Origin: a virus | Taxonomy: Duplodnaviria; Heunggongvirae; Uroviricota; Caudoviricetes | IMG/VR virus record: IMGVR_UViG_2684622552_000005 | Span: 1 to 5,644 of that record | Length of the DNA stretch: 5,644 nt | Strand: one strand, 5' to 3' | Part shown: in pieces, positions 1 to 5,644 of the stretch | Layout: the number at the start of each line of letters is the position of its first letter | Position numbering within the stretch: the stretch's first letter is position 1 | Notes under the pieces: model-generated | What the model was told of the DNA's origin: nothing | The model's input: only the letters and a program-made list of their open reading frames with translations | Database searches by the model: none | Position numbers and translations under genes: made by a program

Positions 1-568
1 TATCGCGTCCTCAACAATGAGTTTTGTGATGCGGTGCCTGGTGCCTCCAGGTGACGTTAACCAGTTAACAATTAACGCCGGATACAGAGAATCCACCCAT
101 AACACTGTTTTTGGTTTTAACTGTTCCGCGTGCGCTTAGCCGCATTCACCGCATCACAAAATTCACTTTAAAAAGGGCGGCAGAGCAGTCACGGAGTAAA
201 ACTGATACCGCCAAACGTCACCAGAAAATTGATAACAGAGGGCGTTGCAGCGGGGTTGTCACTTAAGCGTATGGTCAACCTGACAACCCGGTGTCCTCAA
301 CGGGGGAAGGAATAACCCCGCCATACTTACCGCCGCGCCATTTCGCGGATTGCCACAACCGGAAGCGCACGGTCGACGAAAATTTAACGACAGGCTATCT
401 ATGAACCAGCTACCTCGCCGTGCGCTTTCGCGTTATGGTCTGACTTTTCAGGGAAATATCCTTTCAGTAAACTGTCAGTGCCGGATGCTCACCCGTGTCC
501 GGCGCACGCACTCCACCTCACCCGTGGAGAACTCCTTAATTACCAACCTTAGCTTCGTTGGTTAGCTA

Positions 569-787
569 TTAACGCGGGTATGTAATCATTCTGGCAATGC
601 TTAATGCCGCTGCTTTTTCCAGATTGGTGATATCCTGCTCCAGAGAGGACAGATTTTCAGCCTGCTTAGCCCTGGCTTCATTGGCCCATTTCAGATCCTG
701 CGCTGCATTAATTTTCTGGTGCATCCACTCATAAAGTTCATCATCGGTATAGTCTGGCGCGATGATGACGGGTTCTCGTTTCTGCAT
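569..787 (-). CDS. Hypothetical small prophage early-left protein (72 aa)
   Basis: ATG-initiated ORF (plus-strand cat at 785-787); GAGGAA Shine-Dalgarno 5 nt upstream on the minus strand; co-oriented with and downstream of two other small ORFs and the repressor gene. No recognisable motif. Confidence 0.5.
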   Translation of the reverse strand: MQKREPVIIAPDYTDDELYEWMHQKINAAQDLKWANEARAKQAENLSSLEQDITNLEKAAALSIARMITYPR

Positions 788-816
788 ACTGATTCCTCGC
801 GGTGCTGTTTCGCTTA

Positions 817-945
817 TCAGCCGTTAGATTTTGCCGAACTGGAAAGCGCCTGTTTAAATTCGTTGAAGCTGAGAGCTTCTTCGCCTTCGGCAAGACCTTC
901 GAAGTATTCTTCGTAAGCCTTTTCCATGATTGTGTCGAAATCCAT
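817..945 (-). CDS. Hypothetical small acidic protein (42 aa), apparently translationally coupled to the upstream ORF
   Basis: Not in the ORF track (below its length cutoff). Hand translation: MDFDTIMEKAYEEYFEGLAEGEEALSFNEFKQALSSSAKSNG. ATG at 943-945 lies 1 nt after the TGA of ORF 947-1183 (TGAtATG); AGGTGA Shine-Dalgarno 5 nt upstream. The frame stays open upstream to about 1018, so a frameshifted remnant of a longer gene is an alternative. Confidence 0.35.
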   Translation of the reverse strand: MDFDTIMEKAYEEYFEGLAEGEEALSFNEFKQALSSSAKSNG

Positions 946-946
946 A

Positions 947-1183
947 TCACTCACCTGAGTTTCTTTCCAGCCAGCGACGGGCACCATTTTCGGTTTTAAA
1001 CGTTTTGCTTTTGGTATACGTCATCGCGGTGAACGTACCGTCCTGGTTGGGGAACACGCCACATACCAGAGATTCGCTGTTGCCAAGATCGATAGTATCC
1101 ATGCTGACCTCATTTCCCCTTAACGCCGGGGTAGCGGAACAAAAACCTGCTGCATAGTTATTAAAGTTGAACCCTGCCGTCAT
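947..1183 (-). CDS. Hypothetical small prophage protein (78 aa), first gene of the leftward operon
   Basis: ATG-initiated ORF (cat at 1181-1183) with GAGG about 9 nt upstream; lies directly downstream (leftward) of the putative OL/PL region. No recognisable motif. Confidence 0.5.
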   Translation of the reverse strand: MTAGFNFNNYAAGFCSATPALRGNEVSMDTIDLGNSESLVCGVFPNQDGTFTAMTYTKSKTFKTENGARRWLERNSGE

Positions 1184-1288
1184 GTTCTTACGCCTCGGGC
1201 TGGCTACTTAACCCCTGACCACTGCCTGGTAACTCGAAGTATTGCCCTGCATTCTGTGGGGCGGGGTGGGTTGGTATGAAAAGAAGGA

Positions 1289-1325
1289 TACCCATAGGTA
1301 TTTAAAAAGTAAATACCCATGGGTA
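1289..1325. promoter_or_regulatory. Putative OL: two 12-bp palindromic operator sites (TACCCATAGGTA at 1289-1300; perfect palindrome TACCCATGGGTA at 1314-1325), likely overlapping a leftward promoter
   Basis: Seen in sequence: two sites of the form TACC-N4-GGTA with centres 25 bp apart in the 185-bp gap between the repressor gene and the leftward small-gene operon. The same motif family recurs in the repressor/ydaS divergent region. Possible minus-strand -35 TTTACT / -10 TATCCT overlapping the sites (weak call). Confidence 0.5.
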
Positions 1326-1367
1326 ACTTTTTGCGATGTCTTAACTGGTGACTAGTTGTTTGGTGAG

Positions 1368-1787
1368 CTATGATGCGTTTTGTGCTTTCTTTTTACGGAT
1401 TTCTTCGTAGATCATATTGTAATACTGTTTTTTCTCTTCAAGAGTTTTTAATAATTTATCCGCTTCACTTTCTGGCAGTTCGTCTAAGAGATCTAAAAAA
1501 ATACGTTGTCGTGGCGTTAGAACCCTTGTTTCATAACTGGAGGCTGTGTTCGTTGATGATGAAACGATACCATCCATCCATCCCCGGGGTAACCCAAAGG
1601 ACTCTTCGATAATCTCCACCATATCATCAGCGATCCGTTTTTTTCCCTTTTTCCCCTCTGGGTACAACATTCTTGATACATAAGAAGGCTCGCGCCCGAT
1701 CTTTCTGGCCACGTTAACCGCTTTACCATCGCATTTCTCATCACGAATTTTGATGAGTTGCTGTCGTCTAAATTCATATTTGTCCAT
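1368..1787 (-). CDS. Prophage immunity repressor, HTH DNA-binding protein (CI / RacR-like functional analogue; no LexA-like peptidase domain)
   Basis: 139-aa ATG-initiated ORF. N-terminal segment (KAVNVARKIGREPSYVSRMLYPEGKKGKKRI) looks like a Cro/CI-type helix-turn-helix; the C-terminal half is charged and helical (likely dimerisation). Sits divergent from a Cro-like gene and between two operator clusters, the position of a lambdoid repressor. Confidence 0.75.
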   Translation of the reverse strand: MDKYEFRRQQLIKIRDEKCDGKAVNVARKIGREPSYVSRMLYPEGKKGKKRIADDMVEIIEESFGLPRGWMDGIVSSSTNTASSYETRVLTPRQRIFLDLLDELPESEADKLLKTLEEKKQYYNMIYEEIRKKKAQNAS

Positions 1788-1807
1788 AGGTAAATAATAG
1801 ATGCGAT

Positions 1808-1862
1808 TACCGCAAGGTAAACAACCTATGGGTATTGACTTTTGTTTACCTGTGGGTATTCT
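1808..1862. promoter_or_regulatory. Putative OR/PR: three operator-like sites (TACCGCAAGGTA 1808-1819; AACCTATGGGTA 1823-1834; TACCTGTGGGTA 1847-1858) overlapping a rightward sigma70-like promoter (-35 TTGACT 1835-1840, 16-bp spacer, -10 TATTCT 1857-1862)
   Basis: Seen in sequence. The sites share the TACC-N4-GGTA pattern with the OL sites. The promoter hexamers are positioned to drive ydaS (AAGGAG Shine-Dalgarno at 1877-1882, ATG at 1888). The three-site arrangement resembles lambda OR1-3. Confidence 0.5.
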
Positions 1863-1887
1863 TTGCTGTGTTTACTAAGGAGTAGCT

Positions 1888-2169
1888 ATGGAAGAATTAA
1901 GAATATTTCTCAATTCTCTTTCGTCAGATGAACAGCGTATGTTTGCATGCGAGTGTGGTACCAGCATCGGTTATCTAAGAAAGGCATTGAGTAAAGGTCA
2001 AGTGTTAGGGGCATCGTTATGTGTCCTTATTGAGCGAGCCAGTAATGGTGAAGTTACACGTCAGCAACTAAGGCCTTTTGATTGGATGAATATTTGGCCC
2101 GAGCTGGAAGATACCAAAACGTTAACACAACCACTTTCTAGGAGCTTGATTCATGAAAATCAAGCATGA
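1888..2169 (+). CDS. ydaS: YdaS-family Cro-like HTH regulator (93 aa)
   Basis: ATG with AAGGAG Shine-Dalgarno; divergent from the repressor. C-terminal motif IERASNGEVTRQQLRPFDW matches, from memory, the conserved IERAT.GEV...LRPD..W segment of Rac YdaS-family proteins. Its 3' end overlaps the start of the next gene by 17 nt. Confidence 0.7.
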   Translation: MEELRIFLNSLSSDEQRMFACECGTSIGYLRKALSKGQVLGASLCVLIERASNGEVTRQQLRPFDWMNIWPELEDTKTLTQPLSRSLIHENQA

Positions 2170-2578
2170 ACACATCCGCATGGCGATGAATGCCTGGGCG
2201 CATCCGGACGGTGAAAAAGTTCCGGCAGCTGAAATAACCAGGGCTTATTTTGAACTGGGTATGACGTTCCCAGAACTGTATGACGACAGCCATCCGGAAG
2301 CCCTGGCTCGCAATACCCAGAAAATTTTCCGCTGGGTAGAGAAAGACACCCCTGATGCAGTTGAAAAAATTCAGGCGTTGTTACCAGCGATCGAAAAGGC
2401 AATGCCACCTTTGCTGGTGGCCAGAATGCGCAGCCACAGTTCAGCTTATTTTCGGGAGCTGGTGGAGACGCGGGAGCGACTGGTGAGAGATGCTGATGAT
2501 TTTGTCGCAGTGGCAATCGCCGGTTTCAATCAGATGAACCGTGGTGGCCCGGCAGGAAATGCTGTGGCAGTGCATTGA
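2153..2578 (+). CDS. ydaT: YdaT-family protein (141 aa), CII-like regulator / reported toxic component of the Rac ydaS-ydaT module
   Basis: Starts MKIKHEHI, as I recall for E. coli Rac YdaT. AGGAG Shine-Dalgarno 8 nt upstream. Overlaps the ydaS stop, indicating co-transcription. Family assignment is from memory and positional context, not a search. Confidence 0.7.
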   Translation: MKIKHEHIRMAMNAWAHPDGEKVPAAEITRAYFELGMTFPELYDDSHPEALARNTQKIFRWVEKDTPDAVEKIQALLPAIEKAMPPLLVARMRSHSSAYFRELVETRERLVRDADDFVAVAIAGFNQMNRGGPAGNAVAVH

Positions 2579-2649
2579 GTGATAATAGCCATATCGAATC
2601 GCTTCCGGCAACTCGTGAGTAAAAAGATTCGGTATCAGAAGAGGTGAGT

Positions 2650-3720
2650 ATGGCTAACGCCTGGCTCAGATTATGGCATGACATGCCAAATGACCCTAAG
2701 TGGCGAACAATTGCCAGGGTGTCAGGGCAGCCAATTGCAACAGTGATGGCAGTGTATATCCACCTCCTGGTGAGCGCGTCACGAAATGTCACGCGAGGTC
2801 ACATTGATGTCACGACAGAAGATTTGGCAAGTGCGCTCGACGTGACAGAAGAGGTAATTGATTCAATTTTGCAGACGATGCAGGGGCGGGTACTTGATGG
2901 TGATTTAATCACTGGATGGGAAAAACGCCAGGTGCTTAAAGAGGACAACGGTAATATTTCGCAAACCGCAAAATCTCCTGCAGAGCGCAAGAGGGCGCAG
3001 CGAGAGAGGGAAAGAAAGCGGGAACAAAATGGCGATTGTCACGGCGCGTCACGAAATGTCACGCACATGTCACGACGAGTCACGACAGATAAAGATACAG
3101 ATAAAGATACAGATCAAGAAGATCAAAACACTATGGTCCATGGCGTAAAAAACGCCACGAACCAGGCAGGGGATGTTCAGACCGTCAATCCTGGTCAGCC
3201 AGCAGGCACGACACCGGAAGCCGATTCAGCGTATGCGCTGAAAGCCGATTCGGGCGCTGTGCAGCAGGTGATGACCCAAAGGCCGGAACAATCACACCAA
3301 CTGCAGCAGCCTGAAGCCGATTCCGCCATTCAGCGGGAAGCCGATCGGGTAGTCCCGGAAAACACCGGGCTGTCTGTGGGACGAGTGGATTATCCGGATG
3401 TGTTCGAACAGGTCTGGCGGGAGTACCCGTTGCGTGCCGGAGCAAACCCGAAGAAATCCGCTTTCAGTGCCTGGAAGGCCAGATTACGCGAGGGGGTGCC
3501 ACCAGAGGCCATGCTGGATGGCGTGAGGCGTTACGCAAGATACTTGGCGGCTACCGGGAAAACGGGAACGGAATTTGTTCAGCGAGCGACGACGTTTTTT
3601 GGACCGGACCGGAATTTTGAGAACCCCTGGTTGCTCCCGGTAAGCGGCACGAACAACCAGCGTTGTGTGAATCATATTTCTGAACCGGATAACGAAATTC
3701 CGCCGGGCTTCAGGGGGTAA
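2650..3720 (+). CDS. Phage replication initiator-like protein (lambda O-like organisation) with iterons inside the coding sequence
   Basis: The ORF track starts at GTG 2644; ATG 2650 with GAGG 5 nt upstream is the more likely start. The C-terminal region (VFEQVWREYPLRAGANPKKSAFSAWKARL...FVQRATTFFGPDRNFENPW) resembles the conserved C-terminal domain of phage replication proteins. Two clusters of GTCACG repeats and an AT-rich repeat lie within the gene. It occupies the position after cro/cII analogues. Confidence 0.7.
   Translation: MANAWLRLWHDMPNDPKWRTIARVSGQPIATVMAVYIHLLVSASRNVTRGHIDVTTEDLASALDVTEEVIDSILQTMQGRVLDGDLITGWEKRQVLKEDNGNISQTAKSPAERKRAQRERERKREQNGDCHGASRNVTHMSRRVTTDKDTDKDTDQEDQNTMVHGVKNATNQAGDVQTVNPGQPAGTTPEADSAYALKADSGAVQQVMTQRPEQSHQLQQPEADSAIQREADRVVPENTGLSVGRVDYPDVFEQVWREYPLRAGANPKKSAFSAWKARLREGVPPEAMLDGVRRYARYLAATGKTGTEFVQRATTFFGPDRNFENPWLLPVSGTNNQRCVNHISEPDNEIPPGFRG
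2778..2814. repeat. Iteron cluster 1: four copies of GTCAC(G/A) at 10-11 bp spacing (2778, 2788, 2798, 2809)
   Basis: Seen in sequence: cgTCACGaaatgTCACGcgaggTCACAttgatgTCACGacag. Helical-turn periodicity is typical of initiator-binding iterons. Confidence 0.55.
3038..3110. repeat. Iteron cluster 2 (five GTCACG copies at 3038, 3048, 3058, 3069, 3079) followed by a tandem AGATAAAGATAC x2 AT-rich repeat (3087-3110): putative prophage replication origin
   Basis: Seen in sequence. The first 21 bp of this cluster (gcgcgtcacgaaatgtcacgc) are identical to the start of cluster 1, about 270 bp upstream. An iteron array plus adjacent A+T-rich tract inside the initiator gene mirrors ori-lambda inside gene O. 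Confidence 0.55.
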
Positions 3721-3760
3721 GTGTTAATTTCTGGTCATGAGGTAATTTTCAGGAGGGCTT

Positions 3761-4186
3761 GTGGCAAAAGTTTTTACACAAGAAGAGCGGGAAAAAATTA
3801 AAGGGCAGGTTGTTGAACTCGTACGCCAGAGTGGGCGCGAGACGTTACGACAACTGGAAACTAAAACTGGGGCAACAAGATATCTGATGAGCGTTCTGGC
3901 CAGAGAGCTGGTTGCCAGTGGCGATGTATACAACTCTGGTTACGGGTTATTCCCGTCTGAACAGGCGCGTAAGGACTGGCAAAATGCCCGTAAAAAGCTC
4001 TCAAGGGCAAAGCTGAAGAAACCATCTGCGGTTGATCCGGACCTTATCTGGTCATTACCTGACGGAGAAATACGTCGCTACGATAGTTGTCTAAACATAA
4101 TCTGTCGCGAGTGCCGGAAGAGCGAAGTTATGCAGCGCATTCTGGCATTTTATCAGGGAAATGTTAGGTATTTTAGACGTTACTAG
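3761..4186 (+). CDS. Hypothetical protein (141 aa) of unknown function in the slot where a helicase loader is expected
   Basis: GTG start with a strong AGGAGG Shine-Dalgarno 4 nt upstream, 40 nt after the initiator gene. No Walker A motif seen. Contains a C-x4-C-x2-C cluster (CLNIICRECRK). Composition resembles the flanking phage genes, not the AT-rich gene downstream. Confidence 0.55.
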   Translation: MAKVFTQEEREKIKGQVVELVRQSGRETLRQLETKTGATRYLMSVLARELVASGDVYNSGYGLFPSEQARKDWQNARKKLSRAKLKKPSAVDPDLIWSLPDGEIRRYDSCLNIICRECRKSEVMQRILAFYQGNVRYFRRY

Positions 4187-4276
4187 ATTAAAGGGCATTA
4201 GTTCAGATATGCATTGACATTTTCATGGCACAAGGTAGAGCTAGCGTGGTTGTTCGCTTTGTGCCAAGAGTGGTCA

Positions 4277-4372
4277 TTGATAATATTTGGGTGGGTTACA
4301 TCTGTCAATGTTTCAGGTGATATGATATACAAATAGCCAGACTTAGACTGGCATGCTGTTTATTTTTATATT
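4277..4372 (+). promoter_or_regulatory. Candidate promoter(s) for the AT-rich cargo gene: extended -10 TGaTATGAT (4318-4326) and/or -35 TAGACT (4344-4349) with 17-bp spacer and -10 TATATT (4367-4372)
   Basis: Seen in sequence within a 215-bp AT-rich noncoding stretch between the stop at 4186 and the cargo gene start. Hexamer matches are by eye and not supported experimentally. Confidence 0.3.
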
Positions 4373-4413
4373 ATGGGTGTGCCACATGGATTTAAAACTT
4401 ATTGAGATATGAC

Positions 4414-5439
4414 ATGGATACTTTTCATAATATTTTGCTTGAGCACATAGACAGCCTTTTAAAAGAGAGACTTGATTTATCTGGTGACGCTGATATCGAA
4501 AAAGAAATTAATAACCTAATTCCCAAAATAGCCATTGTCGTTAAAAAATCTCTTATTGGCTCGGCCAATGCAATGCTTAGAGAACATCGTTCTCTTTGTG
4601 ATGAATTTGTTGAGAGAAATATTTCAAGATGGGCAGAGGCTTTTGATTTGCTCGAAACACTTATAGTGATATGCACGGAGTCCGGTGAAGAGTTCAATCG
4701 TTCTTATAGACCACAAGCTGCCTCTGAAGAGGATGTGGTTTTTGATTTAGTCGTTCGGCATCACGCAAGAGCTTGCCACATCGCCAACGAAATTTTGTGT
4801 CTCTTAAAGAATGGATTTGCAGATGCTGCCCAAGCGAGATGGCGAGCACTTCATGAGGTAGCGGCCACAGCTATGTTTATAGCAAAGCATGGAAAAGAGT
4901 GTGCTGAGCGCTTTTACTACCATGAAGTGGTTGATTCATATACTGGAATGTTGGAACACAAAAAGTACGAGCACCGGTTAGAAGCAAAAGGTCCAACTAT
5001 TGAAGAAATAGCTGAGTGTAAAGTTCAATTTGATCTATTAATAAAAAAATACGGCAAAAAATATGCAGATAATTATGGGTGGGCATCTTATATTTTCCCT
5101 AACCATAATAAAGTGGGGTTTGGAGCTATTGAGAAAGATGTTCAGTTAGAACACATGCGCCCTTATTATAAGTGGGCGAGTCAGAATGTACACACCGGTT
5201 CCAAGGCAATGAGAAATAGGCTTGGTCTCTGTGAAACTGGTGATGATATATTATTGGTCGGGCAAAGTGATTCAGGAATGGCTGATCCAGCCCATGCTAC
5301 TGCTATTAGTTTGATGCAGATTACTGTGACACTTTTATTCTTAAAACCAACCATTGATCATGCCGTCATTTCAAAAATAATACAGGATTATTCTGATGAG
5401 ATTGGAAATGTATTTCTTAAAATTGATAAGGGTAATTAA
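4414..5439 (+). CDS. AT-rich cargo ORF of unknown function (about 341 aa from ATG 4414; the track start at 4402 is a TTG); candidate accessory / anti-phage protein
   Basis: Long uninterrupted ORF whose base composition is visibly more A+T-rich than the flanking prophage genes. It has its own upstream noncoding region. No transmembrane stretch, P-loop or other recognisable catalytic motif was seen by eye. One R-x6-H segment (RHHARACH, about 4756-4779) is noted only as a weak HEPN-like hint. It lies between the replication module and an IS element, a typical prophage moron/defence-island position. Confidence 0.75.
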   Translation: MDTFHNILLEHIDSLLKERLDLSGDADIEKEINNLIPKIAIVVKKSLIGSANAMLREHRSLCDEFVERNISRWAEAFDLLETLIVICTESGEEFNRSYRPQAASEEDVVFDLVVRHHARACHIANEILCLLKNGFADAAQARWRALHEVAATAMFIAKHGKECAERFYYHEVVDSYTGMLEHKKYEHRLEAKGPTIEEIAECKVQFDLLIKKYGKKYADNYGWASYIFPNHNKVGFGAIEKDVQLEHMRPYYKWASQNVHTGSKAMRNRLGLCETGDDILLVGQSDSGMADPAHATAISLMQITVTLLFLKPTIDHAVISKIIQDYSDEIGNVFLKIDKGN

Positions 5440-5518
5440 AAATTGGAAAAGTGATAGTATATTCTTGTTTTTTTTACTGGTAATTAAATGTTTTTAAAGT
5501 TACTAGTTCACACCTATC

Positions 5519-5644
5519 TGAATCGCCACGGGTTTAACAGACACCTCAGAGTCATTTAAGATGGCTTAAAGAGAGGTGCCCATGAGCGGTAAGCGTTATC
5601 CCGAAGAGTTTAAAACTGAAGCAGTCAAACAGGTTGTTGCTCAA
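5519..5644 (+). mobile_element. Left end of an IS3-family insertion sequence (putative left inverted repeat starting TGAATCGCCACGGGTTT at 5519), truncated by the window edge
   Basis: Begins with TG and is GC-rich, like IS3-family terminal repeats as I recall them. It lies 63 bp upstream of an OrfA-like start preceded by AGAGAGGTG, similar to the spacing and Shine-Dalgarno context I recall for IS3. Exact boundary is uncertain; the right end is not in the window. Confidence 0.55.
5582..5644 (+). CDS. IS3-family transposase OrfA, N-terminal fragment (continues beyond the window)
   Basis: Hand translation MSGKRYPEEFKTEAVKQVVAQ matches the characteristic N-terminus of IS3-family OrfA proteins (K-R-x-[YF]-x-x-E-F-K-x-E-A-V). 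ATG at 5582 with a GAGAGGTG Shine-Dalgarno upstream. Confidence 0.65.
   Translation, partial: MSGKRYPEEFKTEAVKQVVAQ

Follow-up and report, generated by a model that had tools for sequence, protein, structure and literature searches.

Short palindromes recur on both sides of a small leftward gene in the stretch of viral DNA analysed here (the window; 5,644 nucleotides, positions 1 to 5,644 of IMG/VR record IMGVR_UViG_2684622552_000005), which raises the question of whether they are the operators of a phage immunity switch and, if so, which protein reads them. The DNA comes from a Qin-type lambdoid prophage of Escherichia coli, of which the window is the immunity region, with ydfA-ydfB-ydfC-dicF transcribed leftward, a 139-aa repressor in the centre and, rightward, a Cro/YdaS-like gene, the CII-like gene ydaT and the replication genes (Table 1). 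The leftward operon is nearly identical to the dicBF operon of K-12 Qin, with scattered mismatches only, and the module is present at near full length in at least 822 of 5426 complete E. coli genomes. Very probably the five palindromes are the operators of this prophage's immunity switch, which would bind the repressor cooperatively and act bistably.

Table 1. Coordinates of sites, promoters and genes in the window.
Feature	Position	Strand	Sequence or composition	Remarks
OL1	1289..1300	.	TACCCATAGGTA	Exact motif match; promoter-proximal member of the OL pair
OL2	1314..1325	.	TACCCATGGGTA	Exact match; perfect 12-bp palindrome
OR3	1808..1819	.	TACCGCAAGGTA	Exact match; central 4 bp not YRYR
OR2	1823..1834	.	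AACCTATGGGTA (TACCCATAGGTT on repressor strand)	One-mismatch match
OR1	1847..1858	.	TACCTGTGGGTA	Exact match
Repressor gene	1368..1787	-		139 aa
Predicted PR	1835..1862	+	TTGACT-16-TATTCT	Consensus scan; toward cro/ydaS-like gene, ydaT and replication genes
Predicted PRM	1794..1821	-	TTTACC-16-TATTAT	Consensus scan; toward repressor
Predicted PL (dicBp analogue)	1285..1313	-	-35 TTTACT (1313->1308), 17-nt spacer, -10 TATCCT (1290->1285)	
Cro-like gene	1888..2169	+		93 aa, YdaS-like HTH; phrog_35 match
ydaT, CII-like	2153-2578	+		Close match to PDB 3c4r and 8bt1
YdaT operator	2146-2163		TTGATTCATGAAAATCAA	cro/ydaT junction; predicted high-affinity site
Leftward operon under predicted PL	175..1102	-	ydfA 947-1102, ydfB-like 817-987, ydfC 569-787, DicF sRNA 175-226	

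The motif TACCNNNNGGTA occurs exactly at four of the five sites, against 0.04 copies expected from 200 dinucleotide shuffles, none of which held four or more; allowing one mismatch adds OR2 and a single stray match at 2327 (1.17 expected in shuffles). An initial annotation had listed five operator-like sites of the family TACC-N4-GGTA flanking the repressor gene. Its coordinates and sequences are correct, with four exact sites and one carrying a single mismatch, and its spacings were reproduced on recalculation: centres lie 25 bp apart for OL1-OL2 (1294.5 to 1319.5), 15 bp for OR3-OR2 (1813.5 to 1828.5) and 24 bp for OR2-OR1 (1828.5 to 1852.5). All five sites fall in two intergenic regions either side of one gene, the 139-aa reading frame they had been said to bracket, and three of them fit inside the 100-bp gap between repressor and cro, at -71, -47 and -32 from the repressor ATG. 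The degenerate half-site of OR2 is the repressor-proximal one, and no third OL site with two or fewer mismatches was found near 1200-1400. The background density of the motif is low: a 41-kb stretch of E. coli O145:H28 holding the same prophage has one extra exact copy outside the immunity region, and in the related loci described below 113 of 118 exact copies lie inside operator clusters (270 kb). The shuffles and background counts rule out a chance or compositional artefact. Together the sites suggest a binding consensus of wTACC-YRYR-GGTAw, 12-14 bp long, that would accept one repressor dimer per site.

Variation within E. coli was sampled in 74 OR and 65 OL sequences from the best 80 IMG/VR contigs, which are near-identical E. 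coli copies. Segregating sites number 2 of 40 at core positions, 9 of 20 at central positions and 19 of 118 elsewhere, a depletion of core polymorphism at population level that rests on few sites, and the central changes all preserve the pyrimidine-purine pattern.

The central gene product, named 'hypothetical protein' in RefSeq, had been called the repressor in the initial annotation. This identity is borne out by a match to phrog_5736 ('transcriptional regulator'), by the helix-turn-helix (HTH) of its AF2 model, by structural similarity to XRE and phage-repressor folds, and by a homologue in phage mEp043 that is annotated cI and adjoins cro, cII and N. The AF2 model (pLDDT 86) combines an N-terminal HTH domain (residues 1-72, with the recognition helix SYVSRML at about 34-40), a disordered linker (77-87) and a C-terminal helical hairpin (92-138). 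Its Foldseek matches, to the phage SPC32H repressor, XRE HTH proteins and C-proteins, are weak (best E 1.4e-3). Searches of Pfam and PADLOC returned no match to the repressor, and comparison with sequences of solved structures gave nothing meaningful (best E 0.078).

The two ends of the repressor have different affinities. Its C-terminal 46 residues are 33% identical to those of DicA, and against the DicA model NF007257 (NCBIfam) it scores 24.5 bits (cut-off 101) with just residues 86-136 aligned; full-length membership of the DicA subfamily, HTH_3-type N-terminal domain included, does not extend to this protein. The S24 autocleavage domain (PF00717) is absent from it, both by Pfam search and in the AF2 model, which shows the hairpin instead. 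Relatives sharing the N-terminal domain do carry PF00717: many Gamma- and Betaproteobacteria, as well as the viable phage mEp043, have the first 72 residues joined to a LexA-type (S24) domain. Judged by sequence and model, the C-terminal domain is DicA-like and not a protease. Because it stands where most relatives have the S24 autoprotease, RecA-stimulated self-cleavage is improbable, and induction is probably SOS-independent. The analysis found no antirepressor: a tblastn search with Qin Rem against the window and the 41-kb O145 prophage stretch gave noise only. The reading frame after hokD in the O145 prophage was considered as a Rem-type antirepressor and rejected, being unrelated to Rem.

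The promoter scan returned two sites where 1.7 were expected from shuffles. Because this count alone is not significant, the weight of the PR and PRM hexamers comes from their conservation: relatives have -10-like hexamers (TAGAAT, TAAAAT) at the PRM -10 position with a fixed OR3-to-ATG distance, keep TTTACC in OR3 and conserve TTGA directly after OR2 (the 'TCAATACC' block). The hexamers of predicted PL were read from the sequence and are missing from the scan list because they match the consensus at just 8 of 12 positions. This promoter would drive ydfA-ydfB-ydfC-dicF leftward, and in relatives its layout recurs with better hexamers (TTGACA ... TATATT/TAATAT), arranged as site, TTGACA-like hexamer, site.

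The palindromes sit on these predicted promoters. OR1 covers the PR spacer and reaches two bases into the PR -10, OR2 lies between the -35 hexamers of PRM and PR with its centre at about -41.5 from the predicted PRM start, and OR3 overlaps the -35 and spacer of PRM (centre -26.5 from the predicted start). To the left, the predicted PL -10 begins with two bases from the GGTA half of OL1 (- strand), and OL2 immediately adjoins the predicted PL -35. The predicted PRM -10 ends 6 nt upstream of the ATG at 1787, and the repressor mRNA would therefore be leaderless, for which leaderless cI and paaR2 mRNAs are a precedent (PMC8630535). The overlap with promoters for the leftward operon and for ydaS had been part of the earlier proposal of a lambda-like switch. 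Three right sites do lie on the predicted divergent PR and PRM and two left sites flank a weaker predicted PL-type promoter, and because this overlap has lambda-like geometry, that interpretation is supported; every part of it that could be checked holds.

The left pair might instead, or in addition, act as an RNA element, namely the intrinsic terminator of the repressor transcript: on the - strand OL2 and OL1 pair as a 16-bp hairpin followed by UCCUUCUUUU, a scan for terminator-like sequences finds 1325->1289, and the RNA fold of -22.9 kcal/mol stands out from shuffles (z = -5.6). However, any two similar palindromes 25 bp apart necessarily fold in this way, and the U-tract has interruptions. 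The position of the pair in relatives follows the promoter (TTGACA between the sites, -10 after the second) and not the end of the repressor gene; its distance downstream of the repressor ATG ranges from 460 to 2900 bp. A terminator also leaves the right-hand trio unexplained, and a primary role of this kind is extremely unlikely.

Conservation of the operator arrangement was followed in 46 loci with the same repressor N-terminal domain (44 species genomes, mEp043 and the window). Thirty loci have the three-site layout, with offsets of about -72/-73, -47/-48 and -32/-33 from the ATG; in all 30, OR3 lies at -32 to -35 and OR2-OR3 measures 15 bp, while the OR1-OR2 distance is 25 bp in 27 of them and 24 bp in the other three. 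A downstream pair spaced 24-26 bp, around a PL-type promoter, is present in 31 loci. The proposed pattern of three sites at OR and two at OL is thus kept, with its spacings, in 30 loci drawn from Enterobacterales, Aeromonas, Neisseria, Burkholderiales and Xanthomonadales. Across the three-site loci the eight core bases are nearly invariant and the inter-site spacers variable. The last two bases of the OR2 half-site vary (T/G/C, then T/A/C; 30 loci), and GGTA is nearly invariant in the other four site classes. No motif-bearing locus departs from the recognition helix SYVSRML(Y/W) by more than one conservative change; homologues with another recognition helix (L022, L039, L043, L044 and L045) lack the motif, and two of these (L039 and L043) have a different palindrome instead. 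As far as sequence can tell, operator specificity is conserved from E. coli to Neisseria and Xanthomonas.

The same loci bear on which protein recognises the palindromes. Because a Cro homologue lies beside the motif in nearly all three-site loci, most of this co-variation cannot separate repressor from Cro, and the YdaS of CP-933P does bind its own intergenic region (PMC8630535). The Cro/YdaS-like protein alone, or another factor, might then be the ligand, with the 139-aa protein acting elsewhere. Yet Klebsiella loci L005-L010 retain both repressor and sites, and no Cro-family ORF was found alongside; the motif therefore follows the repressor and not Cro, and motif loss goes with an altered repressor recognition helix. 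Recognition by Cro only is also less parsimonious, because lambda-type repressor and Cro share operators. As for another factor, YdaT was rejected as the ligand: it has a different, known site, footprinted as TTGATT-N6-AATCAA (PMC9986795), which is found once in the window, at 2146-2163. We therefore consider it highly unlikely that the palindromes serve the Cro-like protein alone, or another factor, in place of the repressor. They are almost certainly the sites through which the repressor and its Cro partner would control three promoters.

The Cro-like protein, presumed to be the second ligand of the repressor's operators, is 73% identical to mEp043 Cro and gives a sub-threshold match to Pfam YdaS_toxin (E 9e-6). 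YdaT shows two differences from PDB 3c4r in the 141-residue alignment shown and matches 8bt1 at E 1e-80. The ydaT gene and its operator are the PRE-type establishment arm of the switch.

The sites could be genuine operators and still form a simple lock on toxic genes (dicF/dicB, ydaS/ydaT) in the style of RacR-ydaS-ydaT, with no cooperativity, PRM activation or bistable alternative state. RacR-type locks are documented in the literature, and the cooperative features of the present locus are ones that we infer. Many E. coli copies belong to mosaic prophages that are decaying; the segment in common with the window usually runs from about 971 to about 2567, and some copies have an altered PR -35 (TTGGCT, TTGTCT) or a frameshifted repressor. 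Nevertheless, the 25/15-bp geometry, the ever-defective OR2 half, Cro, and the CII-like YdaT with its operator are kept across a wide phylogeny, the conserved switch features also occur in the viable phage mEp043, and the two closest studied systems are bistable. Because the architecture is conserved over very wide phylogenetic distances, a mere lock is hard to reconcile with it and is judged unlikely.

The window has the features of lambdoid CI/Cro systems, namely divergent genes with multiple operators, PR/PRM overlap (predicted) and a leftward OL set. With lambda it shares divergent repressor and cro genes, a tripartite OR over PR and PRM, a further group of operators at PL, a promoter-proximal pair spaced 24-25 bp, a CII-type gene after cro, and an OR2 some 42 bp before the start of a leaderless repressor mRNA (predicted in the window). 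The operator sequence is unrelated, at 12-14 bp vs 17 bp in lambda; there are two OL sites where lambda has OL1-3, OR2-OR3 is 15 bp vs 23 bp, a spacing without lambda counterpart, and OR3 covers the PRM -35 rather than the PRM -10. Unlike lambda CI, the window repressor has a DNA-binding domain unrecognised by Pfam and a short C-terminal helical hairpin in place of the S24 protease.

Phage mEp043 (PV340537 / NC_019706) carries a module (MDKYE...SYVSRMLY... domain, Cro, TACC-N4-GGTA) with which the window shares the N-terminal domain and the site layout. The DNA-binding domain of its cI product is 65% identical over 86 residues, with an identical recognition helix, and the motif lies at -72, -47 and -32, with a 25-bp pair before N. 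Its cI, unlike the window repressor gene, encodes 228 aa including an S24 domain; N is the gene under its PL, and its CII resembles that of lambda, not YdaT. Because of the S24 domain, mEp043 is presumably SOS-inducible. A literature search found no published description of its operators.

Two further systems are close in gene content. The O145:H28 prophage occupies the same chromosomal neighbourhood as the DicA/DicC system of K-12 Qin, adjoining rspB, and the window has the nearly identical leftward ydfABC-dicF and, by prediction, a similarly short, non-cleavable repressor. Its N-terminal DNA-binding domain, Cro gene and operators have all been replaced, and its immunity therefore differs from that of DicA/DicC; it also has no homologue of Rem, the DicA antirepressor. 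The PaaR2/YdaS/YdaT system of CP-933P has the same order of short repressor, cro-like ydaS and ydaT, both OL and OR sets, a very similar YdaT, TTGATT-N6-AATCAA at the same junction (PMC9986795) and a leaderless repressor mRNA (PMC8630535), the last being predicted in the window. The CP-933P operators are 18-bp repeats with the consensus GTTTAGTAA (PMC8630535), and identity with these PaaR2 operators was rejected, TACC-N4-GGTA being different. Unlike in CP-933P, the repressor gene of the window is not followed by a paaA2-parE2 toxin-antitoxin pair.

Two experimentally studied systems with the same order of genes behave as bistable CI/Cro switches, namely DicA/DicC on dicBp (PMC10448788) and PaaR2/YdaS/YdaT in CP-933P (PMC8630535). 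By analogy with these and with lambda, operator binding, cooperativity and bistability can be proposed for the window, and we likewise infer which protein would occupy which site first. A repressor dimer would contact each site through its N-terminal HTH domain. OR1 and OR2, which flank the PR -35 and cover the spacer and -10, would when filled turn off the cro/ydaS-like gene, ydaT and replication, and filling of OL1 and OL2 would silence ydfABC-dicF and, further left, dicB. From OR2, about 41.5 bp upstream of the predicted leaderless transcript, the repressor may activate PRM as lambda CI does from that position. OR3, over the PRM -35 and spacer, would mediate self-shutoff at high repressor concentration or shutoff upon Cro binding. 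Because of the 24-25-bp spacing and the invariably defective OR2 half, pairwise cooperative filling of OR1-OR2 and OL1-OL2 is suggested, and the cooperativity would go through the C-terminal DicA-like helical domain. Induction may use an antirepressor or repressor instability, as for DicA.

The switch proposed here is of the ordinary lambda type, but its operator specificity was not found described in the literature; searches for the operator motif and for the RefSeq protein accessions found nothing relevant. A concrete operator sequence and promoter map are now assigned to a repressor carried in RefSeq as a hypothetical protein, and they predict which prophages and phages should be homoimmune, mEp043 for example. 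Compact at 12-14 bp and strictly spaced at 25/15 bp, the operator is also a candidate for use as an orthogonal part in synthetic switches. For strains carrying the prophage, the map also locates the point from which the cell-division inhibitors dicF/dicB and the ydaS/ydaT/replication arm would be controlled.

The C-terminal domains found with this DNA-binding domain are S24 proteases of differing lengths, the DicA-like hairpin and, in Neisseria, an extra HTH. One operator grammar combined with either a LexA-type protease or a DicA-like domain is a natural experiment in the rewiring of induction without altered DNA recognition. It is plausible, if not quite probable, that the DNA-binding domain, Cro and the five-site layout form one ancient, rigid 'switch chassis' of Gamma- and Betaproteobacteria on which C-terminal domains have been swapped. 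If so, exchange of domains would change the induction signal over evolutionary time with no shift in operator grammar or geometry, a single immunity core would be common to phages of very different hosts, and its E. coli form would be an SOS-blind variant that keeps guard over the cell-division inhibitors dicF/dicB.

A scan of the window found TACCNNNNGGTA in four exact copies (0.04 expected; 0 of 200 shuffles reached four), and allowing one mismatch added OR2 and a single stray match at 2327. The five operator-like sites that the initial annotation proposed around the repressor gene are thus present, their sequences correctly quoted and their adjacent centres 25, 15 and 24 bp apart as claimed, and they fill both non-coding stretches flanking the 139-codon repressor ORF. 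A two-mismatch site, TGTCCATAGGTA (1781-1792), has a good right half and lies 27 bp from OR3, over the start codon of the repressor; it occurs in this E. coli cassette alone, is unconserved in relatives and is probably coincidental.

Features of the window around the repressor gene
Feature	Position	Strand	Details
DicF sRNA	175-226	-	Rfam, 76.7 bits
OL1	1289-1300		exact TACCNNNNGGTA
OL2	1314-1325		exact TACCNNNNGGTA
Predicted PL		-	GGTA-TTTACT-17 nt-TATCCT
Repressor	1368-1787	-	139 aa
Predicted PRM	1821-1794	-	TTTACC-16-TATTAT; promoter scan
OR3	1808-1819		exact TACCNNNNGGTA
OR2	1823-1834		AACCTATGGGTA, one mismatch
Predicted PR	1835-1862	+	TTGACT-16-TATTCT; promoter scan
OR1	1847-1858		exact TACCNNNNGGTA
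Cro/YdaS-like protein	1888-2169	+	right of repressor; 93 aa
YdaT/CII-like protein	2153-2578	+	right of repressor; 2 of 141 aligned residues differ from PDB 3c4r; close to 8bt1
Replication initiator			right of repressor
GTCACG repeats and 12-mers	2778-2816, 3038-3086, 3085-3120		within initiator gene
DUF977 protein			right of repressor
DUF5677 protein	4402-5439		345 aa; PADLOC: no match
ORF, product starting MSGKRYPEEFKTEAVKQVV	from 5582		after DUF5677 gene; runs off window

The layout was compared across 46 loci, namely 44 species-level loci with the repressor N-domain, phage mEp043 and the window. Thirty of the 46 have a set of three sites, at positions -72/-73, -47/-48 and -32/-33 counted from the repressor ATG, with OR2 and OR3 15 bp apart in all 30 and OR1 and OR2 25 bp apart in 27 and 24 bp apart in three (window included), and a further pair 24-26 bp apart lies downstream of the repressor gene in 31 loci. 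Motif-bearing hosts are Enterobacterales, Aeromonas, Neisseria, Burkholderiales, Xanthomonadales and others; the motif's eight outer bases are nearly invariant and the sequence between sites is free. Exact copies in 270 kb number 118: the upstream cluster accounts for 61, pairs 20-30 bp apart elsewhere for 52, and five are isolated.

The recognition helix SYVSRML(Y/W) is kept in motif-bearing loci, and the motif is absent at the loci of distant homologues with other recognition helices. Two Advenella loci (helix P-A-S/T-I-S-H) carry a different palindrome instead of TACC-N4-GGTA, which looks like shifted specificity within the repressor family; each has a single longer one in the region about 60 to 40 bp before the ATG (ATACCGC-N8-GCGGTAT in L039, ACCGT-N8-ACGGT in L043). 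Klebsiella loci L005-L010 encode S24 repressors of 233 aa (annotated as 242 aa) with the same recognition helix and keep, at ~2928-3000 and 3900-3990, the -73 site (some also -33) and the downstream 25-bp pair; OR2 is absent and a search for a Cro-family ORF at these loci found none. Recognition of the sites by Cro only is therefore unlikely, the motif being tied to the repressor, and the Klebsiella loci are a different circuit on the same protein-DNA pair.

Scanning 1150-1950 for promoters returned exactly two promoter-like sites (predicted PR and PRM), about the number that shuffles yield, so the promoter argument rests on conservation. The relatives invariably have TTGA directly after OR2 and TTTACC forming the left edge of OR3, and 6 nt separate the end of a TAnAAT-like hexamer from the repressor ATG; a leaderless repressor mRNA is predicted from this, in line with reports on lambda cI and paaR2 (PMC8630535). 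Given this start, OR2 and OR3 would be centred at -41.5 and -26.5 of PRM; for predicted PR, the centre of OR1 falls at -16.5. Predicted PL repeats the design of PR with a weaker consensus match, and relatives have TTGACA and TATATT or TAATAT at its hexamer places. The initial annotation had the sites overlapping promoters for the leftward operon and rightward ydaS, and they do overlap promoter-like hexamers that are conserved in relatives. Besides operator function, OL1 and OL2 could also terminate the repressor transcript through an RNA hairpin, as on the (-) strand OL2 and OL1 (1289-1325) form one of 16 bp (-22.9 kcal/mol, z = -5.6), followed on the repressor strand by UCCUUCUUUU, a broken U-run. 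Any two similar palindromes will inevitably form such a hairpin, and in relatives it is the promoter rather than the repressor gene end that sets the position of the OL pair.

Considered as operators, the sites differ in their centres: the four central bases are pyrimidine-purine-pyrimidine-purine in 24/30 copies of OR1 and 26/30 of OR2 but only 6/30 of OR3, so the effective half-site is probably TACCYR and OR3 is intrinsically different. The half of OR2 nearer the repressor is degenerate across the 30 three-site loci (last two bases T/G/C, then T/A/C, as in GGTT, GGGA and GGCC), against a nearly invariant GGTA at the other sites. Among 74 OR and 65 OL E. coli sequences (80 fetched contigs, repressor essentially identical), segregating sites number 2/40 in the core, 9/20 at central positions and 19/118 elsewhere, small numbers that are descriptive only; all central-base changes are transitions that retain the Y-R pattern. 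OR3 has TACT for TACC (window 1811) in 8/74 E. coli copies (loci L048-L127), and the PR -35 TTGACT (window 1838-1840) becomes TTGGCT, TTGTCT or TTGGTT in a few copies and the up-type TTGACA in one. These polymorphisms may reflect switch tuning or decay in cryptic copies.

The 139-aa repressor has no Pfam or PADLOC match and falls in phrog_5736, 'transcriptional regulator'. Its last 50 residues resemble the DicA C-terminus (NF007257, E 1.9e-5, a score far short of the family cut-off; 33% identity across 46 residues). In an AF2 model (pLDDT 86), helices 3-18, 23-30, 34-40 and 54-63 form a predicted helix-turn-helix domain; beyond it, residues 77-87 are a disordered linker and 92-138 a helical hairpin. 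The best Foldseek match, the non-cleavable Salmonella phage SPC32H repressor (5d50, E 1.4e-3), and the next ones, XRE-type HTH proteins and restriction-modification controller proteins, are weak and serve solely to support the fold class.

Database searching with the repressor retrieved 317 protein clusters (E <= 0.001), and most matches listed are proteins of 220-242 aa that join its first 72 residues (50-80% identical) to a Peptidase_S24 domain, in Salmonella, Klebsiella, Edwardsiella, Yersinia, Pantoea, Citrobacter and others. The DicA-like tail is also seen on short forms from Yersinia, Serratia and Arsenophonus, and Paraburkholderia has short forms lacking any Pfam domain; a 300-aa repressor from Neisseria sp. 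(locus L028, 3001-3903) has a second HTH, a canonical HTH_3 domain, between the N-domain and S24. Isolated phage mEp043 carries the N-domain in a protein annotated cI, beside cro, cII, O and N, and it is also found in phage CharmingMan; more distant versions occur in phages of Xanthomonas, Mannheimia and Edwardsiella. In some E. coli genomes, variants of 135-136 aa (P0010, P0019; window 1517-1777, (-)) have 40 N-terminal residues from an alternative frame (MNLDDSNSSKFV...) and are frameshifted alleles that have lost the recognition helix.

Bases 1100-2200 recur in many E. coli chromosomes at 99.7% identity, with at least 80% of the stretch present in 822 of 5426 complete E. coli genomes. In O145:H28 strain RM12761 the region lies inside a lambdoid prophage inserted beside rspB; the left part of this prophage carries integrase, exonuclease and dicB, and the right part replication genes, Q and genes for lysis and the head. 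Leftward from about 1135 (569-1135, (-)) the window is nearly identical to ydfA-ydfB-ydfC of the K-12 cryptic prophage Qin, with scattered mismatches only, and its DicF likewise closely matches that of Qin; the homology breaks off a short way upstream of ydfA, confining the difference from Qin to the immunity cassette. Together with the genes right of the repressor, this identifies a Qin-type prophage whose dicA/dicC immunity cassette has been swapped for another, and predicted PL is the counterpart of dicBp. The G+C content of the cassette is 0.41, vs 0.49-0.51 to its left (bases 1-1200) and 0.48-0.59 in most of the region to its right (bases 2001-4000). Inside the initiator gene, GTCACG clusters repeating about every 10 bp and a tandem run of three 12-mers, ACAGATAAAGAT, resemble origin iterons; the gene would then contain the origin, as lambda O does. 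The low-GC stretch at 4200-5644 (0.36-0.41), where the early-right operon ends, probably represents a moron or an insertion; by eye, its last ORF looks like a possible IS3-family transposase.

The sites are real, conserved, co-vary with the recognition helix and overlap promoter-like hexamers, and from them we infer the steps of a switch. Repressor dimers on OR1+OR2 and OL1+OL2 would occlude PR and PL, and the conserved 24-25-bp spacing and defective OR2 suggest cooperative filling of each pair, through the repressor's C-terminal domain; a plain lock, with repressor operators but neither cooperativity nor bistability, seems improbable. By site placement, such a repressor would activate PRM from OR2 and shut it from OR3. 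The Cro-like protein, which is conserved with the module and has 73% identity to Cro of mEp043, would presumably compete with the repressor for these sites. YdaT would supply the establishment arm from TTGATTCATGAAAATCAA (2146-2163), an exact TTGATT-N6-AATCAA inverted repeat (0.03 expected by chance) at the cro/ydaT junction, where YdaT footprints this repeat in CP-933P (PMC9986795). The lack of an S24 domain and the control known for DicA, by antirepressor and intrinsic instability (PMC10448788), suggest SOS-independent induction; no Rem homologue was found in the window or the 41-kb O145 prophage stretch.

By analogy, the switch would work like those of lambda, Qin (DicA/DicC) and CP-933P (PaaR2/YdaS/YdaT), sharing the dicBF operon and DicA-like tail with Qin and ydaT and its operator with CP-933P. 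Judged by sequence, its DNA-binding domain, Cro and operators represent a separate immunity type shared with mEp043. No description of the motif was found in the searchable literature, which does not cover most subscription journals, and an earlier one is possible. The main interest lies in how widely and how rigidly the operator layout is conserved, and also in the exchange of the repressor's C-terminal domain.

Follow-up and report, generated by a model that had tools for sequence, protein, structure and literature searches.

The repressor mRNA of the prophage region described here probably begins at the AUG of the repressor gene, or within 1 nt of it, transcription being driven by a promoter that resembles PRM of phage lambda; the message would thus be leaderless, and we hold this reading with good confidence. 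It draws on the sequence anatomy of the start region, on its conservation in relatives and on its match to the lambda geometry, from which, together with analogy to known phage systems, we infer the actual 5' end and the leaderless mode of translation. That temperate phages make leaderless repressor mRNAs is textbook knowledge; the design is already well known, and it is found here in an unstudied repressor family.

The window, i.e. the whole 5.6-kb stretch of DNA that was analysed, comes from a lambda-like prophage of Escherichia coli and comprises its early and immunity region. Two of its features are the following.

175-226, minus strand: the DicF sRNA
1368-1787, minus strand: the prophage repressor gene, taken from the list of open reading frames and coding for a protein of 139 amino acids (MDKYEF...)

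Small genes of the ydfC/DUF1391 type also lie within the window, together with a replisome-organizer gene, a DUF977 gene, a DUF5677 gene and the first part of an IS3-family transposase. Of 5426 complete E. coli genomes, 822 carry the immunity segment (1250-1900), with identities of 80-99.5%, and carriers of this immunity type include O157:H7, O145, O103 and APEC O78 strains; the E. coli copies of the repressor have the same annotated start codon and are usually named 'hypothetical protein'. An exact match to the window is absent among the complete E. coli genomes, the best being 99.3% identical over positions 1-5522. A transcript-start dataset was sought for the carrier strains listed, and none was found.

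The repressor matches phrog_5736 ('transcriptional regulator') over its full length (E 6.4e-70). Its N-terminal 75-85 amino acids are common to phage CI repressors of the S24/LexA type, including the cI protein of phage mEp043, and to short proteins of 135-140 amino acids. The AlphaFold model (pLDDT 84) consists of an N-terminal helix-turn-helix domain, a disordered linker and a short C-terminal helical hairpin; the top Foldseek matches to it, all weak, are the phage Rep protein 5D50 (E 3e-3), which is the antirepressor-controlled Rep of a Salmonella phage, and helix-turn-helix proteins of the XRE type. A Pfam search with the protein gave no match, and a sequence search of the PDB no significant one, the hits to ADAR Z-alpha domains at E about 0.08 being regarded as noise. 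Homology to RacR was also considered and rejected (BLASTP E 2.3), the present repressor belonging to a different family. The S24 self-cleavage domain, present in many homologues, is absent from this protein, so that RecA-stimulated self-cleavage is probably not the route of induction, a point that lies outside the main finding; in addition, since a C-terminal domain of the lambda type is lacking, cooperative binding in the lambda style should not be assumed.

Around the start of the repressor gene the minus strand reads 5'-...gtTTTACCttgcggtaatcgcatcTATTATttacctATGGACAAA-3', and it can be divided into the following elements.

1821-1816, minus strand: -35 hexamer TTTACC (4 of 6 consensus positions), followed by a 16-nt spacer; it is also the outer arm of operator A, described below
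1799-1794, minus strand: -10 hexamer TATTAT (5 of 6) of the PRM-like promoter, from the promoter scan
1793-1788, minus strand: the gap ttacct, 6 nt between the -10 hexamer and the ATG, without a Shine-Dalgarno sequence
1787-1785, minus strand: ATG start codon of the repressor gene, A1787 being the predicted +1 of the leaderless mRNA

The original prediction had described TATTAT, the 6-nt ttacct and the ATG at 1787 on the minus strand with no Shine-Dalgarno sequence, and this description is correct as written. Counting on from the -10 hexamer, A1787 is the seventh base; it would make +1 an A, preceded by a T at -1. No GG dinucleotide occurs in the 22 nt before the ATG, the nearest one belonging to the operator sequence GGTAA about 20 nt upstream; in contrast, the divergent cro-like gene has AAGGAG 5 nt before its own ATG. 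The ATG at 1787 is the first ATG, GTG or TTG past the upstream in-frame stop. Other starts for the repressor can be rejected: upstream the frame holds no further start codon, and downstream the next Met is residue 40, which falls within the DNA-binding domain. Conservation among the homologues begins exactly at M1, which, like K3, Y4, E5, R7 and R8, is invariant or nearly so. An alternative open reading frame at 1517-1777 (+1 frame) accounts only for frameshifted database variants. The predicted fold of the mRNA leaves its first 9 nt unpaired and shows no unusual structure in the 5' region (z -0.58). Recognition of the gene as one with a leaderless start settles its start codon.

As for the -35 region, it had been proposed that the hexamer is poor and overlaps the operators. 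The overlap is borne out, TTTACC being an arm of operator A, while the description as poor is not, since 4 of 6 matches are also what TAGATA of lambda has. GTTTAC, offered earlier as an alternative, has only 1 of 6 matches, and TTTACC is the relevant hexamer; indeed, the promoter scan reports exactly the site TTTACC-16 nt-TATTAT, with 9 of 12 consensus matches.

Taken by itself, this promoter match is not significant: two sites were found in 1 kb, and shuffled sequences give 2.6 +/- 1.8. Matches being equally common in shuffles, it could be argued that this one is a functionless chance feature of an AT-rich intergenic region. The background of the scan is about 0.0013 per position and strand, so that one would rarely expect a match to end exactly 6 nt from a given ATG; the spacing equals that of lambda, and positional conservation across genera lies far above the shuffled controls, making a chance origin extremely improbable. 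The decisive evidence for the promoter is this conservation in relatives, and not the match in the window.

The comparison covers 25 loci from species-representative genomes together with phage mEp043, their upstream regions being aligned on the ATG; the genera sampled are Escherichia, Yersinia, Edwardsiella, Klebsiella, Pantoea, Brenneria, Leclercia, Atlantibacter, Aeromonas, Arsenophonus and others. To be counted, a hexamer had to agree with TATAAT at 4 or more of its 6 positions, with A as the second base and T as the sixth, and to end 6 or 7 nt before the ATG. Such a TAnnnT hexamer precedes the conserved ATG (MDKYE...) in 19 of 22 distinct loci, against 2.0 +/- 1.3 loci when the same 22 nt are shuffled, with a maximum of 8 in 2000 shuffles. 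The gap between hexamer and ATG is 6 nt in 8 loci and 7 nt in 13, every other offset being found at most twice. In an alignment of 20 loci the information content is 2.0 bits at each of the positions 2 (A) and 6 (T), against 0.1-0.6 bits in the seven columns that precede the hexamer. Only these two positions of the -10 element are fully conserved, the hexamer itself varying among TATTAT, TAGAAT, TAAAAT, TATGAT and TAGACT; the spacer is 16 nt in the loci with the TTTACC layout. The start codon is ATG in 25/25 loci, mostly with a pyrimidine immediately before it. In the loci with a gap of 7 nt instead of 6 (13 of 24), transcription may start 1 nt before the AUG. The N-terminal extensions annotated in several database entries (MMSD-, MRA-, MLNS-) take their start from an ATG that lies within the -10 hexamer and are thus artefacts of gene calling. 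Seven variants of the module within E. coli show no change from the -10 hexamer up to and including the first codons, whereas they differ in the adjacent upstream spacer and in the operator centres.

A reading of the -10 element on the other strand was rejected, the TAnnnT pattern being strand-specific: TAGAAT corresponds to ATTCTA on the plus strand, where it forms no rightward promoter. This conserved, strand-specific pattern is the signature of a working -10 element. Two exceptions were seen. One Klebsiella locus has TAGACA, and a locus from Orbus has a clear AAGGGGGG Shine-Dalgarno sequence, the only clear one among the loci, with no -10 hexamer at the position; not every member of the repressor family, therefore, has the leaderless design.

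The operators were sought over the whole window as TACC-N4-GGTA with one mismatch allowed. Six occurrences were found against 1.2 expected, and 5 of the 6 lie in two clusters, one at OL and the other between the divergent genes, where the predicted promoter PR and the cro-like gene are also found.

1808-1819: operator A, TACCGCAAGGTA, centred at -26.5, over the -35 hexamer and spacer; predicted site of self-repression, OR3-like
1823-1834: operator B, AACCTATGGGTA, centred at -41.5, adjoining the -35 hexamer of PR; OR2-like, at a candidate activating position
1835-1862, plus strand: predicted PR, TTGACT-16 nt-TATTCT (9 of 12), from the promoter scan
1847-1858: operator C, TACCTGTGGGTA, centred at -65.5, over the spacer and -10 hexamer of PR; OR1-like
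1888-2169, plus strand: cro-like (YdaS-like) gene, with the Shine-Dalgarno sequence AAGGAG at 1877-1882
1289-1300 and 1314-1325: the two OL operators, TACCCATAGGTA and TACCCATGGGTA, left of the repressor gene

Transcription from PR is predicted to start near 1868-1870, about 82 bp from A1787, and the ATG of the cro-like gene (1888) is 101 bp from that of the repressor (1787). The cro-like protein matches phrog_35 'transcriptional repressor' (E 4.8e-23) and reaches 25.8 bits with the Pfam family YdaS_toxin (PF15943), below the cutoff of 30; RefSeq calls some of its copies 'YdaS family helix-turn-helix protein'. Operator C, which overlaps PR, and operator B, which adjoins it, are predicted to control the divergent PR and the cro-like gene as well. 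On the repressor mRNA the OL operators form a 16-bp hairpin followed by UCCUUCUUUU (fold -22.9 kcal/mol, z -6.2), and the hairpin (1289-1325, minus strand) is probably the terminator of the repressor transcript.

In most of the related loci operators are found at about -27, -42 and -67, and the -42 site matches the motif with at most one mismatch in 15 of 25. The arms of operator A are perfect in 20 of 22 loci, and operator B has one imperfect arm in 13 of 15. The central 4 bp follow the pattern YRYR (pyrimidine-purine-pyrimidine-purine) in operator C of all 23 loci scored and in operator B of 13 of 15, and in operator A of a single locus out of 22. The centre of operator A would thus be unconstrained or deliberately different despite its perfect arms, and the distribution of YRYR fits an ordered filling of the operators, for which it is suggestive and not proof. 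A further operator-like sequence lies over the start codon (1781-1792; TACC-TATG-GACA on the minus strand, with one perfect and one poor arm); it is absent from mEp043 and from the other genera and may be due to chance.

The arrangement can be compared with that of lambda (NC_001416), where TAGATT is followed by the 6 nt taacgt and the ATG, the -35 hexamer is TAGATA (4 of 6), OR3, OR2 and OR1 are centred at -19, -42 and -66, and the ATG of cI is 101 bp from that of cro. The two systems are alike in the 6-nt gap, the missing Shine-Dalgarno sequence, the -35 hexamer with 4 of 6 matches, an operator inside the promoter, the divergent PR and the distance between the two ATGs, and the centres of operators B and C differ from those of OR2 and OR1 by no more than half a base pair. 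Conversely, the sequences of repressor and operators are unrelated to those of lambda, the sites being 12-bp TACC-N4-GGTA here and 17 bp in lambda; operator A covers the -35 hexamer, its centre being displaced upstream by 7.5 bp relative to that of OR3; the spacer has 16 nt instead of 17; and the window repressor is without an S24 or cooperativity domain, while the role of CII is taken by a YdaT protein.

Among sequenced phage isolates the closest relative is mEp043, whose cI is 65% identical over the N-terminal 86 amino acids. The layout upstream is the same (TTTACC, 16 nt, -10 hexamer, 6 nt, ATG), with TAGAAT as the -10 hexamer instead of TATTAT and with the same operator motif at -26.5, -41.5 and -66.5. 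The mEp043 cI gene, however, is 687 nt long (about 228 amino acids); the similarity does not extend past about residue 86, and an S24 domain is found in homologues of this size. A literature search found no published promoter mapping for cI or the immunity region of mEp043.

Leaderless repressor transcripts have been mapped in prophages with a related organization. In CP-933P of E. coli O157:H7 the paaR2 transcript starts at the AUG by 5' RACE, in agreement with N-terminal sequencing of the protein (PMC8630535). This prophage shares with the window a repressor gene, divergent YdaS-like and YdaT genes and the same YdaT operator motif at the ydaS/ydaT junction. The N-termini of the two repressors differ (MQKKE... 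in PaaR2, MDKYE... here), as do their operators, those of PaaR2 being palindromes of the GTTTAGTAA type, and paaR2 is followed by a toxin-antitoxin pair, unlike the present module. In the Rac prophage of E. coli K-12 three racR promoters were located by primer extension, the leaderless PracR3 being the strongest (PMC9638921); the repressor gene is again divergent from ydaS-ydaT, whereas the intergenic region is longer, with several promoters and nine proposed binding sites. The cI gene of PY54 is also leaderless (PMC4488713). The original analogy with lambda PRM thus holds wherever the sequence can speak to it, i.e. for the gap, the missing Shine-Dalgarno sequence, the AUG, the conserved -10 hexamer and the operator positions, and it is in line with the leaderless PaaR2 and RacR transcripts.

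A second transcript across the repressor gene is suggested by two features on the far side of the cro-like gene.

2146-2163: YdaT (CII-like) operator, TTGATTcatgaaAATCAA, at the ydaS/ydaT junction, an exact match to the motif
2153-2578, plus strand: gene of the YdaT family (Pfam YdaT_toxin, PF06254), functional equivalent of CII

The YdaT assignment reaches 39.6 bits in Pfam (cutoff 21), with close matches to the PDB entries 3C4R (E 1.8e-91) and 8BT1 (E 9.9e-81), the latter a solved structure of a YdaT domain. The operator motif TTGATT-N6-AATCAA has been published and its role in CP-933P described (PMC9986795, PMC8630535); it occurs exactly once in the window, 0.03 occurrences being expected by chance. 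Its presence at 2146-2163 makes a second, PRE-like repressor transcript with a long leader likely, as in lambda and in CP-933P, where a YdaT-dependent PRE promoter is present (PMC8630535). A leftward PRE-like promoter is thus probable near the YdaT operator; the promoter search found no consensus PRE promoter near it, as would be expected of one that depends on an activator. An upstream 5' end arising from this transcript would add to the leaderless promoter and would not by itself contradict it.

It might be supposed that leadered transcripts of this kind, YdaT-dependent or from other upstream promoters, are the main or the sole source of the repressor, the AUG being recognised internally without a Shine-Dalgarno sequence, e.g. 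through the A/U-rich sequence upstream, and TATTAT being incidental or minor. The exact YdaT operator does predict such a leftward transcript across the repressor gene, by comparison with CP-933P (PMC8630535), and racR has two more upstream promoters beyond the leaderless one (PMC9638921). This supposition, however, leaves unexplained why TAnnnT is kept 6-7 nt from the ATG in 19/22 loci while its neighbours drift; moreover, in a lysogen PR is repressed and little YdaT would be available for the PRE-like promoter, and for both RacR and PaaR2 the leaderless promoter is the main or the mapped one. Leadered transcripts are therefore likely as an additional route and unlikely as the sole one, and we consider the supposition as a whole improbable.

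On the preferred, leaderless reading, sigma-70 RNA polymerase would use TTTACC-16 nt-TATTAT and start at or within 1 nt of A1787, giving an mRNA that begins with AUG, is translated without a Shine-Dalgarno sequence and probably ends at the hairpin of the two OL operators (1325-1289). Dimers of the repressor would bind the TACC-N4-GGTA operators. Repressor at C (-65.5) and B (-41.5) would close the divergent PR and the cro-like gene; when bound at B it would adjoin the -35 hexamer, where lambda CI at OR2 activates PRM, and when abundant it would also occupy A (-26.5), over the -35 hexamer and spacer, and lower its own promoter. During the establishment of lysogeny, the YdaT-activated leftward promoter near 2146-2200 would probably supply the long-leader transcript. 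The filling order and the activation in this scheme are inferred.

The original prediction also held that the promoter needs activation by bound repressor, and with this the geometry is no more than consistent. The PRM-like promoter and the predicted PR have equal consensus scores, so that the sequence gives no indication that the former depends on activation, and TTTACC is invariant because it is an arm of operator A. The position of the -35 hexamer within operator A predicts repression from A at least as firmly as activation from B, and activation is no more likely than net negative autoregulation. The promoter could accordingly be leaderless and constitutive, only negatively autoregulated via operator A and perhaps via the operator-like sequence at the start codon. 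Its 9/12 score, equal to that of PR, its -35 hexamer inside an operator whose arms are perfect in 20/22 loci and a repressor without a lambda-like C-terminal domain all point in this direction. Against it, operator B is conserved at -41.5, the position of OR2 in lambda; YRYR is missing from A alone (1/22), which fits a deliberately weaker site that is filled last; and PaaR2 at low level raises its own leaderless promoter, PRM933P, about 4-fold, repressing it at high level (PMC8630535). A leaderless promoter that is only repressed is for us a strong contender, with a little less than an even chance, and as between a promoter activated at low and repressed at high repressor and one that is only negatively autoregulated, the two stand about level.

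A broader reading can be put forward tentatively. A widespread, unannotated domain family of the CI type (MDKYE..., with no Pfam model) might have kept, or reached, a switch that matches the lambda OR base for base, with a leaderless -10 hexamer 6-7 nt from the AUG, operators at -42 and -66 and 101 bp between the start codons, although its proteins and operators are unrelated to those of lambda. Its N-terminal domain occurs in two combinations, one with an S24 domain and the other, represented here, with a short helical hairpin; the hairpin type would be released by an antirepressor and not by RecA. Taken jointly, these propositions are possible and on balance doubtful. If they were true, the geometry of the switch would be the conserved unit and the proteins interchangeable, and the operator inside the promoter would be tuned to be weak through its non-YRYR centre and not through its arms.

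For the prophage itself, recognition of the repressor predicts the operators and an immunity specificity common to phage mEp043. The general picture of temperate phages is unchanged by one more leaderless repressor start; the repressor of this module offers a third, independent family in which the construction of lambda-like switches may be compared.

The three predicted TACC-N4-GGTA operators between the divergent repressor and cro-like genes, A (1808-1819), B (1823-1834) and C (1847-1858), were compared with the homologous sites of related loci (L002-L025). A pyrimidine-purine-pyrimidine-purine (YRYR) step occupies the central 4 bp of all 23 C sites and of 13 of the 15 B sites, and is found in only one of 22 A sites; site A, nearly devoid of such centres, is the operator that overlaps the promoter. 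Both arms are perfect in A and C, while most B sites carry one imperfect arm. At the centre of operator B (about 1827-1830, minus-strand reading) the window has CATA, as against CACA in four of six further E. coli copies in the sample; among complete E. coli genomes none is identical to the window over 1700-1900, the best reaching 99.5%. The further elements considered here are the following:

175-226, minus strand: the small RNA DicF (RF00039 in Rfam, 76.7 bits)
1289-1325, minus strand: two OL operators forming an inverted repeat
1781-1792, minus-strand reading: operator-like TACC-TATG-GACA, spanning the repressor start codon
2146-2163: YdaT operator TTGATT-N6-AATCAA, an exact match to the published motif (PMC9986795), overlapping the ydaT start codon
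5523-5644: first part of a transposase gene of the IS3 family (MSGKRYPEEFK...)

The operator-like sequence at the start codon is confined to the E. coli type and absent from the lambdoid phage mEp043 and from other genera; it may be due to chance, or it may represent a fourth site, through which the repressor would repress itself. On the rightward side, alignment of the E. coli O157:H7 copy (L035, Z1767) revealed TTGGCT as the -35 hexamer of the predicted promoter PR, where the window has TTGACT (1835-1840), a possible PR-down mutation of that prophage.

On the leftward side, the OL inverted repeat is predicted to fold on the repressor mRNA as a hairpin of 16 bp (fold energy -22.9 kcal/mol; z -6.2), followed by UCCUUCUUUU; thus, a single DNA stretch may have a double role, as operators of PL and as terminator of the repressor transcript. 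The exact YdaT operator points to an establishment promoter of the CII/PRE type, from which the repressor gene would be expressed.

Within the replisome-organizer gene (2644-3720), GTCACG-type repeat clusters were noticed by eye at about 2776-2817 and 3045-3087, exemplified by gcgtcacgaaatgtcacgc, which occurs twice; they look like origin iterons. The best-matching E. coli prophages align to window 1-5522 only and lack the transposase start; the IS3-family insertion is peculiar to the source strain.

As for the repressor itself (1368-1787), some E. coli database proteins (P0010, P0019) begin with MNLDDSNSSKF... in the overlapping +1-frame ORF 1517-1777 (minus strand) and later enter the repressor frame; these entries represent frameshifted repressor genes. 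The N-terminal DNA-binding domain is common to many Enterobacterales repressors with an S24 self-cleavage domain, and the length of mEp043 cI fits this longer form. In the window repressor, the N-terminal domain is followed by a short helical hairpin in place of S24, and its top structural match is 5D50, the antirepressor-controlled repressor of a Salmonella phage; together, these features suggest that induction of the window prophage is independent of repressor cleavage.

Follow-up and report, generated by a model that had tools for sequence, protein, structure and literature searches.

The window (the whole stretch of 5,644 nucleotides of phage DNA that was analysed) contains the immunity region of a Qin-type lambdoid prophage, and its features are collected in Table 1. 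Within this region, the leftward gene of a repressor stands divergent from the gene of a Cro analogue, which is followed by the gene of a YdaT-family protein and by three further rightward genes. On the other side of the repressor gene, ydfA, ydfB, and ydfC are the first genes of a leftward operon that also includes the DicF sRNA. Over its full length, the repressor matches PHROG 5736 (phrog_5736), described as 'transcriptional regulator', with an E value of 6e-70; the RefSeq entry for the identical protein is WP_000362155.1, which is labelled 'hypothetical protein'. The Cro analogue scores 25.8 bits against the Pfam YdaS_toxin model, which is below the cut-off of 30, and the YdaT-family protein belongs to PHROG 163, 'CII-like transcriptional activator'. 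PADLOC assigned neither the repressor nor the three rightward neighbours (replisome organiser, DUF977, and DUF5677) to a defence system.

Table 1. Features of the immunity region, with positions in the window
Feature	Position	Strand	Description and basis
DicF sRNA, leftward operon	175..226	minus	Rfam RF00039, 76.7 bits, E 3e-16
ydfC (569-787), ydfB (817-945), ydfA (947-1102)	569..1102	minus	RefSeq near-identical loci; Pfam DUF1391 for ydfA
Immunity cassette (OL, repressor, OR, cro)	1272..2140		Mosaic module; lower GC
OL	1289..1325		Two operators predicted by pattern: TACCCATAGGTA (1289-1300), TACCCATGGGTA (1314-1325)
Repressor gene, probable CI analogue	1368..1787	minus	ATG start, 139 aa + stop; longest ORF possible in frame
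C-terminal tail of two helices, DicA/GtgR type (codons 91-139)	1371..1517	minus	Presumed dimerisation module; AlphaFold2 and homology
Flexible linker (codons 73-90)	1518..1571	minus	Without Ala-Gly cleavage site; pLDDT<50 at residues 77-87
N-terminal helix-turn-helix DNA-binding domain, mEp043-CI type (codons 1-72)	1572..1787	minus	
PRM-like promoter	1794..1821	minus	TTTACC, 16 nt, TATTAT; consensus scan
OR	1808..1858		Three operators predicted by pattern: TACCGCAAGGTA (1808-1819), AACCTATGGGTA (1823-1834), TACCTGTGGGTA (1847-1858)
PR-like promoter	1835..1862	plus	TTGACT, 16 nt, TATTCT; consensus scan 9/12; putative function
cro analogue, 93 aa, 'YdaS family' in RefSeq	1888..2169	plus	73% identity to mEp043 Cro, E 4e-40; PHROG 35
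YdaT-family protein, CII analogue	2153..2578	plus	Pfam YdaT_toxin 39.6 bits, above the cut-off of 21

The sequence-only reading had approached this locus through the Rac prophage, and this part of it did not hold. The presence of DicF and ydfA/B/C in the window, of dicB and ydfD immediately to the left of it in related genomes, and of the integration site next to rspB identifies the region as Qin-type, not Rac. Additionally, the repressor and RacR gave no BLASTP alignment at E<=1. In APEC O78 and 2024CK-00188, the locus is found in a lambdoid prophage integrated beside rspB, with the gene order int, xis, exo, ydfD, and dicB, followed by the window genes (DicF, ydfC, ydfB, ydfA, repressor, cro-like, ydaT-like, replisome organiser, DUF977, and DUF5677) and then by hokD, ydfU, Q, and the lysis genes. 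In 2024CK-00188, a full head and tail gene set follows the lysis genes, and the prophage looks complete, from int to tail fibres. Positions 1-1140 of the window are 97.5% identical to Qin of K-12, and positions 1200-2600 are covered to at least 80% in 813 of the 5426 complete Escherichia coli genomes.

The immunity cassette is distinguished from its surroundings by its base composition, as its GC content amounts to 0.40-0.42 versus 0.48-0.52 in the flanks. The flanks themselves (1-1271 and 2141-4287) show 97.9% and 95.9% identity, respectively, to phage Tritos. This active Qin-like prophage of E. coli LF82 yields phage spontaneously, and the phage forms plaques on MG1655 (PMC9928086). The cassette between them is unlike Tritos, except for 75% identity over the tail-coding positions 1369-1484. 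This is a classical lambdoid immunity-cassette exchange.

The operators of the cassette were predicted from the pattern TACC-N4-GGTA. With at most one mismatch allowed, six matches were obtained compared to 1.17 expected, and none of 200 shuffles reached six. The layout of three operators at OR and two at OL, together with the consensus and the spacings, is the same in mEp043 and CharmingMan, and the two-site OL pair with its 25-bp spacing is likewise present in mEp043. OL lies between the end of the repressor gene and the leftward ydfA-ydfB-ydfC-dicF(-dicB) operon, on the upstream side of the latter. The OL pair, when read on the minus strand, also folds as a hairpin that is followed by a U-run. 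The PR-like promoter is overlapped by the operator at 1847-1858. In the PRM-like promoter, the -35 element overlaps the operator at 1808-1819, and 6 nt separate the end of the -10 element from the ATG; like that of lambda cI, the repressor mRNA may have a leaderless start.

Domain organisation of the repressor

In the AlphaFold2 model, built on a 15-sequence alignment and with a mean pLDDT of 81.9, the repressor is an all-helical protein. The N-terminal domain contains helices at residues 3-18, 23-30, 34-41, and 54-63, residues 77-87 form a disordered linker, and the tail consists of two helices, 92-103 and 106-138, modelled with pLDDT values of 86-91. This agrees with the sequence-only reading, which had described a helix-turn-helix domain followed by a short helical C-terminal region; the C-terminal stretch that it cited, LDELPESEADKLLKTLEEKKQYYNMIYEEIRKKK, corresponds to residues 100-133 of the 139-aa protein. 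The fold closest to that of the DNA-binding domain is found in the SPC32H Rep protein (PDB 5d50/5d4z), of which only the N-terminal ~90 residues align. In contrast to the repressor described here, Rep is a tetramer of ~199 aa with another C-terminal domain, and the sequence similarity between the two is marginal (E 0.31 with a profile). The DdrO and ImmR N-terminal domains are also among the fold matches, all of which are generic Xre-type domains. A PDB sequence search with the repressor or with its family profile gave nothing significant, and no solved structure covering a DicA-type tail was found in the PDB.

Another claim made from the sequence was that the repressor lacks the self-cleavage domain of LexA/CI-type proteins, and the domain search suggested as a check confirmed it. 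No Pfam family was matched at E<=0.1, and hence no Peptidase_S24, while under the same search the positive controls were recognised: mEp043 CI (228 aa) matched PF00717 at 1.4e-17, and the CharmingMan repressor (225 aa) at 1.8e-23. Both the AG/CG dipeptide and the GDSM motif are absent from all 139 residues, whereas mEp043 CI carries AG at positions 79, 88, and 93 and GDSM at 136. Moreover, the all-helical model leaves no room for the S24 beta fold of ~100-116 residues. Neither an S24 domain nor a cleavage site nor the catalytic dyad is present, and self-cleavage stimulated by RecA can thus be ruled out to the extent that sequence permits such a conclusion.

The two ends of the repressor have different relatives. 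Over residues 1 to ~86, the repressor shares 65% identity with the DNA-binding domain of mEp043 CI, and likewise with that of the CharmingMan repressor, and the recognition region of the helix-turn-helix, REPSYVSRMLYPEGK, is identical between the repressor and mEp043 CI. When 1.84 billion representatives were searched exhaustively with HMMER, 709 clusters were matched, and among the best 150 of these the match was mostly confined to residues 1 to ~80. The partners of this N-terminal part in the best 150 clusters were S24-like regions, the DicA-type tail (~8 of the 150), or other short, unrelated tails. Of the 120 closest clusters at 90% identity, 79 carry PF00717 in proteins of 219-242 aa.

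The tail, i.e., the last ~50 residues, is related to a different group of proteins. BLASTP aligned it with the tail of the phage Tritos CI (72% identity, E 1e-25) and with that of DicA (33%, E 1e-6 to 3e-9), and pairwise BLASTP gave a weak similarity to the tail of GtgR of Gifsy-2 (27%, E 7e-3 to 8e-5). The motif L-x-L-(F/L)-x-x-L-P-E-(S/A)-E is common to these tails. The NCBIfam model of DicA (PRK09706) matches only residues 86-136 of the repressor, with an E value of 1.9e-5, and over the whole protein it reaches a score of 24.5, against a cut-off of 101. Similarly, the BLASTP alignment of the repressor with DicA comprises the tail only, and no HTH_3 match was found in the repressor by Pfam, versus an HTH_3 match at 1.3e-16 in DicA.

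A search with the tail profile yielded short fragments only and no full-length proteins. Proteins of 57-69 aa that appeared to consist of the tail only were considered as SinI-style antirepressors and then dropped; they were taken as truncated gene calls, and the one such locus that was inspected contains a full-length 137-aa GtgR-like ORF in the same frame.

The 90% cluster of the repressor has 543 member sequences. Full-length relatives are found at 85% identity in Salmonella and at 51-58% identity in Serratia and Yersinia, and in all three genera they have a length of 135-140 aa and the conserved tail. The occurrence of such full-length relatives across genera indicates that the short form is a conserved architecture and not a truncation. 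Among the 50,697 records of the isolated phage collection, no phage carrying the repressor at >65% identity was found.

The DicA/Gifsy class of repressors

The closest functional precedents come from Qin of K-12 and from the Gifsy prophages of Salmonella. Mitomycin induction leaves the Gifsy repressors, of 136 aa, uncleaved; instead, they are bound and inactivated by small LexA-controlled antirepressors, which are encoded after a dinI homologue, and antirepressors from other prophages can act on repressors of this class in trans (PMC3121763). DicA, a protein of 135 aa without Ala-Gly, is antagonised by Rem (PMC10448788). In K-12, the dicBp promoter is not induced by mitomycin C, and it is induced by urea and heat, under which DicA behaves as an intrinsically unstable protein (PMC10448788). 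Additionally, about 1% of cells switch spontaneously in a manner that is independent of recA and rem and dependent on dicC, and upon inactivation of DicA, either DicF or DicB alone suffices for filamentation (PMC10448788). Tritos, whose CI has a tail homologous to that of the repressor (see above), did not figure among the prophages for which induction by ciprofloxacin was reported, and trimethoprim lowered its production 3.4-fold (PMC9928086). The general principle of such non-cleavable repressors has been known since 2011, and for Qin since 2023.

With DicA of K-12, the repressor shares the Qin-type element, a gene that diverges from a cro-like gene and precedes ydfA-ydfB-ydfC-DicF-DicB, the similar size, the homologous tail, and the lack of both S24 and Ala-Gly. 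However, the N-terminal domain of DicA is an HTH_3 domain of the P22 C2 type, while that of the repressor is of the mEp043-CI type without a Pfam match. The operators differ as well, the partner of DicA is DicC in place of the YdaS-like Cro and YdaT found here, and no homologue of the antirepressor Rem was found in the prophage of the window. The Gifsy repressors GtgR/GftR, GfoR, and GfhR of Salmonella (~136 aa) are likewise short helix-turn-helix repressors, in which the tail motif reads LLSLFNQLPEAE compared to FLDLLDELPESE here. In their case, though, the tail similarity is weak, and there is no counterpart in the present prophage to the LexA-controlled module of the dinI-gftA kind downstream of the replication genes.

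The likeness to mEp043 CI and the CharmingMan repressor concerns the opposite end of the protein and comprises the DNA-binding domain, including the recognition-helix region, and the 3+2 arrangement of TACC-N4-GGTA operators, in addition to the Cro analogue mentioned above. Unlike the repressor, these two proteins have a C-terminal S24 domain with AG and GDSM, and judging by their sequences they should be cleavable with RecA. The CI of Tritos has the same length of 139 aa, the 72% identical tail, and flanking DNA at 96-98% identity, but its N-terminal domain is of the HTH_3 type, and therefore it represents a different immunity cassette. RacR of Rac (158 aa) is also short, lacks S24, and is divergent from ydaS-ydaT, and Lemire et al. 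placed both RacR and DicA in the Gifsy repressor group (PMC3121763); it differs in showing no significant BLASTP similarity to the repressor and in belonging to another prophage and integration site. Taken together, the repressor is an unannotated addition to the known DicA/Gifsy class, with a DNA-binding domain from another family.

Repression, derepression, and alternative explanations

We propose, with a probability of about 0.8, that the ORF encodes the CI analogue, or maintenance repressor, of a lambdoid prophage of the Qin family, a non-cleavable protein of the DicA/GtgR type in which an mEp043-CI-type helix-turn-helix is joined to a DicA/GtgR-class tail where relatives have S24. The repressor would bind the five TACC-N4-GGTA operators, probably as a dimer mediated by the tail. 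By binding to OR, it is expected to shut the rightward promoter, which serves the cro analogue, the ydaT/cII analogue, and the replication genes, and to autoregulate its own promoter. Binding to OL would shut the leftward promoter and thus ydfA-ydfB-ydfC-DicF-DicB, followed by exo/xis/int. As the protein lacks a protease fold, a cleavage site, and the Ser/Lys dyad, it is predicted to undergo no self-cleavage on RecA filaments.

As there is no S24 domain, derepression must come either from an antirepressor or from RecA-independent flipping of the switch. The expectation, raised before from the sequence, that induction would need an antirepressor or another mechanism is supported both by the missing domain and by published experiments, in which the tail class proved non-cleavable. 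In one possible route, a protein antagonist may inactivate the repressor in the way Rem acts on DicA or GfoA on GfoR. In the other, the repressor/Cro switch may flip stochastically or under stress, independently of RecA, as described for DicA/DicC. With regard to the first route, the one solved case is that of SPC32H, in which Ant reportedly engages the N-terminal domains of Rep.

Homologues of Rem, GftA, or DinI were not found by tblastn (E<=1) in the complete prophage copy or in Tritos. Similarly, no convincing LexA box next to a small ORF was detected in the prophage stretch examined, although the scan recovered the known LexA box of Gifsy-2 as a positive control. The absence of such homologues and of a good LexA box leaves a cis-encoded antirepressor unproven; a diverged antirepressor, or one encoded in trans, may still act on the repressor. 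The sole perfect CTGT-N8-ACAG in the stretch examined is located before gnsB and has a GC-rich spacer. A kinship of GnsB with Rem was considered and rejected: the first eight residues (MMNIEEL-) are common to both, but the proteins are otherwise unrelated, no such box is present upstream of rem in K-12, and the N-terminal resemblance is probably a coincidence. Another candidate, a 92-aa protein at the position equivalent to rem (before ydfU), was also rejected, as it has no similarity to Rem and belongs to a PHROG of unknown function.

These results bear directly on a rather unlikely alternative, namely indirect SOS control as in Gifsy, in which a small LexA-repressed antirepressor, encoded by this prophage or by another one of the same strain, would bind the repressor once DNA damage has occurred. 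SOS induction of the prophage would then take place, but through a route other than cleavage of its repressor. The precedent of the Gifsy class, including antirepressors that act in trans, and the homology of the tail to DicA, weak in the case of GtgR, speak for such control. Against it stand the negative searches of the prophage for antirepressor homologues and for a good LexA box, the behaviour of dicBp of K-12 under mitomycin C, and the case of Tritos, which is missing from the ciprofloxacin-induced prophages (PMC9928086).

The sequence-only reading had also suggested that derepression may be lethal through ydaS/ydaT, as in Rac. Derepression may indeed be lethal, but ydaS and ydaT are not the best candidates for the cause. 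Extended to a full explanation, the locus would be a domesticated toxin-repressor module of the RacR-YdaS-YdaT kind, in which the repressor is essential as ydaS/ydaT kill and physiological induction does not take place. We consider this improbable. The YdaT-family gene does exceed the Pfam cut-off, and racR was reported to be essential in K-12 through ydaS/ydaT (PMC5700377 and PMC5700373). However, the locus is of the Qin type and its repressor has no significant similarity to RacR, while the protein called 'YdaS' here is 73% identical to Cro of mEp043. For YdaS and YdaT themselves, roles as analogues of Cro and CII have been argued for or demonstrated (PMC5917428; PMC9986795). In addition, DicF and DicB, placed under the OL-controlled promoter, are the known agents of toxicity upon DicA derepression (PMC10448788), complete prophage copies from int to tail fibres exist, and Tritos, which is closely related, is a live phage (PMC9928086). 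Should derepression be lethal, DicB/DicF or full lytic growth would explain this better than ydaS/ydaT; the prophage looks complete in some genomes, and derepression there would mean lytic growth.

It is very unlikely that a separate protease inactivates the repressor, whether an ImmA/IrrE-type metalloprotease or the host Lon/ClpXP acting on the tail. An ImmA/IrrE-like gene of Tritos is expressed in lysogens (PMC9928086), the fold matches include DdrO and ImmR, and DicA is intrinsically unstable under urea and heat (PMC10448788); nevertheless, the prophage of the window contains no ImmA/IrrE gene, the fold matches are generic, and there is no degron evidence. Hardly credible is the idea of a crippled remnant, decayed by truncation or frameshift from a full-length S24-type CI: the close relatives of the N-terminal domain are mostly proteins of 219-242 aa with S24, and four frameshifted variants of the repressor gene occur in databases, but the C-terminal 50 residues are the tail homologous to DicA and Tritos CI rather than out-of-frame S24, they are predicted with high confidence to form two helices, the length of 135-140 aa is conserved across genera, and the distance of 43 bp from the stop codon to the nearer OL operator leaves no S24-coding remnant.

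Immunity and prophage induction

The conceptual gain from the preferred reading, that of a non-cleavable DicA/GtgR-type maintenance repressor, is small, as the principle is already established. What is mildly new is a natural pair with shared immunity elements and an unchanged operator layout, in which one partner has S24 and the other a DicA-type tail. A comparison of the N-terminal domain joined to the tail with the N-terminal domain joined to S24 could reveal the contribution of the C-terminal module to cooperativity and induction. We raise only tentatively the idea that one immunity specificity exists in two induction versions, one RecA-cleavable (mEp043 CI) and the other SOS-proof (the repressor with the DicA-type tail); at present the odds seem to be against it. 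If true, the tail would act as an interchangeable input module, able to take the place of S24 while leaving cooperative binding to the operators intact; its input would be an antirepressor or a stress signal, and resident prophages would confer an immunity against mEp043-type phages that persists under DNA damage.

About 15% of complete E. coli genomes contain the immunity cassette, and the repressor encoded in it still bears the label 'hypothetical protein'. Membership in the DicA/Gifsy class predicts that these prophages, along with the division inhibitors DicB and DicF that they carry, are not directly responsive to RecA, which is relevant for predicting prophage induction by DNA-damaging antibiotics.

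Leftward operon and repressor transcript

The 139-aa repressor, a CI analogue, is predicted to bind two operators at OL that stand upstream of the leftward ydfA-ydfB-ydfC-dicF operon, which carries the sRNA DicF (Table). As the window begins directly upstream of dicB, this gene lies immediately beyond its left edge, and the leftward target of the repressor is therefore the dicBF cell-division-inhibitor operon. The start codons of ydfA and ydfB are uncertain, and the choice is between longer mechanical ORFs and shorter RefSeq calls. The 54-aa hypothetical protein annotated on the opposite strand is possibly spurious.

In minus-strand RNA, both OL operators pair together to form a 16-bp hairpin (dG -22.9 kcal/mol, z -5.7), which is followed by a U-run, UCCUUCUUUU; of these two elements, only the U-run is informative, because two adjacent palindromic operators can always pair. 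Together, they could function as an intrinsic terminator, ending transcripts of the repressor gene ahead of the ydfABC-dicF-dicB operon. At the other end of this transcription unit, the -10 element of the PRM-like promoter (TATTAT) ends 6 nt ahead of the repressor ATG (1787), which suggests, by analogy with λ cI, that the repressor mRNA may be leaderless.

Table. Features of the window, of the same prophage in NZ_CP150019.1 (L007) and of the related live phage Tritos (L009)
Feature	Position	Strand	Details
DicF sRNA	175-226	-	Rfam RF00039, 76.7 bits
Hypothetical protein	401-565 (within 350-565)	+	54 aa, RefSeq; opposite dicBF operon, between DicF and ydfC
ydfB	817-987 / 817-945	-	Mechanical ORF, 56 aa / RefSeq, 42 aa
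ydfA	947-1183 / 947-1102	-	Mechanical ORF, 78 aa / RefSeq, 51 aa
OL hairpin	1284-1330	-	
PRM-like -10	1799-1794 (within 1785-1799)	-	
Replisome-organiser gene	2644/2650-3720		
GTCACG clusters	2778-2816, 3038-3086		
Tandem duplication	3085-3108		ACAGATAAAGAT
DUF5677 gene	4414-5439	+	345 aa; between DUF977 and hokD
IS3-family element, left end	~5523-5644	+	Transposase ORF from ATG 5582, MSGKRYPEEFKTEAVKQVV...
LexA-like box	L007 34559-34578		TACTGTGTACCAGGACAGT
ImmA/IrrE-type gene and adjoining ORF	L009 36334-38090		Metalloprotease with HTH domain

Comparison with phage Tritos

Both the ImmA/IrrE-type gene of Tritos and its adjoining ORF are expressed in lysogens (PMC9928086), and both are absent from the window's prophage. 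Beyond the window, this prophage has a LexA-like CTGT-N8-ACAG box without mismatch, which Tritos lacks; it is flanked directly by a promoter-like TATAAT on one side and by the start of gnsB on the other. Binding of LexA to this box is doubtful because the spacer is GC-rich.

Replication gene and right end

Within the replisome-organiser gene, GTCACG repeats with a spacing of about 10 bp form two clusters. These are probably iterons of the replication origin, comparable to those in λ O. The gene also contains a tandem duplication of 12 bp, which encodes a DKDTDKDT linker. The DUF5677 gene, low in GC (0.36-0.43), is replaced by a different gene in Tritos. Its product had no match in PADLOC and is probably a moron or cargo. 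Homology of the window to the best-matching genomes ends at 5522, and the IS3-family insertion that follows is particular to the window's source.

Occurrence in phages and bacterial genomes

While the cassette (OL, repressor, OR and cro) is carried by 813 of the 5426 complete E. coli genomes, the repressor, at >65% identity, is encoded by none of the 50,697 records of the phage genome collection. By contrast, DicA, the repressor of K-12 Qin, is present at 100% identity in a phage, PhiR42_1. This pattern may hint that the window's immunity type seldom turns up among free phages.

Follow-up and report, generated by a model that had tools for sequence, protein, structure and literature searches.

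A ydaS–ydaT-type gene pair as the probable early operon of a lambdoid prophage lysis/lysogeny switch

An overlapping pair of small genes of the ydaS/ydaT type lies in a 5,644-nucleotide stretch of viral DNA (hereafter the window) and raises the question of whether it forms a toxic or host-takeover module, as the headline of a first-pass annotation had proposed, a toxin-antitoxin system, or part of a decision between lysis and lysogeny. Very probably, the pair is the early operon transcribed rightward from the immunity region of a lambdoid prophage, with a Cro analogue and the CII analogue YdaT as its products (Table 1). The genes follow the order repressor, Cro analogue, ydaT and replication-initiator (O-type) gene, with the Cro analogue gene first in the PR operon and divergent from the repressor gene. 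Genetic, biochemical and structural work on CP-933P and Rac has already characterised modules of this type, and the finding is real but ordinary.

Table 1. Coordinates of annotated and predicted features of the immunity region in the window.
Feature	Position	Strand	Details
DicF	175–226		PL side
Putative PL promoter	1285–1313	−	−35 TTTACT 1313→1308, 17-nt spacer, −10 TATCCT 1290→1285
OL-type operators	1288–1301 ATACCCATAGGTAT; 1313–1326 ATACCCATGGGTAA	.	14-bp palindromes downstream of repressor gene; predicted binding
Prophage repressor (CI analogue)	1368–1787	−	139 aa; PHROG 5736, E = 6e-70
PRM-type promoter	1794–1821	−	−35 TTTACC, −10 TATTAT; promoter scan
OR-type operators	1807–1820 TTACCGCAAGGTAA; 1822–1835; 1846–1859	.	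pattern search, repeats; predicted binding
PR-type promoter	1835–1862	+	−35 TTGACT, 16-nt spacer, −10 TATTCT; promoter scan, 9/12
Cro analogue gene	1888–2169	+	93 aa, ATG, AAGGAG 5 nt upstream
Predicted extended −10 of PRE-type promoter	2119–2127	−	TGtTAACGT; hexamer at 2124–2119
YdaT operator (YdaT-box, OM)	2146–2163	.	TTGATTCATGAAAATCAA; ydaT ATG (2153) inside 6-nt spacer
ydaT (CII analogue)	2153–2578	+	141 aa, ATG, AGGAG at 2140–2144

Both open reading frames were present and share 17 nt (2153–2169), as first annotated, and profile and BLASTP homology for both products sustained the assignment to a ydaS/ydaT-type pair, with the Cro analogue as a divergent YdaS-type protein. Of the two, only YdaT passed its Pfam cutoff. 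The Cro analogue matched Pfam YdaS_toxin (PF15943) over residues 35–66 only (25.8 bits, E = 9e-6), below the cutoff of 30, as did the Cro of phage mEp043 (26.0, sub-threshold), whereas Rac YdaS (107.7) and the CP-933P-type YdaS (46.2) passed. A PHROG 35 match (‘transcriptional repressor’, E = 5e-23) was obtained as well, along with a BLASTP alignment to phage Evi's YdaS of the CP-933P type (36% identical across 78 aa, E = 5e-17) and a phmmer match to the PDB entries 8C7K/8CO2 ‘antirepressor Cro’ (E = 1e-10); a literature search on these codes returned chemistry papers only, and the entries were identified as CP-933P-type YdaS via phage Evi and published cloning primers. Identity to mEp043 Cro reached 73%, and to K-12 YdaS 24.5% globally, with the local BLASTP match to the latter confined to residues 40–66 (15/28 identical), which agrees with the earlier remark that the N-terminal half differs from the K-12 protein. 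Residues ~74–93 make up a tail whose codons belong to the joint region. Taken together, the product appears to be a divergent Cro/YdaS-type helix-turn-helix relative, rather than a profile-confirmed YdaS member, with predicted operator binding.

YdaT scored 39.6 bits against Pfam YdaT_toxin (PF06254; cutoff 21), which places it in the family, and its earlier description as CII-like was borne out by a match to PHROG 163 ‘CII-like transcriptional activator’ (E = 7e-46) and by 85% full-length identity to CP-933P YdaT (PDB 8BT1). A deposited crystal structure exists for a protein two residues apart (PDB 3C4R, 139/141 identical, full length), so that the term ‘diverged pair’ fits the Cro analogue and does not fit YdaT. 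Over the DNA-binding domain, identity to CP-933P YdaT was ~94% (six differences in residues 1–96); the α2–α3 loop is the same in the two proteins, and the recognition helix differs at positions 62–63 only, with R53 and R60 kept (roles of R53/R60, loop and helix residues from the CP-933P YdaT structure, PMC9986795). R60 (CP-933P numbering) was invariant across the YdaT alignment (A2). The tetramerisation core (positions 103, 110, 111, 114, 117, 118 and 121) reads L, L, V, A, F, V, A here compared to I, L, V, V, F, V, A in CP-933P. Near-identity to the solved structures predicts a fold with an N-terminal POU-like helix-turn-helix domain and a long C-terminal tetramerisation helix. No Pfam match of YdaT to the lambda CII family was found at E ≤ 0.1, and CP-933P YdaT is the published functional equivalent of lambda CII; by analogy, the protein encoded here would be CII-like in function while standing outside the lambda CII sequence family. 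NCBIfam held no family for the Cro analogue or YdaT.

The repressor control proposed for the pair has support in an operator-flanked, sigma-70-like PR divergent from the repressor gene, from which such control may be predicted. The palindrome ATACCCAYRGGTAT (≤3 mismatches) occurs at the second and third OR-type sites around PR, both of which overlap the promoter, and at the two OL-type sites; across the pattern search there were nine strand-matches (1.06 expected), a number reached in none of 200 shuffles. The OR region could be aligned with the mEp043 cI-cro intergenic region (79% mean column identity), with three palindromes common to both. Judged by its two domains, the repressor is chimeric, combining an mEp043-CI-type N-terminal DNA-binding domain (residues 1–86, 65% identical) with a C-terminal domain of the DicA/PaaR2/Tritos-CI type; no Pfam match was found, the S24 peptidase domain is missing, and a search of solved structures returned nothing significant. 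As the PRM −10 finishes 7 nt ahead of the first base of the repressor start codon (1787), a leaderless repressor mRNA is predicted, like that shown experimentally for paaR2 in CP-933P (PMC8630535). The putative PL went unlisted by the promoter scan because its 8/12 consensus matches fall under the threshold, and its layout relative to the OL operators, as read from the sequence, is that of PR relative to its own; it would drive ydfA-ydfB-ydfC-dicF leftward. Two terminators called by the scan (1325–1289 and 1814–1802) were rejected, being the operator palindromes themselves. The cell-division-inhibiting roles described in this prophage are those of DicF and dicB, on the PL side, opposite ydaS-ydaT; dicB lies just past the window on that side in near-identical genomes.

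The published YdaT operator (TTGATT-N6-AATCAA), footprinted in CP-933P (PMC9986795) and Rac (PMC11879457), had one exact match in the window, with no exact match in any of 200 shuffles. As in Rac and CP-933P, this box spans the ydaT start codon. Weaker matches elsewhere in the window were at chance level, and no second site (≤3 mismatches) was found in the repressor-cro intergenic region (1788–1887). Leftward of the box by 20–22 nt, a TAnnnT hexamer was present in 10/10 junction contexts, compared to at most one at each of the other offsets from 0 to 99 nt, and a −10-like hexamer is likewise present in the dicC/ydfX-type junction. This hexamer, a new point of the analysis, points to an operator-proximal, YdaT-activated promoter of the PRE type, with transcription predicted to start near 2112; relative to that start the box would be centred at about −42, a geometry resembling that of class II or lambda CII activation. 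The predicted −10 matches three of six consensus positions and carries a TG extension; a −35 could not be recognised, and the PRE transcript shows no evident Shine-Dalgarno sequence ahead of the repressor gene.

In the proposed switch, the 139-aa repressor of a lysogen would bind TACC-N4-GGTA-type palindromes at OR (1807–1859) and OL (1288–1326) and thereby silence PR and PL, and would be made from PRM on an mRNA that is probably leaderless. Upon infection or derepression, PR would transcribe the ydaS-like gene and ydaT; the Cro analogue, acting on the same operators, would lower PRM and then PR, and a YdaT tetramer would bind the box across its own start codon, switching on a leftward and otherwise silent PRE-type promoter at the hexamer. 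The resulting transcript would run antisense through the Cro analogue gene into the repressor gene, pushing towards lysogeny. We infer all binding and regulation at this locus from homologues, with DNA binding, PRE activation and bistability shown for CP-933P or Rac proteins only, including operator binding and activation of a leftward PRE-type promoter by YdaT in these two prophages.

A comparison of junctions bears directly on whether the two genes are partners. Alleles of ydaT 97–99% identical to that of the window follow Cro proteins 18–30% identical to the Cro of the window; near-identical alleles occur behind at least five Cro proteins (each <31% identical to it), and these Cro proteins belong to different Pfam families. 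One junction (L103) joins a Rac-type YdaS with a window-type YdaT, and another (L132) a Rac-type YdaT with a dicC-type cro. The mosaic joint lies at the YdaT operator and coincides with a step in GC content from ~41% to 52%. Across junctions, cro and ydaT overlap by 17 nt, by 4 nt or not at all, with the frame ATT CAT GAA AAT CAA GCA TGA giving 17 nt and the frame GAT TCA TGA giving 4 nt; the 17-nt overlap of the window thus appears to follow simply from the reading frame that its cro gene has on entering the conserved box. Reassortment at the operator, together with the varying overlap, is a clean argument for interchangeable regulators and against a cognate, interacting toxin-antitoxin pair.

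Under a type II toxin-antitoxin arrangement, YdaT (or YdaS) would be a toxin neutralised by its overlapping partner and the overlap would provide translational coupling, an idea encouraged by the small, overlapping and co-transcribed genes, by Pfam and RefSeq names that still say ‘toxin’ and by two 2017 papers reporting toxicity when Rac YdaS and YdaT are expressed. The labels ‘toxin YdaT family’ and ‘YdaS_toxin’, from which the idea of a toxic module arose, mislead. YdaT binds a defined operator as a tetramer through its helix-turn-helix domain (PMC9986795), and the sequences and solved homologues of the two products show DNA-binding proteins of the helix-turn-helix kind, not a toxin fold. 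Near-identical ydaT alleles recombined behind dissimilar Cro proteins, and overlaps of varying length, speak against a cognate, co-inherited pair. Jobling's letter argues against the arrangement for Rac, and a PADLOC search covering the pair, the repressor, DUF977 and DUF5677 matched no model for defence or toxin-antitoxin systems. The toxin-antitoxin reading is thus largely refuted and is highly improbable here, and the choice between it and a lysogeny-decision module, which the first-pass annotation had left open, is largely answered by the literature, to which the reassortment seen here adds. Rfam matches within 1888–2578 were at chance level only.

Somewhat less remote, and still improbable, is a role in host takeover, whereby derepressed YdaT, and possibly the Cro analogue, would reprogramme or kill the host via promoters like that of rcsA. 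In Rac, YdaT makes cells filament and die and occupies the rcsA promoter, and the Rac and CP-933P YdaT proteins recognise each other's boxes (PMC11879457); since the DNA-binding domain of the window allele is essentially that of CP-933P YdaT, it could plausibly bind the same host sites off target. For CP-933P YdaT, however, which is the nearest of the characterised homologues, no toxicity was detected, and a phage-internal role is indicated by the box on its own start codon, the nearby conserved −10 and the cII position of the gene in isolated phages. In addition, DicF is on the PL operon here, as is dicB in near-identical genomes. The ‘toxic or host-takeover’ headline is unsupported, and toxicity on over-expression is a possible side effect, by analogy with that reported for Rac YdaT via the rcsA promoter (PMC11879457).

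At least 80% of window 1300–2700 was recovered from 813 complete E. coli genomes out of 5,426, with the best matches listed 99.5–99.6% identical, and the same ydaT allele occurs in the isolated phages Tritos, Evi, vB_Eco 640R1 and 689R5, two of which have it annotated as cII. A genome-wide search for more divergent YdaT loci returned 15 loci, nearly all from Escherichia/Shigella, and one further context type. In near-identical E. coli genomes the region is a Qin-like prophage at the Qin site; this prophage is probably defective, and the switch may for that reason no longer decide anything. It could accordingly be asked whether the genes are inert remnants, intact by chance and devoid of current regulatory function, particularly as K-12 retains only a truncated ydfX (96 aa) and an IS3-family element adjoins the right end of the window. 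Against this, both open reading frames are intact with good ribosome-binding sites, the operator is perfect, and neither the breadth of conservation among complete genomes nor the occurrence of the allele in isolated phages suits a remnant, an explanation that is very unlikely.

The lysis/lysogeny switch proposed here most resembles CP-933P ydaS-ydaT (Jurenas et al. 2021, PMC8630535; Prolic-Kalinsek et al. 2023, PMC9986795), which has the same order of repressor, divergent Cro analogue and YdaT, an identical operator (TTGATTCATGAAAATCAA) likewise on the ydaT start codon, and a leaderless repressor mRNA as predicted for the window. The operators of CP-933P are GTTTAGTAA-type repeats compared to the ATACCCAYRGGTAT type here, giving a different immunity specificity, and its repressor differs in the DNA-binding domain; its paaA2-parE2 toxin-antitoxin genes behind the repressor have no counterpart in the window, and its genes overlap by 4 nt rather than 17 nt. 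Rac racR-ydaS-ydaT of K-12 (PMC5700373, PMC5700377, PMC11879457) shares the layout, and its YdaT-box (ATGATTCATGAAAATCAA) is one base off that of the window and likewise on the ydaT ATG. Rac YdaT has the same length, architecture and MKIKHEHI N-terminus with an identity of only 33–34%, Rac YdaS matches the Cro analogue over 28 residues only, RacR is unrelated to the window repressor, and the Rac genes are separated by a 22-nt gap instead of overlapping. Toxicity mediated by rcsA and YdaT sites in the racR-ydaS intergenic region have been reported for Rac only.

The proposed logic is also that of lambda cI-cro-cII, in which a repressor acts with OR/OL, Cro competes for both, and a tetrameric activator with its site at the cro/cII junction starts leftward transcription that runs antisense to cro. 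Neither window protein matches the lambda Cro or CII Pfam families, the window repressor is without an S24 autocleavage domain, and the POU-like fold of YdaT, of 222 symmetry, is paired with an inverted-repeat site, in contrast to the direct repeat of lambda CII. Phage mEp043 shares the cI-cro part, as given above, but its CI carries a LexA-type S24 peptidase domain, its Cro is without the C-terminal tail of roughly 17 residues, and a gene annotated as activator protein cII stands where the window has YdaT. Qin dicA-dicC-ydfX of K-12 occupies the same chromosomal site and has the same PL operon (ydfABC-dicF-dicB) as the near-identical genomes of the window; a 17-nt overlap is found between dicC and ydfX too, and ydfX represents what is left of a YdaT-family gene (37% identical across 95 aa), truncated in K-12 relative to 160 aa in the intact allele and with a degenerate box. 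DicA/DicC represent a different immunity type, DicC being of the P22_Cro family.

Downstream of ydaT, 10 different contexts were observed. Near the 3' end of the gene, a scan listed a promoter-like site pointing leftward (2611→2582) together with a weak hairpin resembling a terminator (2421–2404), and an oop-like antisense RNA opposite this end was considered and rejected, as the site is not conserved; the fold of the candidate was not unusual (z = −1.4).

The conserved hexamer is a specific prediction of a YdaT-activated promoter site and may refine the published Rac model. In Rac the corresponding hexamer is TATGAT, at 20 nt from the Rac box. An extension of the prediction to the whole family, Rac included, is tentative, with chances slightly short of even: PRE would be operator-proximal throughout, the box and the −10 would form the conserved joint, and co-resident prophages could cross-activate repressor synthesis. 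Counting against a proximal PRE, the Rac study put YdaT-dependent activation at the predicted PracR4 promoter, ~190 bp from the box, and the CP-933P structure paper described the operator as ‘downstream from’ PRE933P (PMC9986795). The CP-933P PRE reporter fragment, as defined by its primer sequences, extends from 18 nt before the box to ~85 nt past it and is compatible with a box-proximal promoter. If the family-wide arrangement is true, any cro module could be plugged before any ydaT allele, and the prophages cross-activating one another would include that of the window, Rac and CP-933P. The −10 hexamer 20–22 nt leftward of the box often carries a TG extension.

The ydaS-like and ydaT genes very probably form the Cro/CII part of a lysis/lysogeny switch of lambdoid type, in which the 93-aa ydaS-like protein would act in the manner of Cro and YdaT in the manner of CII. 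Their coordinates and 17-nt overlap (2153–2169) were exact in the first-pass annotation, and both genes are preceded by good ribosome-binding sites (AAGGAG, 5 nt before the ATG of the ydaS-like gene, and AGGAG at 2140–2144, 8 nt before the ydaT ATG). By its sequence matches the 141-aa protein is YdaT, and CII-like, as had been proposed, with scores above the cutoff for Pfam YdaT_toxin (39.6 bits; cutoff, 21), a match to PHROG 163 ‘CII-like transcriptional activator’ (E = 7e-46) and 139 of 141 residues shared with PDB 3C4R, an uncharacterised prophage protein from E. coli O6. Identity to K-12 Rac YdaT is 33–34% over the full length and to CP-933P YdaT (PDB 8BT1) 85.1%, with six of the 21 differences from the latter in residues 1–96. 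The α2–α3 loop (35–49) is identical in these two proteins, the recognition helix (50–63) differs only at 62–63, retaining R53 and R60, and the other differences occur from residue 98 onward, mostly in or around the C-terminal tetramerisation helix.

The ydaS-like protein fell below the cutoff for Pfam YdaS_toxin (25.8 bits; cutoff, 30), matching over residues 35–66 only, and its BLASTP alignment to K-12 YdaS was limited to residues 40–66, so the earlier remark that its N-terminal half is unlike the K-12 protein was right. A longer match (residues 4–75, E = 1e-10) was to PDB 8C7K/8CO2, ‘antirepressor Cro’, which can be identified as CP-933P-type YdaS because a phage Evi protein 98.6% identical to it adjoins PaaR2 (MQKKE...), PaaA2 and ParE2, and the ends of the Evi gene match the published ydaS cloning primers. 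CP-933P-type YdaS is 36% identical to the 93-aa protein (E = 5e-17), and the closest phage relative is the cro-position protein of lambdoid phage mEp043 (73% identity), matches that point to a divergent Cro/YdaS-type helix-turn-helix protein.

Predicted features of the switch region and the leftward operon
Feature	Position	Strand	Details
STnc100-like match, sub-threshold	23–163	−	38.8 vs 47; adjoins DicF
DicF sRNA	175–226	−	76.7 bits vs gathering score 48
Putative PL, sub-threshold	1313–1285	−	TTTACT, 17-nt spacer, TATCCT; PR-like layout; flanked by left palindrome pair
Repressor ORF	1368–1787	−	139 aa; divergent from the pair, 100 bp to its left
PRM promoter	1821–1794	−	promoter scan; divergent from PR
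PR promoter	1835–1862	rightward	TTGACT, 16-nt spacer, TATTCT; promoter scan
ydaS-like ORF (Cro analogue)	1888–2169	+	93 aa
−10-like element	2127→2119	−	TGtTAACGT
ydaT ORF	2153–2578	+	141 aa

Direct control of the pair by the repressor, claimed previously, is well supported at the sequence level by the operators, by PR and by an alignment to mEp043, from which we infer the binding of the repressor itself. The promoter scan returned exactly the sites expected of a lambda-type switch. The palindrome ATACCCAYRGGTAT occurs at 1822–1835 and 1846–1859, overlapping PR, and again at 1288–1301 and 1313–1326, a count reached in 0 of 200 shuffles, and a third, weaker palindrome (TTACCGCAAGGTAA; 1807–1820) lies over PRM. 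The promoter flanked by the left pair is taken to be PL for ydfABC-dicF. The mEp043 cI-cro intergenic region aligns with the whole OR region of the window and has the same three palindromes. The PRM −10 (TATTAT, 1799→1794, minus strand) stops exactly 7 nt short of the A (1787) in the repressor start codon, a geometry shared with mEp043, and a leaderless repressor mRNA is therefore predicted; leaderless mRNA has been shown for the CP-933P repressor gene paaR2 and is known for lambda cI (PMC8630535). The repressor appears to be chimeric: residues 1–86 share 65% identity with mEp043 CI over its N-terminal, DNA-binding domain, and residues ~89–139 resemble DicA, phage Tritos CI and PaaR2 at their C-termini. 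Unlike mEp043 CI (228 aa), it has no S24 peptidase domain and, lacking this autocleavage domain, would not be induced via RecA-stimulated self-cleavage. The combination of mEp043-like operators and Cro with an mEp043-type/DicA-PaaR2-type repressor without an S24 peptidase domain would constitute an uncharacterised immunity specificity.

YdaT of CP-933P footprints on a TTGATT-N6-AATCAA repeat at the ydaS/ydaT junction (PMC9986795) and that of Rac on ATGATTCATGAAAATCAA, whose spacer contains the ydaT ATG; each recognises the site of the other (PMC11879457). The window has a single perfect YdaT box, TTGATTCATGAAAATCAA at 2146–2163, with the ydaT ATG (2153) in its spacer; none occurred in 200 shuffles. 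The N-terminus MKIKHEHI (2153–2181) is kept even between YdaT alleles 34% identical; its first four codons coincide with the operator's right half, and conservation at the DNA level extends over the next 12–18 nt, thus part of the protein conservation may be a DNA-level constraint.

When the junctions of Rac, Qin, four isolated phages and viral contigs were aligned, similarity was lost at once to the left of the box, with the box and the ydaT 5′ end conserved. Alleles of ydaT 97–99% identical to that of the window stand behind Cro proteins only 18–30% identical to its own (Pfam P22_Cro, sub-threshold HTH_17 and YdaS); one locus (L103) has a Rac-type YdaS with a window-type YdaT, and another (L132) a dicC-type cro followed by a Rac-type YdaT. 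GC content is about 41% over the repressor-cro module and steps up to about 52% in ydaT. Mosaic joining recurs at the ydaT 3′ end, which is followed by 10 different contexts. The cro/ydaT overlap is 17 nt, 4 nt or absent across these junctions, due solely to the frame in which cro enters the box: ...ATT CAT GAA AAT CAA GCA TGA gives 17 nt and the protein ending ‘...IHENQ(A/T)’ (the window, phage 640R1, and loci L100 and L103) and ...GAT TCA TGA gives 4 nt, with K-12 dicC/ydfX likewise at 17 nt. The overlap thus appears to follow from the joint itself and is not a sign of coupled partners; the last ~20 residues of the Cro analogue come from joint DNA and are missing from mEp043 Cro. The toxin-antitoxin option entertained previously lacks two defining features, cognate pairing of the two proteins and a toxin fold in either of them, and is contradicted by published experiments on the closest characterised homologue, CP-933P YdaT, and by Jobling’s argument for Rac. 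A primary toxic or host-takeover role, also suggested, is not supported: Rac YdaT is toxic on over-expression (PMC11879457), but toxicity was not seen in published work on CP-933P YdaT, and the presence of DicF on the PL operon of the window, and of dicB on that of near-identical genomes, also argues against it.

The Cro/CII type of module is already known in genetic, biochemical and structural detail, with the YdaT allele essentially that of PDB 3C4R, and the one element a specialist might find useful is a predicted PRE close to the box. Among junction contexts clustered at under 55% identity (n = 10), all had a minus-strand TAnnnT hexamer 20–22 nt past the box, half with a TGn extension, and any other offset from 0 to 99 had at most one occurrence; the dicC/ydfX type shows such a hexamer as well (TACGAT at offset 20). 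The count in the ten contexts is far beyond the chance expectation (about 3/64 per context), even with some shared ancestry among contexts; the linkers of the window and L090 look related. Transcription is predicted to start near 2112, which would put the box centre near −42, in a class-II-like/lambda-CII-like geometry that lacks a −35 element. In CP-933P, the primers of the PRE reporter delimit a fragment that begins 18 nt ahead of the box and continues for about 85 nt beyond it, and is therefore compatible with a box-proximal YdaT-activated promoter. The Rac study placed activation at a promoter predicted some 190 bp from the box, but the constructs take in the proximal region and so do not discriminate between the two (PMC11879457). 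The truncated YdaT-family gene ydfX of K-12 Qin (L003 15347–15637; 96 aa, 37% identical to window YdaT), 160 aa when intact in other genomes (L138–L142), has a degenerate box (TTGAACAATGAAAATCAC) and a TACGAT hexamer at the same offset.

Positions 1300–2700 are 99.5–99.6% identical to many E. coli chromosomes, and 813 complete genomes out of 5,426 contain at least 80% of this span. There it belongs to a Qin-site prophage with the gene order rspB, int, xis, exo, ydfD, dicB, (dicF), ydfC, ydfB, ydfA, repressor, ydaS-like, ydaT, replisome organiser, DUF977, DUF5677. In RefSeq the first protein is a ‘YdaS family helix-turn-helix protein’ in one genome and, among the other genomes listed, a ‘transcriptional regulator’ or ‘hypothetical protein’; the second is named ‘toxin YdaT family protein’. 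On the putative PL operon, DicF and the STnc100-like match lie downstream of ydfA/B/C. A lambda oop-like RNA was considered for a leftward promoter-like site in the ydaT-O spacer (2582–2611, −) and a weak terminator-like hairpin inside ydaT (2404–2421, −), which occupy the place of oop in lambda, and was rejected, as the site is not shared by the different downstream contexts and the fold is unremarkable. Two GTCACG(A/C) clusters (2778–2815 and 3040–3085, +; roughly 10–11-bp spacing) within the O-like replication-initiator gene are probably origin iterons (nine matches compared to 2.1 expected; nine reached in 0 of 200 shuffles). The DUF5677 gene (4402–5439, +; 345 aa; GC about 36–43%) is placed like a moron, behind the genes for replication and for DUF977 (Ren-like PHROG), and its protein had no PADLOC match. 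The left end of an IS3-family element occupies ~5506–5644, with an ORF from 5581 starting MSGKRYPEEFKTEAVKQVV; none of the complete E. coli genomes collected covered at least 80% of 5400–5644, and insertion at this position behind the DUF5677 gene therefore has no representative among them. Five short contigs (L130, L136, L138, L140 and L141) carry prophage genes of the YdaT family, a few of them almost the same as E. coli alleles, yet belong to MAG deposits labelled Collinsella, Candidatus Nanosynbacter, Bacillota and Veillonella, probably as a result of mis-binning.

Follow-up and report, generated by a model that had tools for sequence, protein, structure and literature searches.

Genomic context of the initiator gene

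The window analysed here, the whole 5,644-nucleotide stretch of IMGVR_UViG_2684622552_000005 (positions 1-5644), covers the region for immunity and early replication in an E. coli prophage of the lambdoid, Rac-like kind. Its genes and the sequence features described below are collected in Table 1. The start codon of the initiator gene (ATG at 2650) agrees with the start annotated for phages Tritos and Evi, whose records, together with those of several vB_Eco phages, contain near-identical initiator genes. Of the 5426 complete E. coli genomes, 2926 contain DNA resembling at least part of the initiator gene region; in 1647 the coverage of the region reaches 80% or more. The gene is mostly labelled 'hypothetical protein' in RefSeq, close relatives being also named 'phage replisome organizer', and the RefSeq annotation carries no origin feature.

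Pfam and PHROG searches retrieved no other initiator-like gene in the replication module. In the window, as in Tritos and Evi, the initiator gene is not followed by a loader gene, in contrast to the related locus L003, which has a DnaC-like gene, and to L001 and L002, which have a P-like gene. The sole Rfam match in the window is DicF, located away from the repeats.

Table 1. Genes and repeat features of the window, with positions counted from its first nucleotide.
Feature	Position	Strand	Basis or remarks
DUF1391 gene	947-1183	-	ORF and profile searches
Repressor gene	1368-1787	-	ORF and profile searches
YdaS/Cro-like gene	1888-2169	+	ORF and profile searches
YdaT/CII-like gene	2153-2578	+	ORF and profile searches
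Initiator gene, 356 aa, replisome-organizer-like	2650-3720	+	ORF, phrog_3729, AlphaFold2 model
21-bp string GCGCGTCACGAAATGTCACGC	2774-2794, second copy 3044-3064	+	Exact match, two occurrences only
Putative iteron cluster 1, four GTCAC(G/A)	2778-2814	+	Codons 43-55, end of helix 3 and next loop
Single inverted putative iteron (+ strand CGTGAC)	2841-2846	-	Codons 64-66 (D-V-T)
Putative iteron cluster 2, five GTCACG	3038-3084	+	Coding for disordered linker
A+T-rich purine-strand tract, (ACAGATAAAGAT) x2.9, then ACAGATCAAGAAGATCAAAACAC	3085-3133	.	Candidate DNA-unwinding element, module joint
Inverted repeat, 13-nt arms, 5-nt loop	3134-3164	.	Directly past the A+T-rich tract; partly kept in L003
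DUF977/Ren-like gene	3761-4186	+	ORF and profile searches
DUF5677 gene	4414-5439	+	ORF and profile searches

Phased repeats within the initiator gene

The two groups of GTCAC(G/A) hexamers reported in the initial annotation, nine direct copies in all with a phasing of 10-11 bp, are indeed present in the initiator gene. The hexamers of cluster 1 start at 2778, 2788, 2798 (GTCACA) and 2809, with spacings of 10, 10 and 11 bp, and those of cluster 2 at 3038, 3048, 3058, 3069 and 3079, where a first step of 10 bp is followed by spacings of 10, 11 and 10 bp. To this inventory a tenth copy must be added, in inverted orientation, which is conserved in relatives. Nine same-strand copies of GTCACR within 307 bp compare with about 0.13 expected (Poisson P(>=9) = 2e-14), and a chance origin of the clusters is excluded; elsewhere in the window the motif occurs only twice, counting both strands.

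Both clusters contain the identical 21-bp string that had been recognised initially, starting at 2774 and at 3044. Since this identity between the clusters is absent in L001 and L002, the two copies look like the product of local homogenisation, as far as the comparison of these loci indicates.

Cluster 2 is directly followed by an A+T-rich tandem repeat. The initial annotation had described it as two copies; Tandem Repeats Finder instead delimits a 12-bp unit repeated 2.9 times (3085-3119). The first 40 nt past the last hexamer are 70% A+T, compared with 46% for the whole gene. This enrichment is moderate (64-70%), yet it is the maximum within the initiator gene. Cluster 1 has no adjoining A+T-rich tract. 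The inverted repeat located past the tract is a further candidate part of an origin, and L003, in which it is partly kept, has the same C-terminal module.

The initiator protein

Along its entire length the initiator matches the family phrog_3729, 'replication initiation protein' (E 1.8e-256). Its matches to replisome-organizer profiles are weak, namely to the PHROG 'replisome organizer' families 4880 and 5968 (E 5e-6 and 2e-4, respectively) and to the TIGR01714 profile phage_rep_org_N (E 0.016, 15.4 bits for a cut-off of 49.8). No Pfam family was found in the 356 residues at E <= 0.01, no relationship to the SPP1 protein G38P was detected with hhalign (probability 0.13), and sequence searches with the N-terminal domain retrieved no relatives of solved structure.

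An AlphaFold2 model obtained from a 40-sequence alignment (mean pLDDT 63, with 86-97 for the blocks of the N-terminal domain) divides the protein into an N-terminal domain followed by a basic helix (aa 110-127); a disordered linker then leads to a C-terminal domain of helices, which ends in a DnaT-like tail. In this model the N-terminal domain (aa 1-98) is winged-helix-like, with helices predicted at residues 4-14, 16-25, 29-45, 56-63 and 67-77 and a beta wing after them. When the modelled domain was compared with the PDB using Foldseek, no match was obtained at E <= 0.001; the weak matches were mostly winged-helix regulators, which is suggestive only regarding the kinship of the domain. The predicted helix-turn-helix, TEDLASALDVTEEVIDSIL, is acidic, an unusual property for a DNA-reading helix, and the DNA contacts may be located elsewhere, for example in the invariant N-terminal W/R/K helices or in the basic helix at aa 110-127. 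At the other end of the protein, the tail reads ..EPDNEIPPGFRG, and over its final 20-25 residues the C-terminal domain resembles the very end of DnaT (PDB 6aep, E 3e-4).

The in-frame peptides quoted in the initial annotation are confirmed by translation, and their interpretation as a flexible linker is correct in part. Cluster 2 and the DKDT repeat fall, past the basic helix, in a segment modelled with pLDDT <50 and are predicted to be disordered, while the codons of cluster 1 belong to the folded N-terminal domain; those of the inverted copy correspond in the model to the turn between its last two helices.

Conservation of the repeats at the DNA level

The hexamers are found in codon phases 3, 1, 2 and 1 in cluster 1, and 2, 3, 1, 3 and 1 in cluster 2. 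As all three phases are used, the same six nucleotides encode S-R, V-T, G-H and C-H rather than one repeated peptide.

We gathered 47 loci with relatives of the N-terminal domain, taking one genome per species. GTCAC is found at nucleotides 129, 139, 149 and 160 of the gene and is kept to the base in gamma- and beta-proteobacteria belonging to about 20 genera; the inverted copy (GTGAC), at gene nucleotide 193, is kept in most of the GTCACG-type loci, and a second array of three to five copies is found in the relatives near gene nucleotides 387-418. Within the clusters, neighbouring hexamers are spaced 10 bp apart 82 times and 11 bp apart 25 times, which is about one helical turn and no multiple of three. 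In nearly all loci the 2.4-kb flanks contain 0-3 copies of GTCAC per strand. Similarly, in the complete 46-kb genome of phage Tritos, these two clusters are the only places with at least three GTCAC per 60 bp, and no second binding site comparable to SPP1 oriR was found elsewhere in this phage. The distance between the first and the last hexamer ranges from 280 to 370 bp across loci and the helical phase between the clusters is not kept, a variability that counts against a rigid looped geometry.

Synonymous sites were compared in 19 non-redundant homologous loci from genomes with a GC content of 0.34-0.70. Under the hexamers, the codons GTC (at two positions), ACG (at two positions), GGT and CAC are used in 19 of the 19 loci, and TCA in 18. 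Mean codon entropy is 0.04 bit under the hexamers and 1.52 bit at 28 further columns in which the amino acid is conserved (Mann-Whitney p = 2.7e-5). Within cluster 1, the spacer codon R49 varies among CGA, CGT, CGC and CGG.

The A+T-rich tract displays the same kind of constraint. The last hexamer leads directly into (C/A)(T/C)AGATAAAGATA... in each of the 23 GTCACG-type loci, and the 40 nt past this hexamer are on average 73% A+T compared with 45% for the gene (23 loci, Wilcoxon p = 2.4e-7), a richness found even where the genome is 70% GC. Codon choice shifts accordingly in the 14 codons past cluster 2, where aspartate is encoded by GAT in 92% of cases (47% elsewhere, Fisher p = 8e-20) and lysine by AAA in 85% (51% elsewhere, Fisher p = 8e-11). 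The two subfamilies with other hexamers described below, CGAACG and GTAACG, carry the same CAGATA(A/C)AGATA tract.

Taken together, these comparisons of homologous loci show purifying selection acting on the hexamers and on the A+T-rich tract as DNA. The initial annotation had considered that the repeats might be a mere duplication of coding sequence; their conservation at the DNA level goes beyond what the protein needs and favours an origin. In the structural model, this constraint appears to be placed where the protein tolerates it, in a loop for cluster 1 and in the disordered linker for cluster 2.

Types of putative iterons and exchange of modules

In the more divergent members of the N-domain family (e.g., L032, L035, L036, L038, L046 and L048), GTCACG is replaced by CGAACG(C), and in L025, L027, L034 and L040 by GTAACG. 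These alternative hexamers are located at the same two positions of the gene and mostly with the same 10-bp phasing, the spacing being irregular in L025 and L027, and between subfamilies both clusters switch hexamer together. A word that recurs every 10 or 11 bp and is common to both regions was recovered in 34 of 44 loci. The initial annotation had regarded the second block as unusual and as a possible duplication of the origin. The recurrence of two clusters at the same gene positions in these 34 loci, from many genera, together with their joint switching, speaks against this proposal: the homologous loci point to an old arrangement of two clusters that is common to the family, and not to a recent duplication.

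The C-terminal half of L003, an O157:H7 prophage gene, is 90% identical to that of the window initiator, and its N-terminal half has no BLAST similarity to it. L003 contains AAGGGGCTT repeats with a spacing of 11 bp; they form two clusters separated by 256 bp, after which comes a low-complexity repeat rich in A. L001 and L002 present the reciprocal combination, in which an N-domain of the window type (84-88% nucleotide identity) is joined to a DnaT-type C-domain and followed by a gene similar to lambda P. Both retain the GTCACG arrays, cluster 1 having six copies in which the two extra hexamers add seven residues to the protein. More generally, copy number shifts by whole 10-bp units, inserting different amino acids. 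The similarity to N-domain relatives stops at about 3107 and the similarity to C-domain relatives starts at about 3125, which locates the mosaic joint within the tract. Sequence comparison of these mosaics thus shows the putative iteron cassette being exchanged as a unit with different C-terminal modules.

GTCACG, GTAACG, CGAACG and AAGGGGCTT iterons each pair with different N-domain subfamilies. This co-variation must be interpreted cautiously: since the iterons are located inside the coding sequence of the N-domain, their co-inheritance is physically forced, and the pairing is weaker evidence than it appears and no independent proof that the N-domain binds them.

A putative two-part origin inside its own initiator gene

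We consider that positions 2778-3133 are probably (at roughly 80%) the vegetative replication origin of this lambdoid prophage, located inside the gene of its own initiator. The best reading of the comparative data is a two-part origin of the iteron type, with a candidate unwinding element at the domain boundary of the initiator.

The mechanism that we infer concerns the binding of the initiator and the surface used for it, the unwinding of the tract and the role of cluster 1. The GTCACG hexamers would be iterons, of which the 10-11 bp repeat would place successive copies on the same face of the helix, and the initiator would bind them, most likely with its N-terminal domain or with the basic helix next to it. 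As cluster 2 abuts the conserved (GATAMA)n tract, the array of bound initiators would open the duplex at the tract, and the C-terminal domain with its DnaT-like tail would recruit the helicase-loading machinery of the host. Cluster 1 and the inverted copy, about 220 bp upstream in the winged-helix coding sequence, would represent a second binding array, which probably joins cluster 2 in one larger nucleoprotein complex, through looping or wrapping, or else controls initiation. Regarding DnaA boxes (TTWTNCACA, with at most one mismatch), there were 8 matches for 12.8 expected and none beside the iterons.

The arrays could instead be binding sites with a role other than origin function, such as autoregulation or a transcription roadblock by the initiator, handcuffing (the pairing of arrays to control copy number) or the binding of another phage or host protein, with the true origin located elsewhere. 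We regard this as improbable for the locus as a whole. Cluster 1, which does not adjoin an A+T-rich tract, may for this reason have a role in autoregulation or handcuffing, and the SPP1 protein G38P is known to bind, in addition to its early origin, a second site that is not one (PMC6316719). Nevertheless, cluster 2 is joined in every subfamily to a tract kept A+T-rich against the composition of the genome, which is the signature of an unwinding element and not of an operator, and the repressor operators of the window consist of a different, palindromic motif (TACCCAYRGGTA). The complete related phage Tritos, moreover, offers no other GTCAC cluster, nor the module another initiator-like gene, in support of an origin elsewhere.

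The (GATAMA)n tract might also owe its conservation mainly to a use as shared microhomology when phages swap N- and C-terminal modules, rather than to unwinding. The breakpoints relative to L001/L002, which have another C-domain, and to L003, which has another N-domain, fall at 3107-3125, within the tract, and ydaU of Rac has nearly the same AAAGATACAGATAAAGAT sequence. We find it quite unlikely that this is the main function, since a recombination joint alone explains neither the selection for A+T in 70% GC genomes nor the strict juxtaposition of the tract to the last iteron. The two roles of the tract, as a recombination joint and as an unwinding element, are compatible.

Even less credible is a function in the mRNA, as a structure or protein site controlling the translation of the initiator or the stability of its message. 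The motif is on the sense strand and the fourth hexamer could form a 6-bp stem with the inverted copy; however, neither cluster is predicted to fold better than shuffled sequences on either of the two strands (z = -0.35 to -0.66), no Rfam family was found at the clusters, and the 10-11 nt phasing and the flanking A+T-rich tract are features of duplex DNA.

The least tenable alternative is that the repeats matter only at the protein level, as a duplicated peptide or linker repeat in which the DNA has no function: the ASRNVTRGHxDVT peptide and the CHxxSRNVTxDKD segment show high conservation at the amino acid level within the GTCACG-type subfamily, but the hexamer is read in three frames with a phasing of 10-11 bp that is not a multiple of 3, its synonymous sites are frozen where neighbouring conserved codons are saturated with synonymous change, its copy number moves in whole 10-bp units that insert different amino acids, and a very recent horizontal transfer as the cause of the frozen codons is hard to reconcile with the free spacer codon R49 and with the variation at residues 52-53.

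Beyond the assignment of an origin, it is conceivable, and we propose it only tentatively, that the initiator must bridge two arrays that flank, and partly lie within, the code for its own DNA-binding domain, such that iteron type and encoded loops evolve as one self-referential unit. If so, origin specificity could not change without part of the protein being rewritten, and vice versa. The family would then be a natural series for the switching of initiator-origin specificity, and would show how new incompatibility groups arise in prophages of beta- and gamma-proteobacteria.

The replication modules of Stx phages have been catalogued and not dissected (PMC8044961, PMC8951638), and the Eru classification papers on these regions do not mention iterons. 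No published description of a GTCACG-type origin was found in the literature searched, although an earlier description may exist. An origin defined with its iterons would give a testable model of how a major class of non-lambda lambdoid prophages replicates, relatives of Stx phages among them. It would likewise be a clean case of dual coding, in which the synonymous sites of a protein-coding segment are constrained by a putative DNA-binding function, with consequences for recoding, for codon-based tests of selection and for the prediction of phage incompatibility.

Comparison with known replication origins

In ori-lambda, gene O contains midway along its length both iterons and an A+T-rich tract, and additional iterons lengthen the O protein (PMC7466680). 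The arrangement proposed here is similar in that the putative origin lies mid-gene, at the boundary between the N- and C-domains of the initiator, with iterons followed by an A+T-rich tract. The variation of iteron number between phages, which adds protein residues, is likewise shared (PMC7466680), and the extra hexamers and seven residues of L001/L002 parallel the additional iterons and residues of the O protein of Stx phages (PMC7466680). As in lambda, N- and C-domains are exchanged as modules. The likeness to ori-lambda suggested in the initial annotation is thus upheld by the comparative evidence as far as the design is concerned, and it does not extend to homology with O: the window initiator has no Pfam match and no detectable relationship to O by sequence, and the likeness is one of design and not of family. 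Some phage records contain the label 'DNA replication protein O', which is annotation only.

The organisation of the repeats also differs. The iterons bound by lambda O are longer, 19-bp inverted repeats, and form one contiguous array. Their number is four in lambda and six in Stx phages, in a single array, whereas in the window direct 6-bp cores recur every 10-11 bp and are divided between two arrays, with about 220 bp between them. In addition, the phage type of the window has no P-type loader gene after the initiator.

A second comparison is with SPP1 oriL, where direct repeats bound by the replisome organizer and an A+T-rich unwinding element are located inside gene 38 (PMC5737612, PMC6316719). 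The window shares with it direct repeats and an adjoining A+T-rich tract within an organizer-like gene. Close relatives of the gene are named 'phage replisome organizer' in RefSeq, and the matches to replisome-organizer profiles are weak. In contrast, the profile comparison of G38P with the window initiator was negative (probability 0.13), SPP1 has a second site, oriR, 13 kb away, of which phage Tritos has no equivalent, and SPP1 encodes its own loader and helicase.

Regarding gene context, the closest parallel is the Rac prophage, for which an active origin, oriJ, has been reported (PMC3945230). The region of oriJ (ydaU-ydaV) presents the same succession of DUF1391, repressor, YdaS, YdaT, initiator and DUF977 genes, with DicF nearby. 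Within ydaU, phased RTGTTSAAC repeats are followed by AATAAAGATACAGATAAAGATCT, nearly the same AAAGATACAGATAAAGAT tract as in the window, and the encoded protein ends in the same IPPGFRG tail. In this comparison with a Rac-like prophage, of the kind that had been recommended initially, the sequence of the repeats differs, and so does the N-domain, which in YdaU is a DUF1376 domain (E 2.7e-26) that is not found in the window initiator. Between the two proteins, BLAST finds similarity in the linker and the C-terminal tail only, and Rac has the DnaC-like gene ydaV. No sequence-level anatomy of oriJ was found in the literature searched, and the arrangement described here, once defined, would offer a candidate for it.

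A precedent for a two-part origin is found in phage P4, in which short octamer iterons form two separate clusters, ori and crr, that are both needed in cis and are both bound by one initiator, the alpha protein. The P4 clusters are kilobases apart and outside the code for the DNA-binding domain of the initiator, and alpha is a primase-helicase, unrelated to the window initiator.

Even though the design of this putative origin is familiar, it is distinguished by its short hexamer iterons, by the presence of two arrays in one coding sequence, by its conservation across beta- and gamma-proteobacteria and by the existence of at least three iteron dialects.

Initiator tail and helicase-loader genes

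The C-terminal tail of the initiator, ending in RCVNHISEPDNEIPPGFRG (Table), aligns with positions 156-179 of the NCBIfam model NF002770, which describes the host restart protein DnaT, and it also matches the DnaT C-terminal end in the structures 6aep, 2ru8 and 9zbt from the PDB. This DnaT-like tail is common to YdaU of the Rac prophage and to many relatives with otherwise dissimilar C-domains, and it may act as a transferable peptide by which initiators dock onto the helicase-loading machinery of the host. No helicase-loader gene was found downstream of the initiator in the window (3721-4186) or in the phages Tritos (L052) and Evi (L053), and in all three the next gene is DUF977/Ren-like. The two relatives with the same N-domain (L001 and L002) carry a lambda-P-like gene after the initiator, and the C-domain relative from an O157:H7 prophage (L003) carries a DnaC-like ATPase gene there.

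In a Serratia metagenome-assembled genome (L042) and in Pantoea (L050), the same N-domain is joined to a different middle region (gene nucleotides ~320-470), which shows a weak MUG113/GIY-YIG-like match (E 0.0036). These genes have ACTACG/CGTAGT repeats near nucleotides 326-360 in place of the two-cluster iterons.

Table. Coordinates of the sequence features
Feature	Location	Strand	Remarks
Palindromic motif TACCCAYRGGTA, five copies	window 1289-1300, 1314-1325, 1781-1792, 1823-1834, 1847-1858		up to 2 mismatches
Inverted repeat, 13-nt arms, 5-nt loop	window 3134-3164		adjoins far side of A+T-rich tract
GATC (Dam) sites, two	window 3112-3115, 3121-3124		within A+T-rich tract
DicF antisense sRNA, full-length	window 175-226	-	Rfam RF00039, 76.7 bits, E 3e-16
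Initiator C-terminal tail, aa 333-356	window 3646-3717		match to DnaT extreme C-terminus
Transposase-like ORF start (MSGKRYPEEFKTEAVKQVV..)	window 5582-5644	+	weak HTH_Tnp_1 match, E 0.0018
RTGTTSAAC repeats, ~11-bp phasing	L004 (E. coli K-12 Rac) 3042-3085		inside ydaU (region 3005-3125)
Paired C-runs CCCCCCnTAAnCCCCCC, encoding PPLNPP	L004 3120-3160		also in relatives L011, L014, L016, L019

Elements at the A+T-rich tract and prophage context

The inverted repeat bordering the A+T-rich tract scores as intrinsic-terminator-like on the minus strand and is partly kept in the O157:H7 relative; it could be an origin component or an antisense terminator. At the place equivalent to the GATC sites, several enterobacterial relatives and Rac present AAAGATCT, and a link of these sites to methylation or SeqA control is possible.

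The TACCCAYRGGTA palindromes, which differ from the GTCACG iterons, are present in five copies in the window against 0.8 expected by chance (≤2 mismatches). Two lie past the repressor gene on its 3' side and three within the divergent repressor/cro-like promoter region, and they are likely to be OL- and OR-type operators. The presence of DicF fits the Rac/Qin-like context. DicF is annotated in phage Tritos too. The window closes with the beginning of the transposase-like ORF (Table). The prophage is probably interrupted by an insertion sequence on the right-hand side of the DUF5677 gene.

A candidate Rac origin

Within Rac ydaU, a single RTGTTSAAC copy at 3009 stands 33 bp upstream of the phased array, which is followed by AATAAAGATACAGATAAAGATCT; more copies are found upstream (~2763 and ~2848). 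In genes whose C-module is of the YdaU type, from hosts that differ greatly in GC content, the paired C-runs sit immediately past the A+T-rich tract. The RTGTTSAAC repeats together with AATAAAGATACAGATAAAGATCT are a candidate for the sequence anatomy of the Rac origin oriJ.

Follow-up and report, generated by a model that had tools for sequence, protein, structure and literature searches.

A loader-less replication module with a DUF977/Ren-like neighbour in the early region of an Escherichia coli lambdoid prophage

The stretch of DNA analysed here, referred to as the window, comprises 5,644 nucleotides of a virus record (IMGVR_UViG_2684622552_000005, positions 1 to 5,644). It represents the early region of an Escherichia coli lambdoid prophage of the Qin/Rac type, and the early-right operon is included. 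At least 80% of the window length is matched in 71 complete E. coli genomes, and the best matches display 99.3% identity across positions 1-5522. The 99.3%-identical prophage adjoins rspB, and the part of it that is shown spans the integrase to the tail tape measure gene. According to RefSeq annotation, its early-right gene order is repressor, YdaS/Cro-like, YdaT/CII-like, 'phage replisome organizer', DUF977, DUF5677, hokD, DUF968, RusA and Q.

An immunity and early-regulator block (1368-2578) lies upstream of the replication module. It consists of a repressor gene on the minus strand (1368-1787) and, on the plus strand, a YdaS/Cro-like gene (1888-2169) and a YdaT/CII-like gene (2153-2578), all assigned by Pfam and PHROG matches and by the RefSeq annotation of the relative. 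The replication initiator gene (2644-3720, plus strand) encodes 358 amino acids when read from a GTG; the RefSeq start is the ATG at 2650, which gives 356 amino acids. Its TAA stop occupies 3718-3720, and position 3721, where the initial annotation began the following segment, is the first base after this stop. The initiator is separated from the next gene by a junction of 31 bp (3721-3751), delimited by blastn against the Shigella phage 75/02 Stx, which is the site of a gene cassette in relatives. A Shine-Dalgarno sequence, AGGAGG (3751-3756, plus strand), can be read directly from the DNA 4 nt before the GTG start of a 141-amino-acid open reading frame (3761-4186, plus strand) assigned to DUF977 by Pfam PF06163 and to the Ren-like proteins by PHROG 142. 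RefSeq annotates the same coding sequence, corresponding to 3761-4186, in the 99.3%-identical prophage.

Downstream of DUF977 is a low-GC cargo slot (4187-5506, plus strand; GC 0.38) that contains a DUF5677 gene (4402-5439, plus strand, from the first TTG; RefSeq start 4414; Pfam DUF5677 at 5.5e-34). The slot is followed by the end of an IS3-family insertion sequence (5507-5644), recognized by its match to the ends of such elements. The GC content falls from 0.54 in the initiator gene to 0.47 in the DUF977 open reading frame, 0.38 in 4187-5439 and 0.21 in 5440-5506, which agrees with the initial description of the 141-amino-acid frame as being followed by AT-rich cargo and then an insertion sequence. 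Promoter-like sites are present at this variable slot, just downstream of the DUF977 gene, and the slot is filled by other genes in the phages Tritos, Evi and HannyBb. PADLOC detected no defence-system match for DUF977, DUF5677 or the initiator. The closest intact relatives, which match the window up to 5522, have no IS3-family end here. The window stops inside the IS3-family element; the prophage downstream of the insertion sequence lies outside it, as do the late genes.

The initiator matches phrog_3729 ('replication initiation protein') at 1.8e-256 and also phrog_9327 ('primosomal protein'). Residues 124-358, i.e., the C-terminal two-thirds, match phrog_1701 ('DnaD-like helicase loader') at 1e-62. 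The N-terminal part of the protein is the origin-binding one; it is joined by an acidic linker of low complexity to a last domain that resembles the C-terminal domain (CTD) of DnaT and ends in a tail. TIGR01714 scores 15.4 bits on the initiator against a cutoff of 49.8, and because this score is below the cutoff the N-terminal domain is regarded as a distant relative of that family. The protein has a family HMM match and iterons within its gene, as a replisome organizer or O-like initiator does.

The iterons have the sequence GTCACG. Nine are found inside the initiator gene in two clusters, and the window as a whole carries 10 copies compared with 1.7 expected, a number that none of 200 shuffled sequences reaches. 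The repeat search places the first cluster at 2778-2814 (plus strand), with GTCACG at 2778, 2788 and 2809 and the degenerate form GTCACA at 2798; an inverted copy at 2841-2846 is counted with it, which extends the cluster to 2846. The second cluster, at 3038-3084 (plus strand), consists of five GTCACG copies with a spacing of 10-11 bp and is probably the origin core. Directly after these iterons, at 3085-3108 (plus strand), an A-rich sequence, ACAGATAAAGAT, is tandemly repeated twice; it also encodes the linker TDKDTDKD. Ori-lambda is annotated inside gene O, and the iterons and A-rich repeat of the window are likewise inside the initiator gene. By analogy with ori-lambda, we infer that the A-rich repeat is a candidate unwinding region. 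A class of 'initiator-solo' phage replication modules was reportedly described by Weigel and Seitz in FEMS Microbiology Reviews in 2006. These modules have one phage origin-binding initiator, have the origin in or next to the initiator gene and use the host helicase and loader. The window module is placed with this type by architecture alone, and the use of host factors is a prediction drawn from the likeness.

The end of the initiator is related to the host primosomal protein DnaT. The last ∼85 residues align to E. coli DnaT residues 111-179 (hhalign 95.9%, E 6e-9), and the final 25 residues display 60% identity to DnaT 155-179 (BLASTP E 1e-7; SEPDNEIPPGFRG against SEPDSQIPPGFRG), with the motif SEPDxxIPPGFRG nearly identical between the two proteins. 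The tail, SGTNNQRCVNHISEPDNEIPPGFRG, is encoded at 3643-3720 (plus strand), is common to host DnaT and other phage initiators, and also matches the PDB DnaT chains 6AEP, 2RU8 and 9ZBT. Rac YdaU and 75/02 gp15 carry the same tail, as do HannyBb's lambda-O-like initiator and two more divergent ones; it is missing from lambda O, the partner of P. Besides DnaT, at least four initiator bodies that are unrelated to one another bear the tail. Genes for proteins with this tail often immediately precede dnaC or a dnaC-like gene: dnaT is directly upstream of dnaC, and ydaU is likewise upstream of the DnaC-like ydaV in Rac. Initiators with a phage DnaC-like gene behind them, namely Rac YdaU and 75/02 gp15, carry the tail as well, so it is by itself no marker of loader independence.

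The initiator is not an ortholog of DnaT. It scores 19.2 bits compared with the NCBIfam equivalog cutoff of 201, the score comes from the tail only, and the hhalign alignment covers just DnaT 111-179. DnaT has an N-terminal oligomerization domain and a linker, whereas the window initiator has neither and instead has the iteron-binding 'replisome organizer' N-terminus. An AlphaFold2 model of the initiator C-terminus, made from a three-sequence alignment, has a pLDDT of 46.6, and its helix/disorder pattern alone was used; the homologs recovered for this region are mostly fragments and frameshifted products, which are unusable as an alignment.

The 141-amino-acid protein belongs to the Pfam family DUF977 (PF06163), which it matches at 9e-29 and with 100.7 bits against a cutoff of 22.1. 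Protein residues 1-135 align to model positions 1-133/134. The protein also matches PHROG 142 ('Ren-like exclusion protein') at 8.4e-46 and, with residues 1-81, PHROG 2391 ('DNA binding protein'). In phage records the DUF977 protein is named LygF or Ren-like exclusion protein. The family is small, with 101 representatives at 50% identity, many of them fragmentary, and the 120 top-scoring database matches listed share 88-96% identity with the window protein. The C-terminal region displays the motif N112-x-x-C115-x-E-C118-R-x-S-x-x-M-x-R-x-L-A-F-Y, which conforms to the family motif N-x-[IV]-C-x-E-C-R-x-S-x-x-M-x-R-[IV]-L-A-F-Y. In an alignment of 15 diverse members, N112, C118 and R119 are invariant, and C115, E117, S121, M124, R126 and F130 are conserved in at least 90%. 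The protein departs from the family in nothing of substance; the last ∼8 residues differ because a mosaic boundary is present at ∼4150-4165. By sequence, then, the open reading frame is an ordinary full-length member of the DUF977/Ren-like family that is already catalogued. The possibility of a remnant, raised in the initial annotation, or of a pseudogene is ruled out by the full-length HMM match, the intact ribosome-binding site and the identity of 88-96% in the 120 best matches listed. YdaW of the K-12 Rac prophage was considered as a homolog and rejected, as no BLASTP similarity was found.

Profile searches and structure prediction together describe a member of a complete, known family with a winged helix and no match to a loader. 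The AlphaFold2 model of the 141-amino-acid protein has a mean pLDDT of 79.8, with values >90 for approximately residues 10-70. Its N-terminal winged helix (∼residues 7-65) leads into a long helix; the linker that follows is poorly defined, and the C-terminal helices are short. Fold and profile searches returned generic winged-helix relatives alone (MarR, ArsR, GntR, IclR and Z-alpha), none significant and none a loader; the best Foldseek E value is 0.02, and the PDB and BFVD searches all gave E above 0.003.

Cysteines are found at positions 110, 115 and 118, and the protein has no histidine. The spacing CxxxxCxxC noted in the initial annotation is thus real, but the cluster as a whole is not conserved: Cys118 is invariant in the family, Cys115 is present in at least 90% of members (Phe in lambda Ren) and Cys110 is not conserved. 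On this comparison, the 'Cys cluster' is a conserved CxxC plus one lineage-specific cysteine. A zinc ribbon or finger formed by one chain was considered and rejected, with C115 and C118 as the only conserved ligands and no histidine. Because just two cysteines are conserved and histidine is lacking, the zinc-binding cluster that had been suggested is unlikely as a self-contained site. An inter-subunit zinc site may be formed from two CxxC pairs, and this would need dimerization.

DUF977 can be linked to lambda Ren by remote homology. When a profile of 19 DUF977 family members is aligned to lambda Ren with hhalign, the match has a probability of 94.7% and E 5.6e-8 over 75 columns, and it covers both the helix-turn-helix (HTH) segment and the C-terminal motif. 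BLASTP against lambda Ren detects 20 C-terminal residues alone (E 2e-6; NIICRECRKSEVMQRILAFY against NLVFKECRQSAAMKRVLAVY). Ren, of 96 amino acids, shares with the window protein the HTH segment and the motif N-x-x-x-x-E-C-R-x-S-x-x-M-x-R-x-L-A-x-Y, and both are members of PHROG 142. The window protein exceeds Ren by 45 residues; an extra helix and a basic linker separate its winged helix from the C-terminal motif, and its CxxC corresponds to FxxC in Ren. The position of the gene is also that of ren. In lambda, whose order is O-P-ren, ren comes immediately behind the replication genes of the pR operon, and the 141-amino-acid gene has the same place; Ren follows P, whereas the DUF977 protein directly follows the initiator. 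The analogy with Ren depends on a remote homology.

According to Toothman and Herskowitz, writing in 1980, ren mutants are reportedly sensitive to Rex exclusion, and this is said to be the source of the Ren name and the PHROG label. Lambda nin5 phages are viable and grow normally; because of this, and because the neighbourhoods of DUF977 are varied, an essential role in replication is unlikely. The nin5 deletion removes 40,503-43,307 (PMC3349717), and from its start at 40,503 it follows that Ren residues 75-96, which hold the conserved motif, are deleted. A preprint states that lambda Ren is transcribed with O and P, is 'likely involved in DNA replication' and has two-hybrid contacts with RexA and RexB. 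A literature search on DUF977, LygF and Ren-like proteins found no functional study of, or experiment on, a DUF977 protein. The protein most likely has a dispensable, accessory function early in infection, exercised by binding to DNA or to another protein. By analogy with Ren, this may be to shield the growing phage from the exclusion system of a resident prophage.

The initial annotation had pointed out that no helicase-loader gene follows the initiator and that the next open reading frame, of 141 amino acids, has no Walker A motif. Both observations hold. The frame is confirmed at 3761-4186 on the plus strand, and the motif [AG]xxxxGK[ST] is found in neither the 141-amino-acid protein nor the initiator. 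With E. coli DnaC and DnaB, Rac YdaV, lambda P and the 75/02 DnaC-like protein as queries, tblastn detected no homolog in the window, and none in a 45.5-kb stretch around the 99.3%-identical intact relative, from integrase to tape measure; as a positive control, the 75/02 DnaC-like gene was recovered at 7e-84. No homolog of DnaC, YdaV, P or DnaB was detected by tblastn in the genomes of Tritos or HannyBb. For lambda P, nothing significant was found in the window, the intact relative, Tritos or HannyBb, the best E value being 0.016, within a portal gene region. The 141-amino-acid protein has no AAA+ match in Pfam or NCBIfam and so does not qualify as a DnaC/IstB-type loader. The open reading frame was also rejected as a helicase loader of any other kind searched for, since searches of Pfam, NCBIfam, PDB and folds linked it to none of the DnaC, P, DnaD and P2 B-type loaders and it has no Walker motifs. 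Its likeness to DnaC-like (IstB/AAA+) loaders, such as Rac YdaV and 75/02 gp16, and to lambda P is in its place in the gene order alone.

The expectation of a loader next to the initiator was itself sound, as close relatives carry one at this exact spot. In the Shigella phage 75/02 Stx, a 1548-bp cassette encoding a DnaC-like protein and DUF1627 lies between the initiator stop and the ribosome-binding site of DUF977, where the window has 31 bp. By blastn, window positions 3242-3720 correspond to 1962-2443 of the 75/02 Stx sequence L007 and 3752-4149 to 3992-4389; the two sequences part at the initiator stop and align again from 9 bp ahead of the DUF977 start codon. The C-terminal half of the initiator displays 82% DNA identity between the two. 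The order in Rac-SA53 resembles that of 75/02: initiator, DnaC-like gene, DUF1627 and DUF977. Together with the phages and genome counts described below, these comparisons characterize the DnaC-like gene as an optional cassette and the loader-less module as a standard, common variant that is not broken.

The loader-less arrangement is found in phages, one of them plaque-forming. Phage Tritos carries the initiator and DUF977 block at 97% DNA identity to the window, and its 46-kb genome has no replication gene other than this module. Tritos is reported to have arisen by spontaneous induction; it was purified from plaques and grown on MG1655 hsdR-, and its virions were imaged by TEM (PMC9928086). 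HannyBb, a complete phage genome, has a different initiator body with the same tail and the same DUF977 neighbour, and has no loader or helicase gene; the DNA block shared with the window starts at window position 3658 and comprises the tail-coding end of the initiator and DUF977. Among the early regions compared, those of Evi and mEp460_ev081 also display the order initiator then DUF977.

Similar arrangements are abundant in E. coli genomes. By megablast coverage thresholds, which count prophages of unknown viability as well, DNA similar to the DUF977 gene is present in 4080 of 5426 complete E. coli genomes, the direct junction of initiator and DUF977 in at least 1551 of the 5426 (321-bp probe, at least 80% covered), and a probe for the DUF1627-DUF977 junction is covered in 1989. 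The upstream neighbour of more distant DUF977 genes varies: it can be a tailed initiator with no loader, a DnaC-like gene, a DnaT-domain initiator plus DUF1627 without a DnaC-like gene, or, in P2-like elements with a gene for the rolling-circle protein GPA, Exonuclease VIII. Judged by these gene neighbourhoods, DUF977 is not tied to one replication machinery, nor, because it follows Exonuclease VIII in the P2-like GPA elements, to theta-type initiators.

The reading we consider likely is that the window holds a complete 'initiator-only' module and that DUF977 is a Ren-family accessory outside helicase loading. The 358-amino-acid initiator would bind the GTCACG iterons inside its own gene, and from the similarity to DnaT we infer that its DnaT-like end would engage host DnaB-DnaC directly. 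Such use of the host proteins would make a phage DnaC-like or P-like loader optional. DUF977, as a long form of the lambda Ren family, is the first accessory gene and starts the variable nin/cargo region. A rival reading, in line with the initial annotation, is that the module is incomplete, a deletion derivative that has lost a DnaC-like loader, and that the prophage is replication-defective (cryptic). The location of the DnaC-like and DUF1627 cassette exactly at the junction in relatives would fit such a loss, as would the IS3-family element that interrupts the region downstream, with the late genes outside the window. However, plaque-forming Tritos has the loader-less module as its sole replication module and HannyBb is likewise loader-less; the direct junction recurs in the complete genomes counted above (at least 1551), and the 99.3%-identical prophage, covered from integrase to tape measure, has the same module. 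The initiator and DUF977 frames are intact and of full length, and the insertion sequence is in the cargo slot and not in a replication gene. The rival reading is improbable on this evidence.

The remaining alternatives concern the 141-amino-acid protein. It was initially viewed as perhaps a novel small replication or accessory factor; 'accessory factor' is a fair description, but the protein is not novel, being a DUF977/PHROG 142 member and a Ren homolog. A replication factor proper, either a substitute for the loader or an adaptor to the DnaT-tailed initiator that possibly acts via a zinc-binding Cys cluster, has a small probability. DUF977 is always in the early operon, usually directly after the replication genes, its gene travels with the tail-coding end of the initiator in HannyBb, the CxxC pair is conserved, and there is the preprint's statement on lambda Ren. 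Against these points, the protein lacks AAA+ and Walker motifs, shows no similarity to loaders, is equally present downstream of phage DnaC-like loaders, and occurs beside Exonuclease VIII in P2-like rolling-circle elements; nin5 removes the conserved C-terminal motif of Ren, and with two conserved ligands a zinc site would need dimerization. It is similarly doubtful that the protein uses its winged helix to regulate transcription, in the nin/cargo region or of the host, and has no part in replication or exclusion. In favour of this, the model of the N-terminal winged helix is confident, the nearest structures are MarR, ArsR, GntR and IclR repressors, PHROG 2391 covers residues 1-81, and the gene is followed immediately by a variable cargo slot that has promoter-like sites. 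Yet the fold searches gave weak, generic matches, a winged helix can also serve for contacts between proteins, the downstream cargo varies while DUF977 stays conserved, and the repeat search found no conserved operator-like repeat next to the gene.

With the 'initiator-only' module as the preferred reading, the question of how its DnaT-like end might act can be set beside work on DnaT. DnaT residues 154-179 have a modest effect on the cooperativity of single-stranded DNA binding (PMC4132743). A 2026 cryo-EM paper favours the N-terminal domain (NTD) of DnaT as the recruiter of DnaB-DnaC, a point against a role for the DnaT-like end, since the phage initiator has no such domain; the paper names no partner for residues 154-179 and describes the hand-over to DnaB-DnaC as still unknown (PMC13377028). 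A tentative hypothesis, to which we give less than even weight, is that the DnaT-like domain and tail, and not a region of the DnaT NTD type, form the handle that engages DnaC-DnaB, and that the phage initiators mimic DnaT. A less likely extension of this hypothesis is that the DUF977 neighbour modulates the DnaT-like loading step or shields it from exclusion.

Both the open reading frame and the loader-less arrangement are already known and ordinary. For the interpretation of lambdoid prophages, this means that a missing P-like or DnaC-like gene beside an initiator is not evidence of a cryptic prophage. For annotation, the names 'DUF977' and 'LygF' can be linked to lambda Ren. The DnaT CTD and tail have repeatedly been grafted on phage initiators that are otherwise unrelated, whether or not the phage has its own DnaC copy, and this is a modest lead. 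If the mimicry hypothesis is true, phage initiators would point to the site by which DnaT recruits DnaB/DnaC.

The end of the initiator gene encodes a DnaT-like tail (3643-3720) of the form R-x-VN-x-x-SEPD-x-x-IPPGFRG, which is nearly identical to the C-terminus of host DnaT and occurs on no fewer than four phage initiators whose bodies are unrelated. Among the comparison loci, initiators with the tail lie at L005 (2620-3477), L007 (phage 75/02 Stx; 1355-2443), L009 (2995-3960), L013 (3971-4978) and L014 (4026-4988). A DnaC-like gene is present downstream of some tailed initiators but absent from others. Host DnaT and the phage initiators have the C-terminal domain and tail in common, but not the DnaT N-terminal domain. 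Two papers on DnaT (PMC4132743, PMC13377028) name no partner for the tail.

GTCACG occurs nine times within the initiator gene, as iterons grouped in two clusters and spaced 10-11 bp apart; the whole window has ten copies, against 1.7 expected. A tandem repeat, ACAGATAAAGAT x2, directly follows the iterons. Clusters and adjoining repeat (2778-2846 and 3038-3108) probably constitute the replication origin. A full-length match to the Rfam model for the DicF antisense sRNA (175-226, minus strand; 76.7 bits, gathering score 48) fits a Qin/DicB-type left arm of the prophage.

DUF977 genes also occur in other settings. DUF1627, the partner of the DnaC-like cassette, lies upstream of DUF977 (L007, 3216-3986; L008, 3223-3984; L019, 4237-5004), and in L019 it is present without the DnaC-like gene. 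The sequence at its N-terminus, too, resembles a winged helix. Three P2-like elements, L016-L018, each have a divergent DUF977 gene (35% identity) at 5001-5405, directly 3′ of an Exonuclease VIII gene; these elements encode the rolling-circle initiator GPA, and no theta-type initiator adjoins their DUF977 genes.

Two mosaic boundaries lie in this region. Similarity of Rac-SA53, 75/02 and HannyBb to the window falls short of the DUF977 stop codon by 20-35 nt, placing a boundary at ∼4150-4165, in the last ∼8 codons. In HannyBb, similarity begins at a second boundary, 3658, which falls within the part of the initiator gene that encodes the tail. In the HannyBb lineage, this tail and DUF977 move together as a single block.

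An IS3-family element, present as an end portion (5507-5644), is inserted where the closest intact relatives run on towards hokD; several other relatives have an IS2 insertion elsewhere in the matched region. The low-GC slot 3′ of DUF977 (4187-5506) carries a gene for a 345-amino-acid DUF5677 protein, which has no match in PADLOC. In other phages, the slot contains genes unrelated to this cargo: a 1335-nt reverse-strand gene in Tritos, a regulator and an acetyltransferase in Evi, and a methyltransferase in HannyBb. As unrelated genes fill it in these three phages, the slot 3′ of DUF977 is a cargo hot spot.

Follow-up and report, generated by a model that had tools for sequence, protein, structure and literature searches.

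In the pdif modules of Acinetobacter plasmids, XerC/XerD sites flank modules that can be exchanged, and engineered recombinase-mediated cassette exchange (RMCE) uses heterospecific lox/FRT sites. Among phage hotspots, those of P2 and P4 show a behaviour of the cargo genes similar to that at the locus described here (PMC13586616, PMC9122126). In these two studies the hotspots were defined by their flanking genes, whereas here a 24-bp site marked every joint; PMC13586616 did not mention any palindrome, hairpin or inverted repeat at such joints. Recent large surveys documented the turnover of hotspots and gave no mechanism for it (PMC13586616). The fast swapping of defence genes at prophage and satellite hotspots is a question that a short, recognisable site at every joint, common to phages, islands and different genera, would make directly testable.

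Here we analysed a stretch of viral DNA of 5,644 nucleotides (the window), and in particular the noncoding gap upstream of its cargo gene. The finding as first posed in an earlier note turned out to be more ordinary: the cargo gene probably had its own promoter, and the inverted repeats of the gap did not appear to be its operators. The main interest of the region lay at 4252-4275, in a junction palindrome whose family marked cassette boundaries in several kinds of mobile elements. A literature search for the sequence of this site, or for descriptions of such joints, found nothing.

The prophage locus and its cargo slot

The window represented the early region of an E. coli lambdoid prophage of the Qin/Rac type, with the following features.

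175-226, minus strand: DicF small RNA, the sole Rfam match named for the window
1368-1787, minus strand: cI-like repressor gene
Between the cI-like gene and the DUF977 gene, in this order: a cro/YdaS-like gene, a YdaT-like gene and a replisome organiser gene
3761-4186, plus strand: DUF977/Ren-like gene (Pfam DUF977, E = 9e-29; PHROG 142 'Ren-like exclusion protein', E = 8e-46), with its stop codon at 4184-4186
4187-4275, plus strand: conserved left border of the hotspot, part of the phage backbone
4276-4413, plus strand: cassette-borne leader of the DUF5677 gene, 138 nt
4414-5439, plus strand: cargo gene encoding a DUF5677 protein of 341 aa (Pfam PF18928, E = 5.8e-34)
5440-5522, plus strand: trailer of the cassette, truncated by an insertion sequence (IS)
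5523-5644, plus strand: left end of an IS3-family insertion sequence (TGAATCGCCACGG...)

The DUF977 gene was the constant left neighbour of the cargo slot and preceded it in all annotated loci, and in uninterrupted relatives hokD and the late-regulatory genes came after the DUF5677 gene. Accordingly, the DUF5677 gene lay in a variable slot of the prophage and was rightly called cargo in the earlier note. The gap between the DUF977 stop codon and the DUF5677 ATG at 4414 (4187-4413) was 227 bp long, and not 215 bp as given there. Its G+C content was 37%, compared with 47-49% in the phage genes, but in this the gap matched the cargo gene itself (39%). Homologues of the DUF5677 protein at 60-89% identity were found across many phyla. 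PADLOC had no match for DUF5677 or DUF977, and in the literature, a DUF5677 ORF assayed in Enterococcus did not belong to the ORFs that gave protection.

When the gap alone was used in a sensitive search of 5,426 E. coli genomes, about 2,280 had its first ~80-98 nt (80-90% identity), and the entire gap was present in just 73. The slot between DUF977 and hokD carried QueH, retron Ec67, a KwaB-like pair, NgoMIV restriction-modification, HEPN, DUF4209 (on the opposite strand), SEC-C, a BCCT transporter or DUF5677, and the phages mEp460 and Tritos had the identical hotspot layout. Over 40 distinct borders, taken from genomes of E. coli and from IMG/VR contigs, were alike up to a palindrome at the end of the border and diverged directly after it. 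Since this border was common to genomes with unrelated cargo, 4187-4275 belonged to the backbone and only 4276-4413 to the cargo. Thus, by comparison of loci, the 227-bp gap was a composite of two unrelated pieces.

Two other readings of the border were rejected. Namely, a small ORF of 31 codons (ATG at 4225) had lost its start in other backbones and its frame was broken by indels, and TGGCAC, inspected by eye as a sigma-54 element, had the wrong spacing to any GC element.

Junction palindromes at the cassette borders

The palindrome at the end of the border had a 9-6-9 layout.

4252-4275, strand not given: L-type junction palindrome of 24 bp, with GTTCGCTTT at 4252-4260, the spacer GTGCCA at 4261-4266 and AGAGTGGTC at 4267-4275

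This copy was a degenerate member of the L-site consensus GTCCGCTTT-GTGCCA-AAAGCGGAC. The right border of the hotspot carried the R site, GTCCGCTYY-TCGCTC-AAAGCGGAC, followed by TAGAAGGTTAGC. The sites, with the spacer GTGCCA in L and TCGCTC in R, bracketed and separated every cassette examined at the hotspot. All 25 distinct cargo configurations with both borders in the fetched DNA (42 loci in the quantitative scan) had L as their left and R as their right site, and the two spacer types were kept apart across genera. Internal sites separated the cassettes in L025, L047, L073, L104 and L115. In the last four of these loci an identical first cassette, ending in ...GTCTGCTTT GTGCCA, was followed by four different cassettes, and the divergence began directly after GTGCCA.

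In a scan that allowed up to 4 mismatches in the 18 arm positions, 1.34 Mb of phage loci contained 175 arm matches, compared with 3.8 in shuffles, and all but one of the recurrent places were cassette borders. The crossover points were not strictly fixed, since one backbone carried the spacer GCGTCA or GTGCCA (L004 versus L076). A third copy of TGTGCCA was located at 4379-4385 of the window; extra copies near the L site were inconsistent across other cassettes, and the background was 0.64 per kb.

The R site was missing in the window only because of the insertion of an IS3-family element 4 nt before it. The end of the element was defined by aligning it to a second, independent IS copy and to a locus without the interruption; RefSeq annotated it as 'IS3 family transposase'. 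Comparison with uninterrupted copies defined the truncated trailer. In these copies the trailer continued as ...CACCTATC/GAAC GTCCGGTCT TCGCCC AAAGCGGAC TAGAAGG, the R site with the hokD-side backbone behind it. No terminator was found after the cargo gene.

Exchange of cassettes between backbones and genera

The DUF5677 cassette was not confined to E. coli phages. It was also present in a Salmonella integrase island, in a Pectobacterium locus and in a Providencia island that adjoined a P4-type integrase. Homology to the window spanned only the stretch from the L to the R site, and the flanks were unrelated. In Providencia, the R site was followed 17 nt on by an L site and then by a second cassette. 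No target-site duplications were seen around the cassette in Salmonella, Pectobacterium or Providencia.

Moreover, the HEPN (L008) and retron Ec67 (L009) cassettes of the phage hotspot were also found in E. coli in a different backbone, that of a chromosomal island near yagU/paoD. Here the phage backbone read GTCCGCTTT GTGCCA / cassette / TCGCTC AAAGCGGAC and the island backbone GGCTGCTAT GTGCCA / cassette / TCGCTC ATAACAGAC. The inner arms of the HEPN cassette were AAAGCGGAC ... TTC(C/T)G(T/C)TGT in both backbones, and those of the retron cassette were GAGGCGGAC ... TTCCGTTCC in both. From within the 5' arm of L to the end of the R spacer, the copies in the two backbones were 99.3-99.6% identical. 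At the joints, the only sequence common to both backbones was the site, that is, a spacer of ~6 bp and 6 of the 9 arm positions. Sites were located at the cassette borders in the island loci L137-L143 and L337/L338 as well.

As read from these junctions, the two-by-two pattern shows that cassettes were exchanged between backbones unrelated to each other and that the breakpoints lay within or at the 6-bp spacers. In the alignments, the outer arms followed the backbone and the inner arms followed the cassette. The two-by-two pattern, the multi-cassette arrays and the cross-genus comparison all agreed that the half-sites segregated with their own partners.

Proposed origin of the gap

We consider it probable that the whole gap is explained by a backbone border that ends in a seam palindrome and is joined to a cassette leader with its own promoter. 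For one part of this explanation, the seam pattern, the sequence comparisons show the composition of border and leader, the positions of the sites and the segregation of the arms. The mechanism would be as follows. The palindromes would be seams where mobile elements swap cassettes with one another. Breakpoints would fall in or at the 6-bp spacers, so that the outer arms stay and the inner arms travel. Owing to their different spacers, L and R would be mutually incompatible, and recombination of L with L and of R with R would swap the cassette instead of deleting it, as in pdif modules or engineered RMCE.

More tentatively, and short of an even chance, the L and R palindromes may be the sites of an undescribed cassette-exchange system that serves prophages, integrase-borne islands and chromosomal hotspots of Enterobacterales. 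Such a system would have two incompatible site types, would be related to a palindrome family that crosses phyla and would be distinct from integrons and Xer/pdif.

Several observations counted against the palindromes being seams. The long conserved flanks in E. coli phages would permit ordinary homologous recombination, and the crossover points there were not strictly fixed. Furthermore, a synthetic border-to-border query recovered no clean empty site among the 5,426 genomes, with one near-empty locus that retained a 235-bp remnant. Two further observations, concerning the abundance of the palindrome and the genes next to it, followed from its wider distribution.

Distribution of the palindrome and the possibility of a REP-like repeat

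A search of one genome per species (596 Gb) returned at least 120 matches to the perfect palindrome, for which ~9 were expected by chance from 4^-18 per position. The matches listed included Alpha-, Beta- and Gammaproteobacteria, Chloroflexota, Udaeobacter and Nitrospinaceae; among them, the palindrome extended to AAT...ATT, and its spacers had the form G(G/T/C)G(T/C)C(A/G) or were complementary to this form. In soil Alphaproteobacteria the copies were located between ordinary genes, often clustered ~20 nt apart in a REP/BIME-like manner, and the clustered copies had alternating spacers and a semi-conserved linker.

This distribution raised the alternative that the palindromes are selfish REP-like repeats and that cassettes move by ordinary or RecET/Red-type short-homology recombination, which would use the palindromes and the long phage flanks and need no dedicated enzyme. 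Placement between ordinary genes in Alphaproteobacteria and other phyla, often in BIME-like clusters, fitted this alternative. The large number of copies also counted against the seams, since it would be a hazard if each copy could recombine. Among the matches listed, no recombinase gene recurred near the perfect palindromes, where common transporter paralogues were the only recurrent genes; the absence of a recombinase next to the sites and of any recurring gene family spoke for REP-like repeats and counted against the seams, and the contexts of the sites carried unrelated integrases. Additionally, these prophages encoded exonuclease VIII (RecE), and the crossover positions varied slightly within the phage backbones.

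However, sites in ~1.3 Mb of enterobacterial phage DNA were found almost solely at cassette borders, and the L and R spacer types did not mix across genera. The phage and island backbones also shared very little homology at the joints, and yet two cassettes were exchanged precisely there. Thus, we regard an origin as REP-like repeats moved by short-homology recombination as rather unlikely.

RNA structure of the border

Sequence upstream of the L site could pair with the L site itself, forming the first inverted repeat (IR1) of the earlier note.

4226-4266, plus strand: IR1 or 'hairpin A', in which TGGCACAAGG (4226-4235) pairs with CTTTGTGCCA (4257-4266)

The arms GGCACAA (4227-4233) and TTGTGCC (4259-4265) described in that note were both read from the sequence, and the repeat extended to 8 bp (TGGCACAA at 4226-4233 and TTGTGCCA at 4259-4266) or, with G.T allowed, to 10 pairs (4226-4235 with 4257-4266). 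In the alignments, IR1 was the pairing of an upstream backbone motif with the end of the 5' arm and the spacer of the L site. Folded as RNA, hairpin A reached -22.3 kcal/mol (z = -3.4) and was the most stable fold of the border RNA of the window; the border of another locus, L003, folded at -23.1 kcal/mol (z = -2.7). Since hairpin A overlapped the L site, hairpin A and the own hairpin of the palindrome (hairpin B) excluded each other.

An alternative was that the border acts as RNA where the early-right operon ends, with hairpin A or B terminating, processing or insulating the transcripts of the replication genes. The position after a ren-like gene recalls that of lambda tR2. The stable plus-strand folds and their mutual exclusion, as in attenuators, were consistent with such an element, and many arm changes kept G.U pairs, which work on the plus strand only. 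On the other hand, neither hairpin was followed by a U tract as in intrinsic terminators, and the weak stem at 4336-4352 in the leader was the only structure called terminator-like. Over 33 distinct borders, 92% of the cells of hairpin A were paired, but its covariation was marginal (19-27 of 500 shuffles reached it). For the palindrome arms, 85% of cells were paired and covariation was not above that of shuffles, so a sequence read by a protein fitted better than a selected helix. Moreover, the palindrome also flanked opposite-strand cassettes (L003, L133, L134) and occurred in contexts without an upstream operon, and no Rfam family was found in 4187-4413 or in five palindrome-rich loci. An RNA element of this kind was thus judged distinctly unlikely, and the border was better read as backbone ending in a seam.

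The cassette leader and regulation of the cargo gene

The second piece of the gap was delimited by homology across Salmonella, Pectobacterium and Providencia. Cross-genus homology began at (A/G)TTGATAAT directly after the L site and continued into the gene. Leader and trailer were conserved at ~76-85% across genera, and the mean column identity was 76% in an alignment of ten homologous leaders from E. coli, Salmonella, Pectobacterium, Providencia, Klebsiella and metagenomes. The leader thus belonged to the DUF5677 cassette and travelled with it across genera. The elements considered in this region were the following.

4318-4326, plus strand: candidate extended -10, TG-A-TATGAT (TGATATGAT), with TG at 4318-4319 and the hexamer TATGAT at 4321-4326
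4280-4308, minus strand: near-consensus sigma-70-like site TTGACA-17-TATTAT, 11/12 matches
4336-4367, plus strand: weak stem-loop GCCAG-ACTTAGA-CTGGC followed by a T-rich run, in the presumed 5' UTR
4212-4219, strand not given: left arm CATTGACA of the second inverted repeat (IR2), in the phage backbone
4303-4310, strand not given: right arm TGTCAATG of IR2, in the cassette leader of the E. coli lineage only

The extended -10 sequence and both arms of the 8-bp IR2 were located where the earlier note had placed them. None of these motifs was statistically unusual, and their frequency was no higher than chance. When the 227 bp were shuffled 2,000 times with their dinucleotides preserved, 9.6% of the shuffles contained two 8-bp inverted repeats and 27% contained at least one, and TGNTANNAT was found 4 times in the window, compared with 3.2 expected. 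The motifs were real and not above chance; therefore, their meaning had to come from comparison with other loci and not from their mere presence.

This comparison favoured the promoter. Across the ten leaders, positions 1, 2, 5 and 6 of the hexamer were conserved (T1 and A2 in at least 90%, A5 and T6 in 100%) while positions 3-4 varied, as would be expected if the -10 is functional; an autonomous promoter is therefore plausible. GAGAG before the ATG was conserved in the ten leaders as well. Judging by this conservation, the leader most likely carries its own sigma-70 promoter from which the cargo is expressed on its own. The promoter would consist of TATGAT at 4321-4326, extended by TG in this lineage, with a 5' UTR of ~80 nt and a GAGA Shine-Dalgarno sequence downstream, and would let the cargo be expressed in the lysogen, as morons are. 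Counting against it, TG one base 5' of the hexamer was present in the window and, by eye, in only about 5 of the 10 leaders, the motif alone was not above chance, and there was no recognisable -35. The promoter scan did not list this promoter because of the lack of a usable -35.

The minus-strand site, by contrast, was listed by the scan. It pointed toward the L site and DUF977, and its -35, which was the right arm of IR2, was present in the E. coli version of the cassette alone. A second promoter candidate, TAGACT-17-TATATT, needed a 19-nt spacer to reach the conserved TATTAT of the homologues and so ranked below the TATGAT element. The stem at 4336-4352 (5 pairs, -7.5 kcal/mol, z = -1.05) was conserved in sequence, with its pairing often broken in homologues (by eye), and the fold of the 5' UTR was not significant (z = 0.06). 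A short upstream ORF at 4386 (MDLKLIEI) was rejected, since it was not conserved across the homologous leaders.

In the earlier note, it was suggested that the cargo gene is independently and possibly tightly regulated, for example by a repressor at the inverted repeats or by H-NS silencing. The alternative considered here was that IR1 and IR2 are operators at which a repressor tightly controls the cargo, possibly together with H-NS. AT-rich DNA is typical of H-NS targets, and both the gap and the cargo gene were AT-rich relative to the phage genes; the repeats existed, and IR2 bracketed the candidate promoter. Nevertheless, the repeats were missing in otherwise conserved homologous loci, an outcome that the earlier note itself had named as refuting. 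Neither the right arm of IR2 nor the left arm of IR1 was found when the cassette was from Salmonella, Pectobacterium, Providencia or Klebsiella. In other copies of the cassette, the right arm of IR2 was replaced by TGTTATTG, TGTAATTG, TGTTATT or TGTATTG, and thus IR2 was an accident of the E. coli lineage.

Both left arms belonged to the backbone common to unrelated cargo: that of IR2 read AATTGACA in most other prophages, and that of IR1 was found upstream of QueH, retron, HEPN, restriction-modification and other cargos and was missing upstream of the DUF5677 cassette in Salmonella, Pectobacterium and Providencia. The right arm of IR1 was the spacer of the junction palindrome present at all cassette borders. 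No regulator gene was linked to the cargo either, since the cassette held one gene and its neighbours differed in every context. Together with the chance of ~10% of finding two such repeats in shuffles, these data did not support the inverted repeats as operators for a cargo-specific repressor, and tight control through them seems quite improbable. Of the independent regulation claimed for the cargo gene, the part that was supported was a probable promoter of its own, with its -10 positions kept in ten leaders; the part that was not was cargo-specific operators.

Comparison with known systems

Similar to the P2/P4 hotspots and to the morons of lambdoid phages, the slot described here was variable, lay between conserved phage genes and held AT-rich foreign genes, many of them anti-phage (retron Ec67, a KwaB-like gene, restriction-modification and HEPN). 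As in morons and defence hotspots, the cargo appeared to bring its own promoter, and turnover between near-identical phages was very fast.

The R64 shufflon sites (sfx), which are recombined by the tyrosine recombinase Rci, have GTGCCAA as their core spacer (PMC4176322). The L spacer and the next base, GTGCCA(A/G), resembled this core, a match of 6-7 bases that may be due to chance. However, the 12-bp right arm TCCGGTACGTGG and the asymmetric 31-bp layout of sfx did not match the L site and no rci gene was nearby, so a shufflon site was rejected.

Like REP/BIME elements, the junction palindrome was short and intergenic, and its Alphaproteobacterial copies were clustered with alternating loop types and a linker. 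REPs are known targets of IS elements, and the IS3-family element of the window was inserted 4 nt from an R site. In contrast to REP families, which are usually species-specific, this palindrome was nearly identical across phyla, and its enterobacterial copies (in 1.34 Mb of phage DNA and two further contexts) were almost solely at cassette borders.

Integrons likewise carry promoter-poor single-gene cassettes in arrays with a structured palindromic site at the joints, and the DUF5677 family occurred in both systems. In Colwellia, Sulfurovum, Desulfuromonas and Kushneria, DUF5677 was an ordinary integron cassette (60-66% identity), with a leader of ~20 nt after an R' box GTTATGA or GTTATAA and an attC directly after the stop codon. 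This attC started with CATAACAAG (ATAACAAG, or CGTAACAAG in Kushneria L267), and the Colwellia locus contained an IntI-like integrase. The enterobacterial version had instead a 138-nt leader and a trailer of ~80 nt. Compared with attC, the junction site was much shorter and perfectly paired, had a central breakpoint and came without IntI, with free gene orientation and with its own leader.

That the flanking sites are degenerate or miniature attC and the cassette a stranded integron cassette hardly seems credible: the integron homologues and the AAC/GTCCGC and GCGGAC/(G/A)TT often seen beside the inner arms of E. coli cassettes would suit it, but the sites were fully paired 9-6-9 (up to 12-6-12) without unpaired spacer or extrahelical bases, lacked the R''/L''...L'/R' boxes and the length of at least 57 bp that true attC have (those flanked distant DUF5677 homologues), had no IntI gene nearby in the window or in L001-L143, carried cargo in either orientation, broke at the spacers and not at G/TT, shared the AAT...ATT extension with the palindrome family in general, including genomes where it was not part of integrons, and enclosed a leader and trailer that integron versions did not have.

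Close parallels to the proposed exchange at seams were pdif modules and RMCE. In all of them, short sites of arm-spacer-arm layout with a 6-bp centre flank the modules, one module occurs in different replicons with the outer half-sites belonging to the context, and two site types would prevent simple deletion. The arms at the present locus, GTCCGCTTT and AAAGCGGAC, were near-identical inverted copies of each other, unlike those for XerC (GGTGCGCATAA) or XerD (TTATGTTAAAT). A Xer (dif/pdif) site of 11-6-11 layout was rejected, since the arms failed to match those of dif by eye, with only the 6-bp centre shared. A recognisable site at the joint would let cassette boundaries be predicted from sequence and help to find new cargo genes. 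If the more tentative reading of an undescribed exchange system is true, this system would be a natural counterpart of recombinase-mediated cassette exchange, shuttling defence and other cargo.

DUF5677 and its cassette leader

Genes for DUF5677 proteins constituted a widespread integron cassette, found as such in four of the fetched loci (L264, L265, L266 and L267, the last from Kushneria). The protein kept 60-89% identity across distant phyla, an unusually high conservation for a gene of unknown function.

Two motifs were observed in the cassette leader, the upstream DNA that belongs to the DUF5677 cassette (4276-4413):
4280-4308, minus strand: near-consensus promoter-like site TTGACA-17-TATTAT, facing the L site (the left junction palindrome) and the 3' end of the DUF977 gene
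4379-4385: TGTGCCA, a third copy of the L-site spacer motif, a short way upstream of the DUF5677 start codon

The first arose in the E. coli version of the cassette, through two substitutions found only there. The second was in part kept in other genera, as GCGCCAC, GTGCCAC and TTGCCAT.

Junction palindromes and neighbouring elements

In the island locus L337, an L-type site (GGCTGCTAT GTGCCA AAAGCAGAG, 486-509) overlapped the end of an 82-nt tRNA-Pro annotated by RefSeq (within 419-509), and ARAGORN found no tRNA at this annotation. Soil Alphaproteobacteria carried tandem palindrome clusters (L152, L158, L161, L168, L171, L193 and others) in which the spacers GGGTCA, ACCCCCRA and GTGCCA alternated and the linker ATGTGCAGYGCAAAAGSNCAT was semi-conserved. 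Gene callers translated these clusters into spurious N-termini such as MSAKCHKQT.

An IS3-family element (TGAATCGCCACGG...; window 5523-5644) was inserted 4 nt upstream of the start of the R-site palindrome, at the right cassette border (comparison locus L001, 10815-10850). The exact cassette-IS junction occurred in none of 5,426 complete E. coli genomes. Some IS3-family elements are known to target palindromes of the REP type, so this insertion point may be non-random.

The conserved right-hand backbone between the R site and hokD contained a conserved small ORF for a hydrophobic peptide of ~30 aa (VLVLKCALAIAAVMAIYCLAVVLMDRLSD; L001, about 11,070-11,160). Outside the hotspot, the sole recurrent palindrome-like match was GTCAGATCT TGCGGA AAAGCTGAC, located near iraM and a DUF1737 pseudogene (L001, about 16,126-16,149) and at the same place in three other loci; it may mark a second slot.

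Small RNA matches and replication-gene repeats

At the left end of the window, the minus strand encoded a full-length DicF small RNA (175-226; 76.7 bits, E = 3e-16), adjoined by a sub-threshold STnc100 match on the same strand (23-163; 38.8 bits, where the gathering score is 47).

Within the replisome-organiser gene, repeats of the GTCACG type (GCGTCACGAAATGTCACGC...GTCACGAC) were clustered at two places (2775-2815 and 3045-3085) and looked like origin iterons of the kind present in lambda O.
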